The position numbers and the translations under genes are program-made. Of a stretch of 64,000 nucleotides of DNA, positions 1 to 64,000 are shown in pieces. The notes under the pieces are model-generated. The model was not told the DNA's origin. It did not search any database and saw only the letters and a program-made list of their open reading frames with translations. The stretch is from an uncultured Gammaproteobacteria bacterium. Its GTDB lineage: Bacteria; Patescibacteriota; Patescibacteriia; CAZGFX01. The stretch covers positions 31,051 through 95,050 of the forward strand of contig CAZGFX010000003.1 of assembly GCA_964524845.1 (NCBI GenBank), written 5' to 3'. Numbering within the stretch: the first letter of the stretch is position 1; every line of letters starts with the position of its first letter.

Positions 1-10
1 ACTGTATCAC

Positions 11-439
11 GTGTTCATGCTTTTACTTCTTAATATTGCGGAACCGGGACAGTACATAATCGGAATACTCGGAAGTCTGCTTTACGTTACACTATCTATT
101 TTCTTCTACAAAAAAACTAGTAAAGAAAGAGTATTTTCTTTTACCGAAAAGAAGCTGGACAAAACGACCGGGAAGTTGATAAAAAAGGAACGATCTCACG
201 GGTGGATGCTTCCACTTGCAATGATTGCGAGTTTTTTACTTCTCAGTCTATTAAGGAACACGCCGGTGTTAGATATTGCAGAGATACTCTTTTATATTAC
301 GATTATTGTCTTTGTAATATATTTAAGAATTGAAAGGAAAAATAAAAAACTCCCTATAATATATTCAATAATCGAAGAAATGTATAAAAAATCGAAGAAA
401 TGTATAAAAAATTTCTTATGGAACAGTAAAGACAGCTAA
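11..439 (+). CDS. Hypothetical small membrane protein; its C-terminus is altered by a 20-bp tandem duplication
   Basis: The ORF has hydrophobic segments. A perfect 20-bp tandem repeat at 371-410 lies inside the reading frame. Confidence 0.45.
   Translation: MFMLLLLNIAEPGQYIIGILGSLLYVTLSIFFYKKTSKERVFSFTEKKLDKTTGKLIKKERSHGWMLPLAMIASFLLLSLLRNTPVLDIAEILFYITIIVFVIYLRIERKNKKLPIIYSIIEEMYKKSKKCIKNFLWNSKDS
371..410. repeat. Perfect 20-bp tandem duplication (atcgaagaaatgtataaaaa x2) inside a CDS
   Basis: Positions 371-390 and 391-410 are identical by direct reading. A 20-nt unit shifts the downstream frame. Confidence 0.9.
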
Positions 440-556
440 AACAAAAGGCTTCTAAGCCTGTTAATAAGTCAATCGCTAAAAACGATTGACTTTTTTATTA
501 CTTTATGGTAAGAATTAAGGATTTAAATAAAACAAAAAAATAAAAAAGGAGAAAAA

Positions 557-1861
557 ATGTACAATTCAATTAATGAGCTTTTGCTCTTTTCAATCAACAG
601 CGACACGTTCATTAGTTTGAGCATAATTGTCGCAATATTTATTGTCTTCATATGGTGTCTTCTTATTCTCACATCAAAAAAAGATCTTGGTCTTGAGTAT
701 GTTGTTGGGTTTATTGTTTTAATATACGGAATATTTGTTTTTTATCCGTATATGCAAAACTCAATTAAAAATTCTTTTTTGCTGTTCGATAGTCCAGCGA
801 AAAACATTGGACTCACGGCAAACGACCTGCTCGTCCCTGTGATACTTGTCGTAATATCGCTCATGATCATGACTCTTGTCAGACCAGCGATTGACAAGTT
901 TTACAGAATTTATGGACACCAGACATTTTTATGGATTTCGTTCCGAAAAAAAGTCATAGACTTGATCGTTTCTGGAAAGACCAAAAAGACAGACAAGCAA
1001 AATGAGTTTCGTTTTTGGAAGTTCTGGAAAACGTTTCAAGTGATGTTTTATACATCCTTGTCTCTTTTTTTGGTATATGGATTATTGGACGGCTGTATGA
1101 ACGGCATATGGTTAGCAACACAGATAAACAACTTGTTTTATGTCGTTGTAATGATTCTCCTTTTCAATTTATTGTATAAAATAATAGGAGGAATTTACAT
1201 GTCTGGATTTGTAAATCAACCATTCAAAAGGCTTCCAATCAGATTTCAAAAAAGAGAAGAACTGCTGGCTTTCGTATCAAACAACACGGAACAAGATACG
1301 AAAAACAGAGGAGATAATCCATTATATGTCTGGCCACTGAAGATAATAATCGCTCTTGCCTCTATTATTGTCATGTGGTTCCTATATGAAGTATGGAAGG
1401 CCGGTATAACAAGGTTTTTCGGGAACTATCAGGAATTTGTCAGACTGAGTATATATGGTATTGGTGACAGAGGAGGATTAGACTTTATTATCCACTTCCT
1501 TTGGTTCCCGTTCAAATCTGTTGCAATAATACTTTTTAGTATTATAACTTTAAACAAGTTTATAATACCTGATATGCGTATTATTTCTAACTTGAAAGAT
1601 TCTGGAATTGTTGGACCAAAATCCATTTACAATACCAGGGGTGTAATAGAATATTGCGACTTCGAACACTCTTCGAGTTCCATCCTCGCAATATTCGGGT
1701 GGATTATCGCTTCTGTTGGGATATTTTATCCCGTTGTACTCGGAATATTCATGTTTTTCATGATATTCAGAAGTTACAGCGCGATAGACTTGTATAATCT
1801 ATCTCAACCTGAGCTATCTGAGAAGAAAAAAGCATCTTCTTCGAGGCTTGCGACAACTTAG
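557..1861 (+). CDS. Hypothetical polytopic membrane protein
   Basis: 434-aa ORF with many hydrophobic helices. An AGGAG RBS lies 8 nt upstream. No recognisable catalytic motif. Confidence 0.6.
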   Translation: MYNSINELLLFSINSDTFISLSIIVAIFIVFIWCLLILTSKKDLGLEYVVGFIVLIYGIFVFYPYMQNSIKNSFLLFDSPAKNIGLTANDLLVPVILVVISLMIMTLVRPAIDKFYRIYGHQTFLWISFRKKVIDLIVSGKTKKTDKQNEFRFWKFWKTFQVMFYTSLSLFLVYGLLDGCMNGIWLATQINNLFYVVVMILLFNLLYKIIGGIYMSGFVNQPFKRLPIRFQKREELLAFVSNNTEQDTKNRGDNPLYVWPLKIIIALASIIVMWFLYEVWKAGITRFFGNYQEFVRLSIYGIGDRGGLDFIIHFLWFPFKSVAIILFSIITLNKFIIPDMRIISNLKDSGIVGPKSIYNTRGVIEYCDFEHSSSSILAIFGWIIASVGIFYPVVLGIFMFFMIFRSYSAIDLYNLSQPELSEKKKASSSRLATT

Positions 1862-1933
1862 TGCAAACAAAAACATCAAAAGCTTGGAAATATCTTCCAA
1901 GCTTTTTTATTTGTTCAATTATGTTTTTCTAAA

Positions 1934-2620
1934 TTATTTTTTGATTAAAAATGTTTTTCCACTAGGACAATATTTAAACAACTTGCACTCCAAACATCTC
2001 GGAGAGCGCGCCATACACACCCTCCTTCCATGATTCATAAACCAATGCGATATTATTCTCCAGTGTTTTTTTGGTATGATCTTCATCAAGTCCAATTCAA
2101 TTTTTACAGGATTTTTGTGTTGAGTAAGACCAAGCCGCTGAGAAAGACGTATTACATGTGTATCAACAACGATCCCGACAGGAGTACCAAACCCGTCTCC
2201 AAGAACAACGTTTGCGGTTTTTCTAGCGACTCCTCGAAGCGTAAGAAGCTCTTCCATCGTAGATGGAACCTTGTTGTCATATTCTTCAACGATGCGCGCG
2301 CACGCCTCGTGAATCGCACGAGCTTTCATATTGAAAAAATTAATCGAGGAGATATCGCGAGCTATTTTTTTCACGGGCGTGCGCGCGAAATCCCCAGGTG
2401 ATTTATATTTTTTAAAAAGTTCCTTTGTTACAATATTAACTCGAGTATCCGTACATTGAGCCGATAGTATAACCGCTATAAGCAATTGAAATACGTTTTT
2501 GTAATTAAGTGCAGTATGAGTATCCGGGTATAATCTATTTAAAATATTAATAATAGATACAATTCTTTTTTTCTTCGATTGTTTTTTATTTATAACTGAT
2601 TTATTTCTTTTTTTATTCAT
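1934..2620 (-). CDS. nth: Endonuclease III (HhH-GPD DNA glycosylase with 4Fe-4S cluster loop)
   Basis: Contains LLIAVILSAQCTD...HhH...CxxxxxxCxxCxxxxxC (CMARSPRCLECKLFKYC), typical of Nth. The start was moved to the internal Met MNKKR, because the 2677 start would overlap the upstream gene by 65 bp. Confidence 0.85.
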   Translation of the reverse strand: MNKKRNKSVINKKQSKKKRIVSIINILNRLYPDTHTALNYKNVFQLLIAVILSAQCTDTRVNIVTKELFKKYKSPGDFARTPVKKIARDISSINFFNMKARAIHEACARIVEEYDNKVPSTMEELLTLRGVARKTANVVLGDGFGTPVGIVVDTHVIRLSQRLGLTQHKNPVKIELDLMKIIPKKHWRIISHWFMNHGRRVCMARSPRCLECKLFKYCPSGKTFLIKK

Positions 2621-4109
2621 ATCTTGTCTCCGTAAATCTACGAACAAGAGCATCGGAATTATCAATCGGAAGTCCATATCTGGAAAAAACCTCGTTTACA
2701 TCATATCTATCACCTTCTTTCCAAAGCAAAACCAAAAATTCGGATGCTGATGGATTTTCAAACCACAAATCTCCAAAAGTGTTTTTAAGATATTCCGCGA
2801 GCGTTACTTCATTCATCCATGCTCGAAGATAATCTGCCGAATAAAAACCATCATCTTGATCAAATAAATAACTCTCTGCATCATATGTAAGTCCGGTATA
2901 TGCATTGAGTTTTGTCGTATAAAAATCACTATCAGAAAAATCGCCTTTCGCGAAGAAATCGAGCTCCGCCTCAAGAATACCTATATAACGTATAAACACC
3001 ATTAAATTAAAAAATGTATATCTGGAATTAATAATCCTCGCTGTTTCTTTGTTAATTGAGAATGTTTTTTCAAGCCACAATGGATCAATTGAGAGGTTTT
3101 CAAACAAAAAAGAAAAAACCTCGCTGAAAACATTCGTTCGACCAAGATTTTTTTCTGCAAAAGAAAGAGATGGGGATGCATGTGAATAATGAAGACCGTG
3201 ACCAAGTTCATGCATGAGGTCCATAACATCATCAAAACCACCCTCTGATTTTGTAAGCACACGAACATCGTGAGGAGGATTAACAGGCCAACACGAAGCG
3301 CGCGCACTCTTCCCTTCTCTAAACTCACTATCTACACGAAGTCCTGGAATTTTAGACAGATCAAAACTTTGACGTAAAAAAGCCGAGGAAATGGCAGGAA
3401 AAATTTTTTCTTTTGAAAAAAGCCCATCAAAAGAGTCTTCGTACATTATATAAAGTACGTGCGCGCGAGACAAGCCTCGAAAAGATCTTCCTGTTTTTTT
3501 ATTAGAAACGATCTCCATTTGTTCTTCGTATATTGATTTGAGCTTTTTGTAAGTTTCTCGCATATTAATACGAACATCCTCGTGAGAGTATTTTTTCATT
3601 ACATCATTGCATTCGATAATTGAATTGGTATTTGTTAAACGCAACAACTCTGGAACCTGAATTTCAAGTGTTTTTTTGTTTAATTCAGTATATTCTTTTT
3701 TATAAGGTATCAAACTATTATACAAAACTTCTCGCTCAGAAAAATCATTTGTTTTTCGAAGTAATGTTGGAACATCTTGTACGTGCAAAGTTGAATCATT
3801 GTATTCTACTACGCTATTTGCTGAAAGTTCTGATAATTTTTGCTCCATATCAGCAGTCTTTGAATCAATAATATGTCCCATGACAGCGTAATAAAGGCGT
3901 TCGCTGTTTTCTCTTTGTCTAGAATTTGAACATTCCTCAATCTCTTTTTTCAAATCAACAAGTTTTTTCTCATCGGCAATATCTTCATACTTTTTCATTA
4001 TTGATTCGTATGAGCTCTCTTTCGATATACCCGCAACAAGATCATATTCATCATTCATGATCTCTTCTTGAAGTTCTTGCAAACGCTTTTCAATTGTATC
4101 GCTTATCAT
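2613..4109 (-). CDS. M3-family zinc oligoendopeptidase (PepF-like)
   Basis: HELGHGLH (HEXXH) zinc motif, about 500 aa, overall M3 architecture. Confidence 0.75.
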   Translation of the reverse strand: MISDTIEKRLQELQEEIMNDEYDLVAGISKESSYESIMKKYEDIADEKKLVDLKKEIEECSNSRQRENSERLYYAVMGHIIDSKTADMEQKLSELSANSVVEYNDSTLHVQDVPTLLRKTNDFSEREVLYNSLIPYKKEYTELNKKTLEIQVPELLRLTNTNSIIECNDVMKKYSHEDVRINMRETYKKLKSIYEEQMEIVSNKKTGRSFRGLSRAHVLYIMYEDSFDGLFSKEKIFPAISSAFLRQSFDLSKIPGLRVDSEFREGKSARASCWPVNPPHDVRVLTKSEGGFDDVMDLMHELGHGLHYSHASPSLSFAEKNLGRTNVFSEVFSFLFENLSIDPLWLEKTFSINKETARIINSRYTFFNLMVFIRYIGILEAELDFFAKGDFSDSDFYTTKLNAYTGLTYDAESYLFDQDDGFYSADYLRAWMNEVTLAEYLKNTFGDLWFENPSASEFLVLLWKEGDRYDVNEVFSRYGLPIDNSDALVRRFTETRYE

Positions 4110-4147
4110 AATATATATGTGTATAGTGTAACAATATCATAAATTTC

Positions 4148-4181
4148 TAAAACAAAAAACCGCAAAATTTTTAATTTGCGG
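4148..4181 (-). terminator. Intrinsic terminator after tRNA-Cys
   Basis: Hairpin ccgcaaaatttttaatttgcgg followed by a T-run when read on the minus strand. Confidence 0.6.
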
Positions 4182-4267
4182 AGCGAGTGGTGACGTGACG
4201 GGGCGAGAATCCTAGAAAAAATATTAAATTATGTTGCTGTGCCATCCGTAGCGCGAAGCGCGTAGGA

Positions 4268-4343
4268 TGGAGGCATGGACGGGATTCGAACCCGTGATAG
4301 AGGTTTTGCAGACCTCGGCCTTAACCAACTTGGCTACCATGCC
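4268..4343 (-). tRNA. tRNA-Cys (GCA)
   Basis: Cloverleaf GGCATGG...CTGCAAA anticodon loop...GGTTCGAATCC...CCATGCC-T-CCA. CCA is encoded. Confidence 0.9.
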
Positions 4344-4358
4344 ATAAAAAACAAATCT

Positions 4359-4387
4359 ATTATATATAAGAAAGTGTGTAAAATCAA
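4359..4387 (-). promoter_or_regulatory. Sigma70-like promoter for tRNA-Cys (TTGATT-17-TATAAT)
   Basis: On the minus strand: TTGATT, a 17-nt spacer, TATAAT, then about 14 nt to the tRNA 5' end. Confidence 0.55.
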
Positions 4388-4408
4388 CACAAATCAATGC
4401 TTTACATA

Positions 4409-4437
4409 TTGAATATATATATTATATTCGCTATTAT
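4409..4437 (+). promoter_or_regulatory. Sigma70-like promoter for tRNA-Gly (TTGAAT-17-TATTAT), divergent from the tRNA-Cys promoter
   Basis: TTGAAT at 4409-4414, a 17-nt spacer, TATTAT at 4432-4437. The tRNA starts at 4449. Confidence 0.5.
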
Positions 4438-4448
4438 ATACACGTTAT

Positions 4449-4523
4449 GCGAGTGTCGTATAGCGGTTATTATGCCTGCCTTCCAAGCAGGCGACGGCGG
4501 TTCGACTCCGCTCACTCGCTCCA
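4449..4523 (+). tRNA. tRNA-Gly (TCC)
   Basis: GCGAGTG acceptor, CTTCCAA anticodon loop, GGTTCGACTCC T-arm, CACTCGC-T-CCA. Confidence 0.9.
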
Positions 4524-4611
4524 AAAGACCGTAAGCTTTCCTAAGCTAACGGTTTTTTGTTACAAAAACACAAAAGAACATGATATACTGAGCCCATAAT
4601 ATGTCTAAATT

Positions 4612-5793
4612 ATGACAAAGATTTTTATAAGTATTGGTATTACACTTTTTCTAACAGGATGTTTTGGAGCTGACTTTTCTCTTTTTTCTTCAATTGAAAA
4701 AGAAACACTTGCTTCTGATGTTACTAAACAGTTGGAAAACAAAACACTTACCACCACCCAAAAAACAGAAATACCAGTTGTAATAAAACGAGTTCCACTT
4801 CCGGAAGAAGTTCGCGGTATGTATTGGACAGTAACTACAGCCGGATCAACAAAACGAGCTGATCAGCTTATTTCATATATGGAAAAATACGGTTTAAATA
4901 CCGTCGTCATAGATCTAAAAGCAGATGATGGATCTCTTGGTTTTGTGCCAAACACAGACTCAATAAAAAAATATAAAGCAAAAAATACTATAATAAAAGA
5001 TCTTGATGGTTTACTATCCAAGCTTGCCGACAAAAATATTTATCGTATAGCTCGCATCGCTATCATGCGCGACAACATGTTCGCTACCAAAAATCCCGCG
5101 GTCTCGCTTCATACAAAAAACGGAAAGATTTGGTATGACAAAATAGGATCTCTCTGGCTCGATCCGGCCGCACCTGAGGTTATAGAATACGCCCGCCTCC
5201 TAGCAGAAGAAGCGTATGCTCGTGGATTTGATGAAATACAGTTTGATTATGTCAGATTCCCTTCTGACGGAAGTATTTCATCTATCGTATATCCTGTATA
5301 TAACTCCGCGACACAAACAAAAATAGGTGTGATGCAGAATTTTTTTAAAACACTCGGGGGAGGTTTGCAAGCCAAAAAAATACCCGTTTCATTCGATGTG
5401 TTTGGTATGACATTCTGGTCAACAAATGATTACGGCATCGGCCAACGCCTGATTGATGTATATCCATACACTGACTTTGTATCTCCGATGCCATACCCTT
5501 CTCACTATCCAAATGGCTTCGAAGGATACAAAAACCCAGCTCTTTATCCTTATGAAATTATAAAAAAGACTCTTGATAAAGGAGTTGAAATGATCCAAAA
5601 AGAAATTGGCGCACCTCCTGAGGAGATAAAGAAAAAAATACGACCGTGGCTTCAAGACTTTGATCTTGGCGCAGTATACACAGCGGAACGAATCGAGGCC
5701 GAAATAAAAGCATCGCGTGATGCAGGCTCGTCCGGTTGGATACTCTGGAACGCCCGTAACGTCTACGAACCCGCGAATTACACAAAAAAGTAA
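4612..5793 (+). CDS. Lipoprotein with a putative glycoside-hydrolase-like TIM-barrel domain (DUF4015-like)
   Basis: Lipobox LFLTGC. The domain assignment rests on overall similarity to GH-like family proteins and is tentative. Confidence 0.5.
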   Translation: MTKIFISIGITLFLTGCFGADFSLFSSIEKETLASDVTKQLENKTLTTTQKTEIPVVIKRVPLPEEVRGMYWTVTTAGSTKRADQLISYMEKYGLNTVVIDLKADDGSLGFVPNTDSIKKYKAKNTIIKDLDGLLSKLADKNIYRIARIAIMRDNMFATKNPAVSLHTKNGKIWYDKIGSLWLDPAAPEVIEYARLLAEEAYARGFDEIQFDYVRFPSDGSISSIVYPVYNSATQTKIGVMQNFFKTLGGGLQAKKIPVSFDVFGMTFWSTNDYGIGQRLIDVYPYTDFVSPMPYPSHYPNGFEGYKNPALYPYEIIKKTLDKGVEMIQKEIGAPPEEIKKKIRPWLQDFDLGAVYTAERIEAEIKASRDAGSSGWILWNARNVYEPANYTKK

Positions 5794-5967
5794 CAGAAAA
5801 ACACCATGTGTTTTTGATAATGTTTTTACATTATTTGGCTAATAATAGTCACGACTTTAATATTGACAAAAAGGCATAATTTGTATTATCATTACACGAT
5901 TGCTCATTGAAAGAAAATAAATAAACAAAAATTAAATTGTCTTTATAGACAAGAAAGCGAGGCTATT

Positions 5968-7371
5968 ATGTCACTGTGTCCGGATAATATCGGTGGTTCG
6001 TCTCATGAAGAAAAACTAGAAACAACCACACAGCAAGAATCATTTAATTATGAACGCGGTGTGTCACTGACAATCAATGGCGGAAAGAACGAACTTGATT
6101 CCGCGACCATCCCTATACAGTGGTGGTTTGATAAAAAGACAATAAAAAAGAAGCCGAAATACGTTCTGATTATAGAACAAAACGAAAAAGAATCTCGTTC
6201 TTCTGCCAACTGTAAAAACGGAAGAAGATATTTATGCGAAGTAACAGAAGGAGTAAAATATTTACAAATATTCTCTTCCGGATATCACAGATTAATGGTA
6301 ATTGTGTTTGATTCTTCTGTAAAACTATCAGAAATTCAACGCTTAATAGCAAAAGAAAAAAACATATATACTGATCTTTTTTATGAATATCACTTATATT
6401 TCAGAGCCGAAAACGACCATGAAGAAATAACCGGTTTAAGTTTAACTGATAACAAATACATTTCATGGGCGGTAACAGAATTTACAGTTCCAGAAGAATT
6501 GTTTGCCAAAAGACCAAGTACAAAAACGGGTGGATGGATATGGAACTGGGCAAATGAGTGGTACAAAAAGGATCCAATTGATGAATGCGCTTACAGAAAA
6601 AGGAAAATATTCGCATTCACATTAAAACCACTTTTGGTCCTCTTTTTTTCTGTGCTTAAGCTTACATGGTTCTTAATAAAAAACAGTATGTTTTGGTCGA
6701 TATACGGATTGATGTGGCTCTTGTATTTCTTCTTTGGATGCAGAATGGTTGGGCCGCAAGATTTTAAAGAATGTTTTGATGGAGGAATTCCCGGATTAAA
6801 AGAACTTCTTTATATCCAGCAGAAATATTTAGAAAAATCTGATGGTAACACTGACTGGACAAAACCCGTTAAAAAATACAAAAGCTGGAGTATTGTAAAA
6901 GACAAAAATGGAAATGAAAGAATTAGAAAAATGCCATTTTCTCCATTTGAGTTATCTGTCTTCACCGGGGTATTAATGTTCTTTATCTTTGTTCTTCCAA
7001 AAATTGATATTTCGATATCGGTAGCTGATGAGACGCTTTTGATGGCTTTGTTAATCATTATTGGAATCTCTGTCTTATTTTTTATCATTACTATGTATGT
7101 GAAAAATCTTTTCAATTTCAAAATAAACATCAAAGAATATAAGAAGGACAGGAGACTCAAAAAGGAACAAGAAAAAGAAAAAAGAATTGTTTTAGCGGTA
7201 AGTGCATATGAGAATTGGCTTGAAAAATATATGAATCGGGTACAAAAAACGGAAATCGTCGACATAAGACATCTTCCTCCTCCGCCACAAAAAACAGAAA
7301 GGATCATCCGAGCTTTTAGGGTTGCTTTTTGGGCAACTAAGGCAAAAGTATGTAAACCATACGCCAAATAA
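5968..7371 (+). CDS. Hypothetical membrane protein (about 210-aa soluble N-terminal region, then several TM helices)
   Basis: 467-aa ORF. A TTGACA-18-TATCAT promoter-like sequence and a TTGTCTttatAGACAA palindrome lie upstream. Confidence 0.55.
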   Translation: MSLCPDNIGGSSHEEKLETTTQQESFNYERGVSLTINGGKNELDSATIPIQWWFDKKTIKKKPKYVLIIEQNEKESRSSANCKNGRRYLCEVTEGVKYLQIFSSGYHRLMVIVFDSSVKLSEIQRLIAKEKNIYTDLFYEYHLYFRAENDHEEITGLSLTDNKYISWAVTEFTVPEELFAKRPSTKTGGWIWNWANEWYKKDPIDECAYRKRKIFAFTLKPLLVLFFSVLKLTWFLIKNSMFWSIYGLMWLLYFFFGCRMVGPQDFKECFDGGIPGLKELLYIQQKYLEKSDGNTDWTKPVKKYKSWSIVKDKNGNERIRKMPFSPFELSVFTGVLMFFIFVLPKIDISISVADETLLMALLIIIGISVLFFIITMYVKNLFNFKINIKEYKKDRRLKKEQEKEKRIVLAVSAYENWLEKYMNRVQKTEIVDIRHLPPPPQKTERIIRAFRVAFWATKAKVCKPYAK

Positions 7372-7494
7372 AAAACAATTTTGCAATCAAACTACACTCG
7401 TCCTATAACACAGGACGAGTTTTTTTATTTTTATTACATAAATAAGTTTCGTAAAACAAAAAAGGGTGGTAATTTACCACCCCTTTTTAATTAA

Positions 7495-8073
7495 TTAAAA
7501 CAATTTTGTTTTTTCAATTTTATCGATAAATCCCATTTTTAGCGCATTTTCAGGAGTAATTCTCTCCCTAAGCTTATCTCCACGACGCATGAGCTGTTTA
7601 ATGGTTTTAATGCTTTGTCCAGATCGATCTGAAAGAATTGAGTTTAGTCTTTTTTGTAGGTAAAGGCTTCTTGTAAAGTTAATTTCTATTTTTTTTCTAT
7701 ATTCTGGCGCTAAACGCACTTTTAATTCACTTTCAATCTCGTGAAAAAACAACCAACTACTAGGATAGAGTATTCTTGTTGTACACGCTTGCAAAATAGT
7801 AACTGCAATCGAAGCACATTGTCCGTTAACAATTCCAATTACTTGTTTCTGTGACAAACTAATAATATCATACAAAGCGAGTCCTGCATCAACTGATCCA
7901 CCACTAGAATCAATAAATAATTTAATGTCTTTGTGTTTTGTGATATTTTGCAAAATAAATAATTTTGATCTTATCGTGTCCAACAATTCCTTATTAACTT
8001 CTCCTTGTAATATAATTACACCTTTTTCGAACAAAAGATCTTCTGCCTGTTCATTTAATTTTTGCTTATCCAT
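7495..8073 (-). CDS. Divergent ClpP-family (S14) serine peptidase paralogue
   Basis: FIDSSGGSVDAGLALYDI (Ser), FFHEIE (His) and a downstream Asp align with the ClpP catalytic triad. The start was set at MDKQKL, which has a GGAG RBS. Confidence 0.65.
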   Translation of the reverse strand: MDKQKLNEQAEDLLFEKGVIILQGEVNKELLDTIRSKLFILQNITKHKDIKLFIDSSGGSVDAGLALYDIISLSQKQVIGIVNGQCASIAVTILQACTTRILYPSSWLFFHEIESELKVRLAPEYRKKIEINFTRSLYLQKRLNSILSDRSGQSIKTIKQLMRRGDKLRERITPENALKMGFIDKIEKTKLF

Positions 8074-8087
8074 TTTGTAACTCCTTG

Positions 8088-8112
8088 CCCCGCCAGAGGC
8101 GGTGTTTTTTTT
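8088..8112 (+). terminator. GC hairpin (ccccgccagaggcggtg) plus T8 run; by form a plus-strand intrinsic terminator, located in the 5' UTR of the minus-strand clpP-like gene
   Basis: Directly read stem-loop followed by tttttttt. Confidence 0.4.
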
Positions 8113-8254
8113 AATAAATGTGTATTTTAATATTCGCATTTTTATCATACTAATGTACACTAATAATATCCATAAGTCAATAGTTTAAAATGGCTTAAAC
8201 AAGAAAAAATACACCTTTTCAAAAAGATGTATTTTTTAATTTAGTTTGAGTGTT

Positions 8255-9325
8255 TTACGCTACGACAGGAGGAACTTCAGGCTCTTCTATGGATTTCTCC
8301 GTCTTAACATTTGGTTTGAATCCTTCTGTTTTTACAACTTGAGCAACGTCTTTCATAATGCGTTCAAATGCCTTCTTGTCCTCTTTCAAGAAGATTCGCA
8401 CCGCCTCTCTGCCAACACCAAGCTTCTCTTCTTTATATGTGTAACTGTTTCCTGATTTCTTGATCGTCCCATACTTCACTCCGAGATCTAAAAGATCACC
8501 TGACAATGAAATGCCTTCGTCAAACATAATATCAAACTCTGTTGTACGGAACGGTGGCGCGACTTTATTTTTAACCACTTTTACCTTCACCCTGCTTCCA
8601 ACAATGTCATCTCCTCTTTTTATCTGCGCGGCCTTTCTGATCTCTAGACGTACAGTCGCATAAAACTTGAGAGCATTTCCACCTGTGGTCGTCTCAGGAT
8701 TTCCGAAAAACACTCCTATCTTCATGCGTGTCTGATTGATAAACACTACGATCGTCTTCGTCTTATTAACTATACCGGCCAACTTACGAAGTGCTTGTGA
8801 CATAAGACGAGCCTGAAGTCCCATGTGCTGATCTCCCATCTCACCTTCGATTTCCGCCTTCGGCACAAGTGCCGCTACAGAATCAACAACGATCACATCA
8901 ACGCTATTTGAACGAACAAGCGTCTCAACGATTTCGAGAGCCTGCTCACCATTATCAGGTTGTGAGATATATAAATTATTTATATTGACTCCGATCTTCT
9001 TCGCATAATCAGGGTCAAGTGAGTTCTCCGCGTCAACATACGCCGCGAGTCCTCCTTGTCTCTGTACTTCAGAAACGATATGGAGCGCGAGTGTCGTCTT
9101 ACCGGAACTCTCCGGACCATATACCTCAATTATACGACCTCTCGGAACTCCCATAACTCCGAGCGCGAGATCAAGTGACAGACAGCCTGTCGATACAGCA
9201 TCAACACTCATCGCTTTTGCATCGCCAAGCTTCATGATCGCTCCATCACCAAAACGTTGTTTGATTTGATCCATCGCCTGCTCAGCAACGGATAATTTAG
9301 TTGAAACTTCTTCTTTTTTTACCAT
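8255..9325 (-). CDS. recA: Recombinase RecA
   Basis: [13 protein letters not shown] Walker A, and RecA signature regions throughout the 356 aa. Confidence 0.95.
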
Positions 9326-9485
9326 ATATATTTAGATTTTACACCACGCTTTCACGGAAAACAAACGCACGATATTTTTTTGATACAAAAAAAGACGCTC
9401 GTGTCAGTTTGATATACCATACGAAAAGAATGGTCATACCGAATTAGACTTAAGCCTCATTAATATAAGTATACACCAAAACAAA

Positions 9486-9515
9486 AAAATCAGCCAATAC
9501 AGGCTGAGTTGCAAT
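9486..9515 (-). terminator. Intrinsic terminator after the RodZ-like gene
   Basis: tcagcctgtattggctga hairpin plus a T-run on the minus strand. Confidence 0.55.
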
Positions 9516-9545
9516 GTAACAATAAGCTTTTTTAAATAAAAAGCA

Positions 9546-10256
9546 TCACTTCTTCGTCAAAAGATCAGTTCCCATGCCGTTCATTACCATAATCTGAATC
9601 GTCTTCACTTGAGTTCTGCTGTACTTCGTGCGAGCTTCAATTGTCAGCGCATGGTGGCCGGTAACAAAATATACTGTTTCTGAAAATTTTCCTTGTTCAT
9701 CAATATATATTACCTTACCATTGATTGTAAGTTGTGCCTCAGGCTTTGTCTTGCCTGTAATTATAACCGATGTGTCTGTTGTTTTATAATTATCAGCTGG
9801 AGAATATATATCAAGAACCGGTGGCGTCGTAATTGTATATATCTGCCATCCGAGATATCCGAAACATAATACTGATGCGACCGCAATCTGCGCCTTGCGC
9901 CAAAAATCAGGCGTGAAGCCTTTGCGTACCACATTGATTTTTGAAATATGATTATTCTGCTGAGAAGTAGTATGACGAACAACGTGTGTCTCCTCATTAA
10001 ACTTCTGCATCAGAATATTTTCTTCAATCGAATACATCGACGCGATTTTTTTCAGGAAATTTTTTGTGTAAATATCTCCGGGAAGCGTATTAAACGAATT
10101 GTTTTCAAGCGCGTTCAAAAATCTTTCCGGTATCAGTGTCTTTCCGGCAACATAAGAAACAGACCAACCGCATTGCGAGCGGCGATTCCTGATCATTTCT
10201 CCGAATGTTCTGCTAGATAAAATAGTACTCATGGCATGGATGCTTATTGAAAACAA
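9546..10256 (-). CDS. RodZ-like protein (N-terminal HTH, single TM, C-terminal DUF4115-like domain)
   Basis: The N-terminus matches the RodZ HTH pattern (...LPGDIYTKNFLKKIA...), followed by one hydrophobic helix. Confidence 0.5.
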   Translation of the reverse strand: MFSISIHAMSTILSSRTFGEMIRNRRSQCGWSVSYVAGKTLIPERFLNALENNSFNTLPGDIYTKNFLKKIASMYSIEENILMQKFNEETHVVRHTTSQQNNHISKINVVRKGFTPDFWRKAQIAVASVLCFGYLGWQIYTITTPPVLDIYSPADNYKTTDTSVIITGKTKPEAQLTINGKVIYIDEQGKFSETVYFVTGHHALTIEARTKYSRTQVKTIQIMVMNGMGTDLLTKK

Positions 10257-10426
10257 TCGTATAAAGTATAATACATTAGAAAACGGGACACCACTGCCCC
10301 TTCCTCTCCTTATAATACAACATTTTTGCTAACTTATCCACAATCTTATCCACTTAATATTTCTAGTATAAAAAAAGCGTTACCCGATTGTCGAATAACG
10401 CTTATGATACAAGGGACAAAATTTAA

Positions 10427-10506
10427 ATGTAGTTAAAAGTTACACGGCAGATGCTGAAATGGTGCAGATTCTGAGACAAACTCAGGATTAAAGATTCGGC
10501 ATGACA
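10427..10506. repeat. Family-A palindromic element (inverted copy)
   Basis: Reverse-complement match to TGTCATGCTGAAC...TTTCAGCATCTGCCGTGTAACTTTTAACTACAT, the same element found at 15195 and 41411. Confidence 0.8.
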
Positions 10507-10535
10507 GTGTGTAATATAATCCGCAATTCTCCTTC

Positions 10536-10600
10536 TCGTAATTTCCTCCTCTCATAATTCGTAATTCGCAATCTCCCTCTCGTAATTCGTTCACCCTGTG
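10536..10600. repeat. Family-C microsatellite-like repeat (CTCGTAATTCG units)
   Basis: Repeated cgtaattcg units. The same motif array recurs at 21258-21340. Confidence 0.75.
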
Positions 10601-10640
10601 AAATAAGATTCGAAACAGGTTGAGGTTTTGTTTATAAATT

Positions 10641-10662
10641 AATCAAAAATAATTGATTAAAC
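10641..10662. promoter_or_regulatory. Perfect palindrome TTAATCAA-N6-TTGATTAA, an operator-like site
   Basis: Directly read inverted repeat in the 475-bp intergenic region. It sits between a 13-bp inverted repeat, ccctgtgaaataa at 10596 and ttatttcacaggg at 10718. Confidence 0.35.
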
Positions 10663-10732
10663 ATATATAATAGTAAAAATTAATCCGAATCTTAATTTCA
10701 GGATGAAATTATTTCACAGGGTAAATTCGCAA

Positions 10733-13132
10733 TTATCTCTCCTCCTCTTTACGAGTATTGTCATCTTCGTCTTCTTCTTTTGTTGATACAAAAGCATCCT
10801 CTCTCTCATCATTTATCTCATCATAAGGTGAGTCGCCGCGCGCGTCGCCACGGCCTTCAGAAATAACCTCGCTCACATCTTCTGTATTAAACATCGAGTT
10901 AAGTTGATCCATCGAAACAAGCACGTCGCGCGGTTTAGCTCCGCTTCCAGGACCAACGACGCCAGACTCCTCTAGCAAGTCAATAATTCGCGACGCGCGC
11001 GAGTATCCTATTCGAAAACGTCTTTGTAAATATGATGCGGACGCCTTGCCTGTCTTCACGCACAGTTCAGCGGCCTCCTGCAAAAATTCATCTCCTCCTT
11101 CATCAAAACCCATACTGCTTGTTCCATTTCCATATGCAGACGTTTTCTTTTCCGTTACTTCATCATTATATTGCGGATCACCTCCTTGAGATCGAAGCTC
11201 ATCTGTAACGCGTCGTACTTCTTCTTCGCTAATAAAAGCGCCTTGAAGACGCACAGGATTTGGCATGCTCGACGACATGAAAAGCATATCTCCTTTACCA
11301 AGAAGTTTCTCAGCTCCAGACCTGTCGAGAATTGTTCTGGAATCAACCAATGATGCAACAGCAAACGCTATACGACTGGGTACGTTTGCCTTGATAAGGC
11401 CTGTAATAATGTTTACTGACGGCCGCTGTGTAGCGAGAATCAAATGAATTCCGACAGCACGTGCCATTTGTGATAGACGAATTATAGATCCCTCGACTTC
11501 TTTTGCAGCTATCTGCATGATATCCGCAAGCTCATCAATAATAAAAATAATATGTGGAAGAGATTTGTCAGGACGCTTTTCATTATAAGATGAAATATTG
11601 CGCGCGCCTGCATGAGCAAGCACCTTGTACCTATTATCCATCTCCGCGACAGTCCAACGAAGTGCGTTAATCGTCTTGTCAGCATCATTCACAACAGGAC
11701 ACAATAGGTGCGGAATACCATTATAAACAGAAAGCTCTACACGCTTAGGATCAACGAGAACGAGACGAAGCTCGTCAGGAGTGTTTTCATATAATAATGA
11801 AATTATAATATCATTAATACAAACTGATTTTCCTGAATTAGTCGCTCCAGCGATCAATAAGTGAGGCATATCAGCAAGGTTTGTAAGCATTGGTACTCCG
11901 GCAACATCCTTACCGAGCGCCATAAATAAATTTCCTGTACGCGATCGAAACTGTGGCGTATCAATAACATCACGAAGACGAACCATGCTTGCAACAGTAT
12001 TTGGTATCTCTATACCGACAAGTGATCGCCCTGGAATCGGAGCTTCGATACGAACAGATTTTGATGCAAGTGCAAGCGCGAGATCGTTTTGCAATGCACT
12101 TATGCGCGAAAGCTTTATTCCTTCCGCTGGCTTAAATGAAAATCGCGTAACAGTAGGACCAACTTCGGTCGGACCCATGGTCACAGGAATACCGAAGTGC
12201 TGAAGTGTTTTTCTTATCTTTTCAGTATACTCGGCAACATTAATCTGGCTTGTCGCTCCATTATTTTCATCGAGAAGATTGATATCGAGTCGAGTAACTA
12301 TTCCTGTTCGTTTTATTTCTTCTCGTTCAGGAAGATTCTTGTTTATAGGAGAAAAAGAAGAATGGGCGGGCGCGGGAGTGCGCAAAGAGTCGTCTGATTC
12401 ATCATCAATGTCTCTTTCCTTAAAATCAAATGTTTCATCAGAATCATCATTCTCATCATTTAATTCCTCTCCTTGCACATATTTTTGAGCCCTTACCAAC
12501 TCGTTCATCTCTTTCTCTCGACGCGCTTCATCACGAGCAATGGCACGTTCTTCCGATTTACGTTTCCACCACTCAATAATTCCAACATATTCTAGAACTG
12601 AACGCGGAGTAGTATTAAAAAGTATAAGAAGCCCAACAACAAAAAGTGTGGAAACTATCAAAAGTGTTACCCAAAACCCCGCGGCATTCACAACATAATA
12701 TGAAACAATATATCCAAACACTCCCGCGCCCGCCCCATGTTTTGCAAGAGTATATTCAGGAACTCCTGATATAAGATGAGTTATCCCTACAACACCAAGA
12801 AACGAGAACGCTAGTCCGAGATATCTTGTTGGAGACACTCTGTATTCTTCTGGCAATAACATAGCGATACCAGCCCATATAAAAAATATTGGAAATATGA
12901 TTCGAATAGTACCAAGAAGAAACTTCATTCCTGCATCAATGTTTTCTCCAAACACCCCAGCAAGTCCGAAAAAACTCAGAAGCATAATAAACCCAATTAG
13001 AAATATTATGACAATGTTTATGCCATGCCATACTTCCGGTGATATATCAAAAGGAAGATCTGCGGGAGAACGACGTTTTTTCCTATTTTCGTCCTGTACC
13101 TTAACATTTACTTTCTTATTCTTCTTACTCAT
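10733..13132 (-). CDS. ftsK: DNA translocase FtsK/SpoIIIE
   Basis: N-terminal TM segments, a linker, and a motor domain with IAGATNSGKSV Walker A and a C-terminal gamma-like region. Confidence 0.9.
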   Translation of the reverse strand: MSKKNKKVNVKVQDENRKKRRSPADLPFDISPEVWHGINIVIIFLIGFIMLLSFFGLAGVFGENIDAGMKFLLGTIRIIFPIFFIWAGIAMLLPEEYRVSPTRYLGLAFSFLGVVGITHLISGVPEYTLAKHGAGAGVFGYIVSYYVVNAAGFWVTLLIVSTLFVVGLLILFNTTPRSVLEYVGIIEWWKRKSEERAIARDEARREKEMNELVRAQKYVQGEELNDENDDSDETFDFKERDIDDESDDSLRTPAPAHSSFSPINKNLPEREEIKRTGIVTRLDINLLDENNGATSQINVAEYTEKIRKTLQHFGIPVTMGPTEVGPTVTRFSFKPAEGIKLSRISALQNDLALALASKSVRIEAPIPGRSLVGIEIPNTVASMVRLRDVIDTPQFRSRTGNLFMALGKDVAGVPMLTNLADMPHLLIAGATNSGKSVCINDIIISLLYENTPDELRLVLVDPKRVELSVYNGIPHLLCPVVNDADKTINALRWTVAEMDNRYKVLAHAGARNISSYNEKRPDKSLPHIIFIIDELADIMQIAAKEVEGSIIRLSQMARAVGIHLILATQRPSVNIITGLIKANVPSRIAFAVASLVDSRTILDRSGAEKLLGKGDMLFMSSSMPNPVRLQGAFISEEEVRRVTDELRSQGGDPQYNDEVTEKKTSAYGNGTSSMGFDEGGDEFLQEAAELCVKTGKASASYLQRRFRIGYSRASRIIDLLEESGVVGPGSGAKPRDVLVSMDQLNSMFNTEDVSEVISEGRGDARGDSPYDEINDEREDAFVSTKEEDEDDNTRKEEER

Positions 13133-13235
13133 GTGATATAAAAATACGATGGAATTATAGCATATAAAGAAACTTTTCGGATAATTTTAATATTGAAAAA
13201 TAAAAATCCCTCTTTAATAAATAAGAGAGATTCTT

Positions 13236-13314
13236 ATGGTGGGCGATTAGGGATTCGAACCCCAGACCCTCTCGGTGTAAACGAGATGCTCTAACCAGAC
13301 TGAGCTAATCGCCC
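13236..13314 (-). tRNA. tRNA-Val (TAC)
   Basis: GGGCGAT acceptor, TTTACAC anticodon loop, GGTTCGAATCC, CCA encoded. Confidence 0.9.
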
Positions 13315-13315
13315 A

Positions 13316-13392
13316 TGGTGGAGAATAAGGGAGTCGAACCCTTGACCTCCTCGGTGCAAACGAGGCGCTCTAGCCAACTGAGCTAATTCCCC
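13316..13392 (-). tRNA. tRNA-Ala (TGC)
   Basis: GGGGAAT acceptor, TTTGCAC anticodon loop. Only a 1-nt spacer separates it from tRNA-Val. Confidence 0.9.
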
Positions 13393-13440
13393 ATGAAAAA
13401 TTTTTATACGAGACTTGTATAAAACAAAAAATACAGGAGA

Positions 13441-13469
13441 AATATATCAAACACACACAACAAAGTCAA
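13441..13469 (-). promoter_or_regulatory. Promoter for the tRNA-Ala/tRNA-Val pair (TTGACT-17-TATATT)
   Basis: Read on the minus strand upstream of tRNA-Ala. Confidence 0.45.
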
Positions 13470-13532
13470 TCATATTTTTTGTTTAAAAATGAATATTTTT
13501 GTATACTAAATACAGTTTAAATGTAAAATCAT

Positions 13533-13796
13533 ATGCGTTTTTTTCTTAGTTTGTTGGGAATTGTTGCGGGATTTATGGTTACTTACAAAGCCGATGCTAT
13601 CATGCGCGCATTCGGACGCATTCCATGGGCGGAAGAAAAACTTGGTGTTGAAGGAGGAACAAGGCTTTTTTGGAAACTTATTGGTATCATCATTATTTTG
13701 TTCGCAATCATGTATCTCGTCGGTGCCGAGGCTGGATTTTTCGGAATGTTTGGCAGACTCTTCGGCGGAGCACAAACAATTGAACCGGTGGAATAA
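13533..13796 (+). CDS. Hypothetical small two-helix membrane protein
   Basis: 87-aa ORF with two hydrophobic helices. No clear RBS. The ORFs overlapping it look spurious. Confidence 0.35.
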   Translation: MRFFLSLLGIVAGFMVTYKADAIMRAFGRIPWAEEKLGVEGGTRLFWKLIGIIIILFAIMYLVGAEAGFFGMFGRLFGGAQTIEPVE

Positions 13797-14165
13797 TTTT
13801 CACGTCTTATTTCATGAATGAAAAAATCCGTACACTTGTCTATTTTGTTTTATTTGTCAGTAAACAACGAAATAAACGAATAGAAGTGTGGATAACTTCT
13901 TGTTCATCTTTTTGATATAAATGTTCGATTTTCTCTTTTTTAATGTTTAAACAGTTTTATAAAAACCCAATTACTCGCTTAAAAGGCTGTTAAGCGGGTT
14001 TATTTATTTTTGTTTTTAAATTATATTTTTTTCTTGTACCAAAAAATAATTTCTGTGAATTGCTTAACAAAGCAAAAAAGTATTTAAAAAAATACACGAT
14101 GTTCTATACTTACATATGTAAGGATCAAAACAATCCTACATATCTAATTAAATAATATTACTTCT

Positions 14166-14303
14166 ATGGCAAAAGCAAAAAAAGCCACTTCAAAAGCAAG
14201 AGAGGCTCGCAAGGGCGGTTCAAAAGCTCGCCCAAAAAAAGCAAAATCAGCTACACGAAAAGCTGTTAAAGTTCGTTCAAAAGGTCGAAAAGAAAGCAGA
14301 TAA
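14166..14303 (+). CDS. Small Lys/Ala-rich basic protein (45 aa), paralogue 1 of 3
   Basis: MAKAKKATSKAREARKGGSKARPKKAKSATRKAVKVRSKGRKESR. Own terminator at 14321-14353. A conserved 5' hairpin AGGAT-N7-ATCCT lies upstream. Confidence 0.55.
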   Translation: MAKAKKATSKAREARKGGSKARPKKAKSATRKAVKVRSKGRKESR

Positions 14304-14320
14304 TTTTTTCAAATAAAAAA

Positions 14321-14353
14321 ACAATCCCGAAATTATTTCAGGGTTGTTTTTTT
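14321..14353 (+). terminator. Intrinsic terminator after K/A-rich gene 1
   Basis: caatcccgaaattatttcagggttg hairpin plus a T-run. Confidence 0.55.
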
Positions 14354-14537
14354 ATTAAAAATTTTTCATATATAAAAAATATTTACATGTAATTTTACAA
14401 AATACAAACACCTAAAAATGCTCTTATATAAGCGATTAAATTGCATTTTTAATAAAAAAATATTTTTTTAATCATTTTACAAAAAATTTTGAAAAAACAT
14501 GATATGTGTATAATTATTTATATATTGCACAAATTTA

Positions 14538-14566
14538 TTCACAAATTGCAAAAATAAGCGTATAAT
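14538..14566 (+). promoter_or_regulatory. Promoter for K/A-rich gene 2 (TTCACA-17-TATAAT)
   Basis: Directly read. Followed by the AGGATGAATAATCCT hairpin at 14573-14587. Confidence 0.45.
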
Positions 14567-14603
14567 TATATCAAGGATGAATAATCCTATTTTAATTACT
14601 TCT

Positions 14604-14720
14604 ATGGCTATGAAGAAAAAAGCAAAGAAAGTAGCAAAGCGAAAACCAGCTGCAAAGAAAAAGACAGCTAAAAAGGCAAAACGCTCTTCTAAGAAAAAGA
14701 CTGCTCGCCGTCGCAAATAA
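14604..14720 (+). CDS. Small Lys/Ala-rich basic protein (38 aa), paralogue 2
   Basis: MAMKKKAKKVAKRKPAAKKKTAKKAKRSSKKKTARRRK. Shares the upstream motif tacttctATGGC with paralogue 1. Own terminator at 14739-14765. Confidence 0.55.
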   Translation: MAMKKKAKKVAKRKPAAKKKTAKKAKRSSKKKTARRRK

Positions 14721-14879
14721 TACTTTCTTTACGAAAATCCCGTGCCGATCTTTGGTACGGTTTTTTCTTTTCTAAATATATTTTGTACACACAGATATGC
14801 ACTTCTCGCTTAAAAAAATTTTTTAAATGCTTTATAGTATGTTTGAGGATGAATAATCCGCTCTAACTAATTTTCATAA

Positions 14880-15143
14880 ATGAAACATATGGCAACGAAA
14901 AAGAAAGCTGTTAAAAAATCAGCGGCTAGAAAAGCCATTAAAAGAGTTCGAGCAAAAGGCAAAAAAACCACAAAAAAACGACCCGCGAAAAAAAGTGCCT
15001 CAAAAAAGACAACAAAAAAATGCTCCTGTTGCGGAATGCCGATGTCGCGATGCATAAAAAAAGCTATGAAAAACACAATGTCAGTTGAACCAACTCTTAT
15101 AGCATTTCCTCGAGCAAGTGATACTCCCGATACACAATTTTAA
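14880..15143 (+). CDS. Lys-rich basic protein (87 aa), paralogue 3, with a Cys-containing C-terminal extension
   Basis: K/A/R-rich N-terminal 50 aa. Same GGATGAATAATCC upstream hairpin. Terminator at 15153-15193. Confidence 0.5.
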   Translation: MKHMATKKKAVKKSAARKAIKRVRAKGKKTTKKRPAKKSASKKTTKKCSCCGMPMSRCIKKAMKNTMSVEPTLIAFPRASDTPDTQF

Positions 15144-15194
15144 AAACACAAAACAACCCCGCCATCGCTAACGCTCGGCGGGGTTGTTTTTTTA

Positions 15195-15319
15195 TGTCAT
15201 GCTGAACCTTTAGTCCTGAGTTCGTCTCAAGATCTGAACTCGTTTCAGCATCTGCCGTGTAACTTTTAACTACATTGTCATGCTGAACTCGTTTCAGCAT
15301 CTGCCGTGTAACTTTTAAT
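15195..15319. repeat. Family-A palindromic element: one full copy plus one internally deleted copy
   Basis: TGTCATGCTGAACCTTTAGTCCTGAGTTCGTCTCAAGATCTG...TTTCAGCATCTGCCGTGTAACTTTTAACTACAT at 15195-15275. A 44-nt deleted version lies at 15276-15319. Confidence 0.85.
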
Positions 15320-15360
15320 AATATGGGTTATAAGTTTTCCTAGAAAACATTGTATCAAGG

Positions 15361-15440
15361 TAGATCCTGAAGGGAATATACAGATCCTGAAACAAGTTCA
15401 GGATGACATTGTTCAGGATAAAATTGTTCAGCATGACAAC
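15361..15440. repeat. 20-bp tandem YAGATCCTGAAR units with hairpin partners (ATCCTGAA...TTCAGGAT)
   Basis: Direct reading. The same arrangement recurs at 41575-41645 and 41741-41812. Confidence 0.8.
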
Positions 15441-15545
15441 ATTAATATTCCGCTCTCGTTCCGCTCAGCCGAACTTGTCACATCGAGCGACTATTGTAAT
15501 CTCAAACCAACATTGTCATCTCGAACGAAGTGAGAGATCCACAAA
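15441..15545. repeat. Family-B element (iterated TTGTCACMTCGA motifs ending ...CTCGAACGAAGTGAGAG)
   Basis: Matches copies at 38385, 55118 (reverse orientation) and 59925. Confidence 0.75.
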
Positions 15546-15568
15546 CAAAAAACCACCGCTAACGGTGG
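15541..15568 (-). terminator. Intrinsic terminator of the 23S-5S unit
   Basis: ccaccgttagcggtgg hairpin followed by tttttttgttt on the minus strand, immediately after the 5S gene. Confidence 0.7.
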
Positions 15569-15580
15569 TTCGTATGTATA

Positions 15581-15716
15581 GAAGACAAGGTATTGGCGAT
15601 TACCTACTCTCCCAGGTCATAAGACCTAGTACCATCGGCCCGCAAGGACTTAACTGCCGGGTTCGGAATGTGACCGGGTGTACCCCCTCTGGAAGTATCA
15701 CCAATACTCTGTCTTC
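15581..15716 (-). rRNA. rrf: 5S rRNA
   Basis: Helix I pairing gaagacagagtattggtga / tcgccaataccttgtcttc, and an internal CCGAACCCGGCAGTTAAG loop-B/C region. Ends are approximate. Confidence 0.8.
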
Positions 15717-15819
15717 TATAATTTTTGTGATGAATAAAAATGAAATATCACAAACGCATTTTTCGCACGCATACTGAAAAAGAAAGAATGAATCGTATTA
15801 TATACTCATATATATGTGC

Positions 15820-18905
<3,086 letters not shown>

Positions 18906-19071
18906 ACATATACGAGTAGATACTTACTCACTTCTTTACTTTTACTAATTTGTATGCGCGCGAAAATTACGTTTGTAATTTTCGCACGTTTATTCAACTG
19001 TCAACGAACCCTTATGTTGAATGACAATCAACTTTTATATATTATTCAAAAAATTCAACAAAAGCTCTCAT

Positions 19072-19100
19072 ATGATAGAGCAAAAAAAGGGCTAGGTCAA
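19072..19100 (-). promoter_or_regulatory. Promoter of the 23S-5S unit (TTGACC-17-TATCAT)
   Basis: Read on the minus strand about 160 nt upstream of the mature 23S 5' end. Confidence 0.45.
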
Positions 19101-19470
19101 GTGTATAAACCTCACATGTTGTTCACAGGATACATATTAATAAATAGCTTTGTTGACAGTCTTTTTTTAATTTTTTAATTTTAATCATAATAAAAAACAT
19201 AATAAAAACAAAAAACCCGCTCCATTAAGCGTGTTTTAAACAAATAATCTTTTTACTATTTTTTTTATTATCGGCCCCCCACTGTGCCTTACGGTATATT
19301 ATTCTTGAAAAATTGTCAAGTAGGTGGTGTCAATAACTTGTTTATAACTATTTTTTGTCGTTTTTTCAAGGTTTTTATTGGTTTTTTAGTGTTGACTTTT
19401 TACCGAAAATAAGATATTATTTAATGAAAAAACAAAATAAATTAAAAACAAAAAAATACGGGGGTACGCG

Positions 19471-20097
19471 ATGTACGAAATAATTGTCGTCTGCTCGAGC
19501 GCACTATTCTTTGCATCTGCTATAGATTATGTACGATGCGCATGGACCGAAAAAACAAAACCGGTTCCAGCAACATGGATACTTATGATGACAACTATGA
19601 GCTTGTCGTTCTGGATGTATTGGAATAGCCCGAACAAATCATGGACTGGAAACATTGGAGTTACAGCAGGATTAATGGCAAATTTTATAATTTTCAGTGG
19701 AGTTATTTTAAAGCACATTAAAAACAACACTCTTCATATCATGTTTGATACAGTACAAAAATGTTGTCTAGCCGGAGGATTTAGCACTGTAATTGTTTGG
19801 ATCATCACGAAAGATCCTTTGTTGTCATATGTTCTTGTACAAGGTATTGCTGTTATAGGGTATTTTGCGACAATAAAAAGATTATGGAGGGCACCATCAA
19901 GCACAGAACCGATGTTTTTGTGGATTGCAGTTGTATTTGCAAACTTACTTGCATTATATCCTGCATTCATAAAAGATGATGTATTTTCTTGGATATATCT
20001 TTCTCGTACAATACCATCAAGTATATTCATGGTATATCTCATAAAAAAAATAAATCGTCGTTCCATACAAAATAATTTTTCTTCAGAGTTGTCGTAA
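19471..20097 (+). CDS. Hypothetical six-helix membrane protein (tandem paralogue A)
   Basis: 208 aa, hydrophobic throughout. No family could be assigned with confidence. Confidence 0.55.
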   Translation: MYEIIVVCSSALFFASAIDYVRCAWTEKTKPVPATWILMMTTMSLSFWMYWNSPNKSWTGNIGVTAGLMANFIIFSGVILKHIKNNTLHIMFDTVQKCCLAGGFSTVIVWIITKDPLLSYVLVQGIAVIGYFATIKRLWRAPSSTEPMFLWIAVVFANLLALYPAFIKDDVFSWIYLSRTIPSSIFMVYLIKKINRRSIQNNFSSELS

Positions 20098-20179
20098 TAA
20101 AAGATTACGACACCTTTATAAGAAAAATAAACTAAAAACAAAAAAACACTCACCTATTTTTAGGTGAAAAGGAGGATTC

Positions 20180-20776
20180 ATGATTAGTCTCATATCAGGA
20201 ATTATTGTCTGCGCAAGTATAATTCCTTATGTAATCCGCACATATCAGAAAAAAATTGAGCCAAACATCGTATCGTGGTCGATATGGTCGATAATCGGAA
20301 TATCTTTGTTATTAAATTCTATCGCTGCAAAAACATTTGAAAATAATCCGTGGCCACTTGTTTTTAACACGATAAATCCAACTATAATTGCAATCATGGT
20401 CGCGATCAGATGGCATCGCGAACCATTATATCTGTATGAAAAAATATCCGGTATTATTGGAATCATTTCAATTGTGTTGTGGTTCATATTTCAAAACAAT
20501 CCATCACTTGCTGTTTTTTCACTAATACTGGCACTTGTTGCTGATATAGCGGCTGGTATCCCTACTTTTTTGTTTGTTATTAAAAAACCAGATAAAGAAC
20601 GTCCTTTCGTTTGGTTTATATTCGGAGTAGGATATGGTCTTTCTATATTTATACTTGGAAACGATTGGGTTGAATATCTTGTTCCGGGATATATGACACT
20701 TGCCGGAATTGCAATATCAATTCCTCCTATCATCTACAGAATAAAAAACTCAATCCCATTAAAAGAATGGGTTTGA
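20180..20776 (+). CDS. Hypothetical six-helix membrane protein (tandem paralogue B)
   Basis: 198 aa with similar topology. GGAGG RBS. Confidence 0.6.
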   Translation: MISLISGIIVCASIIPYVIRTYQKKIEPNIVSWSIWSIIGISLLLNSIAAKTFENNPWPLVFNTINPTIIAIMVAIRWHREPLYLYEKISGIIGIISIVLWFIFQNNPSLAVFSLILALVADIAAGIPTFLFVIKKPDKERPFVWFIFGVGYGLSIFILGNDWVEYLVPGYMTLAGIAISIPPIIYRIKNSIPLKEWV

Positions 20777-20838
20777 AAAATTTCACAAAACAAAAAAACA
20801 CCTCGCGAAATAGCTTGGTGTTTTTTAATTAGTATAAA

Positions 20839-21192
20839 TTATTTTTTATTTATTATTTCCGTCATCCATAAAACATTACCTTCGGAATCAATAAATTTAG
20901 TTATTAAGAAACTTTTTTGTTTTTTACATCGTTCTATAATTTTTACATTTTTTGATTCAAGTATTTCTGTTGCTTTTTTTATATTACGAACAGAAAAACC
21001 AATTCCAGCATGACTTTTGTTATTATTGTTTTTTATCTTCATCAAAGCAATATTAATTCCATTTGCACACGTCAGTTCGGACCATACCTTTGTATTATAA
21101 AGCTGTTTTAAGCCTAGTATATCTCTATAAAAAACGAGTGCTTTTTCCATATTGTGTACAGGAATACAGAAATGATTAATATGTTCAAACAT
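20839..21192 (-). CDS. VOC/glyoxalase-family protein
   Basis: N-terminal HxxIPVxNMEKALxFYRDILGL pattern typical of glyoxalase/bleomycin-resistance folds. Confidence 0.6.
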   Translation of the reverse strand: MFEHINHFCIPVHNMEKALVFYRDILGLKQLYNTKVWSELTCANGINIALMKIKNNNNKSHAGIGFSVRNIKKATEILESKNVKIIERCKKQKSFLITKFIDSEGNVLWMTEIINKK

Positions 21193-21257
21193 AATATTTT
21201 TAAATTATTACTTATATCTATATTTTATCATAAACCACAAAAAAACAATTGTTTTCT

Positions 21258-21340
21258 TCTCGTAATTCGTAATTCGTAATTCGTAATTATTATTTCTTCT
21301 CGTAATTCTCTCCTCTCGTAATTCGTAATTCGTAATTTCC
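21258..21340. repeat. Family-C CGTAATT(CG) microsatellite array
   Basis: cgtaattcgtaattcgtaattcgtaatt ... ctcgtaattcgtaattcgtaatt. Same motif as at 10536-10600. Confidence 0.8.
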
Positions 21341-22113
21341 TATTTGCTTCCCTTCACCACGACCTTCGTTCCAACATCGGCCCACGCATAGAGTTTTTCT
21401 ATTTCTCCATCTGGAACACGAACACAGCCATTTGTGCGCGGTTCTCCAACAATATTAATACCCAAAACACCGGTTGGCTTGATTGTTCTTCCGTGAATTC
21501 CATATTTTCCATTTGAAAAATCCATCCACCATGGCATCCATACTTTTCCGACTCGCGACCACGCTTTCGTAATCTTGTTGCGAACGGAGAATTCTCCCTT
21601 TGGTGTTTTCTGATCCGGTTTCCCTGTTGATACATAAAAAGAACCAACTTCTATATCACTGAGAAAATAAGTGAGTGTTTGTTTATCTGTATTTATAATA
21701 ATTTGTTTTTCGAGTTTTATTTCACCTTTGATTCGCGGATCGTATCCATTATCAATTTCTGTCTTATCATAATGTCCGTCGCCATCCGTATCCCGATTAA
21801 TCATTGATAATTTGTTTTTGAGTTCCATCGCATCCGAAAGCCCGTCACCATCAAAATCAGTTTCATCAAGACGCTTTCCGGCGCTATGTGGACTGTATCC
21901 ACTGGCAATTTCCACATTATCATCATATCCGTCACAATCCGTGTCTTTCTGATTCGGATTCGTTCCATAAACAGTTAACTCTATTTGATCGGATATCGTA
22001 TCGCCATCAGAATCTATTGAAACAACATCTTCTTGAGCAAAACAAAACACAGGTAATATACACAACAACCCGCATACAAATAAATTTTTAATCAAGAATT
22101 GGACCAACTTCAT
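21340..22113 (-). CDS. Secreted L,D-transpeptidase (YkuD domain) with thrombospondin type-3-like Ca-binding repeats
   Basis: Signal peptide. DxDxDG-type repeats (DSDGDTISD, DTDCDGYDD, DFDGDGLSD, DTDGDGHYD). C-terminal ...HGT...TNGCVRV catalytic Cys motif. Confidence 0.75.
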   Translation of the reverse strand: MKLVQFLIKNLFVCGLLCILPVFCFAQEDVVSIDSDGDTISDQIELTVYGTNPNQKDTDCDGYDDNVEIASGYSPHSAGKRLDETDFDGDGLSDAMELKNKLSMINRDTDGDGHYDKTEIDNGYDPRIKGEIKLEKQIIINTDKQTLTYFLSDIEVGSFYVSTGKPDQKTPKGEFSVRNKITKAWSRVGKVWMPWWMDFSNGKYGIHGRTIKPTGVLGINIVGEPRTNGCVRVPDGEIEKLYAWADVGTKVVVKGSK

Positions 22114-23113
22114 ATCGTTCTAATGTTCGAGGAGAAATGTTTTTAATCGGACCGGATTGATATTTTTTAAGCACCTCCGGCGAAGGAATGTATCGTAAAA
22201 CATCTTTTTCTATCATATATATTCGCTTTGTCTCCGTGTTACGAACAAGCATACCGCTTTGTATGGATCGTTCGTTAACGATAGGATTATATCCACTTGC
22301 AATCTCAGCACCATCCGAATATCCATCGTTATCCGTATCTGCAACAAATAAGTTTGTTTTGTGTTTCAGCTCTTCTTTTTTTGTTAAACCATCCTTATCG
22401 CCATCTGTATCTACGGATTTCGAAAGTTTGTTTGTTGTAAACAGCACAACCGGACTTCCTGTCTTTGTCTTTTTCGGATGCACATAATTACGAAGAGAAT
22501 TCATAATCACAGTGTATGAATATACATAATTCTTACCGCGGCGCGTGCCAGGTTCCTGTGTAATAAACTCCTGTTTTGTGTCATCATATCCTGAAATGAC
22601 GAACACATGATAATCCGGTCCTCCGTTTCGAAAGTTTGGGTTTTTGAGATCCTTGCCATGCGCTAGCGCTATAACTGGTCGACCTTCGTCAATTTCTTTT
22701 TTTATATCATCAAGCGTAGGCTTTTCTTTTATAATCGTCTCGAAAGAGAAAAAATTGCTTGCGAGCATATCTATATCTTTTGCATCGGTATCCTCATAAT
22801 ATCCTAGAACATTTTTTTGTATATCAACAATTGAAAGAATATCACGCGCCGCCGTATCCACATCAAGTGCGTTCCCAGTATAAAAATGTTCCACCATGAC
22901 AAGAGTCGCCTCCTCACACGCCTCATGCCATGGGGCTGACCAGTCTCCTTTTGGCGCTTGTACAGTAAAAGGAACCGGTAGGTTTTTCGGCTTGGAAATG
23001 ACTTTTTCTTTTTGTTCAGATGGCTTTGTTGGAATAACTACATTGGTCGCCTTCGTATAGTTTCCATACAAAAAAAACACAGGAAAAACAATAATGAAAA
23101 CAAGATATTTCAT
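22088..23113 (-). CDS. Secreted C39-like (papain-fold) peptidase-domain protein with TSP3-like repeats
   Basis: WHEACEEA Cys and DYHVFVISGYDD His in the expected order. DTDGDKDG and DTDNDGYSDG repeats. Overlaps the downstream LDT gene by 26 bp. Confidence 0.55.
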   Translation of the reverse strand: MKYLVFIIVFPVFFLYGNYTKATNVVIPTKPSEQKEKVISKPKNLPVPFTVQAPKGDWSAPWHEACEEATLVMVEHFYTGNALDVDTAARDILSIVDIQKNVLGYYEDTDAKDIDMLASNFFSFETIIKEKPTLDDIKKEIDEGRPVIALAHGKDLKNPNFRNGGPDYHVFVISGYDDTKQEFITQEPGTRRGKNYVYSYTVIMNSLRNYVHPKKTKTGSPVVLFTTNKLSKSVDTDGDKDGLTKKEELKHKTNLFVADTDNDGYSDGAEIASGYNPIVNERSIQSGMLVRNTETKRIYMIEKDVLRYIPSPEVLKKYQSGPIKNISPRTLERYEVGPILD

Positions 23114-23191
23114 ACACTAAGTATATCAAAACATTAGAAAACAAAAAAGGAACACACAACACAATGTATTCCTTAAAATATTGTTTTGTAA

Positions 23192-23734
23192 TTATTGTAT
23201 CTGAAGAGTTTCTAACATCTTCATATGCGCATCATCAGATGCATCGAAATAAATTTCGTAATTATAATTTGATCCAATAACCAAATAAATATCAAGTTTG
23301 TTCTCCGTTCCTCCTGCAGTACCCAAAAACTGATATGCGACATGTCCTGCTATTGTTGTTTTCTTCTCGCTCAAAATTTTGGAAATAACAGATCCATCTT
23401 CCTGTTTTCCTTGAGATTCATAATATTTTTTGTAATCATCGAGTTTCATATGGTGCGCATATATCATAAGCGGTCTATGCTGTCCCTCAAATCCTTCAAA
23501 AAAGAAAAATATACGGTCTTTTCCATTGCTTTCTGAAACTCGTGAACCACACTTGTTAATTGAAAACTTAAAATCAGCGCTCGTATACAACTGATCACTC
23601 GTGCATGAAACTTTTTTCAAACTCTCATCAATAGGTTTTGGATCGGTGTTCGTATCAACTGGTTTATCCGTATTAAAAAGAGAGCACGACGCAAGAAACA
23701 CGGAAAGAAACGAGAATAAAAATATTTTTTTCAT
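23192..23734 (-). CDS. Hypothetical lipoprotein
   Basis: Start reset to MKKIFLFSFLSVFLASC, which has a lipobox. A TTGCAA-17-TATTAT promoter lies upstream. Confidence 0.55.
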   Translation of the reverse strand: MKKIFLFSFLSVFLASCSLFNTDKPVDTNTDPKPIDESLKKVSCTSDQLYTSADFKFSINKCGSRVSESNGKDRIFFFFEGFEGQHRPLMIYAHHMKLDDYKKYYESQGKQEDGSVISKILSEKKTTIAGHVAYQFLGTAGGTENKLDIYLVIGSNYNYEIYFDASDDAHMKMLETLQIQ

Positions 23735-23785
23735 ATGATTATAATGATAATACGAAAAAAACACCTTTTTTGCAAATAAAAAACA

Positions 23786-23818
23786 ACTCTTAAAAACTGA
23801 GTTGTGTTTACATAACAA
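23786..23818 (-). terminator. Intrinsic terminator ending the 16S/tRNA-Ile transcription unit
   Basis: acaactc...gagttgt hairpin followed by ttttttattt on the minus strand. Confidence 0.5.
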
Positions 23819-23916
23819 AATGAAAAACAAAAGATAGTCTGCCATCCGTAGCGCGAAGAGTGAATTGGTGGATTTCAGTGGCCCCGCCACGAGTGAGAAG
23901 CGAAGCGACGAACGAG

Positions 23917-23993
23917 TGGTGGGCGTACCAAGAATCGAACTTGGGACCTCAACATTATCAGTGTTGCGCTCTAACCAGCTGAGCTATACGCCC
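23917..23993 (-). tRNA. tRNA-Ile (GAT)
   Basis: GGGCGTATAGCTCAGCTGGTTAGAGC...CTGATAA anticodon loop...GGTTCGATTC...CCA. Confidence 0.9.
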
Positions 23994-24170
23994 GTGAAAA
24001 ATATTTTATAAGTCTAATACTATATACTATTTGATTAAACATCAATAGTTTGGTAACCCGCCCTGCAGACGAACGAAGTGAGTCGTGCAGGGAGCTATAC
24101 GCCCGTGAAAAATATATTCTAAATAAATAGTATTGAACCTTGAAAAAAACATCAATGGCTTGGTAACCCG
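23978..24170. repeat. Tandem roughly 115-bp duplication in the 16S/tRNA-Ile spacer, including a 24-bp copy of the tRNA-Ile 5' end
   Basis: gagctatacgcccgtgaaaaatat occurs at 23978 and 24093. catcaatNGNttggtaacccg occurs at 24050 and 24150. The hairpin ccctgcagacgaacgaagtgagtcgtgcaggg lies between them. Confidence 0.8.
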
Positions 24171-24624
24171 AATATTACAAAATACTGCTCAATGATAATA
24201 TATTTTTTTATCTTTTTCAATACTATGGACTTTGAACTGTTTTATATTACTTGAAATATTTGAGACAAACGCGTTTTTAATAAAAAACGACACCTTCCAT
24301 AAAGAAAGATACCGTTCACGTATAGTGTTATTATTATATCTAATTTTATACTTTTGTCGAGATTATTTTGATTTTATAATCTCCATATACAACCAATAAA
24401 ACATTTTTAGAAACAAAAAACGCCAGATTTCGATAATTCACAAGCAAAAAATTAAAAACTCATACAAAATAAAAAATGTTAGATTTCGCAAAATCTAACA
24501 TTTTTTTAACAACAGAATATAATAACCAGACTACTGTCCCACTTCCGATCATCCGTCTGTACAGAGCGGACAATCTCGACCTGCTTCGTAAAAGCAAGTT
24601 TGCTTTCACACCATATATCCCTAG

Positions 24625-26122
<1,498 letters not shown>

Positions 26123-26275
26123 CAAAACATCTGCCGCGAAAAAAATCGCGAAAGATATCAAATTTTGGTTTATAAAGGAATTGGGACCGTAATATCTCAA
26201 ACCAAGATATTGACGGTCTGGTTATTATATTCTGCTGTCAACGTACCAAATTGACCTCTTACGAAGTCGTGTGTG

Positions 26276-26303
26276 ATTTTAGCAAAAATAAGCTTCTAGT
26301 CAA
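26276..26303 (-). promoter_or_regulatory. Candidate 16S promoter (TTGACT-16-TAAAAT)
   Basis: Read on the minus strand about 160 nt upstream of the 16S 5' end. Confidence 0.35.
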
Positions 26304-26456
26304 TAGTATAGATGGGTAATCGACACTTTGTGCACAGTAAAACAGCTTATAAATAAGCAATTTTTTTCATATTGACTGTTTTTTTTAAAACAAATACCGT
26401 ATTATAAATAAAAAATAAAAACTTAAAATACTTATAACAAATAAAAAGGAGGTCTT

Positions 26457-26834
26457 ATGAATGATATTTTGCCTGAACAAGATTGTGTTATTTCAGAAAA
26501 AGTAAAAAAAGCAGTAAAACATGCGGACGGACTATTGTTCGTAAAAGTCACATCAAGAAACCCAAGGATAATGCCAGTTAAAAATGCAAGTAAAATATTT
26601 TTGTTTTTAACAGGCGACGATAAAAAACCAATTGAATTATCAATTTCAAATGTTTGTTCTATTCTTGGAAAAGACACGTTCAACACGCAAGATATGTGGC
26701 ATAATACATGCGAACAAGACACAAAAAAACTATGTCAAGAAGTTGCGAATCTTCTTGGAAAAGAAATATACCATCAAACCGGATTCGTTCAAGACAATGG
26801 TCTTAGCGCATTAGGTCCTTTTATTCCAGAATAA
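26457..26834 (+). CDS. Hypothetical protein
   Basis: GGAGG RBS. Terminator at 26846-26880. Confidence 0.55.
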   Translation: MNDILPEQDCVISEKVKKAVKHADGLLFVKVTSRNPRIMPVKNASKIFLFLTGDDKKPIELSISNVCSILGKDTFNTQDMWHNTCEQDTKKLCQEVANLLGKEIYHQTGFVQDNGLSALGPFIPE

Positions 26835-26935
26835 ACAATTTAATAAATAAACATCCTTCGATAAACTCAGGATGTTTTTTATTACAATCAAAATAATATT
26901 TTTAAAAGTAATTGTTCTATCCCTCACGTCATTTA

Positions 26936-27766
26936 TCAATCGATCTTCTTAATCAAACGAACGAGTGTTTTTGCTTTTATTCCATTGCCTTTATTATCTC
27001 TATTTGCGTCAAAAATGACCGTTTCTTTATTTTTTCTATTTTCTTCTCTCCATTTTTTTATCTTTGCATGATCGCCAGAAAGAAGCACATCAGGTACTGA
27101 TAATTTTTTATTTCCTATTTTAATCTCAGCCGGCTTCGTATACTGCGGATATTCGAGATAACCTTCGACACCATGCGACTCTTCATCAAGAGAACACTTC
27201 TCTCCTAGCACCCCGGGAACAAGCCGTGCCATCACATCAACAATAACGGCGGCGCCAAGCTCTCCTCCTGTCATAACATAATCACCAATACGAATCGCAC
27301 CATCAATACACTCATAAATTCGATGATCGACTCCTTCATATCTTCCGCAAATCAAAATAATCCGATCATATTTTTTCACAAAATGACAAGCTGTTTTTTG
27401 ATTAAAAGAATCACCGTTCGCAGCAAGAAGGAAGATACCCGTCCTCATGAGGGCGCGCGCGGACTTTTCTGTCCGTAGAGATTTTTCCATCTTATGAAAT
27501 TTTTTCCAAGCTTGTGATCCATATGGACGAAGCTTTTTGAGTGTTTTGTATATCACGTCGAAAGAGATGATCATTCCAGCACCGCCGCCATATGGAGTGT
27601 CATCAACATGTCTATATCGTCCTTTCCCAAATTCGCGCATATCATGAAAATATAACTGTATTTTCTTCTCTTTCCGCGCGCGCCCTAGAATAGACTCGTT
27701 TATATATGAATCAAGTGAATGAGGGAACAACGTAACTATATCGAACCGCAAAGATTTCTTTTTCAT
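26936..27766 (-). CDS. trmD: tRNA (guanine37-N1)-methyltransferase TrmD
   Basis: MKKKSLRFDIVTLFP N-terminus and SPOUT-knot C-terminal region typical of TrmD. Confidence 0.85.
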   Translation of the reverse strand: MKKKSLRFDIVTLFPHSLDSYINESILGRARKEKKIQLYFHDMREFGKGRYRHVDDTPYGGGAGMIISFDVIYKTLKKLRPYGSQAWKKFHKMEKSLRTEKSARALMRTGIFLLAANGDSFNQKTACHFVKKYDRIILICGRYEGVDHRIYECIDGAIRIGDYVMTGGELGAAVIVDVMARLVPGVLGEKCSLDEESHGVEGYLEYPQYTKPAEIKIGNKKLSVPDVLLSGDHAKIKKWREENRKNKETVIFDANRDNKGNGIKAKTLVRLIKKID

Positions 27767-27834
27767 ATACTAATGGTATAAAAAAAACGAGACATTGTCA
27801 CCCACACAACTAATTCGCAATTTAAAAAGAAAAA

Positions 27835-28701
27835 TTGTATAATATAGGTACAATAATAAAAACAATTATGAAACCTCTTCCACACGTATTGATATTAATA
27901 AAAAGATCATTGGAGCTGATATTTGAATATCCGAAAATAAGTTTTTTCTTTGGAGGTGTTCTTGCCATTCTTTCTTCAAAGACATTTACTCAATATATTA
28001 TGAATGGTGGCACAAACACCCCAAAAGGAATCGAACAAACAATATTCGTTATCGTTATAATGACAATTCTTTATTTAATTTTTTCTCTCTCGTTGCTCGT
28101 TTTCACAGGTAATGAGAAAAAAGAGGACAGCAACGCGACACGAGAGGAGTGTTTTTGTGTACTTATTCGTAACGCTCTTTTTATTATTCCAAAATTCATA
28201 GGAACAATATTTATGAGTATTTGGTATGTAGCGACCATGGCTTGGCCATATCTTATTGCCGGATCTTTGGCAATGATTCTTGCTTATGCTTATGGATTTA
28301 CCGCCTCTACCGCTCCGACAATGCCATTGGTTCAACTTCTTTTTACATCCGGGTTCATACTTGTTTGTATTTCATCAGCATACTACGGACTCAAAACATT
28401 TTTTGCCAGTATTGATGCAATTGCCGGAAAACAACCATCTTCTTGCATGGTTCATGTCACACGAAGTGTTGCAATGACACAACATCGTCTATGGGAACTG
28501 TTTCTTGATTTGACTGCGTTTGTTCTTATTATTGCAACAAGTATTTCAATTATTGCGTTTATATTTGTATCAATTATTGGTAATGATCCTGATATTGATC
28601 TATATATTGATATTTTTGACACATTTATAAATACACTGCTTCTTCCACTTCATATATACTTCTTGTATTTCCTATACAAAAAATATCGCGATTCACAATA
28701 A
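27835..28701 (+). CDS. Hypothetical polytopic membrane protein
   Basis: 288-aa hydrophobic ORF inserted between the KH-protein gene and trmD. Confidence 0.5.
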   Translation: MYNIGTIIKTIMKPLPHVLILIKRSLELIFEYPKISFFFGGVLAILSSKTFTQYIMNGGTNTPKGIEQTIFVIVIMTILYLIFSLSLLVFTGNEKKEDSNATREECFCVLIRNALFIIPKFIGTIFMSIWYVATMAWPYLIAGSLAMILAYAYGFTASTAPTMPLVQLLFTSGFILVCISSAYYGLKTFFASIDAIAGKQPSSCMVHVTRSVAMTQHRLWELFLDLTAFVLIIATSISIIAFIFVSIIGNDPDIDLYIDIFDTFINTLLLPLHIYFLYFLYKKYRDSQ

Positions 28702-28740
28702 TTGTTTTTTAATCTGACAAAAAGGATATTGAAAAACAAA

Positions 28741-28776
28741 AAAACACCCTTCGATAAACGAAAGGTGTTTTTGTAA
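28741..28776. terminator. Bidirectional intrinsic terminator between convergent genes
   Basis: acacccttcgataaacgaaaggtgt hairpin flanked by an A-run and a T-run. It shares the ccttcgataaac core with the terminator at 26852. Confidence 0.6.
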
Positions 28777-28788
28777 TGATTAAGTTTT

Positions 28789-29082
28789 TTATTCTTCATC
28801 ATCACCGACAATCTGACCACCGTCAGGCTTGTTCGGCTCGTATATTTTCAGGTTTACACGAGCATTATGGCGTGCACCAAACACACGTGCAAGTGTTCTG
28901 ATCGCACGTGCTGTTCGACCCATACGACCGATAATCTGACCCATATCAGCCTGGTTCAAATGCAACGTGATAAGAACACCTCGCTCATCAACTGTGCGTT
29001 CGGTCTTTACGTCATTCGGATTATCAACTAGAGGCTTAATAATATCCTCCACGTATTTTTGATCTACTTCCAATGCCATATG
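28789..29082 (-). CDS. KH-domain RNA-binding protein (YlqC/UPF0109-like)
   Basis: QIIGRMGRTARAIRTLARV matches a KH GxxG loop (GRMG). It lies in the conserved rpsP neighbourhood. Confidence 0.65.
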   Translation of the reverse strand, partial: HMALEVDQKYVEDIIKPLVDNPNDVKTERTVDERGVLITLHLNQADMGQIIGRMGRTARAIRTLARVFGARHNARVNLKIYEPNKPDGGQIVGDDEE

Positions 29083-29220
29083 CTTTTTTGATCTTATCTG
29101 TTTAGTATACGGAGCCTTAAAAAAATAAAACTCCAAGTCAATTATACACTAAATAATGAAATACGTCAAGTGTCAAGAATCTGAATATCAACAAGTAATC
29201 AACAAGTGTTTTTTTACAAC

Positions 29221-29265
29221 AAAAAACAGAGATTCATTTGGAAATGCTTCTCTGTTTTTAAAAGA
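29221..29265 (-). terminator. Intrinsic terminator (aacagaga...tctctgtt type), copy 1 of 3
   Basis: Near-identical hairpin plus T-run structures occur at 29221, 30486 and 30897. Confidence 0.6.
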
Positions 29266-29273
29266 AAAAACTA

Positions 29274-30410
29274 TCAATCATTCAACAATATAAACTCACC
29301 ATTAATTACTTTTTGAAACCGGTAGGTCAAACCAGAGATATCTCCATCTGAATTAAAACCATATTGCCCTAATCCACCATTATAAGCTTTTAAACTAGCT
29401 ATATAATCTTTTAATTTATCCGTATTTAGACCATTTTTTTTAATTCCTTCATATATAATATTCACTGCATCATATGCAGCAACTGTATTATATGGATATA
29501 CGGTCTGATGGCCATATTTTTTTTCAAAATGAGAAAGAACTTCTTTTGCCAAAGGATTATTGGGGAACGGCAGATTAATAGCAATGACTCCATCCGAAAA
29601 ATTACCAGCCGCCTCTAAAAAAGCAGGAGTTAAATGATATGCTAAAAATATCTGTTTTTTTAAATCAAGTTCCCCTGCCTGTTTTACAAAAAGACCAGCA
29701 ATTTTTGGTGTATTAGGATTAACAAAAATGGCATCAATCTCTAGGGATTTAAGTTTGGTAATAACAGAACGGTAATCAAAAGAATTAAGTGGTATTTCCT
29801 CATCAAAAACAACAGTGCCATTTAAATTAGAAAACTCTCTAATGAAAGAGTTCTTAAAACCCCTAGAATAATCTGTTGGTTCGGAAATAACGGCAATTTT
29901 CTTATAACTATTATTTAAGACGTAACGAGCAAGCTCTTTACCAGTAACAGAATCGCTTGCCGCATTTCTAAAAACAAAATCACTTGCACCAGTAATATCA
30001 GGGCTCGACGCACCAGAAGATAATACTAACACCTTGTTTTCATCTACAATCGGCACAATTGAAGAAATTTCACTACTACAACCACCACCAATAATTATTT
30101 TTACATTATCAATATTGATTAGTTTTTGAGCTGCACTGACCGAGAGTTTAGAATCGATGCATTTTCCATCTTCGTATATTACTTTTAATTGTTTACCATT
30201 TACACCACCCTCACTGTTGATTTTTTCTACAGCAATTTCTACGCCCCCTTTCATTGCTTCTCCATAATCAGGATCTACACCCGTAAGAGAACCTATGAAT
30301 CCGATTCGAACTTCTTGTGAATTTTGACGAGTGGAAATAAAAGCTATAAAAAAAATAACCAAAATTAAAAGACCAACAACTAATAATAAATTCTTCTTAA
30401 CAAATGACAT
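29274..30410 (-). CDS. Periplasmic substrate-binding protein (type-I PBP, LivK-like), orphan with no permease nearby
   Basis: Signal anchor, then IGFIGSLTG...YGEAMKGGVEIAVEKIN, typical of branched-chain-amino-acid-type SBPs. Confidence 0.65.
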   Translation of the reverse strand: MSFVKKNLLLVVGLLILVIFFIAFISTRQNSQEVRIGFIGSLTGVDPDYGEAMKGGVEIAVEKINSEGGVNGKQLKVIYEDGKCIDSKLSVSAAQKLINIDNVKIIIGGGCSSEISSIVPIVDENKVLVLSSGASSPDITGASDFVFRNAASDSVTGKELARYVLNNSYKKIAVISEPTDYSRGFKNSFIREFSNLNGTVVFDEEIPLNSFDYRSVITKLKSLEIDAIFVNPNTPKIAGLFVKQAGELDLKKQIFLAYHLTPAFLEAAGNFSDGVIAINLPFPNNPLAKEVLSHFEKKYGHQTVYPYNTVAAYDAVNIIYEGIKKNGLNTDKLKDYIASLKAYNGGLGQYGFNSDGDISGLTYRFQKVINGEFILLND

Positions 30411-30558
30411 AACTGTTTTTTAAAAATATTTATCTGCCACTAAGTGGTGTAAGTTTATCATTTTGTTAAAAATTAACAAATTATATAAACAAAAAACAGA
30501 GATTCATTAAAAATGTTTCTCTGTTTTCTTAAATATTAGATTCTTGTTTTGGTCTCTA

Positions 30559-30741
30559 TTATTCTTTTGGTTGTTCTGGTGTTTGTTCCTCAGAAGAAGC
30601 TCCTTCAACAACTGGTTGTGCACTCATTTCAGTTGTTTCTGTTTCTGTGGTCTCATGACCAGCTTCTACGTTGGTTTGTACTTTTTCTTCGGCTACGTTT
30701 CCTGCGGTTACAGGATTCTGTGTATTCTGTTCTTCTGTCAT
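30559..30741 (-). CDS. Small acidic protein duplicating the C-terminal tail of S16
   Basis: ...ASSEEQTPEQPKE matches ...ASEEQTPEQSKE at the rpsP C-terminus. It has its own terminator copy at 30486-30530. Confidence 0.4.
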   Translation of the reverse strand: MTEEQNTQNPVTAGNVAEEKVQTNVEAGHETTETETTEMSAQPVVEGASSEEQTPEQPKE

Positions 30742-30950
30742 ATTTTTTTGTTACTGATTATACGGAGCCTTAAAGACAATAAAACTCCTGATCGATTATA
30801 CACAAAACTATGAAATAAGCTAATTATTTAAATAATTTATGTAAAAACAAACCTTATAAATTAGTATATGGGTAAATAATCTATAATTTTTTTATTTAAA
30901 AACAGAGAGACACTGAATTTGTTCCTCTGTTTTTAAAAAATATCCTCTTC

Positions 30951-31568
30951 TTATTCCGGTTTCTCTTCTTCTTTAGGAGTTTCTTCTTTTGATTGTTCTG
31001 GTGTTTGTTCCTCTGAAGCTTTTTCTTCAACGATAGGTTCTTCTACAACTGAAGGTGTTTCAGCAACAGGTTGTTCTTGGGTTTTTTCTTCAACAACAAC
31101 TTGTTCTTCTGTCTTTGCTTCCTCAGCTACGCGAGCAGCTTCTGCATCGGATTTTGCTTTTTCTTCTGCCTCCTTCTTAGCTACTTCAGCATCGCGCTTT
31201 GCTTGTTCCTCAGCTTCTTTTGCAGCAATTGCCGCTTCTTTTTTCGCTTGTTCCGCTTCTTCAGCTTTCTTCTTTTCTTCAACGATGAGATTCTTGCGAC
31301 GGGTTGTCATTGTAATTACATTCTTCTTCTCTCCTTTTATAATTCCTTGATTAACGAGCATATTATGCATCGAATCCGAAGGTTGGGCGCCTTTCCTAAT
31401 CCACTCTTGAATTCTTTCTGTTTTCAAAACAACTTGTTTTGTTCGAGGATCATAATTTCCTACAATCTCAATATAATCTCCCCATGGATCTTTTGCTTTA
31501 TCCTGGACGATTATTCTATATGTTGGTTTCTTACGGCGACCAACTCTTGTCATTCTTATAACTACCAT
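30951..31568 (-). CDS. rpsP: 30S ribosomal protein S16 with a roughly 120-aa K/E/A-rich C-terminal extension
   Basis: MVVIRMTRVGRRKKPTYRIIVQD... is canonical S16. It is followed by a low-complexity EAxKKEA tail. Confidence 0.85.
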   Translation of the reverse strand: MVVIRMTRVGRRKKPTYRIIVQDKAKDPWGDYIEIVGNYDPRTKQVVLKTERIQEWIRKGAQPSDSMHNMLVNQGIIKGEKKNVITMTTRRKNLIVEEKKKAEEAEQAKKEAAIAAKEAEEQAKRDAEVAKKEAEEKAKSDAEAARVAEEAKTEEQVVVEEKTQEQPVAETPSVVEEPIVEEKASEEQTPEQSKEETPKEEEKPE

Positions 31569-31957
31569 ACCTAAATTTAGTTAAACTAGCCTAAAAATTA
31601 ATTAAAGACAGAGGAATAATAGAGAGTGAAATGAGTTTTGTCAATAATAAGCCATCTACATGTTACGAAACAACCTTCCGTATCGTATAATCGTATATAA
31701 TAGTATATAAAGACTGAAAAATATTGATTATTTAGAAAAAACGCTCTTATCTATCTAAAAACCTCTGTTTACAAGATTTTTTTAACTTAAACACAACTAG
31801 GGCTTGACAAATCCAACCAAATAGTATATCATTATAAGATTTAAAAGTAATTTAAATAACACACACTAATCGAGAAGTTGGTGTGAAAACAATAAACGAA
31901 AACAAGGCATAGAATTTTATGAGGCGGAAGTAAATTACATTTTTTAAACCCGTCCTG

Positions 31958-32003
31958 ATGGATAACTTCATCGGGACAGGAATAAAGAAAATAATTAACA
32001 GTA
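31958..32003. repeat. 45-bp element, copy 1 of 2, flanking the surface-protein gene
   Basis: ccgtcctgatggataacttcatcgggacaggaataaagaaaat here versus cgccctgatagaattatctatcggggcaagaataaagaaaat at 34512. Confidence 0.7.
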
Positions 32004-32075
32004 TTTAAAAACAGACATCGCTTTAGTTGTGCGGTGTCAAAAACTTAAAACGTGCCAAAAGCACAGGAGGTTACT

Positions 32076-34469
32076 ATGTTAACTCGTACATTAAAAACAA
32101 TTGGAATGATTGTTTTGTTTGCTCTGTTAGTCGGAGCTTATAAGACAAAGAGTTTCGGTCAGACAGTATCGATAACGAAAGATGTTTCCTTAGGAAATAA
32201 CAATATCGTTGCCGGTTCGGTATCTGCCGCTCTCGGACAATTTTTCGTTCGTGCGAACGCCGATAGTATTGCTGTTGAAAGCATTACGATCGGAACAGGA
32301 ACTACGAACACCTTTCCCTACAGTGTCGGAAATATAAACGCATTCGCTGGAAACAAAATTTCCAACGTACGTTTATATAAGTGGACGGGTTCTGTTTGGT
32401 CGCAAGTCGGACCAACGATATCAACTCCTTCCACATCACCAGTTTTTTCAGGATTAGGACTGCTCGTACCAGCGAACGATAGTGTTCGCATCAGAATAAT
32501 TGGAAACATTGCTGTCAGTGGTGTTTCTGAATCTGTCTTGCAATTAGGGGACGAAACTGTCACTGGAACAATAATCAGCTCTGGTAATCCGTACCAAACG
32601 GAATGCCTGACTGATTTGCAACAGATGATGATAAGTGTAGAACCCGGTCAGCTCACAGCGAGTATCGATCATACATCAGGACCAGCTAGTCAGATTCTTG
32701 TGGCAAGTGAGACGTATGCGACAATTGCTGATATGAAATTTTCAGCAAACATCGTAGAAAATATTGAATTGACGAAGATTGTTGTAGGCGGACTTGGTTT
32801 CTCAACCAATGTTACCCGTGTATATTTATATGACGGGGCTACGAAGATTGGTGAACAGCCTCTCACGCTCGATCCGGCAACAAGCGAGTATTACGCTGTC
32901 TTTGACAGTATGAATATAGCCATCTCAAAAGGATCATCAAAAATATTGACCTTAAAAGTCGATATTTCGGCAATTCAAGCACTCGCTACAAATTCCGAAT
33001 CCACACGATATCTCGCTCCGTTTATTATGTCAGCCGACGCCATTGGTATTGAATCGGTTTTACCGATAAAAGCATCGATGACACCTGTTAATGCAGATAA
33101 CTTTGCTCCCAATGGAACTCAGTCTTCTGTGTTTTATGAATTTGTTTATTCATCAGACGCTTTAAGCGGAACGACATATCCGACATTCGGATTTACAACA
33201 AATACAGATAATTTCACTAGTGGTAATGTTGTGTTAAATGGCGTTACAACTCTTTGGGATTCGACTAATAGAATTTCAAGACTTGGTTATGCAGATGCGA
33301 CAAGCACAACCGCTAATGTCAATTACGACGTAGGGGATATAGTGTATGTATATGACGGAAATGGTTTGGTAAAAGGAGCTGGGTTTGCAATCGTAAAAGT
33401 TCCTGTTGCTATAGGACAAGGACTTTCAGGTATTTGTATTAATCGCTTAATTGGCGACGATGTCGGACTTGGTGGAACTACGCCGAGTGTAAACATATTG
33501 GTAATTAATATAACGAAGAATACCAGTAACACACCCGGATCTCTCTATTTGTATCCTCGTATTGCGCCACGACCTTTCAGGTGTGACGATGTTGAAATCG
33601 GATTATCAAATGCGATGACAAACACTACACTGCCTCCTCAGGCTAATCAGATGATCGGGAGGTTCAACGTACAAGCCAGATGGCAACGCGATCTGACGAT
33701 TTCTAAAATCAAGGTTGTGGTAAACGGAGATAATAATCCGTTTTCGCCATACACTGTTGGCGCCATTTGTTCGAACGACGATCAAAGTGGGTGCAAGGTG
33801 AATAGCCTTGTATTAAAAGATGCGAACGATGTAGTTGTTCCTTCTGTTATCTCTTATTATATAGTTGATAACAAGATTGAGTTCGAACTTGTTGGTCCGA
33901 TTACGATCACCCAAGGACAATCGAAGGAGTTTCGGGTTTATGCGAACACATCGAACGTCAAAATGAACGGAAATGGCGTTCCTGTTACTTCTCAGGTTAA
34001 TCTTACAACTCAGATTCCTGGTGAACCCGGACCATTCCCTTGGATACAAGGTGGTATAATCGGATCATATGTTTCGGCATACGATAATTCAACAACAGTT
34101 GTTCTTGATATATCAGACGATCTTCCTCTTTATGGAGCAACTATTTCGTACGGTGGGTCAACTGATATTAAAGAAGGTGTTACACCGAAAGTAATCCGTC
34201 TCAATCAGAACTATCCGAACCCGTTCAATCCGACCACAACCATCAGTTATGAACTTCCGATCTCCGGTGTTGTAAGCGTCAAAGTATATAACACGCTTGG
34301 TCAGGAAGTACGAACTCTTGTGAACAATTCTGCTAAAATGGCAGGATTTCACTCGGTAACGTGGGATGGTAAAGATAACTCAGGAAAAGAGGTTTCAAGC
34401 GGAATATACTTATACCGCTTACAAACCGGAAACACCATAATTAACAAAAAAATGTTGTTCGTGAAGTAA
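32076..34469 (+). CDS. Large secreted protein with a T9SS-type C-terminal sorting domain
   Basis: AGGAGG RBS and signal peptide. C-terminus NQNYPNPFNPTTTISYELP...VKVYNTLGQEV...GFHSVTWDGKDNSGKEVSSGIYLYRLQTG...KKMLFVK matches the Por-secretion tail consensus. Confidence 0.75.
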   Translation: MLTRTLKTIGMIVLFALLVGAYKTKSFGQTVSITKDVSLGNNNIVAGSVSAALGQFFVRANADSIAVESITIGTGTTNTFPYSVGNINAFAGNKISNVRLYKWTGSVWSQVGPTISTPSTSPVFSGLGLLVPANDSVRIRIIGNIAVSGVSESVLQLGDETVTGTIISSGNPYQTECLTDLQQMMISVEPGQLTASIDHTSGPASQILVASETYATIADMKFSANIVENIELTKIVVGGLGFSTNVTRVYLYDGATKIGEQPLTLDPATSEYYAVFDSMNIAISKGSSKILTLKVDISAIQALATNSESTRYLAPFIMSADAIGIESVLPIKASMTPVNADNFAPNGTQSSVFYEFVYSSDALSGTTYPTFGFTTNTDNFTSGNVVLNGVTTLWDSTNRISRLGYADATSTTANVNYDVGDIVYVYDGNGLVKGAGFAIVKVPVAIGQGLSGICINRLIGDDVGLGGTTPSVNILVINITKNTSNTPGSLYLYPRIAPRPFRCDDVEIGLSNAMTNTTLPPQANQMIGRFNVQARWQRDLTISKIKVVVNGDNNPFSPYTVGAICSNDDQSGCKVNSLVLKDANDVVVPSVISYYIVDNKIEFELVGPITITQGQSKEFRVYANTSNVKMNGNGVPVTSQVNLTTQIPGEPGPFPWIQGGIIGSYVSAYDNSTTVVLDISDDLPLYGATISYGGSTDIKEGVTPKVIRLNQNYPNPFNPTTTISYELPISGVVSVKVYNTLGQEVRTLVNNSAKMAGFHSVTWDGKDNSGKEVSSGIYLYRLQTGNTIINKKMLFVK

Positions 34470-34511
34470 AAACACTTCGCAAAACAACAAAAAAGTTTAT
34501 TAACTTTAACA

Positions 34512-34556
34512 CTCGCCCTGATAGAATTATCTATCGGGGCAAGAATAAAGAAAATT
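34512..34556. repeat. 45-bp element, copy 2 of 2
   Basis: See 31958-32003. Followed by the terminator hairpin ccgccgagaacaaagtctcggcgg plus T-run at 34561-34592. Confidence 0.7.
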
Positions 34557-34612
34557 CAAACCGCCGAGAACAAAGTCTCGGCGGATTTTTTATTTTCCAA
34601 AAAAATCATTTC

Positions 34613-35605
34613 TTATTCCGCCAATTTTATAATACGAGAAATAAGTTTTTTATAAGAAACTCCTTCTGCTTCCATAAGCATCGGATACATTGATATATTG
34701 GTAAAGCCGGGAAGCGTATTGATTTCATTTATATATACATTGTTATTTTTAAGAAAAAAATCTATCCTGGCAAATCCAGTACAATCACAAAGCTTATATA
34801 CACGACTGGCTAAATCCCTTATTTCTTTCTCCTGTTTTTTCGTTATTTGCGCAGGAATCTGTGTCTTAGTCATTCCTTTTTTATATTTGTCATCATAATC
34901 ATAAAACTCTTTCGTAAGAATCAATTCTCCCGGACAAGAAATAACCAAATCATTGTTTCCAAGAACAGCAACCTCAAGCTCTCTATGACCGACAAGACCT
35001 TCTTCTATTATAATCTTTGAATCATGTTGATAAGCTTCGTGTATAGCGTAATTAATTTTCGAAAAATTACTGATTTTTGTAATTCCAACTGAAGAACCAG
35101 AATTTGCTGGTTTGACATACAAAGGAAATGAAAAACTGTTTTTAATTTCTTTTAGAATTCCGGTGATTTCGCTTTTTGAATTTCGAATAAAATCAATTAT
35201 TTTAAATTTTGTTTGTGGAACAAGATGTCCTAAAAGATGAGCTTTAAAAACGCCCTTATCCATACATAATGCGGAACTTAAAACACGACAACCACAATAC
35301 GGAATCTTTTGAATTTCAAACAATGATTGCAAAATTCCATCTTCTCCATATTTTCCATGTGTTACAGGAAATGCGATATCAAAATATTTTTTGAAATTAC
35401 TTGGTGTTATTTCTTTTCTTTCACTTATGTCCTTATATTTATCAATCGATTTTACTATAAAAAAACCTCCTTTTTTGTCCCAAAAAACACAAATTGGAAT
35501 ATATTTGTTTTTATCAATGTTTTTATAAACATTCTGAGCAGACGATAAAGAAACGTCAAACTCATTACTCATTCCACCAAAAAATATTCCTATCTTTTTT
35601 TTCAT
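34613..35605 (-). CDS. ddl: D-alanine--D-alanine ligase
   Basis: MKKKIGIFFGGMSNEFDVSLSSA N-terminus and ATP-grasp architecture. The start codon lies 1 nt after the smc stop. Confidence 0.85.
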   Translation of the reverse strand: MKKKIGIFFGGMSNEFDVSLSSAQNVYKNIDKNKYIPICVFWDKKGGFFIVKSIDKYKDISERKEITPSNFKKYFDIAFPVTHGKYGEDGILQSLFEIQKIPYCGCRVLSSALCMDKGVFKAHLLGHLVPQTKFKIIDFIRNSKSEITGILKEIKNSFSFPLYVKPANSGSSVGITKISNFSKINYAIHEAYQHDSKIIIEEGLVGHRELEVAVLGNNDLVISCPGELILTKEFYDYDDKYKKGMTKTQIPAQITKKQEKEIRDLASRVYKLCDCTGFARIDFFLKNNNVYINEINTLPGFTNISMYPMLMEAEGVSYKKLISRIIKLAE

Positions 35606-35606
35606 A

Positions 35607-38270
35607 TTATTCCGCCATCTTCTCTGCGTCGCGAAGTGCGAGAGAGATAAGTTGAGATGTTCCATCCGTACCCATTGTAACTCCGTACAGAGAACTTGCC
35701 GCGTGCATCACAGCTCTATTATGTGTAATACAAATAAATTGTGTGTTTGAAACTAGGTGCTGAAGAATATCAGAAAAACGATCTGAATTCGCCTCATCGA
35801 GCGCCGCATCAACCTCATCAAGTATAACAAATGGCGGTGGATTTGTGGCTATAATAGCACAAATAAGCGCGATAGAAGTCATCGTCTTCTCACCCCCTGA
35901 AAGAACTGATATGTTCATGATCTTTTTTCCAGGAGGCGTCGCCACAATCTCGATGCCCATACGAGAAAGCTTCGATTCTTTTTCAACTAAAGACTTTTTC
36001 TCTTCTGTTTGCTCCTCATCTCCCGTTGATGCGGCGCTCTCAGCCTCCTCGCCAACAACAATTTCTTCTTCTTTCTTTTCCTCAATTTCAACAAGTTTCA
36101 AATGAGCCTTTCCACCATTAAATAACTGTCGGAAATAAAGAGAAAAACTTTCATTAATACGTTTGAAGTTTTCATTAAACTTTTTCTCAATTATAACATC
36201 AAGCTCGCGAACAATGGCCTCAAGGTGTCCGAGAGATGTATTAAGATCTTCTGACTGTGTTTTCAAAAACGTATAACGCTCGGATACTTCTGTGAATTCT
36301 TTCGTAACTTCGGTATCAATACCACCAATATGTTGCAAACGCGCCTTTGTTTTTTGTATTTGATGTTTTAGCTCATCAACAGAAAGATGTGTTTCTTTCA
36401 TTTCAATATTAAAAGAATCCATTTCTTCTGGTAAACACATCTCTTGCTTTATTTCTCTGAGAAGATCTTCTTTGCGTTGTTCAAGTCTGGCTACCTCTAT
36501 TTTTATTTCGTTTGTATTAGATACGGCTTTATTAAATTCATTGGTAAGATTCTTCAAGTCTTCTTGGAGGGTAAATATTTTTTCTCTTTTTCTGTCTTCT
36601 TCTGCATTAAGCTCATCAATTTCCTTACGTTTTGACAACAATTGAATATCAATCTCCTCTATTTGTTTAGTGATATGATCACGATCACGTTGAAGCCCAG
36701 CAATAGCTTCGGTCTGATTCTCCGGTGTAATTTGGGATGCTTTAAGCTCCATTTCTGAACGCTCGAGTGCGCTTCTAGCTTCTGCGAGTCCCGTTTCAGA
36801 CTCAGAAAATTTATTTTGCAAAACCTCAACAGCAACACGTGCATCTGCAAATTTCACATTAAGCGAATCCTTTTCGTGATTTAATTTTTCAAAAACCCCA
36901 TTGAGTTCCGCCCTCTTATCTTCGTGCGATGTATCTGCATCAAGCATCTTATAAATCGTCTCGACCGAATCCAATATTAGACGTGCATCGTCTCTCAACA
37001 CAAAAAACTCATCTAGTGTCTCCGCTGATTCTATTCGAGACACAAAAGAAAATTGTAACTCTTTCACCTTTGCTGCGCTCTCTTTGATTTTCGGAAGTGT
37101 TACAATATTAGAAACAGCGCTTTCTGCGATTGAAATATGATGTTTTACCTCTGAAATTTGCGCATATATTTGATCCTTCATTTCTGTTAGTTCAGAAAGA
37201 TGGTTTTCCGCTTCTTTAAGTCGCGAGATAAAAGAAGAGTGTTCAAATTCTTTCGTACGAACACTTTCTTTCAAATCTTGTATTCTACGTTCAAGCCACC
37301 CGAGATCAGAAGCACCTTTCTGAACGTATTCGCTTTCGAGTTTTACCTGAATAATATTAAGGCTCTGTGCAAGTTGTGTACGAGATGTTTGAAGTCGTTG
37401 ATACTCGTTTTGAATTGTATCGAAAATATCTGATCTTTTTTTCTCTAAAGAAAATTCTTTTAAATGAGACTCTATTGTTTCAATGTCTTTTTTTATCAAT
37501 TCTTGCTCGTTTTGAGCTTTTATTGAAGCTTCAAAATTTTCAGTAAGTTGTTCACTAACGCCATTCCAAAGTATTGAATAATATGTTGTTTGAAGATCTA
37601 TTAATGTTTTTTCAATCATCTCTCTTTCCTCCAAACGCTTCACTTGTCTCGAAAGCATTTTCATACGAGGTTCAAGTTCAGCAAGCGTCAATGAAATTTG
37701 TTCAAGATTGTCACGAGTCAAACCAAGTTTACCTACGGTCTTGTCGCGTTTGATTTGATATTCTCGCACACCTGTCGCCTCATCAAAAAACACTCGTCTG
37801 TCATAAGAACTTGATTTCAAAACTCCATCAATCATTCCTTGTCCTACAATTCCATACGACTTTTGTCCCACGTTTGCACGAGCAAGTAGCAATATAACAT
37901 CGATGAGACGCACTTTTGAATTATTAATATAATATTCTCCTTCTCCTCCGCGAAACACACGACGAGTTAGAACAATCTCGCTGTATTCCATATCCTGTAA
38001 AGATCTGTCTTCGTTGTTTAAATACAATGACACCTCCGCCATATTAAGACGACCTTTTGATTCTGATCCAGCAAAAATAACGTCGTCTCCCTTTTTCGAA
38101 CGCAAAAGCTGCATACTCTGTTCTCCGAGCACCCAACGCATCGCATCAGCAATATTAGACTTACCGGATCCGTTTGGTCCAACCACTGCTGTAATATCTT
38201 TTTTGAACGTAAGAACGGTCTTTTTCGCGAAAGACTTAAATCCTTGAATTTCTATTTTTTGTAGATACAT
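35607..38270 (-). CDS. smc: SMC-family chromosome condensation ATPase (short, about 890 aa)
   Basis: IEIQGFKSF...VVGPNGSGKSNIADAMRWVLGEQS Walker A, coiled coils, C-terminal LSGGEK signature and DE Walker B. Confidence 0.85.
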   Translation of the reverse strand: MYLQKIEIQGFKSFAKKTVLTFKKDITAVVGPNGSGKSNIADAMRWVLGEQSMQLLRSKKGDDVIFAGSESKGRLNMAEVSLYLNNEDRSLQDMEYSEIVLTRRVFRGGEGEYYINNSKVRLIDVILLLARANVGQKSYGIVGQGMIDGVLKSSSYDRRVFFDEATGVREYQIKRDKTVGKLGLTRDNLEQISLTLAELEPRMKMLSRQVKRLEEREMIEKTLIDLQTTYYSILWNGVSEQLTENFEASIKAQNEQELIKKDIETIESHLKEFSLEKKRSDIFDTIQNEYQRLQTSRTQLAQSLNIIQVKLESEYVQKGASDLGWLERRIQDLKESVRTKEFEHSSFISRLKEAENHLSELTEMKDQIYAQISEVKHHISIAESAVSNIVTLPKIKESAAKVKELQFSFVSRIESAETLDEFFVLRDDARLILDSVETIYKMLDADTSHEDKRAELNGVFEKLNHEKDSLNVKFADARVAVEVLQNKFSESETGLAEARSALERSEMELKASQITPENQTEAIAGLQRDRDHITKQIEEIDIQLLSKRKEIDELNAEEDRKREKIFTLQEDLKNLTNEFNKAVSNTNEIKIEVARLEQRKEDLLREIKQEMCLPEEMDSFNIEMKETHLSVDELKHQIQKTKARLQHIGGIDTEVTKEFTEVSERYTFLKTQSEDLNTSLGHLEAIVRELDVIIEKKFNENFKRINESFSLYFRQLFNGGKAHLKLVEIEEKKEEEIVVGEEAESAASTGDEEQTEEKKSLVEKESKLSRMGIEIVATPPGKKIMNISVLSGGEKTMTSIALICAIIATNPPPFVILDEVDAALDEANSDRFSDILQHLVSNTQFICITHNRAVMHAASSLYGVTMGTDGTSQLISLALRDAEKMAE

Positions 38271-38384
38271 TAGCCAAAAATTACAACACCGATACTTTAA
38301 CACGTATTTTGTTAAATTTCTATACCAACGTGGGGATTGTTATTAATAAACAAAAAAGAGATTTAACAAAAACCTCTTTTTTGC

Positions 38385-38530
38385 ACACTCGCTTCGCTCA
38401 ACCCCCGCAAAGCGGGATCCCGTCTTGCGGGAATTGTCACCTCGAACAAAGTAGCCTGTCCCGACGAATGTCGGGAAGAAGTCTTCTTGCTCCATGACTT
38501 TTGACTTTTGACACATTCGCTTCGCTCAGT
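38385..38530. repeat. Family-B element bounded by CGCTTCGCTCA direct repeats
   Basis: cactcgcttcgctcaacccccgcaaagcgggatcccgtcttgcgggaattgtcacctcgaac...cattcgcttcgctcag. It shares about 40 nt almost exactly with 59990-60040. Confidence 0.8.
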
Positions 38531-38556
38531 GCAAGCTTTTGATTTTTAATTTTGTC

Positions 38557-39309
38557 TTATAACCACCCTTTCTTAACAAGTCCTTTGCGAGCGGCTTCGA
38601 CTTGTGCGTCTTGCTTGCTCGATCCCTCTCCTTCGGCAAGTAGTTCATCGGCTAAATATATTCCTACAATAAAATGTTTTTTGTGATCTGGACCTGTTTC
38701 AGAAAGCACCTTATAAGAAGGTGTTACACCAATTTTGTCTTGTGCCGCCTCTTGAAATAAACTTTTTGGATCAAGATACGATTTTTCTTCAAGAATATTC
38801 GAGAGATGTACAAGTATATGCATTTTTATGAATTCCTGACACGGACGATATCCCTGGTCGAGATACAATCCACCTATAATCGCTTCCATCGCATCAGCCA
38901 TAATATATTGACGAGCTTTTGAATTTGAATCCTTGGCCTCGCCTTTACTGAGATACAGATGTGGTTCCACATCTAGTTTTGTCGCAACCTCCGCGAGCAT
39001 GTTTGCATTAACAAGTGCGGCTCTCCAGTTTGTAAGTTCTCCTTCCGAATTCGGATAATTATGATAAAGATATTCGGTAATAACGAGTTCGAGTACGGCA
39101 TCACCTAAAAATTCGAGACGCTCATTGTGGTTGAGTTCGAATCCTGGGTGCTCATTAATATATGAGCGATGCACAAGTGCTTGGCGCAATAAATCTTTGT
39201 TTTTGAAAACAACTTTTAAGTTATTCTCTAGTAATATAATATCTTGCATACATGTGGTTGCATTAATGTTTTCTACTGATCTTTTCTTCTTTTTGTTTCG
39301 CATTTTCAT
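38557..39309 (-). CDS. rnc: Ribonuclease III
   Basis: ERLEFLGDAVL signature plus a dsRBD-like C-terminus. The true start may be the internal Met at 39249. Confidence 0.85.
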   Translation of the reverse strand: MKMRNKKKKRSVENINATTCMQDIILLENNLKVVFKNKDLLRQALVHRSYINEHPGFELNHNERLEFLGDAVLELVITEYLYHNYPNSEGELTNWRAALVNANMLAEVATKLDVEPHLYLSKGEAKDSNSKARQYIMADAMEAIIGGLYLDQGYRPCQEFIKMHILVHLSNILEEKSYLDPKSLFQEAAQDKIGVTPSYKVLSETGPDHKKHFIVGIYLADELLAEGEGSSKQDAQVEAARKGLVKKGWL

Positions 39310-40198
39310 CCGCAGGGTGTGTTTCTACTTTGAACCCAAGTCTTCTTAGACCATCGCGAAAAATATCTTTTGTATTTTCATATCCCAAAAGTCCAAGTGC
39401 CGCACCGGCATCAAACCAACGCGCATCCTGTAATTCTGGCTCTTTTGGAATTGTGAGTTTTACATCTGTTGCCTCAATGAGATAATAATGGACTGTTTTT
39501 GGTATTGGGGCTTTGTTCGGTTCATTAACAATAATCGAAATTGTTCCCAATTTTTCACGTACAACGAGGTTTTTCAAACCAACCTCTTCACCTATTTCGC
39601 GTTGAGCCGCATCTTCCAAGTCTTCGCCCTCGTTCATTTTTCCCTTCGGAAACGTCCATCGTCCTATCGCGTCTTTAATGAGCACAAATTTATATCCATC
39701 TGAATCTTTGTGATAAACCATTCCTCCTGCAGAAATCTGTCTCTCTCCTCCGTCCGAAAGTATTTTACGTATTTCGATTCCACCTTTTGTTTCTATATTT
39801 TTCAAAAGAGATCCCAAAACACCGTTCACAAATTTACTCGATGAAGGTGAACCAAATGTTTTCGCTAGTTCGATCGCTTCATTAATCGCAACTTTTGGTG
39901 GAATATCGTGAACATAGCGCAACTCATATACACCAATACGAAGTACGTTTCGATCTACGTTTGATATATGATCGATTGGCCACGCCGGTGCATACTGTGC
40001 AATTAAAGAATCAATTTCTACACGGTGCTCCAAAACTCCTTTGAGAAGGTTTTTAATAAATCCATTATCCCGATATCCGACCGCAAATTCACGAACATTG
40101 CGATCAAGAAGTATCTGGGCATCTACTTCAAAATTATTAAAATCACACTCAAACAAAGTTTGAAGAACCAAAGAACGAGCAAGGTGCCTATTTGACAT
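39263..40198 (-). CDS. NusB-like N-terminal domain fused to a C-terminal Nudix hydrolase domain
   Basis: N-terminus SLVLQTLFECDF...NAIELAKTFG is NusB-like. C-terminus GKMNEGEDLEDAAQREIGEEVGL is a Nudix box (GX5EX7REUXEEXGU). Confidence 0.7.
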   Translation of the reverse strand: MSNRHLARSLVLQTLFECDFNNFEVDAQILLDRNVREFAVGYRDNGFIKNLLKGVLEHRVEIDSLIAQYAPAWPIDHISNVDRNVLRIGVYELRYVHDIPPKVAINEAIELAKTFGSPSSSKFVNGVLGSLLKNIETKGGIEIRKILSDGGERQISAGGMVYHKDSDGYKFVLIKDAIGRWTFPKGKMNEGEDLEDAAQREIGEEVGLKNLVVREKLGTISIIVNEPNKAPIPKTVHYYLIEATDVKLTIPKEPELQDARWFDAGAALGLLGYENTKDIFRDGLRRLGFKVETHPADENAKQKEEKISRKH

Positions 40199-40293
40199 AT
40201 GTGCAAAGAATGAACAATTATTTAATTTTAAAGCTTTTAAAAAGCATTAATGAACAAACAGAAAATAATCGTACAAAAATATGAACGATTTAT

Positions 40294-40491
40294 TTACTTG
40301 TTGGTATTGAGATTCGCTTTGACGTTTACCTTAACGTCTTTTTTGTAGTATCCGCACGCAGAACACGCATGATGAGGTAGTGTTGATGTTCCGCATTGCG
40401 AACATATGTTAACGGAAACAGTTTCAAGCGCATGATGACCTCGACGAGCTCGAGTTCTTCGTTTTGAATATCGTTTTGACGGAAGACCCAT
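40294..40491 (-). CDS. rpmF: 50S ribosomal protein L32
   Basis: Basic N-terminus and a CxxC...CxxC zinc ribbon (CSQCG...CSACGYY). Confidence 0.75.
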   Translation of the reverse strand: MGLPSKRYSKRRTRARRGHHALETVSVNICSQCGTSTLPHHACSACGYYKKDVKVNVKANLNTNK

Positions 40492-40845
40492 ATACTAAGA
40501 TCATTACTGATTAATCTGATGCTATGTGTATATTTTTATATAAAAACACACATCTGCACCGCAACTATATACGTTATTTCGGTCTTTGTAAAGCCTAAAA
40601 AACGCCAAAGTGTTTGAAAAAATATGTTTTTTTATAAAATCATATTAAAAGTGCATAAACTATGGACAAAGTGTGGATAATATGTGATTATAATTAAATT
40701 AAAATAAACAGTTATTTGGCTAAGGTAAGACGATAAATCGTATTTTTCTTATTTTTAACATCTTCTTTGAAATTGACATTTTCTTTTTATGATGCTAACA
40801 TAAACATGCTCGTTAAAAAGGAATTCTGATACGTGCTTTTATATG

Positions 40846-41057
40846 TGTGTTGACGACAAGCATGGAAGTTTTTCTCTAAGTACATCCGGCTCAGGCTTGA
40901 TGTCGCTAGAGAAAAGTTTTCTTCAACACACATATGAGTGCGTGTTTCATAAGTAAAGCAGCTTAGGAAGTGTGTTGACGACAAGCATGGAAGTTTTTCT
41001 CTAAGTACATCCGGCTCAGGCTTGATGTCGCTAGAGAAAAGTTTTCTTCAACACACC
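40846..41057. repeat. Two 86-bp palindromic MITE-like copies (TIR GTGTGTTGA...TCAACACAC) separated by 38 bp
   Basis: 40846-40931 and 40970-41055 are near-identical. Each is a long imperfect hairpin with 9-bp terminal inverted repeats. Confidence 0.85.
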
Positions 41058-41085
41058 TCCCAGGCTGTTTTTTTGTTTTACAATA

Positions 41086-41402
41086 AATTGAAGCGAGCCG
41101 AAGTGCTCGCATCAAATTGGATGAGACATCTTCCTGACATCCGTCAGGACAGGCGCTTTCGTGCTCGATGTGACAAGCTCCATAAAGCGATAGCGTGCGG
41201 GGTATGTAGAGATATTTTTGGATGAAAAGGATAAGCGACTTGTTCGAGAGAACATAAAAATATAAATCATGAAGCGAGCCGAAGTGCTCGCATCAAATTG
41301 GATGAGACATTTTCCTGACATCCGTCAGGACAGGCGCTTTCGTGCTCGATGCGACAATGTTGGTCGAGGTGACAAGTTCCGCAAAGCGATAGCGTGCGGG
41401 GT
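41086..41402. repeat. Two roughly 120-bp direct repeats (gaagcgagccgaagtgctcgcatcaaattggatgagaca...gcgatagcgtgcgggg)
   Basis: Copies at 41086-41205 and 41270-41402. The second carries a 21-nt insertion resembling family B (gtcgaggtgacaag). Confidence 0.85.
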
Positions 41403-41410
41403 GTTAATAT

Positions 41411-41575
41411 TGTCATGCTGAACCTTTAGTCCTGAGTTCATCTCAGGATCTGCGCCCTTTCAGCATCTACCGTGTAATTTTTAACTACATTGTCATGCTG
41501 AACCTTTAGTCCTGAGTTCATCTCAGGATCTGCGCCCTTTCAGCATCTGCTGTGTGACTTTTGATAATATGAGTA
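41411..41575. repeat. Two tandem family-A palindromic elements
   Basis: Copies at 41411-41490 and 41491-41575. They match 15195-15275 at about 90% identity. Confidence 0.85.
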
Positions 41576-41812
41576 GATCCTGAAACAGGTACATAGATCC
41601 TGAAAGGAATACATAGATCCTGAAATAAATTCAGGATGACAAGGTCAGTTCAGAATGACACAGGCACATTGTATCAAGGAAGATTCTGAAACGAGTTCAG
41701 AATGACACAGGCACATTGTATCAAGGAAGATTCTGAAACAGATATATAGATCCTGAAAGGAATACACAGATCCTGAAATAAATTCAGGATGACATTGTTC
41801 AGGATGGTGGTG
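41575..41812. repeat. GATCCTGAAA 20-mer arrays flanking two 45-bp tandem copies (gttcagaatgacacaggcacattgtatcaaggaagattctgaaac)
   Basis: 20-mers at 41581-41640 and 41746-41800. 45-mers at 41648-41692 and 41695-41739. Confidence 0.85.
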
Positions 41813-41816
41813 CAAA

Positions 41817-43703
41817 TTACTGTGACAAAGCACCCGAAGAATCATTGGTATTTGATAACCCTGGGTTGTTGTTCTCTCCATTTTCATCAACAGATATCAC
41901 ATCTGTAGAAACAGTTGGTGCATTTGGATCTTTTCCTCTCATGCATATCGCGGGCCATGCTTTATAATTACTGAAAAAGGTTTCTTTTTCTTCGTGTCCA
42001 TCAGAATATTTTACAACATAATCAAAAGATGCCTTGACTCCTTTATGAGCCCTCTCTGTACACTTCTCTTCTCCAAATTTTAACTCATCTGTTTCCACAT
42101 ATTGAACTGGGCCTGGGTCAGTCCACCCCCATACAGACGGTGTTGTTCTATATGCTGTTCGCCCATCTTTTGTTCCCCAAAAATCAAAAAATACATTTGT
42201 TCCCTCAACACGTCCACTTATTAATATATAATTACCTGTATCATTTAAAAATCTTAAATCTGGTTTCGGATAATATATTGTGGCATCAACCCCCGGAAGC
42301 CCATCTTCGAGATAATAAGTAACATTATACGAGTGGTTTCTTCGCTCAAGAATTTTGAGTCCTGATGAAAGCGCGGCTCGAAAAACAGTTGTTCCAATCT
42401 GACATAGTCCACCACCATATTCTTTCTGTGTTTTATTTCCTTTTATAACCAACTCTGGTAAATATCCTTGTTCCGCAGTCGTACTACCAAGAAGCGCTAT
42501 AAGAGAAAACTCCTCGTTCGGAGCAAGAAGTGTTCCATCAACCGTATGAACACCTATTTTTATATTATGAATACGATTTGCTGGTGATCCTGCAAAATTT
42601 GATTCACCAGTTCCAACAACCTCTGTAATACCTAATGTATTAACATCTTTGGTGTGTATTTTTGGCAAAGCCTCTTTCACAATAAGTGAAACTGAATTTG
42701 TACGAGTATTAAACAAGGACTCTGTGATCGACTCAACTAAGTTGTCCATATCAATTTCTCGTCCGTTTCTTGAAGGAATAAACTCCTTAACCTTATTATC
42801 TTTTATTTCAAGTTTGGCATCCTGTGGAGCACGCTCAATTACAGAACGCATTTCTTTAATAGATTCGTATAACTTTTCTTTCGATATGTTTAGAGCCGGT
42901 TTTTTTGTTTCTTCATTAAAAGACAGAACTATCCATTTGATATATTCTTTATAAAAGAACTTCCATTTTTGCTTCTCATATATTAAAGAAATTGCTGGGA
43001 GTACTGATTTTAGTTCATCAAAAACAGTTAGAAGCGGGGACGCATCGCTTTCAGAAAAACGAGGATCAGTATTTTTTTTGATCAAGTTGATCGGTGTTAT
43101 TGAAAAAGAAGAAACCATTGAACGAGTGTCTATTAAAGCCGCGTCCAGATCAAACTCGATTCCTTTTTGAGCCCGTGTTATTTCATATGAACCGTCTTCG
43201 TGCCACAAGAGTTCAGGCTCTGTTCCTTTTTGAACAAGTGTTTCGAGACTTTCTTCCATTGTCATGCGCCACAAACTATCATTAATTGAATATATAAAAT
43301 TTGTTTTAATCGGAAAAATCATATGATTTAGACGTTCCCACATGGTGCCTGTTCTACCTGTTTCATATGCAAGAAGAACTGTTTTTTGAATATCAACATC
43401 AACAATTTCCTGAGCAAGCGCTGGATCGTCTGTTAATATTCTTGATGGAATGTTTATAGGAGAATGCCCGTCAATTAAATATGTAAATCCTTTTGCAAGT
43501 GCTTCTTCTGTTTTTTCAGTCAAAAGTCTTTCCGCAGTCTCACTGCTCAAGCCACCAACGGCATATCCATCGACCGAAACATTTGGAAATATACGTCCTT
43601 CATACTGATATATATATAGGAAAACAACTAGAGATACAACAACAAGACACCCACACATTATAATGAGAGCATCGATAAAATATCTGACAAGTCGTTGAAT
43701 CAT
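41817..43703 (-). CDS. VanW-domain protein with an N-terminal membrane anchor
   Basis: ...EYGGGLCQIGTTVFRAALSSGLKILERRNHSY... matches the VanW conserved core. Confidence 0.7.
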   Translation of the reverse strand: MIQRLVRYFIDALIIMCGCLVVVSLVVFLYIYQYEGRIFPNVSVDGYAVGGLSSETAERLLTEKTEEALAKGFTYLIDGHSPINIPSRILTDDPALAQEIVDVDIQKTVLLAYETGRTGTMWERLNHMIFPIKTNFIYSINDSLWRMTMEESLETLVQKGTEPELLWHEDGSYEITRAQKGIEFDLDAALIDTRSMVSSFSITPINLIKKNTDPRFSESDASPLLTVFDELKSVLPAISLIYEKQKWKFFYKEYIKWIVLSFNEETKKPALNISKEKLYESIKEMRSVIERAPQDAKLEIKDNKVKEFIPSRNGREIDMDNLVESITESLFNTRTNSVSLIVKEALPKIHTKDVNTLGITEVVGTGESNFAGSPANRIHNIKIGVHTVDGTLLAPNEEFSLIALLGSTTAEQGYLPELVIKGNKTQKEYGGGLCQIGTTVFRAALSSGLKILERRNHSYNVTYYLEDGLPGVDATIYYPKPDLRFLNDTGNYILISGRVEGTNVFFDFWGTKDGRTAYRTTPSVWGWTDPGPVQYVETDELKFGEEKCTERAHKGVKASFDYVVKYSDGHEEKETFFSNYKAWPAICMRGKDPNAPTVSTDVISVDENGENNNPGLSNTNDSSGALSQ

Positions 43704-43894
43704 TGGTTTCCAAGAAGTGTGTTTAGAATGGCTTTTGAGAGATCTTCTGTCGTGGCGCCAATGTGTATAATAATTTCATCTCCTTCTTTAATTTGTTCCT
43801 TGAACAAAGATCTATCAATTTTAAGACTCTGACCATCAATAAATTCAATAATCACAGCGTGTTCGTCTATTTTACTAATACGGGCACGAAGCAT
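43700..43894 (-). CDS. Small hypothetical protein, translationally coupled to the VanW gene
   Basis: 64 aa with a 4-bp ATGA overlap with the downstream gene. Confidence 0.45.
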   Translation of the reverse strand: MLRARISKIDEHAVIIEFIDGQSLKIDRSLFKEQIKEGDEIIIHIGATTEDLSKAILNTLLGNQ

Positions 43895-43896
43895 AT

Positions 43897-44361
43897 TTAT
43901 TCTTCATCATTATCCACTCTAACGTTTACGGAGTGTGTTTTATTAATTTTTGGAATTTTGAGTGTTAGTATTCCATTTTTAAGCGTTGCTTCAGCTCTTG
44001 TTGAATCTAGATCAAATGGCAAAAGAATTGAACGAGAAAATGCTCCCCAATAACACTCTTGATACAAATAATTTTTATCTTTAACTGTATGATCAAGCGA
44101 GCGTTTACCACGAAGCGTTACCATATCTCCTTCTATTGCGATATCGAGATCCTCGGAAGTCACTCCGGCTATTGTTGATTTTATATAAACATATTGATCG
44201 TCATGATACACATCAACGGACAACTGGCCTTCATATTCGTCCTCAAAAGTATCAAGAAGATCTTTCTCAACATCCGGATAAGACACGGAAGAATTAAGCA
44301 TATCCTCTTCATCGGAATTGGTTGCTTTTTTGAATGAAAACAATTTTGTAAGTTTGGACAT
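43897..44361 (-). CDS. Hsp20/alpha-crystallin small heat-shock protein
   Basis: ACD pattern ...VYIKSTIAGV...GDMVTLRGKR...FSRSILLPFD...GILTLKIPK. Confidence 0.8.
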   Translation of the reverse strand: MSKLTKLFSFKKATNSDEEDMLNSSVSYPDVEKDLLDTFEDEYEGQLSVDVYHDDQYVYIKSTIAGVTSEDLDIAIEGDMVTLRGKRSLDHTVKDKNYLYQECYWGAFSRSILLPFDLDSTRAEATLKNGILTLKIPKINKTHSVNVRVDNDEE

Positions 44362-44544
44362 ATTTGTTTTTACAATATATCGGCACTATAGCGCATTTTT
44401 CGTCTAACCACAAGCAAAAATGTGAAGAATTATAATTAAAAGAACTTGCTCATTATACTGCTTTTTCATTCGTCTGCGGGTCACATCGCTCGCGAGCGAC
44501 GTGACGGGGCAAGGAACCCGCAAAATAAAATAACACCTTATTTC

Positions 44545-44620
44545 TGGTGCTGAGAGCGGGAGTTGAACCCGCGACACAAGGATTTTCAGTCCTTTGCTCT
44601 ACCAACTGAGCTATCTCAGC
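44545..44620 (-). tRNA. tRNA-Phe (GAA), embedded between 19-bp perfect inverted repeats
   Basis: GCTGAGATAGCTCAGTTGGTAGAGC...CTGAAAA anticodon loop...CCA. The flanks taacaccttatttctggtg and caccagaaataaggtgtt are exact reverse complements. Confidence 0.9.
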
Positions 44621-44654
44621 AGGAAAGCACCAGAAATAAGGTGTTGAATAAAAA

Positions 44655-44729
44655 TGGTGACCCGTAGGGGAATCGAACCCCTGTTGCCAGGATGAAAACC
44701 TGGTGTCCTAACCCCTAGACGAACGGGCC
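44655..44729 (-). tRNA. tRNA-Glu (TTC)
   Basis: GGCCCGTTCGTCTAGGGGTTAGGACACC...TTTTCAT anticodon loop...GGTTCGATTCCCC...CCA. Confidence 0.85.
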
Positions 44730-44911
44730 GCGCAAGTCTTCATTCAAGACAAAGCTTTCTTATAATAAGGTGTTTTTTGATTCGCGTCAATGTATAAAAA
44801 CAATAAAAACAGGTCTTTTTTATACTTGATAATTTTATACGAAAATGATAAAAATATATGACAAATATGTACGATCAAATTATTGAAATAACATAAATAA
44901 AGGAGTTTCTT

Positions 44912-45388
44912 ATGAAACAAGTGCCAGATAAACATAAAAAGACAATCAAACGAATTTTGTGGACCGCGTGTTTTATTGACGAAGACGATTTGGAAAAAAT
45001 TAAAAACCATAGTCCATCTGTTCGAAAATCCTGCAAAAAAATACTTGCCCCAATTATGGAGCTTGTAGAATTCATATTTAAAACAATGGACCACAATCTT
45101 CTTATGCCTGCCGTAGAAGAAAATTGTAGCGAGTACATAAACAAATTTCTATCTTCCGAAGATGAACAAAAACCAACCCCAGAAGATTTTGCAAACATTA
45201 TTACTGCGTGCGAACAAACAGGAATAAGATTGCAAAAAGCATGGGCTCGGTACACCGAAAAACAAACCATTGAATTCATTATAGACAATCTTCGTTTACT
45301 TGAAACAATCGAAAGAGACAAAATAGAAGAAGGCATGAAACAACAAAAATTATTCAAGGACATCGAAGATTTTATATCAGAAAAATAA
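44912..45388 (+). CDS. Hypothetical cytoplasmic protein
   Basis: AAGGAG RBS. 158 aa with no recognisable motif. Confidence 0.55.
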   Translation: MKQVPDKHKKTIKRILWTACFIDEDDLEKIKNHSPSVRKSCKKILAPIMELVEFIFKTMDHNLLMPAVEENCSEYINKFLSSEDEQKPTPEDFANIITACEQTGIRLQKAWARYTEKQTIEFIIDNLRLLETIERDKIEEGMKQQKLFKDIEDFISEK

Positions 45389-45449
45389 CGAACTTATTTT
45401 AAAAGCTTGGGAAACACCCCAAGCTTTTTTTATAAAAACACTTTAAATA

Positions 45450-46523
45450 TTAAAAAGATCCGTACAATGTATATGTAACTGTATCAGTATAATCAGACGC
45501 CGCAACTGTTAAATTACCAATAGCCGCTTTATAAGTCACAACAGTTGATTCGCTCGTTACGGGTCCTGTGTTTGTACAAAAATTAGCTTCCGCAAGAGGA
45601 AGTATTCCTACGTCATTTCCTGTTTTATCATACACCGCATCCACATCGGCCGTAGACGATGTTCCTTGAACACCATAACCTTCTGTTCCTGCAACTAGTG
45701 TTGTTGTTGAGCTCTGTATCAAATGCGATGTGCCGGAACTATACATTCCGGGATTTGATCCACTTCCTGCGCCATTCACTTTCAGTGTATAGCCATTTTG
45801 AGCGTTTGTCGTAACAGCGATCGATGTGGTCGATGACGCAGTATTAACACTGGTTGTACTTAACGACCCAAATGCAATCGTATCTCCAGTAATCTCAAGA
45901 GTTAAAATAGGAGACGATGTACCGGCGTTTACAACAGGACCGAAACGAGACTGTGTGAATGCCCCTTGGCGAGACGAAGCTTTTACATAATACGTCGTCC
46001 CTGAATCAAGTCCCAAAATATTTACGCCACTAGCACCTCCCCACCCTCCTGTTCCTGAGTATGTACGAAAATCCTCAATACCAAGAGTCGCTCCTACAGT
46101 ATTATCGTCTTGAACATAGCGTGTATCAGCGACAAAATTATCGTCAGATATCGCCACAGCGAACTTATAATCAGATGCCTTATCTCCTCCGTTTACAACT
46201 AGTTTTAATCGATCATAATATGTTGAAGGATTGGAAAGTGTGAGCGTGACTACATCTGCTGTAATTGTATTCTCAAAACCAGCATCGGCTCCATAATTTG
46301 ATGAATCTGTATTTGTCGAAGCAACCGGGCGCACGCCGCCTTGTTCTTTATAATTATCCGACGCAGAATCATCGAAACCACCACCAATAGATGATGTTTG
46401 AATTTTATAATTATCACTCGATGCTTCTTCTGCATATACGTGTATAATCGGCATGCACAATGAAACGAAAAAGATAAAAAGTGTTAGACGAGTTGTTATA
46501 AAAAATATTTTTTTCATAAACAT
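45450..46523 (-). CDS. Secreted Thr/Ser/Gly-rich surface protein
   Basis: Signal peptide, then low-complexity T/S/G-rich sequence with beta-rich repeats. No catalytic motif. Confidence 0.55.
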   Translation of the reverse strand: MFMKKIFFITTRLTLFIFFVSLCMPIIHVYAEEASSDNYKIQTSSIGGGFDDSASDNYKEQGGVRPVASTNTDSSNYGADAGFENTITADVVTLTLSNPSTYYDRLKLVVNGGDKASDYKFAVAISDDNFVADTRYVQDDNTVGATLGIEDFRTYSGTGGWGGASGVNILGLDSGTTYYVKASSRQGAFTQSRFGPVVNAGTSSPILTLEITGDTIAFGSLSTTSVNTASSTTSIAVTTNAQNGYTLKVNGAGSGSNPGMYSSGTSHLIQSSTTTLVAGTEGYGVQGTSSTADVDAVYDKTGNDVGILPLAEANFCTNTGPVTSESTVVTYKAAIGNLTVAASDYTDTVTYTLYGSF

Positions 46524-46903
46524 GAAATTATTTTCTCTTTCATTGAAACAAGCTCCTCATCTGAGACGGCGTGCGCCCGATGCGGATCAAGTTCATGCGG
46601 ATTATTGATTGGAATAAGATGAATATGCGCATGAGGAACACCAAATCCTTCCACAACAATTCCAACTCGACTGGAACCTGTTGCTTTTTTCAAAGCGGGA
46701 GCAAAAGACTTAGCATACGCGAACAACGCATTATATACTTCATCATCCAAATCAAAAATATAATCAACTTCTTTTCTCGGAATAACCAAAACATGCCCTG
46801 GATTTACCGGCCGAATATCAAGAATGCAAAAAAAATTCTCATTCTCATGAATAATATGACCGGGTATTTCTTTGTTGATAATTCTCGTAAAAATCGATGG
46901 CAT
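46514..46903 (-). CDS. HIT-family (histidine triad) nucleotide hydrolase
   Basis: HAHIHLIP histidine-triad motif near the C-terminus. Confidence 0.8.
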   Translation of the reverse strand: MPSIFTRIINKEIPGHIIHENENFFCILDIRPVNPGHVLVIPRKEVDYIFDLDDEVYNALFAYAKSFAPALKKATGSSRVGIVVEGFGVPHAHIHLIPINNPHELDPHRAHAVSDEELVSMKEKIISCL

Positions 46904-47032
46904 ATGTGTTTATAAAGAATCAAATCTACATATAGTGTAGCACAAAAAGAATATCGGCCAAAGACTGACCTACCTTTGATCAAAACAAAAAACGCCTTTT
47001 ATTAAAAAGGCGTTTCTTTATATGACGTACTA

Positions 47033-47500
47033 TTATTGATTAAAATTTATTTTTATTTTTGATTCGAGATACTTGTTCTCGCCACACTCTTCGCAATGAA
47101 CAATTATGTTTAGATATTTGGCTTCTTTCGGTATTTCATTTATAGGATAATTGATCTTTTCACTCTGATCTTCTATGACATGACTACCAAAACGCAAAAG
47201 TCCGAATACTGTTTCATTTACACCGCGCGAAAGAAATTTATTATCACTATCCCCATACCAATACTCAACCGGCGCTTTTATAAGATCACCTTCTTTTTTA
47301 TTAAATATGAGCGTTGCACGACCGGAAATAGTTATGACAACCGAAAATCTTTTTCCAAGTAATTTTTCTTTAATTGTTTTTCCTTTGTTTGCTTCATATA
47401 TCATTAATTTCGGAACGACACCGTCATTGTTTTGCGCATTGATAATCGTTTCTCCGAAAAATAACAAGATCAAAACAAAACACAATATGACAATCTTCAT
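47033..47500 (-). CDS. Hypothetical secreted protein
   Basis: Signal peptide. 155 aa. Confidence 0.5.
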   Translation of the reverse strand: MKIVILCFVLILLFFGETIINAQNNDGVVPKLMIYEANKGKTIKEKLLGKRFSVVITISGRATLIFNKKEGDLIKAPVEYWYGDSDNKFLSRGVNETVFGLLRFGSHVIEDQSEKINYPINEIPKEAKYLNIIVHCEECGENKYLESKIKINFNQ

Positions 47501-47514
47501 GGTACCCCCTTTTG

Positions 47515-47850
47515 TTATCTTGTTCGTCCGATGAGGTTTCCATATTGTTTAAAAACAAGACCCCAACGACTACGTGTATAATTATTTATACGAATCGTTT
47601 TCGGAACAATCTTTTTAAAAAATAATTTAAAATTTTTTTGTTGCTTTTTGCCATTAGGGCCATCAAAAAGCTGATATAGAATCTCTGGTTCAGCTCCGAC
47701 TTTCAAATAACCCTGTATCGTATTAAGCATGTGTTTGACCGATACGACAAAAACTCTTTTGTCTTCTTTATCACCATTCTTAACGGAAGAGCCTCGGCGT
47801 TTCATTTTTCCTCTTCCAAAATGATTTGAAAGAAAATCTTTCTTACTCAT
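47515..47850 (-). CDS. Hypothetical small basic protein
   Basis: 111-aa Lys/Arg-rich ORF with no assignable family. Confidence 0.45.
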   Translation of the reverse strand: MSKKDFLSNHFGRGKMKRRGSSVKNGDKEDKRVFVVSVKHMLNTIQGYLKVGAEPEILYQLFDGPNGKKQQKNFKLFFKKIVPKTIRINNYTRSRWGLVFKQYGNLIGRTR

Positions 47851-48052
47851 AAAACCTCCGTATGTTAGTTCGTGTTATGTGTTTTTTATGTATGTTATTT
47901 AATGTATTATTTTGTAAAAATGATACTATAATGTTCTTCTTGTGTCAAATTATCCCAATATATAAGCCATTTCCAGATATTGACTTTATAAATTATTAAA
48001 TGTATAGTAGATTGAAAATAACAAAACAAAAAACAAACAAGGAGAAGGCGTT

Positions 48053-49093
48053 ATGACACCGTGTTTAGTATCTACGAAAGCCATTCCCGGCAAAACAAAA
48101 ATCATTCTCTTTGACAGTAAAAGCACACACTGGTTTCTGGGATTGAGTCCTCATATGCTGAAGAAAAAAGAACGGCTGGAATCAAGTTATTCCATTGTTG
48201 AGTTTTTCAACAAAAACAATTTTTTCTTTAAAACCGAATTCATTGATGGAATCATAAAAGAAAAAAGATTTTCTTCTATGATAAACAGGAGTTATGAATC
48301 CGTTAACGATAAGAAACACTACAGCAAAAGACAAATTCTTATCGCTACCGGAATTTTTGAAGACTATCCTATGAGTATTGTATCAATCGGGACAAATCCG
48401 ATACACACTGTACGACAAGAAAAAGACAAATATGTGTTCGCTGAGATAAAAAAATTTCAATGGCACCATATGAAACTCGGAGACGGAATTGTCTTTCCTT
48501 GGAGAGAAAAAGCTTCGGAAGAAGATCGAGAAAAAGAAATTTATTATCTTCATGATTATGCTTTTCTAAAAAAAGTCTCCTCTAACAAGGTGTTTACAAG
48601 ATTGACAGAATTTCCTTCCGACGAAGGAACGATGGTCATCGAAGAACCACCTGAAATTTTTGGGACAGACTCAATATCAGTAAGCGAGGAAAACGAAACA
48701 TTTGTTCTTCCTCCAACAATTGAACAGGAATTTTCATCTGAGAAAAGATCATACAGTCTTCCCTGTCTCATGGAGACGTTCGGTATGTCTGGATACAAAG
48801 GAGTTGTAACCGTATACGATGATCGGAAAAACTCAATAGGATTTTTCTCTATCAATGAATGTAAAATCCTAGACGCAGAGATCAGAAAACCAAAAAAGAA
48901 TGGGATGGATGCGATGGAACACCTTGTTCTGTTTCCAAAAGGAATTGCAATACTCGACACCAGAGCAACTCCGATTAAAAAAATGAACGTTCAACTTCCA
49001 GGAGGATTGTACGAAATAATGATGTCCGCGGAACGTAAACGCGAAGGCATTATAAAAGACGAAAACGAATTTCGTGCGGCCGCTATAAAATAA
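48053..49093 (+). CDS. Hypothetical cytoplasmic protein (346 aa)
   Basis: AAGGAGAAGG RBS. No recognisable motif. Confidence 0.55.
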   Translation: MTPCLVSTKAIPGKTKIILFDSKSTHWFLGLSPHMLKKKERLESSYSIVEFFNKNNFFFKTEFIDGIIKEKRFSSMINRSYESVNDKKHYSKRQILIATGIFEDYPMSIVSIGTNPIHTVRQEKDKYVFAEIKKFQWHHMKLGDGIVFPWREKASEEDREKEIYYLHDYAFLKKVSSNKVFTRLTEFPSDEGTMVIEEPPEIFGTDSISVSEENETFVLPPTIEQEFSSEKRSYSLPCLMETFGMSGYKGVVTVYDDRKNSIGFFSINECKILDAEIRKPKKNGMDAMEHLVLFPKGIAILDTRATPIKKMNVQLPGGLYEIMMSAERKREGIIKDENEFRAAAIK

Positions 49094-49226
49094 TTATCAA
49101 AATTAACCAATATACCAATATACAGAGGGGAAAACTCCCCTCTTTTTTATTCACAATACAAAAAACTCGACAAAACTGTTTTTGTAATATATTATGTTTT
49201 AGAAAAAACAATCACAAAAAGGAGGT

Positions 49227-49598
49227 TTGGCGATGAAAAAGAAAATAGAAGAAATTGTTTTGAAAAACAAGGAGATAAAAAACACACGCCTTGCATTTTA
49301 TGAAGAGCTTGCCATCATGCTCAGTGGTAAACGCAGTCCTTATCTACAAGGATTAAGTCTTTCAAAAGCAATTCATAATAGAACGATAAAAAAGAAGTTC
49401 CTATGGATTCCTTTTTTTTACAAACCTCACCTACTCCCGGAAAACATCGACGATCTGCTTGAAAAACTCATGGCGTGCAATAATAACACATGGCACGAAT
49501 TACTGCACAAATTAAAAGACGACGACAAGTTGTTTTTAAAATTTTCCGAACTCCGTCGGGAAAAATATCCCGCATCAAACGCACAAGTATTTATGTAA
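49227..49598 (+). CDS. Hypothetical protein (123 aa)
   Basis: GGAGG RBS. Confidence 0.5.
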   Translation: MAMKKKIEEIVLKNKEIKNTRLAFYEELAIMLSGKRSPYLQGLSLSKAIHNRTIKKKFLWIPFFYKPHLLPENIDDLLEKLMACNNNTWHELLHKLKDDDKLFLKFSELRREKYPASNAQVFM

Positions 49599-49643
49599 TT
49601 TTTACAAAAAACCGGTTCAAAGAGCCGGTATTTTTTATTGAAA

Positions 49644-50792
49644 TTATTTATTTCCAAGATCAGGAAGTTTTTGACGAATCTCTTCGAGAATCGAATACAA
49701 TGCTTGCTCAATATCTTCTTTTGTAAAAACAGAACAATGGTTTGGAGCTCCGATTGGGTTAAATACTCTGAGTGCTGACAAAATATTAATCGATTTATTG
49801 CTGTACACAACAACTTCCTTTTCCTCTTTTCCTGAGTCTATACCGACAATGGTTACGAGAACTCCTTGGGCCGTGCTTATAAGTTCCGACACGACATACT
49901 CTATATCTCTGCGATCAGCGTGAGACGCTTCCATATCCTCCTTTGTTAAGTGCGTCCACAAAATTCCACGAGGCATATCATAAGCTATGCGCGCGAGCGC
50001 CTTGCCCCAAAGCTTCATCTGACTTACAGACTTATTACGATACAGATGATGCACGATTCCGTTTCGATCAGCGCCTTTCGTGACCAAGGCGCTCGCGCAC
50101 TCCATTGTTCTCGGAGTAACATCGCTCGAACGGAATGAACGTGTTCCTGATATAATTCCTGCCAGAAGTCCTGTTGCGTTTTCCGCGGTAAGAAACTCAG
50201 GATATCCTCCTACAATAAGTTCATAAAAAATCTCAGCGATGGTGCTTGCTGTAGCATCAACTAGAGCGAGCTGCCCGTAATGAGCATTGTTTGTCGTAAT
50301 TCCAATATTAATAATCGGTGTCGTATAAAAAAGATCTGTGGCGCGAGTAAAAACATTTCCAAGATCACCGAGCTCAGGAGTGTTAATCGTAATAATCAAA
50401 TCATATTTATATTCAGTAGTACCAACAACGACGTCTTCCGGACGAAACGACCCATCGCGCGGTTCGAAATAACAAATAACCGAATCAGAAGTTGTGTCAT
50501 AATAAAAATTTTTCAGACCATTGTTTTTTGTATTCACTGATACCGAAAGTTTCCTTGCAACGGGCAGCTCGCTTTTTATTTCTCCATGTCCTGATAAAAA
50601 ACTCATATGAGGCACATCAAACCCATCACATATGACATCAACATTCGGAGTGATTTTTTTACAAATAGAAAAACAAACGAGGCCGGAAGCAACCACATCT
50701 CCATTTGCATTCTTCGGTAATACAATAAGTATTGAACTGTGTTTTCTGATTAAATCCCAAAAATGAGAAACATCAGCATGATACAACGCCAT
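49644..50792 (-). CDS. DHH/DHHA1-fold paralogue with substituted catalytic motifs (probably non-catalytic)
   Basis: NANGD stands where NPDGD is expected (motif I), NNAH where DHH is expected (motif III), and GAPNH where GGGH is expected (DHHA1). The canonical copy at 53522 provides the comparison. Confidence 0.5.
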   Translation of the reverse strand: MALYHADVSHFWDLIRKHSSILIVLPKNANGDVVASGLVCFSICKKITPNVDVICDGFDVPHMSFLSGHGEIKSELPVARKLSVSVNTKNNGLKNFYYDTTSDSVICYFEPRDGSFRPEDVVVGTTEYKYDLIITINTPELGDLGNVFTRATDLFYTTPIINIGITTNNAHYGQLALVDATASTIAEIFYELIVGGYPEFLTAENATGLLAGIISGTRSFRSSDVTPRTMECASALVTKGADRNGIVHHLYRNKSVSQMKLWGKALARIAYDMPRGILWTHLTKEDMEASHADRRDIEYVVSELISTAQGVLVTIVGIDSGKEEKEVVVYSNKSINILSALRVFNPIGAPNHCSVFTKEDIEQALYSILEEIRQKLPDLGNK

Positions 50793-50993
50793 GTCCTTCC
50801 TTTGTTATTCAAAAAAGATATAAGAATATATCGTATAATTGTATATCATGAGAAAATTGTAGTCAATTTATTTATTGCTAAAACAAGAGAAATTATTGAC
50901 TTTATGTGGATATTTTATTACAACATACTTTTTTATCTTTTATTACTCAACAATCTTGACAGATGGCTTATTTTACAATAAAATCAGCGTGTT

Positions 50994-53006
50994 ATGAATG
51001 TCACTGAACTTGCCAGAATTTTAAATCTTCCAACCAAACTTCTCCTCAAAAAACTTCCGGAGCTTGGTTTTCATATTGGAACAAAAGCGATAAAAGTAAA
51101 TGACAAGCTCGTACCGAAAATTATGGAGGCTTTCAAAGGCGATGAAAAGCGCCAACGAGAGGCAGTTGAACAAGCGAAAATACGTGAAATAAGAAAAGAA
51201 AAACGCAGAAAAGGAGAATCTGTCGAATTTGAAAAACATGTTTCTATTCCGTCAAAAATATCCGTACGCGATTTTGCCACATCACTTAATTTACCAGTCG
51301 CGAAAGTAATAGGAGAACTCATGATGAATGGTGTCATGGCATCGCTCAATCAAGAAATTGATTTTGATATCGCGACAATCATCGCCGAGAATTTCGGATT
51401 TGGAGTATCTCGCGCAGAAGACACGGAGAAAATTGACACTCGTGAAGAAACCGCGGCGAAAAGAATCACCGACATAAAAATGGAAGACCTCGAAAAAGGC
51501 GTCTCTCGTCCCCCTGTTATAGTTATTATGGGACATGTTGATCATGGGAAGACATCGCTTCTCGATGCGATTCGTAGCACGGACGTAGTTGCTACTGAAA
51601 GCGGAGGAATTACACAACGTATCGGAGCATATCAAATTCACAAGAATGGACGTTTAATTACATTTCTCGATACACCTGGACACGAGGCATTTCGTGCAAT
51701 GAGATCGCGCGGCGGAAGAATTGCCGACATAGCGATTCTTGTTGTGTCCGCAGATGATGGTATTCAACCACAAACACTCGAGTCGATTAATATTATTCAA
51801 AAAGAAAATCTGCCATACGTCGTAGCAATAAACAAAATAGATAAACCAGGAGCTGATATCGACAGAATAAAATCTCAACTCTCTGAAATTAACCTAACTC
51901 CAGATGATTGGGGAGGAAAAACAATGTGTGTTCCGATCTCGGCAAAGAAAAACGAGCACATTGATACACTGCTTGATACGGTGCTTATTGTGGCCGATAT
52001 TGAGAATTTTTTAGCCGACCCTGACAAGGGCGCTTTTGGCACTGTTATCGAATCTCACGTTGATAAAGGAGAAGGTCCTGTGGCTACAATTCTTGTTCAA
52101 TCAGGAACTCTTCGAATAGGAGATTTCGTAAGAGCGGGGAATGTTTTTGGAAAGGTAAAAACAATGATCGATTCTTTCGGAAAACAAGTTACAGAAGCAA
52201 CGCCATCCACTCCTGTTAAACTTCTTGGTTTAAAAGAAATACCTTCAGTCGGGGAACTTGTTGAAAGCACAAATAACGATGAACAAATTCGCGAATGGAA
52301 AAAGAATTCAAAAAACACAAAGAAAGTATTTAGAACAATGGAACACTCGCAAACAACATCGTCTCAACAAGAATGTGAAAACAAAGACGATGATCAAAAA
52401 AGACTAGCGGTTATCGTAAAAGGAGATGTGTTCGGATCGGTAGGCGCAATTGTCGATTCAATTAAAAAAATGGATACTCACAATATTATACGAGTTATCA
52501 AACAAGGGCTTGGAAATATAAATGATTCGGATATTATTGCCGCGGACACTTCACATGCGATCGTCGTTGGTTTCAAGGTGAAAATAGACCGAGATGTCGC
52601 TTTGTTCGCAAAAGAAAAGAAAGTTGATTGTCAAACATATGATGTCATTTATCAGTTGCTTGATTATGTGAAAACAGAAGCCGAAAAACTTCTTGAAAAA
52701 GAAATTGTACGCAAAGAAGTTGGCAAACTAAAGGTACTTGAGATCTTTCGAACAGAAAAGAAATTTGTTGTTATTGGAGGACAAGTCCTTGATGGTATTG
52801 TGTTCGCGAATTGCAAAGGAAAGATACTTCATAACAACGAGTGTGTTGGTTGGAGTACGATAGAATCTCTTCGATCAGGAAAAGAAGAGGTAAAAGAAGT
52901 CGCACAAGGAGCAGACGCTGGCATCAGACTTGCTTTCACTGATAAAATTATTCCAGGAGACATAATAGAATTTTTTACAGAAGAAGAAATTAAAAGGAAA
53001 TTATAG
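50994..53006 (+). CDS. infB: Translation initiation factor IF-2
   Basis: GHVDHGKTSLLD G1 motif, DTPGH and NKID, and IF-2 C-terminal domains. Confidence 0.95.
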   Translation: MNVTELARILNLPTKLLLKKLPELGFHIGTKAIKVNDKLVPKIMEAFKGDEKRQREAVEQAKIREIRKEKRRKGESVEFEKHVSIPSKISVRDFATSLNLPVAKVIGELMMNGVMASLNQEIDFDIATIIAENFGFGVSRAEDTEKIDTREETAAKRITDIKMEDLEKGVSRPPVIVIMGHVDHGKTSLLDAIRSTDVVATESGGITQRIGAYQIHKNGRLITFLDTPGHEAFRAMRSRGGRIADIAILVVSADDGIQPQTLESINIIQKENLPYVVAINKIDKPGADIDRIKSQLSEINLTPDDWGGKTMCVPISAKKNEHIDTLLDTVLIVADIENFLADPDKGAFGTVIESHVDKGEGPVATILVQSGTLRIGDFVRAGNVFGKVKTMIDSFGKQVTEATPSTPVKLLGLKEIPSVGELVESTNNDEQIREWKKNSKNTKKVFRTMEHSQTTSSQQECENKDDDQKRLAVIVKGDVFGSVGAIVDSIKKMDTHNIIRVIKQGLGNINDSDIIAADTSHAIVVGFKVKIDRDVALFAKEKKVDCQTYDVIYQLLDYVKTEAEKLLEKEIVRKEVGKLKVLEIFRTEKKFVVIGGQVLDGIVFANCKGKILHNNECVGWSTIESLRSGKEEVKEVAQGADAGIRLAFTDKIIPGDIIEFFTEEEIKRKL

Positions 53007-53134
53007 TTTCATATATTTTTTATTATCTTGAGACATAAGAGGCGTATAACAACGTCTTTTTTCGTAAATATAATCACATAGTCGGCTCTTTTTTTGCTGG
53101 ACAAACCCGAAACAAGATAGTAATATCAATTATT

Positions 53135-53509
53135 ATGAATGACCGAGTCGAAAAATTAAATTCGTTTTTTTATCACGAACTCACGGAACTGTGCGCTCGA
53201 GAACTTGAAATTCCATCTGATGCACTTCTATCAATAACACGAGTAGACATAAGCGGAGGATTGGAATCTGGCACCGTATATATCAGTGTCCTTCCTAAAA
53301 GCAAAGAAGAAGAGGTTGTTTCGATTCTAAAAAGAGACTGGAAGAAAATTACGCATCTTCTCGCAAAAAAAACATCTTTCCTCAGACGTCTTCCACACTT
53401 AATGTTTGAGATAGACAAAGAAGCTGCAAAAATTTATGTGGTCGAGGAAATCATAACAAAAATAAACAAGCCTGAAACAAGAAAAAAAATAAAGCGAGCA
53501 AAAAAATGA
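53135..53509 (+). CDS. rbfA: Ribosome-binding factor A
   Basis: Position after infB, the right size, and a KH-like ...ITRVDISGGLESGTVYISVL... core. Confidence 0.65.
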   Translation: MNDRVEKLNSFFYHELTELCARELEIPSDALLSITRVDISGGLESGTVYISVLPKSKEEEVVSILKRDWKKITHLLAKKTSFLRRLPHLMFEIDKEAAKIYVVEEIITKINKPETRKKIKRAKK

Positions 53510-53521
53510 TGGAACGCGCAT

Positions 53522-54466
53522 ATGTTTCATACTGATATTCGAAAATGTTTAACTGCAATAAACACGGCACACTCCGTGCTTTTGATCATGCACAAAAACC
53601 CAGACGGGGACACGACCGGATCAGCTCTTGCACTGGCACAGTACTGCGATAAAATAGGAGTTATTTTTGATATTATTTGTAAAGATATTGCTCCCGAACA
53701 TTTTTCTTTTCTGCCTTTGTTTTCTCGCATCAAACTTCCAAATGAAGTTTCGATAAAAACATACGATACTATTATCGTATGCGATTCCGGATCTCTTTCT
53801 TTTGCAGGCGTTGAAGAAATCATTACACCCATGAAAGGTGTTGCGACAATTATTAATATTGATCACCACGCGACAAACGATATGTTTGGAAATATTAATA
53901 TAGTCATGTCTGAAAAAAGCTCAACATGCGAAGTTGTTTCGTATATTTTTAATGAAACAGGAGTCGAAGTCTCCTCCGGAATTGCGACTTGCTTACTGAA
54001 CGGAATTATTACAGATACAGGATTTTTCAATAATGCAAACGCGAGTGCTGAAACACTTGCGTGCGCTGCCAAATTACTAAAAGCAGGTGCACGATACAAT
54101 ACCATTACGAAAAAAATATTTGAGGACAAAAATCAAGAAACACTTCTCGCTTGGGGAGATGTACTTAGTAATATAGAGATCAATAAAAAATATAATACTG
54201 CTTTTTTGTGTATACCTTTTGAGCTTGGCGAACAAACCTCAGGACTTTCAAATTTTCTTATGAACATAGACGGCGTGGAAAGAGTTTTGGTATTAAAAGA
54301 TCTCGGAAATGGCACCATCAAAGGCAGTTTACGAACAACAAATACTCGCGGAAACGTGAAAAAGCTCGCTGAGTTTCTTGGTGGCGGAGGGCATGTGATG
54401 GCTTCTGGTTTTGTAATTCCTGGAAAACTCGTATCCGACGAGACCGGTAAATGGCGTGTCGAATAG
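53522..54466 (+). CDS. nrnA: DHH-family phosphoesterase (NrnA-like nanoRNase / pAp phosphatase)
   Basis: HKNPDGDTTGSALAL, DHHATN and GGGGHVMASG (DHHA1) motifs are all intact. Confidence 0.8.
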   Translation: MFHTDIRKCLTAINTAHSVLLIMHKNPDGDTTGSALALAQYCDKIGVIFDIICKDIAPEHFSFLPLFSRIKLPNEVSIKTYDTIIVCDSGSLSFAGVEEIITPMKGVATIINIDHHATNDMFGNINIVMSEKSSTCEVVSYIFNETGVEVSSGIATCLLNGIITDTGFFNNANASAETLACAAKLLKAGARYNTITKKIFEDKNQETLLAWGDVLSNIEINKKYNTAFLCIPFELGEQTSGLSNFLMNIDGVERVLVLKDLGNGTIKGSLRTTNTRGNVKKLAEFLGGGGHVMASGFVIPGKLVSDETGKWRVE

Positions 54467-54523
54467 CCTTTTTGCTCCATAAATATTTTTATGATACAGT
54501 ACGCTTACATTATTTAAAAACGT

Positions 54524-55105
54524 ATGAATCTTATACCAACAGTTATAGAAAAAACCCACGAAGGAGAGCGTGCTTATGATATTTACTCTCGCCTTCTTAA
54601 GGATCGAATCATTATACTTACAGGGCCCATCAATGATGTTGTCGCGAGCACTGTCATAGCTGAGCTTCTATATCTCGAATCACTTGATCAAAAATCAGAT
54701 ATAAAAATGTACATTCAAAGCCCAGGCGGATCAGTAAGTGCCGGACTTGCTATATTCGACACGATGAATCTCATTAAATGCGATGTATCGACTATTTGTA
54801 TAGGATTTTGCGCAAGTATGGCATCGCTACTTCTTGCAAATGGAAAAAAAGGAAAGCGCTTCGTGCTTCCAAACGCAGAAATTATGATTCATCAACCATG
54901 GGGCGGTATGGAAGGAACTGCTTCTGATATACAGATTCACGCAGAAAATATTATAAATACGAAAAAGAAACTTAACGAACTTCTTTCGAAGATCACAGGA
55001 CAAACATTTACAACTATTGAAAAGGACACTGATAGAGATAATTTTTTCTCAGCAAAGGATGCCATCAAGTATGGACTTGTTGATAAGATGATAGGAGGAA
55101 AATAG
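54524..55105 (+). CDS. clpP: ATP-dependent Clp protease proteolytic subunit
   Basis: Canonical [19 protein letters not shown] (Ser), MIHQP (His) and an Asp further downstream. Confidence 0.9.
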
Positions 55106-55117
55106 TTTTAAAAACTT

Positions 55118-55262
55118 ACACTGAACGAAGCGAACGCAGTAAGGATGAGACCTCTTCCTTCGGTCGAGGTGACAGTGTTGAGCGAAGCGAACGTAGTAAG
55201 GATGAGACCTCTCCCTTTGGTCGAGGTGACAATGTTGAGCGTAGCGAATGTGCCAAAAAAAA
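55118..55262. repeat. Family-B element: about 2.3 tandem 57-60-bp units
   Basis: AGCGAAGCGAACGYAGTAAGGATGAGACCTCTYCCTTYGGTCGAGGTGACARTGTTG repeated. It is the reverse complement of the 60070-60130 region. Confidence 0.85.
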
Positions 55263-55265
55263 TTG

Positions 55266-55300
55266 CCCAGTCTTTTTATAAGACTGGGCTTTGTTTTCTA
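55266..55300. terminator. Bidirectional intrinsic terminator
   Basis: gcccagtctttttataagactgggc hairpin flanked by A-runs and T-runs. Confidence 0.55.
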
Positions 55301-55308
55301 GAAGAAAT

Positions 55309-56097
55309 CTACACCTTTTGAGGCGCAGGTTTCTTTTTCACGATTTTTTCTTTCTTTTCGAGTTCGGTTTTTTTGACCTCTTCCGAAACAACCACAACAG
55401 GCGGAACAGGAGTGGTTTCAGCAACGGCTTTTTTAACGGCCGCGGAAACTTCTTCATCTCGTTGTTGCCCGAAAACACTTTTCATAAGTTTGTTTTCTGG
55501 AGATACGATTTTCTCGTATTTATCAGAGATGATAGTTTTGTCTCCGTTTCGCTCAAGAACCTTGATTTTGTTTTCCGAGTCCGTGAAAGAAAGGAACCCG
55601 AACTCAAAAAATTCTTTAGAAAAACCTTTGGTGGCCGAGAAAACCGCATCTTTGGAATCCAGGTCTTCAACAGATTTTTTGAGACATCTGCCGAGTGTCA
55701 GAATACCCGACGGCTTTTCGTTCGTGTCTTCAAGAAAAACTACATAGTCGCCGTAATCCTCATATATGGATGCGCGACACGGGTTTTTCCAAATTTCCGG
55801 CATTATGACGTCCAAAACACCACCGTGTTTTTTGATCGTCTTGAATTTCTTCAAAAAACCGGACCTTGTGTCATAAACAGTAGCAAAAACATCATCGGAT
55901 CCGTCTTTTTTTCTGATGACACAACGGTATCCAACCGCTTCGACCTCCTGTTTATTACCGGGAATGCGAACCATCCACGTGTCTTCCGAAAAAGACAGCG
56001 TGTCTTCATCTGTCTTTCTAAAAGGCTTGAAATAACAAATGAATCCACGAACAATAGTGTCTCGCATTTTCCTGAAATTCGCTTTTAAAGTTTCCAT
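55309..56097 (-). CDS. Hypothetical protein (262 aa, Lys/Pro/Val-rich C-terminal tail)
   Basis: Preferred over the antisense ORF 55291..56088, which is Phe-rich and AT-skewed and so looks like a shadow ORF. Confidence 0.5.
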   Translation of the reverse strand: METLKANFRKMRDTIVRGFICYFKPFRKTDEDTLSFSEDTWMVRIPGNKQEVEAVGYRCVIRKKDGSDDVFATVYDTRSGFLKKFKTIKKHGGVLDVIMPEIWKNPCRASIYEDYGDYVVFLEDTNEKPSGILTLGRCLKKSVEDLDSKDAVFSATKGFSKEFFEFGFLSFTDSENKIKVLERNGDKTIISDKYEKIVSPENKLMKSVFGQQRDEEVSAAVKKAVAETTPVPPVVVVSEEVKKTELEKKEKIVKKKPAPQKV

Positions 56098-56264
56098 GAC
56101 AAACTCCTTTTTTTGTTTGGTTTTTTGTTTGGTTTTTTTGTTTGTTTATTTTTCTTATAGAACCCTCAATCGTTTTTAGAGATTGAGGAGTCAAAAGATA
56201 AATAATTTTTTAAGGAACTAAGTGTCAAAGTTTTAACTAAGACACTAAGCTTCTGAGGACTTAA

Positions 56265-56828
56265 TTAGTCGCAAACACACAACAAACAGTGGCCGAACCA
56301 CTCGCTCCCGAAGTAACCGAGACGGAAGTCCGATGTACCATCTGAGCCGTGGTACACGTACGGCACCCTGTGGTTGCCATCGGTGTCTTGCCAAAGAACA
56401 TTTTTTTCATCGAAAGACAATATCTGTTTGTTTATTGGAAAAACATCTTTTTTCAAATCATATACAAGCAGAAGACCTTGTGCACCGACTAATAGTGCTT
56501 TTGTTTTTTTCAAGAAATCAATACAATCTTCAGTCGATACTGTTTGTAATATCGGGAAGATTTTTACTATATAGGTCTTTCCTGGTATGAGTTTGTACGA
56601 TACTTTCGAGAAGTTTTCATCTGTCAAACCATCACTGTAACAATACGTGTCTGATAAACCATTTGTTTTTTCAGCAAAAGCAGCGAGCCACGTATCGTGG
56701 TCATAGTCTGAGGGAATCGTGATTTTGAATTCATTAATTGCAGGACCGAAACACTCATCAACAGACGAATAACCAATAAACGACACAACAAACAATGTTG
56801 CGATAGTTAAGAACAACAGCTTTTTCAT
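56265..56828 (-). CDS. Hypothetical secreted protein
   Basis: Signal peptide. 187 aa. Confidence 0.5.
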   Translation of the reverse strand: MKKLLFLTIATLFVVSFIGYSSVDECFGPAINEFKITIPSDYDHDTWLAAFAEKTNGLSDTYCYSDGLTDENFSKVSYKLIPGKTYIVKIFPILQTVSTEDCIDFLKKTKALLVGAQGLLLVYDLKKDVFPINKQILSFDEKNVLWQDTDGNHRVPYVYHGSDGTSDFRLGYFGSEWFGHCLLCVCD

Positions 56829-56987
56829 TTCAATTCTCCTTTTTTTGGTTTTTTGGTTTTTTGTTTATTTTGTTATCGTGTAATGATAGCACGTTGGGAT
56901 ATTAATGTCAAGTGTATAAATATGGCTAAAAACAGCCTAGAAATACAGTACGGCTTTATAAAAAATATAAAATAGTATAAAATTCAA

Positions 56988-57482
56988 GTGACGAAAAGAC
57001 TCGAAATTCAAATAAAAAACAAGGTAGTAAAGATGAAGCCGTCTAATTCAAAAAAGGAAACCAAAATTCAATTCATCGGAAAAACAGACTTGATTGCAAA
57101 AGAAATTGGCATTTCAAAAAAAAACGTAGAATACTTTATTTCTTGCATGTACAACAGAGAACACCTAGATAATTTAGAACTGAGAGTTTTGTTTTATACC
57201 TTCAGAGTATGGTGTCCAGAACTTGGCATATGTCTCGAAAAACCACTATCAGAAAAAGCCACGGCAATTGCAATTCACGAAGAAATGGAAGCAGAGGATA
57301 TAATAAAAATAAAAAACCACGCGATTGAAAAAATAAAAACATATATCCGAATTACACGTAAATCAAGAGATGAAAACAAGTATGACATTTCGTTCGATGA
57401 CACTTTGTTGGAAAAAGAATTAGAAAGTATTCCTGCCCCAGAACAAAAAAGATTTTTTAAATTTATCGAACAATTCACTTAA
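56988..57482 (+). CDS. Hypothetical protein
   Basis: 164-aa ORF. The start may instead be the internal Met MKPSNS. Confidence 0.45.
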   Translation: MTKRLEIQIKNKVVKMKPSNSKKETKIQFIGKTDLIAKEIGISKKNVEYFISCMYNREHLDNLELRVLFYTFRVWCPELGICLEKPLSEKATAIAIHEEMEAEDIIKIKNHAIEKIKTYIRITRKSRDENKYDISFDDTLLEKELESIPAPEQKRFFKFIEQFT

Positions 57483-57550
57483 TAAATATTGAACATTATT
57501 TAAAATAAAAATACCATTTTATAAAAACGGTATTTTTTTATTTAAAAATT

Positions 57551-58870
57551 CTACAAAAAATACTTTTTAAAATACTCTATTCCCTCCTCCTTTGTAAAAA
57601 AACGTCTATCAAGCTGTGCTTCAAATACTCTCTCGAGCATATCTCCTAGCAGTGGGCCGGCGCCAACACCAAGCGGAATGATGTCTCGCCCCGAAACAAG
57701 CGGGAAAACAGGAGAAGACATAACACCAAGAAGTTTTGCTCTATTAATACAATCATCGACAACTGTCATTCTTGATGGACATTCGGTTTTCGCATATGCT
57801 CTCCATAATATTTCAACATCCGAAATAGTCGCTGGATTAAGGGACACGCTTATTTTCAATATTTCCGAATCAGACACAATCTCTCTTTTACAAGCATAAT
57901 CAACGTGCTGAGCAAGTTTCATTATTGATAGAAAACGATCTCTTGAAAAAACAAACTCGTGCAAAAACCTCTGCAAATATGATGAATCAAACAAACAACA
58001 AACAGCACATATAAGTACAGAAAACGGATCACGAGAAACTATTCCGTTCGCTATGTACTCAGCCGAATGATCAACAAACTTCTTTACACGATCCCAAACA
58101 TGCGGAACCTGTGCTATGTGTTTATAATATTCCGGATGTAGTTTTTCTAATATAGAAAGCTCTTTCATTGCTTCAAGACCAAGACTTGGTGTTCGTGATT
58201 TCAAAAGAAGCTTAAACCATTCTTCCGTCACTCTCTCACGAGACAGTTCATGAAGCGGCATTGTTCTACACAACTCCTTTGTTTTCTCATCTATTGTAAA
58301 ACCAAATCTTCCGGCAAATTGTGCGGCGCGGAGCGCGCGAAGTGGATCATCTCCGAACAACACAGAATCTACCGCTCTTATTATATGCGCGCGGATATCA
58401 TCGACTCCGCCATACTCATCAATAATAGCTCCGGACAGCGGATCAAAAAGAAGCGAGTTCATAGTGAAATCGCGCCTCCGCGCCGCATCTCTGTACTCCA
58501 TATACGGATCATAAGTTACGGTAAATCCGGTATGTCCGTGTCCTGATTTTGAATCGCGACGAGGCAATGAAACATCAATTTCTCCTACTTTTAAAACTCC
58601 GAAACTAGCTCCAATCATGTTCGTACCACCAAACAAAGATAGAATATCATGAAGTGTTTCCGGTGAAAGCCCATAAACTTCCAAATCAATATCCTTGTTT
58701 TCTATTTTATTACCCATCGTAGAAAGCACCTCATCTCGAACATATCCTCCAACAACAAAAGCCCTTCCGCCCTTATCGCGCACAAGTTCTGAAATACGAA
58801 TAACCAGCTCCAATAAACGAGAATATTCGGGATCTGTGCTATATACAAGCTTTTCTTTGAACGTTTGCAT
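57551..58870 (-). CDS. cca: CCA-adding enzyme / poly(A) polymerase-family tRNA nucleotidyltransferase with HD domain
   Basis: RAFVVGGYVRDEVL...DIDLEVYG nucleotidyltransferase head and a C-terminal HD-like region. Confidence 0.8.
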   Translation of the reverse strand: MQTFKEKLVYSTDPEYSRLLELVIRISELVRDKGGRAFVVGGYVRDEVLSTMGNKIENKDIDLEVYGLSPETLHDILSLFGGTNMIGASFGVLKVGEIDVSLPRRDSKSGHGHTGFTVTYDPYMEYRDAARRRDFTMNSLLFDPLSGAIIDEYGGVDDIRAHIIRAVDSVLFGDDPLRALRAAQFAGRFGFTIDEKTKELCRTMPLHELSRERVTEEWFKLLLKSRTPSLGLEAMKELSILEKLHPEYYKHIAQVPHVWDRVKKFVDHSAEYIANGIVSRDPFSVLICAVCCLFDSSYLQRFLHEFVFSRDRFLSIMKLAQHVDYACKREIVSDSEILKISVSLNPATISDVEILWRAYAKTECPSRMTVVDDCINRAKLLGVMSSPVFPLVSGRDIIPLGVGAGPLLGDMLERVFEAQLDRRFFTKEEGIEYFKKYFL

Positions 58871-58971
58871 GATATAAGTTTACAACAAAATACATAAATC
58901 AGCCACGAGCTAGATTATTAATTGTAAAAAATAAAAACGCCCATCGTGTATGAACGACGGGCATTATAAAA

Positions 58972-59706
58972 TTACAATGTCGCTTGACGCATAAACAAAG
59001 AACAATTTCGAAGAAATATTTCTTTCTCAAAACACTTAAATAATTCGCTCATGCTCGGACAATGAACAACGCAAGTTTTATTTGAAACAAAATTTCTTTC
59101 CGTAACGAGATAAACTGTTCCCTTGTACTCATAATGAATTGTTTCAGAAAGTCTCATACTGTCATCAACAATTCCTAGAATCGATGGAAACATGTCGTGT
59201 AATATAGATGATTTCCATTCCTCAATAAAATTAAATGGAACTGTGTTTGGACGTGCAATAATAGGAAGATCCGGATATCCATGATCAGACAAAAAACCTT
59301 TCGTTCCTTCTAAAACATCAACTGGTCGACCTGTAATATATGCAACAAATGGTACTCTGTGTTGATGAATACTCCAAATGATTTGCGGAACACCTAGTTT
59401 TACTGGAATAATTCTCTGTTCTTCATTATTAAACAATATCTGATATAAAAATGTATGTACTTTTTCTTTATTCCAATATGTAGGAGTAGGCTCCGTACCA
59501 TACCCATACTTTTTAAACATTTCTTCAGGGGACAATCTTTCGGGATTTCCAAACTTGTCCATTACTTTTTTAATCGAATGCTGTGGTGTATTTGTCAAAA
59601 TTCCATCAATATCGCATGCAAATCCTGCAGGAGCCAGCCCAAACTCATAATTCCTCTTTAAACCAGCGAGCACTTCTTTGTTGTGCTTATCAAAAAACTG
59701 TGCCAT
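58972..59706 (-). CDS. Hypothetical protein with a HAD-like motif I (CDIDGILT)
   Basis: DxDG(T/I)L motif near the N-terminus. The rest is unassigned. Confidence 0.4.
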   Translation of the reverse strand: MAQFFDKHNKEVLAGLKRNYEFGLAPAGFACDIDGILTNTPQHSIKKVMDKFGNPERLSPEEMFKKYGYGTEPTPTYWNKEKVHTFLYQILFNNEEQRIIPVKLGVPQIIWSIHQHRVPFVAYITGRPVDVLEGTKGFLSDHGYPDLPIIARPNTVPFNFIEEWKSSILHDMFPSILGIVDDSMRLSETIHYEYKGTVYLVTERNFVSNKTCVVHCPSMSELFKCFEKEIFLRNCSLFMRQATL

Positions 59707-59792
59707 TCAAGCCCCCTTTTTGTTATCTTAATTAATGTTTTTTAATAGATTACACTACGGATGATTTTAGGTCAAAGCGATTTTGGTTTCGT

Positions 59793-59821
59793 TTGATTTT
59801 TTGGCTGTTTATCAATACAAT
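59793..59821 (+). promoter_or_regulatory. Promoter for tRNA-Leu (TTGATT-17-TACAAT)
   Basis: Directly read, about 20 nt upstream of the tRNA 5' end. Confidence 0.5.
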
Positions 59822-59841
59822 ACACCTGTATTTCATACTAC

Positions 59842-59924
59842 GCCGCGGTGGTGAAATTGGTATACACGCATGCCTTAGGAGCATGTGCGAAAGCATGAGA
59901 GTTCGAGTCTCTCCCGCGGCACCA
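59842..59924 (+). tRNA. tRNA-Leu (TAG), class II with long variable arm
   Basis: GCCGCGG acceptor, CTTAGGA anticodon loop, variable arm TGCGAAAGCATG, GGTTCGAGTC T-loop, CCGCGGC-A-CCA. Confidence 0.85.
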
Positions 59925-60170
59925 TTCGATCGTCGCTCCGTTCCTCACTCATGGCAGAGCCACCAGAATTCATCGCTTTGCTCAACTCCCGCGAAGTGGG
60001 ATCCTACCTTGCGGGAATTGTCACCTCAGCCAACTTTGTCACATCGACCCACTTTGTCACCTCGACCAACATTGTCACCTCGAACGAATGTGAGAGGTCT
60101 CCCCCTCCGTATCACCTTGCCACATCTCGCTCGCACGAAAAAACTAAATTTTTCGTTCGAACGAGACGTT
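59925..60170. repeat. Family-B element immediately downstream of tRNA-Leu
   Basis: cgcgaagtgggatcctaccttgcgggaattgtcacctc, then iterated ttgtcacMtcgaNc motifs, then gtgagaggtctcc. The ORFs 59793..60208 and 59885..60208 inside it are spurious. Confidence 0.85.
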
Positions 60171-60218
60171 GCATAAACGGCGCACATTATCTGAAATTTT
60201 ATTTTTAATTTTAATAAC

Positions 60219-60617
60219 ATGGAAACAAACAAATTGCCACGCAACATAATTTTGGCTAGTATTTTATTAATAGCACTATCAATCAGCTATTATTATTTGA
60301 TTTTTCTGCCTCAAAAAGAAAATACTAGAATTAAAACCAACTGTATTGATAAGGTGCTTAAAGAAATGAAAGACGCTCATCCCAAAATGCAAACCGATGA
60401 GATTACTAATTTTAGAATTGCTAACGATAGAGGTTGCTTTATAGAGGCAGGTTGTATGCAAGGAGTACAAGATGCTAATTTCAAACCTAAATTTAGTGAA
60501 TGCAATAATGATTATTATAATTCTTGTTTATCTAATATAAAAAACCAGGCAGAAGAAATGATTCAGGCAGAAAAATCAAAAAGGATTAATGAATGCATTG
60601 ATCTTTATTCAAATTAA
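60219..60617 (+). CDS. Small secreted or anchored Cys-containing protein (AT-rich islet)
   Basis: N-terminal hydrophobic anchor and several Cys residues. The sequence is noticeably AT-richer than backbone genes. Confidence 0.5.
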   Translation: METNKLPRNIILASILLIALSISYYYLIFLPQKENTRIKTNCIDKVLKEMKDAHPKMQTDEITNFRIANDRGCFIEAGCMQGVQDANFKPKFSECNNDYYNSCLSNIKNQAEEMIQAEKSKRINECIDLYSN

Positions 60618-60806
60618 AATTAAAAGTAAAACATCATATAACACCAAATATACGACTATTCTTTTAAAAATATCTTAAATTTATTTTTCATTAATTATAG
60701 AGGGGTATAAGGTGTTTTCTCCGCGGAGTTTACCCCGCAACCAATGCGGGGCTACGAAAACGATTTATTTATAAGGGGAAAACAATTATAATAATTATAA
60801 CCAACC

Positions 60807-61925
60807 ATGAAAATTGCTATGAATAAAAAGAGTAAAAAGACAAAAAAATTAAACGTCGCTACGGTTTTTAGTGGTATCGGTGCTTTTGAACATGCGCTAG
60901 AAAGAATGAAAATTGAACATGAAATAATATTTGCTTGTGATAATGATGAACAATGTAAAAAAACATATTTTGCAAATTATAAGATACTGGAAGACAATTG
61001 GTATAATGATATTTTTTCTTTAAATGGTAAGAAATATAAAAATTGCGTAGACATTTTAATAGGAGGAAGTCCATGCCAATCATTTTCTATGGTTGGCAAA
61101 AGAAAAGGGCTAAAAGATGACAGGGGTAATTTAATATTTGAATATATTAAATTAATCAAAGACGTTGAACCAAATGTTTTTATTTTTGAAAATGTAAAAG
61201 GTTTATTAAATCATGAGCAAGGGAAAACATGGACATTTATTGAAAAATCATTTAAAAAGTTGGGGTATGTTGTTAAACATCAAGTTCTAAATGCAAAAAA
61301 TTATGGCATACCGCAAAACAGAGAAAGAGTATTTCTAGTTGGATTTAAAAACAAAAAAGTAAATTTTGAATTTCCAAATCCAGTTAAACTTGAAATTACA
61401 ATGCAGGATTTATTAGAAGATAATCTAGATTCTAAATATTATTTAGGGAATAAGGGCATAAGTTTTGTCACGAAACAAAAAAACCTAGATAAAAGATATA
61501 CACAAATTAATGGCAATATTGCGCTTTGCCAAAAAGCTAATCAACAATTTAATTGGCATGGGGATTTTATTCTAGAAAAAGCAAAAAAGGACGTTGAAAA
61601 TAAATACTATTTATCGGAGAAAGTTAAAGATTATGTTTTAAAAACCGGTACAAAAAATTTTTATTCAAAACCAAAAACAGATTTACCAGTAGCAAGACCA
61701 TTGTTACAAAGTATGCATAAGATGCATAGAGCTGGAGTTGACAATTACATAACCAAGGGTGAAAAAATAAGAAAGCTTACACCAAGAGAGTGTCACAGAT
61801 TAATGGGTTTTTCAGATAATTTTAAAATAGTTGTTAGCGACACGCAGGCTTATAGACAGGCTGGCAATAGTATCGTTGTCCCAGTTATTATTGAGGTATT
61901 AAAAAAAATATTATTACATTTATAA
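60807..61925 (+). CDS. DNA (cytosine-5)-methyltransferase
   Basis: Motif I FSGIGAF, motif IV GGSPCQSFS, motif VI ENVKGL, motif VIII QVLNAKNYGIPQNRERVF, motif X QAGNSIVVPV. Confidence 0.9.
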   Translation: MKIAMNKKSKKTKKLNVATVFSGIGAFEHALERMKIEHEIIFACDNDEQCKKTYFANYKILEDNWYNDIFSLNGKKYKNCVDILIGGSPCQSFSMVGKRKGLKDDRGNLIFEYIKLIKDVEPNVFIFENVKGLLNHEQGKTWTFIEKSFKKLGYVVKHQVLNAKNYGIPQNRERVFLVGFKNKKVNFEFPNPVKLEITMQDLLEDNLDSKYYLGNKGISFVTKQKNLDKRYTQINGNIALCQKANQQFNWHGDFILEKAKKDVENKYYLSEKVKDYVLKTGTKNFYSKPKTDLPVARPLLQSMHKMHRAGVDNYITKGEKIRKLTPRECHRLMGFSDNFKIVVSDTQAYRQAGNSIVVPVIIEVLKKILLHL

Positions 61926-61931
61926 TAATTT

Positions 61932-62903
61932 ATGAAATTACAAATACTAGGTAAAAATTACAAAGTACTTGATGCAAAAGAAAAAATAACAATAGCAGAT
62001 TCTTTTGTTGTAAGACAAAATAAAATAGGAACAGGAAACGGTGAAGCTAAGCTTTATGTTGGCAACGACAATGAAGAAGTGCGAAATTTTTTTGGCAGTA
62101 GCGGTTTTGCAGTCGACTGTTTCTTGTTAAAAAAAGACCTAATAAAATATTTAGAAGAAACTAAAGTTGAATATTTAAATCCAGAGCAACCCTATATCAA
62201 TAAAAGCAGTCTCCCTGAGTTATGGAAAACAAGAAAAGACAAAGTAAATTCATTGCCTGAAATTATAGAATTTACTGTTATAGAGCAAACTCAAATTGCG
62301 GGACCAAGGATATATATAAATTCTTCAGATGAAGCATATTCCTTGATAAGAGAATTATCTTTACCTAATGTAACATATATTTCAGTGATCAAACTTACAA
62401 ATGAAGACAATAAACTGTTTTATTATTTCCGTTTATTCGCAGACTATTTTGGTGAGGTAGAACATCCATTTTTAATTAAAAAAGAAAGTGATGAAATAAA
62501 AGATGCACAACTAGACATTGTTGAAAAAACACAATTATACAAGGCGAGGGTAGGGCAAGGAGAATATCGAAAAAAATTATTAGAACTTTGCCCATTTTGT
62601 CCAATTACTTTGGTTTCTGATGATAGGCTACTTATTGCAAGCCACATTAAACCATGGGCTTCTTCAAATAATTTTGAAAAAACAGATCCAATGAATGGTT
62701 TTATGCTTACTCCAACTTTTGATTTTCTTTTTGATAGAGGTTTTCTTTCTTTCACTGATGATAAAAAAACAATTTTATCGCCATTTCTTTCTAATATGAC
62801 ATATTCAAAAATTGGAATTTCTAATAATAAGTTAATACTTCATCTGAAAACAGAAGGACGTGAGAAGTACCTAGAATATCATAGAAAAAACATTTTTAAA
62901 TAA
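61932..62903 (+). CDS. HNH (His-Me finger) nuclease-domain protein; candidate Type II restriction endonuclease partner
   Basis: RVGQGEYRKKLLELCPFCPIT...LLIASHIKPWASS...NGFMLTPTFDFLFDRG is an HNH core with a CxxC zinc ligand pair. The start lies 7 nt after the MTase stop. Confidence 0.65.
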   Translation: MKLQILGKNYKVLDAKEKITIADSFVVRQNKIGTGNGEAKLYVGNDNEEVRNFFGSSGFAVDCFLLKKDLIKYLEETKVEYLNPEQPYINKSSLPELWKTRKDKVNSLPEIIEFTVIEQTQIAGPRIYINSSDEAYSLIRELSLPNVTYISVIKLTNEDNKLFYYFRLFADYFGEVEHPFLIKKESDEIKDAQLDIVEKTQLYKARVGQGEYRKKLLELCPFCPITLVSDDRLLIASHIKPWASSNNFEKTDPMNGFMLTPTFDFLFDRGFLSFTDDKKTILSPFLSNMTYSKIGISNNKLILHLKTEGREKYLEYHRKNIFK

Positions 62904-62905
62904 GG

Positions 62906-62975
62906 AGTTTTGGGCTTCGGGCATTCACCCCTTTAATTCCCCTCTGTCCTTCGCCCAAAACGAAAAAAGAAATTT
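62906..62975 (+). terminator. Long stem-loop (gttttgggc...gcccaaaac) after the nuclease gene
   Basis: Directly read inverted repeat followed by an A/T-rich stretch. Whether it terminates transcription is uncertain. Confidence 0.35.
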
Positions 62976-63083
62976 TAAAATTTTTAAAACAATTCCGACT
63001 GCTGTCGGAAAAAAGAAAAGGAATACATCAGCTAACACGGCATATCTAGTTACTGCTTTTATACAAAAGCCTCCGCCCATATT

Positions 63084-63725
63084 TTGTTCCGCTACGCTCC
63101 ACAAAACATCAGATATGCCAAAACGTTAGATGAAATTTTATTTTTTATGGATTATAATGATGTCCAAGCACGTCTAAAAAATATTTACTCGTCCATAGAC
63201 GAGCAATATTCTTATGGTCATGAGGCTCTTGGTATGGCTCATTGGGAACAAACTGACAATCAAATTAGCTTTTCCTTTCTTAATCCAAACAATAAACCAA
63301 GGGTTATAAATCAAATAAACAATGTCATTTCAAACCTTGCCAACATAAAAGATTGCCTAAAGAAAAAACTTCAAGACAGAGGCGACGATCCTCAAGCTAT
63401 TGAGTACGAAATTAACGACTCATTGTACTTGCAGTTGGTTCTCGATTTATCTAACCAAGAAAAGCACGGCTACCCGCTTACAAAAACTAGTCGATCTCAA
63501 AAAAACCCACTCATTAAAAACGTTAACCGAGGACTTTCACGCTCGAACAGACTAGACAATATTAGATATGAACAAAGCGACGGTTCTGTAATAGTTAATA
63601 TGATGATCATTATAACCGCAGACGTAACAGACTCTCAGGACAATCTTTTGTGTCGGCTTGATGAATTAGTAGAAAACGCTCTTAAGTTTTGGGAGAATAC
63701 TATAAAAAAATATAACATCGACTAA
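63084..63725 (+). CDS. Hypothetical protein (AT-rich islet)
   Basis: 213-aa ORF. A start at the internal Met MDYND is also possible. Confidence 0.45.
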   Translation: MFRYAPQNIRYAKTLDEILFFMDYNDVQARLKNIYSSIDEQYSYGHEALGMAHWEQTDNQISFSFLNPNNKPRVINQINNVISNLANIKDCLKKKLQDRGDDPQAIEYEINDSLYLQLVLDLSNQEKHGYPLTKTSRSQKNPLIKNVNRGLSRSNRLDNIRYEQSDGSVIVNMMIIITADVTDSQDNLLCRLDELVENALKFWENTIKKYNID

Positions 63726-63773
63726 CAAGGAATATCCGATTCGCGACCTAAATTAAATTATTTAAAATATTCT

Positions 63774-63989
63774 ATGAAAAAAACATTTATTACAATAGTA
63801 ATTATACTGATATTAATTATAATTTATCAATCACTACAAATTATTCGTTTAGAAAACTATCATTATGCTGTTCAAGTTGGTTTGTGTTCAGACATGGACG
63901 ATTTCATTAAAAAGGATGATTGTTTAAATAATACAAAAACCAGAACAAACCCTATCTATAATTTGCTGTATGGGCTTAAGATATTTTAA
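63774..63989 (+). CDS. Small hypothetical membrane protein
   Basis: 71 aa with one N-terminal TM helix. It lies at the window edge. Confidence 0.4.
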   Translation: MKKTFITIVIILILIIIYQSLQIIRLENYHYAVQVGLCSDMDDFIKKDDCLNNTKTRTNPIYNLLYGLKIF

Positions 63990-64000
63990 AAATAATTCAA

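Follow-up and report, generated by a model that had tools for sequence, protein, structure and literature searches.

The spacer at positions 41411-41812 of a 64,000-nucleotide stretch of bacterial DNA (the whole of it hereafter called the window) holds tandem elements, short phased arrays and hairpins, and related sequences lie at two other places in the window. What are these repeats built from, and what would recognize them? The initial annotation had taken a stem core shared by otherwise different hairpins as a sign either of recognition by one protein, in the manner of REP/BIME elements, or of a family of small structured RNAs.

Genomic setting and repeat content

The window has a GC content of about 36% and contains a split rRNA operon and genes typical of Patescibacteria. 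The best relatives of its VanW protein, at 42% identity or less, carry the names Patescibacteria, Buchananbacteria or Falkowbacteria. Every repeat locus is intergenic: 41411-41806 sits between the VanW stop codon (41817) and rpmF/nusB, and 15195-15438 has a convergent terminator on either side, one belonging to ORF 14880-15143 and the other to the 5S rRNA. Relative to local transcription, the units described below occur in both orientations. Among the main ORFs (48 in all), Pfam scans detected no transposase, recombinase or GIY-YIG protein. In a synteny comparison, the spacer 3ʹ of the best VanW homologue (42% identical) was found to hold different repeats and none of these motifs.

An 80-nt element, termed family A, was read in the sequence at all the places where the initial annotation had put it (41411-41812, 15195-15441 and 10427-10506). 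The 20-bp arrays said to follow it are likewise real, with a period of 20 at 41574-41630 and 41728-41783 and a further pair at 15362/15382. The reported tandem "45-mer" is indeed a tandem repeat, but its unit is 47 nt long (2.0 copies, 100% identical, 41647-41739). The window holds five family-A copies, four full (80-81 nt) and one internally deleted (49 nt), and a sixth lies outside it, about 3 kb to its left, where a short-read contig of the organism begins (L051:1-45). Tandem Repeats Finder reported a period-80 array at 41409-41562 (1.9 copies, 94% matches) and a period-15 array at 15396-15438, and a 67-nt duplicate connects 41575-41641 with 41728-41794 (94% identical, 153 nt apart). When dinucleotide-preserving shuffles were used to set the expectation, the 20-nt family-A tail TTTCAGCATCTRCYGTGTRA occurred 5 times in the window against 0.05 expected, TGTCATNCTGAAC with at most one mismatch 10 times against 0.27, and AGATYCTGAAR 9 times against 0.20. 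The family-A elements and the 20-bp arrays are a genuine, non-random feature, far above chance.

Of six ends of short-read contigs of the organism that were examined, three lie within the repeats (L017 near 41768, and L051 at both ends); such hairpin units disrupt short-read assemblies. A second motif class in the window, with the same GTCA...TC frame and a weak 5-bp stem, looks related (Table 1), and two phage contigs (48-59% GC) contain exact copies of its sequence 15515-15539.

One 27-nt hairpin unit underlies the three loci

All repeats of the three loci are built from one 27-nt hairpin unit. With both strands read, the unit is TGTCAT-N-CTGAA(C/T), 3 nt, TTTCAG-N'-ATCT, and its layout is 5ʹ-(T)GTC / AT-N-CTGAA / loop / TTCAG-N'-AT / C(T)-3ʹ, with conserved asymmetric flanks. 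The stem core that the initial annotation had seen in different hairpins corresponds to this unit, with GTC conserved upstream and C downstream. N pairs with N' everywhere, as G:C in family A, C:G in the arrays and T:A in the 47-mer. All nine full units, and three of the five isolated 5ʹ half-units, open with (T)GTCAT; a C directly follows the palindrome in every full unit (...AT-C-T); and a perfect 8-bp stem with both critical flanks (GTC and C) is kept in eight of the nine. The stem loops are either 5 nt or 36-37 nt long.

The different repeats could each be described in terms of this unit (Table 1). Family A is the 27-nt unit with a degenerate second unit (GTCCTGAG ttcat CTCAGGATCT) nested in its 36-37-nt loop, plus a private tail. 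The 20-mers, which the initial annotation had listed as GATCCTGAAA, are N9+TTTCAGGATCT on the minus strand, that is, 3ʹ arms repeated after a full unit, and the full units preceding the arrays on that strand lie at 41615-41641, 41768-41794 and 15382-15408. The 47-mer is a T:A-type unit plus a tail, and the 15-nt repeats at 15396-15438 are 5ʹ arms.

Table 1. Positions of the repeat units and related motifs in the window
Feature	Position	Strand	Description
Family-A copy 1	41411-41490	+	G:C-type unit GTC+ATGCTGAA...TTCAGCAT+C at 41412-41467; 36-nt loop with nested degenerate unit; private tail; as ssDNA -11 kcal/mol, z -4.1
Family-A copy 2	41491-41570	+	Head-to-tail with copy 1, 95% identical; variant tail ...TTTTGATAATAT
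Two extra 3ʹ half-units (N9+TTTCAGGATCT)	41575-41614	-	20-nt phase; downstream (minus strand) of the unit 41615-41641
Full C:G-type unit TGTCATCCTGAATTTATTTCAGGATCT	41615-41641	-	Otherwise flagged only as a weak terminator-like hairpin
Isolated 5ʹ half-unit TGTCATTCTGAAC	41648-41660	-	
T:A-type unit TGTCATTCTGAACTCGTTTCAGAATCT with 20-nt tail	41661-41707	-	Forms one of the two 47-nt tandem copies
Two extra 3ʹ half-units (TTTCAGAATCT, TTTCAGGATCT)	41728-41767	-	20-nt phase
Full C:G-type unit	41768-41794	-	Duplicate of 41615-41641
Truncated 5ʹ half-unit CATCCTGAAC	41797-41806	-	Lies 10 nt away from the stop codon of VanW (41817-41819)
Family-A copy 3 (81 nt)	15195-15275	+	Begins right after the terminator of ORF 14880-15143
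Family-A short copy (49 nt)	15276-15324	+	Bare G:C-type unit TGTCATGCTGAACTCGTTTCAGCATCT with 22-nt A tail
One extra 3ʹ half-unit (CTTCAGGATCT)	15362-15381	-	
Full C:G-type unit TGTCATCCTGAACTTGTTTCAGGATCT	15382-15408	-	
Two 5ʹ half-units (ATCCTGAAC, TGTCATGCTGAAC)	15411-15438	-	15-nt phase
Family-A copy 5, solitary	10427-10506	-	Between the FtsK stop codon and the FtsK terminator
Second motif class, TGTCATCTCGAACGAAGTGAGAGATCC	15514-15540		
Second motif class, TGTCACCTCGACC...	55148-55231 and 60018-60100		
Second motif class, pieces	41135-41175 and 41346-41384		

Sites consisting of GTC, a perfect 8-bp palindrome and C number 8 in the window compared with 0.66 in shuffles, and the same search with stems of at least 5 bp gave 16 sites compared with 2.6. 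With a site defined structurally (GTCAY, a perfect stem, a loop of up to 45, then C), unrelated control loci showed about one site per 64 kb, the organism's own contig L017 and a true unit in L047 being excluded.

Could a replication, partition or nucleoid protein bind the 20-bp phased AGATCCTGAAA arrays as double-stranded DNA, in the way of iterons or centromeres? An 11-bp core is repeated directly at a 20-bp period, about two helical turns, and a perfect DnaA box lies about 900 bp off in the same spacer. However, this 11-mer is exactly the hairpin 3ʹ arm plus CT, every array is attached to a full unit, and L070, an unrelated phage contig, has similar runs of half-units beside its units. The neighbourhood lacks rep, par and dnaA genes, DnaA boxes number 19 against 19.1 expected, and the cumulative GC skew passes through no lasting reversal across the window. 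We therefore judge double-stranded sites to be very unlikely here. A replication origin or DnaA-box cluster was rejected on the same box counts and GC skew.

Other candidates were also set aside. The outer 5ʹ half-unit of 15411-15438 gives the locus 15195-15438 apparent 13-bp inverted-repeat ends, as in a MITE derived from a DDE transposon, but no direct duplication flanks any copy and no transposase was found. Neisseria DUS ends in CTGAA; the analogy with a DNA-uptake sequence was dropped because the core is confined to the three intergenic loci and stands at chance level elsewhere. Tn7/Mu-like ends, integron attC sites and CRISPR were dismissed on the lack of a transposase, integrase or cas gene, on wrong spacing, and on a mismatch to the attC core.

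Folding as single strands

When folded as ssDNA with DNA parameters, the units reached -5.3 to -6.7 kcal/mol and the full family-A element -11 kcal/mol, with z-scores of -3.6 to -4.7. The solitary copy 5 (10427-10506) carries C.A mismatches in both stems, and its unit strand no longer folds as ssDNA. In each composite locus the left-hand units lie on the plus strand and the right-hand units on the minus strand, so that either strand of the whole locus can also form a single long foldback (z -7.0 to -8.9 compared with shuffles).

Folding so far beyond that of shuffles might suggest the small structured RNAs of the initial annotation, or 3ʹ-UTR stabilizer or terminator hairpins acting as RNA. 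Moreover, on the unit strand each of the three stem mismatches is a C.A, which would read as G.U on the other strand, and the ATCCTGAA hairpins downstream of VanW were flagged as weak terminator-like. The long foldback, however, arises because the units lie in inverted arrangement, and hence it is no evidence for RNA; both strands fold equally well, as in any inverted repeat. Three of three mismatches in one direction have a probability of about 1/8, and with three events only, the G.U strand asymmetry was discarded as RNA evidence. A search with Rfam 15 let only rRNA and tRNA pass in the window; the best sub-threshold match scored 33.8 bits against 97, and the remaining ones were microRNA-precursor models that fit any long hairpin. 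In addition, the units occur in both orientations relative to the flanking genes, and the locus 15195-15438 lies beyond both convergent terminators. That the GTC and C flanks are conserved and asymmetric, and that the units are identical in phyla differing in GC content, fits recognition of DNA by a protein. In the study discussed below, SsnA, the nuclease of a related hairpin, leaves the RNA form unbound (PMC11893778). An RNA function is thus very unlikely, and this half of the earlier interpretation is not supported.

Distribution and covariation beyond this genome

To the 20-nt-tail scans, GTDB genomes and JGI metagenomes yielded no family-A copies elsewhere, but single matches only, all without the extended tail and without the 13-mer. 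One of these matches (L047) is a true G:C unit with a chance-similar flank. As far as the GTDB and JGI scans reached, the 80-nt composite thus appears to be confined to this genome.

The bare 27-nt unit, with N and N' left free, gave 64 exact matches in 51 IMG/VR loci, in which the GC content ranges from 28 to 67% and portal, terminase and capsid genes are present. By BLAST, the unit was also found on plasmids of Sphingobium, Novosphingobium and Sphingomonas at up to 100% over 25 nt, and on plasmids of Sulfurovum and Treponema at 90-96%. Long-loop units resembling the full family-A element recur in other loci, and runs of half-units beside units are found in L070 as well. Some of the units in phage contigs sit in terminator loops.

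N and N' were complementary in 64 of 64 viral matches (C:G 33, G:C 21, T:A 10), and sister hairpins have other self-complementary stems (ATTCCGAA, ACCCTGAA, ACCTTGAA and ATCCCGGA). Seven of the eight stem pairs vary on both sides (51 cells, 52 distinct units), which 0 of 500 shuffles reached and which collapses in slid registers; the 52-unit set was chosen for at least 7 of 8 pairs, a choice that biases the percentage paired and leaves the variety of pair types unbiased. With the sixth family-A copy, the 64 complementary N:N' pairs and the seven covarying positions, the search for further copies and covariation proposed in the initial annotation was thus successful on both counts. When loci fetched by protein were searched with the palindrome core only, GTCA upstream and TCT downstream were found on one strand at nearly all sites. 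That the hairpin is identical across genomes of 28-67% GC argues for strict sequence recognition and horizontal spread.

Relation to the NTS/SRM-Ssn system

Searches of the literature on CPR repeats and on the literal AT-rich motif strings found nothing, and it was the GC-rich cousin motifs (GTCATTCCCGCG...) that led to the work of Chenal et al. (Nat Commun 2025; PMC11893778). That study describes the Neisseria Transformation Sequence (NTS), CGTCATTCCCGCGMAVGCGGGAATCYRG, inside which lies the palindrome dRS3, together with NTSvar, CGTCATACTCGGGNNNNNCCCGAGTATC, and a wider class of Ssn-related motifs (SRM). NTS/SRM hairpins flank the genes of SsnA, a 94-aa single-domain GIY-YIG protein (cd10448). 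SsnA binds the hairpin as ssDNA only, with the reverse strand, duplex and RNA unbound, and cuts ssDNA on one strand, a few nucleotides upstream of the hairpin. Cutting depends critically on the 3 nt that precede the palindrome, and for binding the C that follows it is the most important base; the loop tolerates alteration, removal or extension, and split halves also work. NTS clusters reduce transformation by DNA bearing them, and Ssn is encoded in 81% of genomes with more than 200 SRMs; the enzymes studied come from Neisseria, N. elongata, N. wadsworthii and Wolbachia (all PMC11893778).

Because the units in the window have the same architecture and carry both critical flanks, GTC before and C after the palindrome, the three loci are likely clusters of SRM/NTS-type hairpin repeats in a low-GC "CTGAA" version, a reading in which we include the proposed cutting by a cognate Ssn and the local growth of the clusters. 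The published SRM pattern, HGTCWYN(0-2)YYVSBRHN(0-5)WNVSBRGN(0-2)RNCYNB, which is a search heuristic and not a functional definition, has 0 matches in the window (0.08 in shuffles). It misses these units because its V and S positions demand a GC-rich stem, whereas the stems here are AT-rich. The CTGAA repeats extend the recently described Ssn-related family beyond its published search pattern and are no new kind of system or RNA. As for the other half of the initial interpretation, recognition by one protein in a REP/BIME-like manner, it has gained ground: units flank Ssn-type GIY-YIG genes elsewhere and the studied relatives bind such hairpins only as ssDNA (PMC11893778), which by analogy would make one such nuclease the recognizing protein.

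Association with Ssn-type GIY-YIG genes

A phage ssn gene was found by tblastn with a consensus as the query, which served as a probe only. It lies at 559-834 of phage contig L107 and is a 92-aa ORF with a PF01541 GIY-YIG match (E 3e-17); several hairpin units, two of them TGTCATGCTGAACTCGTTTCAGCATCT, lie in the roughly 200 nt after it. Homologues of the L107 protein number over 5,000, many of them on tiny contigs, and two (P0234 and P0175) were looked up. For P0234 (95 aa, loci L125-L134), TGTCATCCTGAACTTGTTTCAGGATCT lies 30 nt upstream and an inverted copy overlaps the stop codon, in all 10 places that include both flanks; the SRM-ssn-SRM unit spans 372 bp, and the neighbouring DnaG identifies the host as Gastranaerophilales (Melainabacteria). 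For P0175 (92 aa, loci L115-L124), GTCATGCTGAACTCGTTTCAGCATC lies 11 nt downstream, with further units upstream.

These units match those of the window to the letter. Between the G of GTC and the C that follows the palindrome, both included, 15383-15407 is identical to the units flanking P0234, and 15277-15301 (GTCATGCTGAACTCGTTTCAGCATC) is identical to units beside ssn genes in phage locus L113 and in L115-L124, while the full 27-mer of 15276-15324 recurs in L107. The unit-flanked genes elsewhere encode single-domain GIY-YIG proteins of 92-97 aa, which match PF01541 and weakly T5orf172. In P0234, Tyr8, Tyr19 and Glu66 stand at a constant offset of +2 from Tyr6, Tyr17 and Glu64 of SsnA, and we infer from this numbering, rather than from an alignment, that the catalytic residues are equivalent.

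The hairpins are not always accompanied by the gene. Among the 51 phage loci, ssn was present in one, and a protein-based collection from viral contigs recovered only that known gene. The hairpins can therefore be maintained where the nuclease is absent, and may serve another purpose. In about 70 kb of the organism (the window and about 6 kb of flanks, with L017, L051 and L056 as sources) no ssn-like ORF was found; over the same DNA, 120 Ssn proteins used as tblastn queries, and an HMM made from these proteins, reached E 0.04 at best. A weak tblastn match at 38258-38359 was judged to be noise.

The lack of a nuclease or transposase gene in these 70 kb would suit orphan, selfish MITE- or REP-like repeats, once mobilized by Ssn or another transposase and now drifting without an enzyme and growing by slippage or tandem duplication, an explanation that overlaps with the SRM assignment. 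The decay of copy 5, the local duplicates (the 47-mer at 100%, the 67-mer at 94% and family-A copies 1 and 2 at 95%), the truncated half-units, and the position of the clusters in transcriptionally neutral spots, one of them between convergent terminators, all point the same way. Against drift, however, stands the fact that eight of the nine full units retain the perfect 8-bp stem and both critical flanks. The DNA examined is, moreover, only about 7% of a typical 1-Mb genome, and the 81% of SRM-rich genomes (>200 SRMs) that encode Ssn (PMC11893778) also speak against a genome that has lost the enzyme. We therefore consider orphan repeats plausible, but less likely than the SRM/NTS-type assignment.

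Proposed mechanism and implications

By analogy with the studied enzymes, the hairpin would fold whenever its GTCAT strand turns single-stranded, as in transforming DNA, replication, conjugation or phage DNA. A cognate Ssn nuclease would then bind the folded hairpin, needing the C after the palindrome, and nick the ssDNA a few nucleotides 5ʹ of GTC, and such nicking would trim recombination substrates around the clusters. Because loops are dispensable in the studied enzymes, family A would stay an Ssn substrate. An SRM-ssn-SRM unit may act in an IS-like manner and seed solitary hairpins. In this genome, we speculate, the clusters grew locally by tandem duplication and by nesting into loops, and the 20-, 15- and 47-bp arrays would be tandem duplications of half-units or whole units. 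It is also a speculation that the clusters act as a gate for recombination with imported DNA. The lineage is believed to depend on DNA uptake, and cutting incoming single strands at marked sites could shape recombination in Patescibacteria. In this group, competence genes are prevalent and GIY-YIG genes are horizontally transferred (PMC12455944).

A further possibility is that the CTGAA hairpin is a mobile single-strand module and that the flanked GIY-YIG protein is the transposase of an unrecognised IS-like class, inserting into exposed hairpin loops. The clusters and phased arrays of Patescibacteria would then be multi-register cutting sites that gate the recombination of imported ssDNA. Insertion into hairpin loops would explain both the nested unit in the family-A loop and the units in phage terminator loops. 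If this were true, the module would have spread, without any change in sequence, through many phages and at least four bacterial phyla. We regard a transposase of this kind as unlikely.

Under the SRM/NTS-type assignment, the family is likely broader than published and would include Patescibacteria, Melainabacteria and many phages, because the published search pattern misses AT-rich versions. A testable pairing also results, that of a 27-nt ssDNA hairpin with a 95-aa nuclease subfamily, and such a hairpin/nuclease pair could offer a ready new specificity for ssDNA tools.

Comparison with known systems

Pneumococcal BOX elements and MITEs share with these loci their modular composites, variable internal tandem modules, foldback ends and intergenic position. 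They differ in that every module here is a copy of a single hairpin unit, with no target-site duplication and no related transposase.

REP/BIME/REPIN elements with their RAYT partner are also short extragenic palindromes to which a conserved 5ʹ tetranucleotide gives an orientation; they form clusters of alternating orientation, are recognized as ssDNA hairpins (a feature of REP) and flank the gene of the enzyme. The 5ʹ signature is GTAG/GTGG in REP but GTCA here, and the partner gene of REP is a Y1 (IS200/IS605-like) RAYT transposase, whereas that of the CTGAA units in other genomes is a GIY-YIG nuclease. Scans of the main ORFs of the window (48 in all) found no RAYT/Y1 transposase.

The dRS3 and intergenic mosaic elements of Neisseria likewise form mosaic intergenic clusters with a short palindromic core between variable segments, but the dRS3 core, ATTCCCN8GGGAAT, differs from the units here. 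dRS3 is also a phage integration target.

The stem of the NTS/SRM-Ssn system is GC-rich (ATTCCCGCG) and the stem here AT-rich (AT-N-CTGAA), and the host here, an ultra-small bacterium, belongs to Patescibacteria, a group unmentioned in the main text of PMC11893778. Further differences here are the nesting of units, 80-nt composites that carry a private tail, and arrays of half-units in phase, the last of which are undescribed in that main text. Much of what marks the class is shared. The units in the window have the (H)GTCWY flank with GTC directly upstream of the palindrome, a semi-palindrome of 20-50 nt that by folding forms an ssDNA hairpin with a free loop, and the C after the palindrome (RNCY). 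Both systems present an oriented hairpin with GTCAT at its 5ʹ foot, ATC at its 3ʹ foot and a variable loop, in units that are intergenic and clustered, and in other genomes the CTGAA units, like NTS/SRM, flank GIY-YIG genes on both sides in inverted orientation.

Gene context of the repeat-bearing spacers

The rRNA operon is split, with about 4.9 kb of protein genes lying between 16S/tRNA-Ile and 23S-5S. The 23S match spans 3100 nt compared with 2925 nt for the model, and therefore about 175 nt are extra. A small ORF (MGLPSKRYSKRRTRARRGHHALE...CSACGYYK), which is below the size of the ORF list, looks from its sequence like ribosomal protein L32 (rpmF), and this leaves 40493-41816 as the true non-coding spacer next to the VanW gene. 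NusB and NUDIX hydrolase domains are found together in a single ORF. All three perfect DnaA boxes (TTATCCACA) were located in spacers; an overall enrichment of DnaA boxes was looked for and not found in the window, and no lasting GC-skew reversal was observed across it.

Coordinates of the features (L-prefixed positions refer to other contigs)
Feature	Position	Strand	Remark
16S	24625-26123	minus	
23S-5S	15591-18909	minus	
NusB-NUDIX ORF	39263-40198	minus	
Small ORF	40290-40492	minus	
DnaA boxes	10334; 13887; 40672		
87-nt element	40845-40931; 40970-41056		100% identity
88-nt element	41089-41176; 41270-41357		98% identity
Reverse complement of ACGACAAGCATGG	L052:2950-2962; L052:3167-3179		distant relative
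Second repeat class	15514-15540; 38389-38443; 41135-41175; 41346-41384; 55122-55248; 60018-60100		
TCGTAAT runs	10532-10576; 21255-21340		two spacers
27-nt unit in hairpin loop	L066:813; L098:8881; L079:10697		phage contigs

Duplicated elements and heptamer runs

Two different elements are duplicated in the spacer near VanW. The 87-nt element has a long inverted repeat within it, and the reverse complement of its 13-mer ACGACAAGCATGG occurs twice 3ʹ of the VanW homologue in a distant relative. On the minus strand, the 88-nt element contains a GCGAGC...GCTCGC hairpin, whose loop includes UUCG, as well as a GTCAC...GTC hairpin of the second repeat class. Elsewhere, one TCGTAAT heptamer run adjoins the fifth copy of family A, the 80-nt composite element, and a related motif, AATCCGCAATT, follows the sixth copy in L051, a contig of the same organism.

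A second repeat class and its phage copies

The core of the second repeat class is TGTCA(C/T)CTCGA(A/C)C...GAG(A/G)(G/A)TC. It shares the GTCA...TC frame with the main 27-nt unit, whereas its stem is just 5 bp. Exact copies of 15515-15539 occur in two phage contigs (L137 and L138), and an 18-mer array of this class lies directly 3ʹ of tRNA-Leu. Beyond this array, the gene order continues with a hypothetical gene, a C5 cytosine methylase and an HNH_2 endonuclease, followed past the window edge (in L056) by a Fic protein; the region from 59842-63725 into L056 may be an integrated island with a restriction-modification system.

The 27-nt unit was also found in phage contigs, where a larger hairpin rich in G+C encloses it in its loop. 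Because a T run follows this hairpin in L066 and L098, the unit appears to have been inserted into a terminator loop, an arrangement that resembles the nested unit of family A.

Follow-up and report, generated by a model that had tools for sequence, protein, structure and literature searches.

A tRNA-Leu gene near the right end of the window (the whole 64,000-nt stretch of DNA analysed here) is followed by a run of genes that includes a C5-cytosine methyltransferase (MTase) and an HNH nuclease. The locus raises two questions: how much of this run was acquired as a unit, and whether the two enzymes form a restriction-modification (R-M) system in which the nuclease is blocked, rather than triggered, by methylation. 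We consider it likely that positions 60666-63127 constitute a compact 2.5-kb, horizontally mobile, methylation-blocked Type II R-M cassette of B3-HNH architecture. The genes listed by the initial annotation, namely a small Cys-containing protein, the MTase, the HNH nuclease and two further ORFs, were all recovered where it had placed them (Table 1).

Table 1. Features of the region between tRNA-Leu and the end of the window.
Feature	Position	Strand	Details
tRNA-Leu(tag)	59842-59924	+	ARAGORN; Rfam RF00005 at 58.3 bits
Dispersed intergenic repeat copy of the host backbone ('family B')	59973-60091		Includes an 18-nt tandem array
orf132	60219-60617	+	132 aa; N-terminal hydrophobic segment and 6 Cys; ORF list
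Mobile two-gene R-M cassette	60666-63127	+	141 nt upstream, MTase, nuclease, 224 nt downstream
Structured element 5' of the MTase	60719-60765	+	Palindrome CTCCGCGGAG; sequence and alignment
C5-cytosine DNA methyltransferase	60807-61925	+	372 aa, complete; TRD at about aa 196-315
HNH_2 nuclease	61932-62903	+	323 aa; PF13391 at aa 223-274, 35.2 bits, cut-off 21
Nuclease, B3-like DNA-binding pseudobarrel	61932-62441	+	aa 1-170; presumed target-site reader
Nuclease, flexible helical interdomain linker	62442-62561	+	aa 171-210; pLDDT 52-61
Nuclease, VcaM4I-type HNH (beta-beta-alpha-Me) cleavage domain	62562-62903	+	aa 211-323; 6YEX match
Conserved ~45-nt core, right end of the cassette	63086-63130	+	TCCGCTACGCT...AACATCAGATATGCCAAAACGTT; alignment
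orf192, hypothetical protein of the CPR lineage	63147-63725	+	213 aa from an upstream TTG at 63084
orf71, small hydrophobic protein	63774-63989	+	ORF list

The methyltransferase and its linked nuclease

The MTase is complete and not frameshifted, as first proposed, and all of its catalytic motifs are intact. It matches PF00145 (E=8e-84; 282 bits, cut-off 22), TIGR00675 (E=3e-86; 290 bits, cut-off 100.65) and the PADLOC profile MTase_II (E=7e-94), and its motifs I, IV (GSPCQSFS), VI (ENVKGL), VIII (QNRER) and X (GNSIVVPV) align with those of M.HhaI; no alignment with M.HhaI was obtained for the TRD. At every genome locus with upstream DNA (17/17), the gene immediately before the nuclease encodes an orthologous MTase (60-68% identity), which also adjoins the nuclease in loci L026 to L029, and this linkage is kept across at least six phyla, including Bacteroidota, Acidobacteriota, Gammaproteobacteria, Campylobacterota, Ignavibacteriota-like lineages and CPR. 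Across loci, conservation reaches 67% in the TRD and 64% in the nuclease reader, compared with 57% in the N-terminal lobe of the MTase. Because the TRD is more conserved than this lobe, the family appears to share one specificity, with the conserved reader matching it.

In the nuclease, the profile search confirmed an HNH domain of the HNH_2 family and returned no housekeeping family. PADLOC HNH also matches the protein (E=1e-21), and the PADLOC REase_II/HNH profiles match its C-terminal domain (E=2e-14 and 4e-13). Among solved structures, VcaM4I is the nearest to the HNH domain (PDB 6YEX; E=6e-25 with the single sequence and 4.7e-43 with a profile), and H238, N255, D264 and D268 align with the experimentally validated H224, N241, D250 and D254 of that enzyme. 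Upstream of this domain, aa 179-191 and 196-219 are predicted to be helical; the linker is the least conserved part of the nuclease across loci (mean 54%), and it takes the position of the auto-inhibitory linker helix carried by VcaM4I (PMC7897488).

The N-terminal part had been described as a domain with no recognisable motif that could be a novel DNA-recognition module, and both halves of this description agree with our analysis. No Pfam, NCBIfam or PHROG match was found for the first ~175 aa. The domain is predicted to fold into an open pseudobarrel of seven to eight strands, which can be superposed on known B3 domains, and it is presumably a B3-like DNA-recognition module. The best Foldseek match to the domain has E=0.17, with the B3 domains of LEC2, ARF2 and UbaLAI among the weak matches; there was no Pfam B3/EcoRII-N match and no profile match to solved B3 chains. 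B3 domains occur in the Type II restriction enzymes EcoRII (IIE), UbaLAI (IIE), BfiI (IIS) and NgoAVII/CglI, to which the window domain shows a pairwise identity of 6-14% and relative to which it carries an extra helical insert at aa ~67-106. The catalytic modules differ, being PD-(D/E)XK in EcoRII and UbaLAI, phospholipase-D type in BfiI and NgoAVII, and HNH in the window enzyme. A beta-beta-alpha-Me active site is shared with the HNH-type Type II restriction enzymes KpnI, Hpy99I, PacI, MnlI, Eco31I and HphI, in which the recognition module differs in kind from the window reader. The nuclease showed no full-length similarity to any solved or named enzyme, no description of a B3-HNH fusion was found in the literature searched, and this architecture is apparently new and undescribed.

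That the nearest solved HNH relative belongs to a 5mC/5hmC-dependent enzyme counts against a methylation-blocked system. The nuclease might instead be modification-dependent (Type IV or IIM) like VcaM4I, with the N-domain sensing a modified base and the MTase either acting in a non-overlapping context or forming an addiction or suicide module with the nuclease. A weak NCBIfam match to a phosphorothioate-dependent restriction endonuclease family (E=2e-4, well short of the cut-off) and the fusion of the N-domain elsewhere to the classic Type IV effectors GmrSD_N and McrB point the same way. The window enzyme also shares the layout of a sensor domain, a helical linker and a C-terminal HNH_2 domain with the VcaM4I/TspA15I group of EVE-HNH modification-dependent endonucleases, and its catalytic residues are identical to theirs. 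We nevertheless judge modification dependence improbable. The sensor of VcaM4I is a PUA/EVE base-flipping pocket whereas that of the window enzyme is B3-like, and no PUA-superfamily (EVE/SRA/YTH) or other modified-base sensor was identified in the N-domain. Among true PUA-HNH modification-dependent enzymes, fewer than 6% are encoded next to a DNA MTase (PMC6765204). Since the VcaM4I group is rarely linked to an MTase while the window enzyme always is, the opposite methylation polarity is predicted, that is, a nuclease blocked by methylation.

It is decidedly improbable that this host retains the pair only as a silent or decaying remnant, or that an inactive nuclease leaves the MTase effectively an orphan. 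Such decay could account for a promoter scan of the region that gave matches at chance level, with no promoter or terminator standing out, for the lack in the window MTase of the N-terminal HTH regulatory extension carried by several orthologs, and for the host window, where none of the candidate target sites is depleted; this absence of site avoidance also fits a recent arrival of the cassette. However, neither ORF is truncated or lacks a catalytic residue, and purifying selection on the two genes is strong (dN/dS ~0.05 for each, with dS ~0.65; 0.054 for the MTase relative to L026). The nuclease ATG is the seventh base after the MTase stop, exactly as the initial annotation had counted, and the same 7-nt spacing is kept in L026.

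Extent and mobility of the transferred unit

The gene run had been described as more AT-rich than the backbone, and indeed composition is not uniform across the region. GC content is 0.374 in the backbone, 0.302 over 60219-64000 and 0.288 over the MTase and HNH stretch, the last value lying below that of every backbone window of the same size. GC and GC3 are 0.284 and 0.202 for the MTase and 0.296 and 0.186 for the HNH gene, values roughly 2-3 sd under those of 31 backbone ORFs (2.1-2.4 sd for the GC3 of the pair). The description holds for the pair but not for orf192, which is backbone-like (GC 0.361, GC3 0.354); past the window end, low GC returns in genes such as VanW (0.273), and AT-richness is thus patchy.

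A single blastn alignment of 2472 columns relates the cassette to copies in L026, L028 and L029 at 86.3% DNA identity, while the 23S rRNA of these backbones is only 69-77% identical to that of the window. The L026-type copy sits in another genomic context, and cassette GC (0.288 in the window, 0.289 in L026) is below the respective backbone in each. Because a cassette this similar occupies a different context in so divergent a host, the MTase/HNH pair is a horizontally acquired R-M module that was recently transferred between lineages. The region as a whole is a mosaic: DNA homology with the nearest cassette ends at 60666 and 63127, and only this segment, not the entire five-gene islet, is the transferred unit. 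Accordingly, the initial view of an acquired R-M islet stands for the pair and fails for the flanking ORFs, which never accompany it.

Within the cassette, the structured element upstream of the MTase has a 23-nt insertion relative to L026 and contains the hairpin CCCCGCA-n5-TGCGGGG at 60733-60751. The ~45-nt core at the right end recurs just past the window end (window-equivalent 64113-64160), and orf192 and orf71, both missing from the L026 copy, sit between the two core copies. Within the window, the 23-nt core has a single match (none expected), with two copies in L001 and one each in L026, L027 and L029. The public gene call starts orf192 at ATG 63147, which is the more likely start because translation from TTG 63084 would overlap the ~45-nt core.

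Profile searches including Pfam, NCBIfam, PADLOC and PHROG gave no family match for orf132 and no significant one for orf71. orf132 lies outside the segment common to the window and L026, and its only 11 homologs are all in MAGs. The 81 homologs of orf192 occur in varying gene contexts, and the few named ones are nearly all from Patescibacteria, Parcubacteria, Magasanikbacteria or Brennerbacteria, plus one Pedobacter. One orf192 homolog adjoins HEPN_AbiU2, DUF5677 and an N6/N4 MTase. Neither orf132 nor orf192/213 and orf71 were found in any of 20 related R-M loci; the three are lineage-restricted genes outside the R-M cassette.

On the left, tRNA-Leu is directly followed by a family-B repeat, as first noted. 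The stretch 59973-60027 shares 87% identity with 38389-38443 (families D13 and D19), and an 18-nt unit, TTGTCACCTCGACCAACT, is repeated in 3.7 copies at 60018-60083 (TRF), with related units at 41353-41375, 55217-55237 and 15506-15529. The local GC of this repeat (0.45-0.50) is backbone-like or higher. The proposed signature of a classic tRNA-adjacent island did not materialise: no copy of the tRNA-Leu 3' end (14-30 nt, 1-6 mismatches allowed) was detected in 7.4 kb downstream, and no integrase is among the genes up to window-equivalent 67316, where the contig extension ends. The tRNA gene borders the region on the left; it is not demonstrably a site of integration.

These data bear on the proposal that the whole of 59.9-64+ kb is one multi-gene defence islet at tRNA-Leu, with orf132, orf192 and orf71 as accessories. 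The tRNA adjacency, the AT-richness shared by orf132, orf71 and the M-R pair, and the neighbours of the orf192 homolog mentioned above would all suit such an islet. We find it very unlikely given the lack of an integrase and of a tRNA 3'-end repeat, the homology breakpoints on either side of the cassette, the absence of the three ORFs from more than 20 related loci, and the backbone-like composition and CPR-restricted distribution of orf192. Finally, although HNH domains are common in homing endonucleases and the cassette is mobile, a selfish homing-type or otherwise unrelated HNH gene that adjoins the MTase by coincidence is extremely unlikely in view of linkage across at least six phyla, an HNH subtype of the restriction-type HNH_2/VcaM4I family and a fused reader common to LlaJI-family restriction subunits.

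Proposed mode of action and sister systems

Our reading of the pair as a methylation-blocked Type II system starts from what was observed: the identity of the domains, catalytic residues that are all intact, an obligatory linkage of M and R, recent transfer between lineages and purifying selection. We propose that the MTase methylates a cytosine in a short target, the sequence of which would be conserved across the family, and that the B3-like pseudobarrel of the nuclease recognises this sequence when it is unmethylated. The helical linker would join this reader to the VcaM4I-type HNH domain, which is probably dimeric and intrinsically non-specific, and may provide autoinhibition and its release. 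The HNH domain would then cut at or near the bound site, a logic that resembles Type IIS/IIE enzymes. 5-methylcytosine would block binding of the reader and so protect host DNA, while unmethylated incoming DNA would be cut.

The LlaJI family offers a close comparison for the reader. It combines m5C MTases with R1, in which a McrB-like AAA+ GTPase carries a B3 domain, and R2, a McrC-like nuclease, and the N-terminal site-reading domain of the window enzyme is homologous to the N-domain of the R1 subunit. Plasmids of Vitreoscilla and Acinetobacter carry the TRD type of the window MTase together with proteins annotated as LlaJI-family R1/R2, the N-termini of which are homologous to the window reader; no sequence similarity was detectable between this reader and the solved N-domain of H. 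pylori LlaJI.R1. LlaJI has two MTases and the window system only one, and the window system has neither an AAA+ motor nor a McrC gene nearby, whereas sister systems have both. With its reader fused directly to HNH and no AAA+ motor, the window enzyme should cleave independently of NTP.

Elsewhere, homologs of the N-domain are fused to GmrSD_N, McrB-AAA_5 (with McrC) or AAA_21, always in an operon with an orthologous C5-MTase. At least four effectors are seen: VcaM4I-type HNH, GmrSD_N/DUF262 with an AAA_15/21 partner, McrB plus McrC (LlaJI-like) and an AAA_21 ATPase. Of these, GmrSD and McrBC are mainly familiar from Type IV restriction. We give an even chance to the idea that a matched 'targeting pair', consisting of a B3-like reader and a C5-MTase with a conserved TRD, has recombined naturally with at least four effector modules, and that GmrSD and others may operate in a classical R-M mode. 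If all versions are methylation-blocked, effectors regarded as hallmarks of Type IV restriction, notably GmrSD, would also act in classical R-M. If this is true, the B3-HNH enzyme would be the set's minimal member, independent of NTP, and might represent a new Type IIS-like enzyme.

The mobile unit downstream of tRNA-Leu

The initial annotation described an AT-rich defence islet beside tRNA-Leu(tag), and its gene inventory holds. After the tRNA come one copy of a repeat dispersed in the host (87% identity to 38389-38443) and then five plus-strand ORFs. These encode a small protein that has six cysteines and is hydrophobic at its N-terminus (orf132), a C5-cytosine methyltransferase (MTase; PF00145, E=8e-84; TIGR00675, E=3e-86), an HNH_2 protein whose ATG starts at the 7th base past the MTase stop (the nuclease) and two further proteins of undefined family (orf192 and orf71). 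The 18-nt units of a tandem array near the repeat have kindred units at ~15.5, 41.35 and 55.2 kb.

The AT-richness is real for the MTase and nuclease but patchy overall. Together the two genes have a GC content of 0.288 versus 0.374 for the backbone, lower than all same-size backbone windows, and their GC3 lies 2.1-2.4 sd under that of backbone ORFs (n=31), whereas orf192 is backbone-like in composition (GC 0.361, GC3 0.354). An 8.1-kb public contig, L001, shares a 4,803-bp overlap of identical sequence with the window and adds 3.3 kb, which encode proteins of 383 aa (Fic/Fic_N), 156 aa (Bact_hydrolase family) and 302 aa (VanW). Low GC recurs there (0.273 in the VanW gene), and the available extension shows no sharp compositional boundary on the distal side. 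Neither an integrase nor a directly repeated 3' end of tRNA-Leu was found within 7.4 kb downstream of the tRNA. The region is not a coherent tRNA-integrated islet.

The extent of the transferred DNA is defined by comparison with locus L026, where the nearest known homolog of the nuclease (93% amino acid identity) sits in a wholly different genomic context: ParAB...RadC, 23S-5S rRNA, a divergent tyrosine recombinase, MTase and nuclease, in that order. DNA alignment shows that the segment common to both loci (86.3% identity) is exactly the cassette listed in the table; the transferred unit is therefore a 2.46-kb two-gene cassette and not the five-gene stretch, so that only the MTase/nuclease pair remains of the proposed islet, as an acquired restriction-modification (R-M) system. 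The 23S rRNAs of the two hosts are only 69-77% identical, and the pair has a GC content of 0.289 in L026, under the backbone in both places. At a dS of 0.62-0.69 between the two copies, the MTase has a dN/dS of 0.054 and the nuclease one of 0.049 (0.058 in its N-domain); strong purifying selection has acted on both genes since the copies diverged. The cassette appears to have recently entered a probable CPR/Patescibacteria genome from a pool common to Bacteroidota and others. The L026 recombinase (277 aa, Phage_integrase), missing from the window, is a possible mobilising enzyme.

None of the flanking ORFs accompanies the nuclease in 20 genome loci (0/20 for orf132, orf192 or its 213-aa form, and orf71), which removes them from the R-M unit. 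Homologs of orf192 (n=81) with organism names are few and almost all from Patescibacteria/CPR, which suggests a CPR bacterium as the host; orf132 has 11 homologs, all of them in MAGs, and orf71 had no match in family searches. Given this distribution and their absence from R-M loci, we consider orf132 and orf192 lineage-restricted host genes.

A ~45-nt core (TCCGCTACGCT...AACATCAGATATGCCRAAACGTT) at the cassette end recurs in L001, and the two copies, 1,027 bp apart, bracket orf192 and orf71, both missing from the L026 copy. A 23-nt core has one site in the window and occurs only in L001 (twice), L026, L027 and L029. Just upstream of the ~45-nt core lie an inverted repeat and a nested hairpin (GGCTTTT-ATAC-AAAAGCC). 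The core could be a recombination site, integron- or Xer-like. It may just as well be a leader element present in two copies, since an orf192 homolog elsewhere (L034) is bracketed by a different, ~50-nt promoter-like direct repeat (...GATATAATAAAAA...). The neighbours of that homolog are HEPN_AbiU2, DUF5677 and an N6/N4 MTase, which hints that orf192 is a small gene, independently mobile or promoted, sometimes in defence neighbourhoods.

Upstream of the MTase, a 23-nt insertion relative to L026 (~8800-8830) creates a palindrome (CTCCGCGGAG) and a perfect 7-bp hairpin. Several MTase orthologs (496-497 aa; L022, L002, L013) have an N-terminal HTH domain that the window MTase lacks, and its regulation may therefore differ from theirs. 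Promoter and terminator scans of the region gave chance-level results.

Elsewhere in the window, the rRNA genes are unlinked, with 16S and 23S ~5.7 kb apart. The 23S gene spans 3,100 nt versus a 2,925-nt model and may therefore contain an insertion. Several families of structured intergenic repeats (units of 74-88 nt, tandem or dispersed, copies 94-100% identical) form a dense cluster at 40.8-41.8 kb, and some have a GGTCGAGGTGACA / TGTCACCTCGACC motif in common with the post-tRNA repeat.

Coordinates of features in the window and in compared public loci
Feature	Locus	Position	Remark
tRNA-Ala and tRNA-Val	window	13237-13392	beyond the 5S gene
Intergenic repeats	window	15193-15408; 38389-38471; 40845-41794; 55122-55235	
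5S rRNA	window	15591-15705	
23S rRNA	window	15810-18909 (-)	
tRNA-Ile	window	23917-23993	near 16S
16S rRNA	window	24625-26123 (-)	
tRNA-Leu(tag)	window	59842-59924	
Post-tRNA repeat	window	59973-60027	
18-nt tandem array	window	60018-60083	
orf132	window	60219-60617	132 aa
Cassette	window	60666-63127	shared with L026
Region of 23-nt insertion	window	60719-60765	hairpin 60733-60751
MTase	window	60807-61925	372 aa
Nuclease	window	61932-62903	323 aa
Inverted repeat	window	63040-63052 / 63105-63119	
~45-nt core, first copy	window	63086-63130	
orf192	window	63147-63725	213 aa from upstream TTG
orf71	window	63774-63989	
~45-nt core, second copy	L001	4916-4963	window-equivalent 64113-64160
Fic, Bact_hydrolase and VanW genes	L001	5208-7956	window-equivalent 64405-67153
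Cassette directly downstream of 23S-5S, beside divergent recombinase	L026	4400-8612	also L028 1-1224
Three-gene form	L002	4885-5988	
Three-gene form	L013	2977-4065	
Second HNH protein or extra B3 copy	L009	6001-6258	
Second HNH protein or extra B3 copy	L012	2147-2569	
Partial extra B3 copy and full gene	L015	1715-2215 vs 5421-6362	
orf192 homolog	L034	4830-5800	
Plasmid operon with Vsr	L031	2745-7365	Acinetobacter schindleri pSGAir0122

Domain architecture of the nuclease

The C-terminal 134 aa of the nuclease match PDB 6YEX (E=6e-25; family profile 4.7e-43). This structure is VcaM4I, an EVE-HNH endonuclease dependent on 5mC/5hmC, whose HNH dimer acts by itself as a toxic nuclease without specificity and is held back by a linker helix (PMC7897488). 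The catalytic residues are intact: H238/N255/D264/D268 align with the validated H224/N241/D250/D254 of VcaM4I. A search of plasmids and phages for a named or characterised homolog returned C-terminal HNH matches only.

The N-terminal ~175 aa had no match in Pfam, NCBIfam, PADLOC, PHROGs or a PDB profile search, while 352 cluster representatives were recovered when it served as the sole query of an exhaustive search. AlphaFold modelled it with a pLDDT of 95.6 and pTM of 0.89 (101 sequences); the full-length model has a pLDDT of 90.5, with a low-confidence linker (aa ~171-210). Structure comparison, reported as one figure of unlabelled unit per known structure, listed FUS3 (8.5), RAV1 (8.4), UbaLAI-N (6.7), LlaJI.R1-N (6.7), VRN1 (6.5), BfiI-C (6.4), NgoAVII (6.4) and EcoRII (5.9 / 5.4), and returned no PUA, EVE or SRA structure. 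Foldseek against the PDB gave nothing significant, with B3 domains among its weak matches only, so the assignment rests on a single method. We regard a B3-like fold as a good prediction for this domain (the reader); the proposed novel recognition module would accordingly have a known fold.

Some loci have a three-gene form in which an HTH-MTase is followed by another protein of the same HNH type (362-367 aa), whose ~230-aa N-domain is different, and then by the B3-HNH protein. One locus, L015, carries a partial extra B3 copy ~3 kb from the full gene. The second HNH protein or extra B3 copy is a possible second reader or heterodimer partner.

Methylation polarity and sister systems

The match to VcaM4I raised the reading that the nuclease is likewise modification-dependent (Type IV), and the same N-domain is also found fused to GmrSD_N and to McrB-type AAA_5 and AAA_21 ATPases. 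Against this, the gene immediately upstream encodes an orthologous C5-MTase (60-68% identity) in 17/17 genome loci with upstream DNA, and also in L026-L029, whereas true PUA-HNH modification-dependent enzymes have an MTase neighbour in <6% of cases (PMC6765204). Across all loci, mean conservation is 67% in the target-recognition region (TRD) of the MTase, 64% in the reader and 57% in the MTase N-terminal catalytic lobe; the TRD and the reader thus act as partners of matched specificity. Moreover, B3 domains of restriction enzymes bind unmodified sites (PMC12065111; PMC3973309). On the strength of fold, MTase linkage and TRD co-conservation, we consider the modification-dependent reading unlikely.

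The sister systems carry an orthologous C5-MTase in the operon as well (L022, L024/L025, L023 and the P0220 contig), 58-63% identical to the window MTase overall and 62-67% in the TRD. Three operon orders were observed: HTH-MTase, reader-GmrSD, AAA_15/21; MTase, reader-McrB, McrC; and MTase fragment, reader-AAA_21. A further locus has reader-DUF6166-GmrSD, AAA_15/21 and a 269-aa ORF, with the MTase convergent. Reader-GmrSD_N is accompanied by an AAA_15/21 + DUF3696 partner and a 269-306-aa protein, AAA_5 by McrC, and AAA_21 by DUF3226. Gene context therefore supports one reader and MTase pair having been combined with four effector types, GmrSD included.

In LlaJI, a well-documented R-M system of the classical kind, m5C MTases are paired with a B3-McrB/McrC nuclease (PMC7680126; PMC1459862). 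On Vitreoscilla and Acinetobacter plasmids, an MTase with 67% TRD identity adjoins an AAA ATPase and a 'LlaJI family restriction endonuclease', and the N-termini of these ATPases share homology with the reader of the window nuclease (31-32% over 153 aa; E=5e-12, 2e-10). These operons directly support a classical polarity. Taken together, MTase linkage, TRD/reader pairing and the B3/LlaJI precedent argue for a nuclease that is blocked by methylation. On one of the plasmids (L031), a gene for a very-short-patch repair endonuclease (Vsr) stands ahead of the operon that encodes the MTase, the AAA ATPase and the LlaJI-family nuclease, consistent with repair of m5C-induced T:G mismatches alongside such an MTase type.

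Proposed mechanism and significance

We propose a mechanism that builds on what the analysis shows: the identity of the domains, intact catalytic residues, the linkage of the two genes, their transfer and the selection acting on them. The MTase would methylate a short target, and the B3-like reader would be methylation-sensitive, binding that target only if unmethylated. Binding would position a putatively dimeric, non-specific HNH module, probably with linker-mediated release from autoinhibition, and this module would cut at or near the bound site.

With respect to the target sequence, the TRD did not align with those of M.HhaI, M.HaeIII or other solved MTases, and its search of plasmids and phages returned only LlaJI-family neighbours without stated specificity. 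In a pooled Markov site-avoidance analysis restricted to cassette hosts (274 kb of host loci), the most depleted motifs were GATC (O/E 0.62, >2-fold depleted in 12/19 loci) and GGCC (O/E 0.53). Both are commonly avoided in bacteria, and their depletion is only a hint at the MTase target. The window itself shows no depletion of either motif, which would fit a recent arrival of the cassette.

In function the system is probably a Type II R-M system, a known kind; its biology would be ordinary and opens no long-standing question. The nuclease joins a reader of LlaJI/EcoRII type to a cutter of VcaM4I type. No description of a B3-HNH fusion was found in 8 million full-text papers (REBASE lay outside this scope), and public annotations of the family go no further than 'HNH endonuclease' or 'putative restriction endonuclease'. 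The architecture appears uncharacterised in R-M enzymology, yet it is abundant, with at least 3,500 database matches in >120 clusters (72-80% identity) from at least 6 phyla. Its separable reader and cutter could make it the source of a Type IIS-like enzyme with new specificity.

An HNH_2 or GmrSD domain alone is no ground for calling a gene "modification-dependent". The same reader and MTase specificity, combined with HNH, GmrSD, McrBC or an ABC-type ATPase, constitutes a natural experiment in modular evolution and makes the line between Type II and Type IV annotations less clear. For the probable CPR/Patescibacteria host, the cassette would represent gene flow into a reduced genome.
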